This document shows, in pieces, positions 1 through 1,518 of a stretch of 1,518 bases of DNA (positions are counted from its first letter, which is position 1; each line of letters starts with the position of its first letter). This DNA is from Naegleria gruberi (taxonomy: Eukaryota). The stretch lies in assembly GCA_000004985.1 (NCBI GenBank), contig GG739396.1, one strand, 5' to 3'. A program made the position numbers and the translations under genes. Under the pieces are notes generated by a model. That model was not told the DNA's origin. It searched no databases and was given only the letters and a program-made list of their open reading frames with translations.

Positions 1-40
1 CATCAGGTAAAATCACTTCCGAACATTTCCCTATTGTTTA

Positions 41-235
41 TCATGATGATAGGTACATGTATATTTTCAACATGTACATGGACCATATCTCAACATGTAC
101 TTCACCAACTTGAAAAATGTCTTTCATCACTACTATTCAAATACATAATAAACAATATATTTATTATCAGTTTTTCATCATTTTGTGTTTTTGCCAACTT
201 CGGGTTATTCATGGTCACCAATCATGATTCATGCC
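41..235 (+). repeat. Left arm of the long inverted repeat (5' TIR)
   Basis: Reverse-complement match to 1049..1246. Identity is highest in 48..170 and decays towards the inner end near 235. Confidence 0.8.
52..103. repeat. Sub-terminal direct repeats with a palindromic ACATGTAC core, three copies per arm; mirror set at 1182..1233
   Basis: Left arm: ggtacatgta (52..61), tcaacatgtacatgg (67..81) and tcaacatgtacttc (90..103), spaced about 15-23 bp apart. Right arm: gtacatgttga, ccatgtac and acatgtacc at 1184..1233. The ACATGT and GTAC cores are each their own reverse complement. Confidence 0.55.
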
Positions 236-581
236 AAAAGTACACAGCCAATCATCTTGAAACATTAGTAAACTTTTATTAGTACTATTGTAGATGTACC
301 ATATCAATTATTTCGTCTTGTTTCGTTGAAATCATGAAGATTTTGATTTTTCTGTTTTTAATTAAATTTCACATCACCTACATTTCTCCTATGATGAAAA
401 GTAAATAGGAAGGATGTAAGCAATACATAGTCGATACTCTATTCATTGTTTGCTGTTTTATGGTGTATTCGAGATTTTGAAATTTTGAGAAATATCCAGA
501 GGTAATTCACCAAATAATTATAATTCCTCTTTAAATGAAATGAGGAGGGATTCATGCTATGATTATTTGGAAGAGCCACAT

Positions 582-681
582 AGATTTTGGATACTATCTG
601 AACTGAAATGAGGTAGAAAGATTTGGATACTATCTGAACTGAAATTAGAAAGATAGATTTGGATACTATCTGAACTGAAAT
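582..681. repeat. Tandem direct repeat, three copies of a unit of about 27 bp (agattt(t)ggatactatctgaactgaaat) with 9-bp linkers, period 36-37 bp
   Basis: Copies at 582..609 (one extra T), 619..645 and 655..681 are identical apart from the extra T. Linkers are gaggtagaa and tagaaagat. A possible partial upstream unit, tgaaatgagg (537..546), echoes the junction tgaaatgagg at 603..612. Confidence 0.85.
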
Positions 682-1048
682 TGAGATATTGAAATAATAA
701 ATTGTACAGAGAGAGAATATATTACTGGGAATCTATCTTCTTCTAATGAATGTTTTTCATCCCTTATTCATTGAATAAAATAGTAAAGTATCACAAATAT
801 TAAAAGTAATATATCCAATAGTGAAAATTACAGTAAAAGATAATTATCTGGTAGAGAATGGATAAATGACATGCTATTCGTGATGTTTCAGTGAGAATTC
901 AATATCCACATCATGAGAAAAACAATAAAAACATGAAAATATCAGCATCATGATTTTCACAAATCATGCTACAAGACTTGAAATTATACATTTAATAACA
1001 TAATAAACATTATGAATTGTTGTTTTATTGTTGTTTGATTTGTAATTG

Positions 1049-1246
1049 GGCTATGAATCAACTCTGGTAGCATGAAATATCGGAACTTGGTAAATTGACA
1101 ACATGATGAAAATCTGATAATAAATATGATGTTTATTATCTATTTAAATAGTAGTACTAAAAGACATGATTCAAGTTGGTGAAGTACATGTTGAGTTATG
1201 GTCCATGTACTTTTTCAAAATTCACATGTACCTATCCCTATCATAA
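1049..1246 (-). repeat. Right arm of the long inverted repeat (3' TIR)
   Basis: Reverse complement of 41..235. Examples: caagttggtgaagtacatgttgagttatggtccatgtac (1172..1210) against gtacatggaccatatctcaacatgtacttcaccaacttg (73..111); tagtactactatttaaatagataataaaca in rc against catcactactattcaaatacataataaaca (126..154). Confidence 0.8.
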
Positions 1247-1442
1247 CTTGACCAAAATTGATCAGAGAAAGTTCTCCTACCTACTATTGACCATTCCGAA
1301 CAATGCTACATTGACAGTTTTCCAACTTGTCCAGTAGATCAAGCAGTGATGATGAATTTAGTGAAAATTTTGACATTTCACCAAAATTACAATACTAAAA
1401 ATTAATTTCCACAAATACTATTATTAATATTGATGGAAAACA

Positions 1443-1518
1443 ATAATGATGATGGTTGGTGGAATGATCGGATGATGGAACACCAACTTGAGATTTTCCA
1501 TCAGAAAAATAATCCACT
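1443..1518 (+). repeat. Degenerate partial third copy of the arm repeat, in direct orientation relative to the left arm and truncated by the window end
   Basis: aatgatgatggttgg...caccaacttgagattttccatcag parallels the left arm tcatgatgatagg...caccaacttgaaaaatgtctttcatcac (41..129). They share atgatgat(a/g)gg and the 11-mer caccaacttga (103..113 against 1482..1492), but the segment between them is shorter, about 33 bp instead of about 58 bp. Confidence 0.35.

Follow-up and report, generated by a model that had tools for sequence, protein, structure and literature searches.

The window, by which we mean the whole 1,518-bp stretch of DNA analysed here (29% G+C), is dominated by a single unit of about 1.2 kb bounded by two long arms that are inverted copies of one another. 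At their full extent in a gapped alignment, the left arm occupies 43..374 on the + strand and the right arm 913..1244 on the - strand, with an ungapped match that extends out to 38 on one side and to 1246 on the other. Each arm has an outer core in which the alignment to its partner is free of indels, 48..215 on the left and 1069..1236 on the right, and it is this outer core that is probably the true TIR. Between the arms lies a non-palindromic, non-coding segment of 538 bp (375..912), the loop of the foldback, in which a tandem-repeat search identifies a 36-nt minisatellite of 2.8-3 copies (586..693, + strand). Two clusters of a short motif, CATGTAC or its complement GTACATG, lie near the ends of the unit, at 53..100 on the left and 1184..1231 on the right.

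The inverted repeat is far above chance. An ungapped repeat search of the window returns inverted arms at 38-213 and 1071-1246 (176 nt, 83% complementary), and when the left part is aligned locally, with gaps, to the right part in reverse complement, the score is 231, where 200 shuffles score 25.6 +/- 2.6 and never exceed 36. The gapped alignment pairs 43-374 with 1244-913 (258 matches in 344 columns), and its inner portion, a collinear extension of 274-374 against 913-1011, is significant by itself (score 39; dinucleotide shuffles 21.5 +/- 2.9, maximum 33). We therefore take each arm to be about 330 bp long, so that the arms make up 55% of the length of the 1.2-kb unit. The original prediction had placed the arms at 41..235 and 1049..1246 with roughly 85% identity and about 810 bp enclosed between them. 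Its outer coordinates hold; the identity comes down to 81% (162 of 199 columns), and the enclosed segment is considerably smaller, because the arms run past 235 and 1049 and leave an unpaired centre of only about 538 bp.

Outward of roughly 43 and 1244, inverted similarity disappears (score 12, against 12.6 +/- 2.3 in shuffles), and the outer boundary of the unit is sharp. The extreme termini are imperfect, with a 3-bp indel and mismatches at 42 and 45-47. Inverted similarity is likewise absent within 375-912 (score 21, against 20.7 +/- 2.9), and with no residual symmetry in this segment we reject the idea that a palindrome, once perfect, extended into the centre. Folding of the unit as a single strand pairs its arms, at -192.5 kcal/mol. 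The longest perfect duplex between the arms is 26 bp (89-114), and it is contained in a 41-bp duplex with one mismatch that pairs 74-114 with 1170-1210.

Quantitative comparison of the arms reveals that they have not decayed evenly along their length. Across the outer core, 141 of 168 positions (84%) are identical and there are no indels at all, whereas the inner arm (216-374) contains 16 gap openings, with an identity of 67% for 216-273 and of 80% of aligned positions for 274-374. The contrast in indels between the outer 168 bp and the inner 159 bp, 0 against 16 gap openings, is highly significant (Fisher p = 6e-6); the contrast in substitutions is marginal (p = 0.07). The earlier observation that the outer 130 bp are better kept than the inner part is thus confirmed (86% identity, against 73% over the inner 65 bp), and some of what was attached to it has to be revised. 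The stretch 73-111, given as matching at 38 of 39 positions, recounts to 37 of 39, and a block of 95% identity is not exceptional inside the outer arm, as 20% of permutations of the mismatch positions yield a window that is equally clean. Nor is constraint on the outer region, as had been proposed, the likelier explanation of its conservation. A dead transposon copy decays evenly after insertion, and the indel contrast therefore suggests that only the outer part, some 170 bp, was a perfect TIR when the unit was inserted. Such uneven decay of the arms is not predicted by a one-step inverted duplication.

The 27 differences in the outer core comprise 7 transitions and 20 transversions, giving a K2P distance of 0.18. 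RIP-like decay, or decay driven by deamination, would give the reverse of this transversion-rich spectrum, and RIP-type mutation of a duplicated sequence is rejected on the same counts. As a side observation on this spectrum, 10 of the 27 differences are A<->T exchanges. Judged from sequence divergence, a K2P of about 0.18 between arms would indicate an old, inactive copy.

Now we consider the short motifs in the arms. CATGTAC or GTACATG occurs seven times in the window, every time within 60 bp of one of the two ends and with a spacing of about 20 bp at the distal end of each arm: the occurrences start at 53, 71, 74 and 94 on the left and at 1184, 1204 and 1225 on the right. The left arm thus has 4 where 0.09 are expected (reached in 0 of 1000 shuffles) and the right arm 3 where 0.08 are expected (reached in 1 of 1000). 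Since the arms are copies of one another, these two clusters are not independent, and the evidence lies only in the repetition within an arm. Inside the left cluster, the 11-mer TCAACATGTAC is also directly repeated without mismatch (67-77 and 90-100). Each arm has about three times as many copies of the tetranucleotide CATG as expected (8 and 9, for an expectation of 2.6; 0 of 500 shuffles), and this enrichment is absent outside the arms, with 2 against 2.1 expected in the centre and none in the flanks. The layout of the motifs is that of subterminal transposase-binding sites, and by analogy we infer that they may have been bound by a transposase.

Several other recurrences were seen in the window. 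A partly palindromic motif, ATCATGA(T), occurs eight times with both strands counted, with sites at 40-47, 221-228, 331-337, 910-916 and 947-954, one of them at the very left terminus and others at the inner arm borders; its mirrored copies are not all kept in the right arm, and a layout of IR/DR type is not established. Weak direct similarity links 116-152 (AATGTCTTTCATCAC...) to 749-787 (score 29, against 22.2 +/- 2.6; reached by 8 of 300 shuffles), and may be the trace of an old sub-repeat, or chance. Two recurrences were considered as signs of a larger duplicated flank and rejected: TTCCGAACA, present at 17-25 and 1294-1302, is at chance level by alignment tests, and so is the arm-core 11-mer CACCAACTTGA, which recurs at 1481-1491 in the right flank.

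The centre of the unit has its own tandem repeat and nothing that looks like a gene. A 24-nt core of the minisatellite, TTTGGATACTATCTGAACTGAAAT, is exact in all three copies, and the midpoint of the array (636-640) falls close to the axis of the inverted repeat (643.5), a coincidence noticed post hoc and expected by chance about 2% of the time. The longest ORF in the window, 82 aa, runs across the left arm; within the centre no ORF exceeds 46 aa. The original prediction of no coding capacity is therefore upheld, with no ORF above 82 aa and nothing protein-like under alternative genetic codes. Under code 4 (TGA = Trp) a frame of 184 codons opens across the right arm (844-1395, +); we rejected it as coding, its composition being rich in W, C and H and not protein-like, and it has no homologue. 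Six-frame translations match nothing in Pfam (best E = 0.14), the 82-aa arm ORF has no homologue in a collection of 5.8 billion proteins, all 44 open frames of at least 24 aa, concatenated, likewise have none among 5.8 billion proteins, and an exact look-up of five ORFs of the window in a gene-position index gives no match. Searches for RNA are equally empty, with no Rfam match at E <= 1 and no tRNA found by ARAGORN, and a structured RNA or a tRNA-derived SINE was rejected on this ground. The window is depleted in CpG (observed/expected 0.31, from small counts of 10 CpG against 32 expected), with GpC at 0.43 and TpG/CpA at 1.43; as far as base composition can tell, this dinucleotide signature appears to resemble that of a CpG-methylated eukaryotic genome. 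Along with 1.5 kb free of any gene, the CpG and TpG/CpA values favour a eukaryotic nuclear origin, and the lack of exact matches in prokaryotic, viral and metagenomic collections points the same way.

Further copies were sought in several collections. The arm cores (26-, 22- and 27-mers) and the 24-nt core of the tandem unit have no exact match in bacterial and archaeal genomes, JGI metagenomes or IMG/VR, collections that do not include the host genome. Two degenerate terminal patterns match nothing in viral contigs, blastn in distant mode matches nothing in phages or plasmids, and a literal-sequence search of the literature gives no match. As these collections are without the host genome, the result says nothing on whether the unit is present there as a single copy.

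For target-site duplications we enumerated direct repeats around every plausible end position. The best exact candidate is TATCAT, a 6-bp direct repeat at 39..44 and 1239..1244 (both on the + strand) that would delimit an element at 45..1238; it is weak, given that repeats of at least 6 bp arise in 5% of flank shuffles. A 7-bp candidate, TATCATG / TATCATA, agrees at 6 of 7 positions (element 46..1238). Candidates of 7-8 bp with at most one mismatch thus exist, and comparable ones are found in 53% of shuffles. Among repeats of 9-11 bp with at most two mismatches, seven candidates were found where about 50% of shuffles give one (49% for 9-10 bp), and the best of 9 bp, TATCATGAT / TATCATAAC, has 7 of 9 positions in agreement, no more than expected by chance. 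Every TSD candidate is at or near chance level. This weakness is not strong evidence against transposition, because the arms are about 16% diverged and because, in tomato, most MULE copies have no recognisable TSD (PMC3310237, Table 1).

What, then, is this unit? We give about an even chance to the reading that it is a copy, old and no longer active, of a cut-and-paste (class II) DNA transposon that was non-autonomous and had long TIRs, sitting in non-coding DNA of an AT-rich eukaryotic genome with apparent CpG methylation. The internal features that favour class II are the sharp outer edge, the motif clusters and the uneven decay of the arms, and it is from such internal features that we infer transposition of the unit itself. 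The central tandem array and the strong single-strand foldback are, moreover, typical of long-TIR elements. According to this scheme, the unit would have been, while the family was active, a substrate for the transposase of an autonomous relative located elsewhere. The enzyme would have attached to each arm in its outer part, likeliest at the CATGTAC-type motifs 10-60 bp from the ends, after which the two ends would have been paired and the 1.2-kb unit excised and then reinserted. With probably only the outer core perfect at that time, the similarity of the inner ~160 bp would likely reflect an inverted repeat of the family that was older and by then already imperfect, and the centre with its 36-nt minisatellite would be cargo or filler.

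The competing explanations can be weighed against the same observations. A single arm pair with no demonstrable TSD is also what one would see if nothing had ever moved, that is, if about 330 bp had been copied in reverse at a distance of some 540 bp, for instance through a template switch in the course of replication or repair, and had then decayed without function. The high divergence is consistent with such neutral decay, and no other copy was found in the prokaryotic, viral and metagenomic collections (host genome not included). However, a single duplication event should age evenly, which does not agree with an outer 168 bp free of indels next to an inner 159 bp with 16 gap openings, and it leaves unexplained why a short palindromic motif should recur three to four times, about 20 bp apart, right at the distal ends of the arms. 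We consider a never-mobile local inverted duplication unlikely. Alternatively, the arms could be two independent insertions, in opposite orientation, of one dispersed repeat of about 170-330 bp, landing some 540-850 bp apart with host DNA between them. This would account for a centre that is unrelated to the arms and for an inner limit of similarity that is diffuse, and the 16% divergence of the arms is within the range for copies of an old repeat family. Against it, the individual arms lack terminal inverted repeats, a poly-A tail and tRNA-like features, no TSD is seen by eye around either of them, and a 36-nt array on the symmetry axis would be unexpected, subject to the roughly 2% chance of this post hoc observation. 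We regard a pair of independent insertions as distinctly unlikely.

A different kind of explanation concerns function as much as origin: instead of being a transposon relic, or on top of that, the locus could be transcribed into a hairpin RNA of endo-siRNA or proto-miRNA type that is folded and diced. Here the relevant evidence is that the strand folds with its arms paired and that the 26-bp perfect stretch lies within the one-mismatch stretch of 41 bp at 74-114; there is also a precedent in plants, where MITE-derived miRNAs are documented (PMC8862332). The arm complementarity, however, is only 81-84%, the loop is at least 540 bp, Rfam gives no match at E <= 1, and nothing in the sequence requires such a reading, which we consider very improbable. 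Spelled out, it would have a long hairpin transcript whose 74-114 / 1170-1210 stretch is the source of small RNAs, and these would silence a host gene or related copies of the transposon, a model to which we attach very little probability; were it true, a long-TIR element would have given rise to a young locus of hairpin-RNA or proto-miRNA type. In a weaker variant, the unit would represent a long-TIR family not catalogued before, and its subterminal CATGTAC sites would reflect a transposase specificity that had gone unrecognised.

Returning to the transposon reading, the unit is most likely an ordinary, long-dead relic of a long-TIR DNA transposon, larger than first described. Outside annotation it is of little import: if the unit is confirmed, the repeat library of the genome would gain a further decayed, non-autonomous transposon with long TIRs, and the CATGTAC subterminal motifs could help to locate the autonomous partner. 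Long inverted repeats can be fragile, recombinogenic, or sources of small RNAs, and at an arm identity of 81-84% we expect effects of these kinds to be weak.

How does the unit compare with known families of elements? The original prediction described a non-autonomous class II element with long TIRs, and of this the general reading fits the structure, while the more specific labels of MITE and of canonical Foldback element do not. The unit is like a MITE in being non-coding, AT-rich, bounded by inverted repeats and capable of forming a hairpin. The defining features of MITEs are small size and short TIRs (PMC5172404), and the unit, about 1,200 bp in length and with each arm taking up about 170-330 bp, departs from that description on both counts.

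With Foldback-like elements (Drosophila FB, Tetris, Meloidogyne Tm1) the unit shares relatively long arms, a lack of coding capacity and imperfect identity of the TIRs, the two TIRs of one Tm1 copy averaging 93% identity (PMC3169594). A further shared trait is an association with tandem repeats, as in Tetris (PMC4079207). TIRs of the FB type are modular, with tandem sub-repeats in variable number, as in motif C of Tm1 (PMC3169594) and in TIR-220 of Tetris (PMC4079207). Here the unit differs, in that its only clear array is central and the evidence for sub-repeats in its arms is marginal. TRF at a minimum score of 30 reports no array in 38-374 and two tiny ones, with 9- and 11-nt periods, in 913-1040; the outer arms are without a tandem array, and it is on this that the canonical Foldback label fails. 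Alignments of outer against inner arm are marginal (reached by 6-33 of 300 shuffles), and duplication within an arm is limited to an 11-nt motif. Foldback-like elements have a Mutator-type TSD of about 8-10 bp; the candidates of 9-10 bp found here carry two mismatches and arise in 49% of shuffles. As for Meloidogyne Tm1 in particular, membership of that family was considered and rejected, as its TIR motifs CCTACCC and CGATTCAGTATCGC (PMC3169594) were not seen on reading the window by eye.

Elements of Tc1-like IR/DR type are a further point of comparison, with a TA target duplication, inverted repeats of about 200-250 bp and a binding site that is directly repeated, once at the outer end of each inverted repeat and once at its inner end. 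TA does flank both ends of the unit (39-40 and 1244-1245), which is trivial in AT-rich DNA. The octamer ATCATGAT is confined to the left arm, where it is found at 40-47 and 221-228, and its inner copy has no preserved counterpart in the right arm.

The unit is like Galileo and the P superfamily in its long TIRs and in having predicted subterminal sites tens of bp inside its ends. The TSD of Galileo is 7 bp, and with respect to the 7-8-bp TSD of the P superfamily and Galileo, the 7-bp candidate of the unit, TATCATG / TATCATA, is at chance level. At the left end, CATGATGA (42-49) agrees with what we take to be the opening 8 nt of the P-element TIR in D. melanogaster, which is a lead only. This CATGATGA end is not mirrored on the right, where the end is TATGATAG, and with P-like ends the flanking 8-mers differ, TTGTTTAT against ACTTGACC. 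In Galileo, where subterminal and repeated sites for the transposase are documented within long TIRs, the proximal THAP footprint covers +63 to +80, and additional sites lie farther inside (PMC3688188); the predicted sites of the unit would have a similar layout.

Finally, non-autonomous MULEs with long TIRs have arms of 100-500 bp with transposase-binding sites, a non-coding interior and a size of 1-2 kb, and the TIRs of Mutator itself carry a binding site for MURA (PMC3310237). For the TSD that defines these elements, 9-11 bp with at most two mismatches, the candidates of the unit are at chance level. Its likeness to non-autonomous MULEs is in the TIR, which falls within 100-500 bp both for the core (168-176 bp) and at the full extent of about 330 bp, in the non-coding interior and in the size of about 1.2 kb. 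In its working, the unit resembles long-TIR non-autonomous elements, namely MULE derivatives, Foldback-like elements and Galileo.
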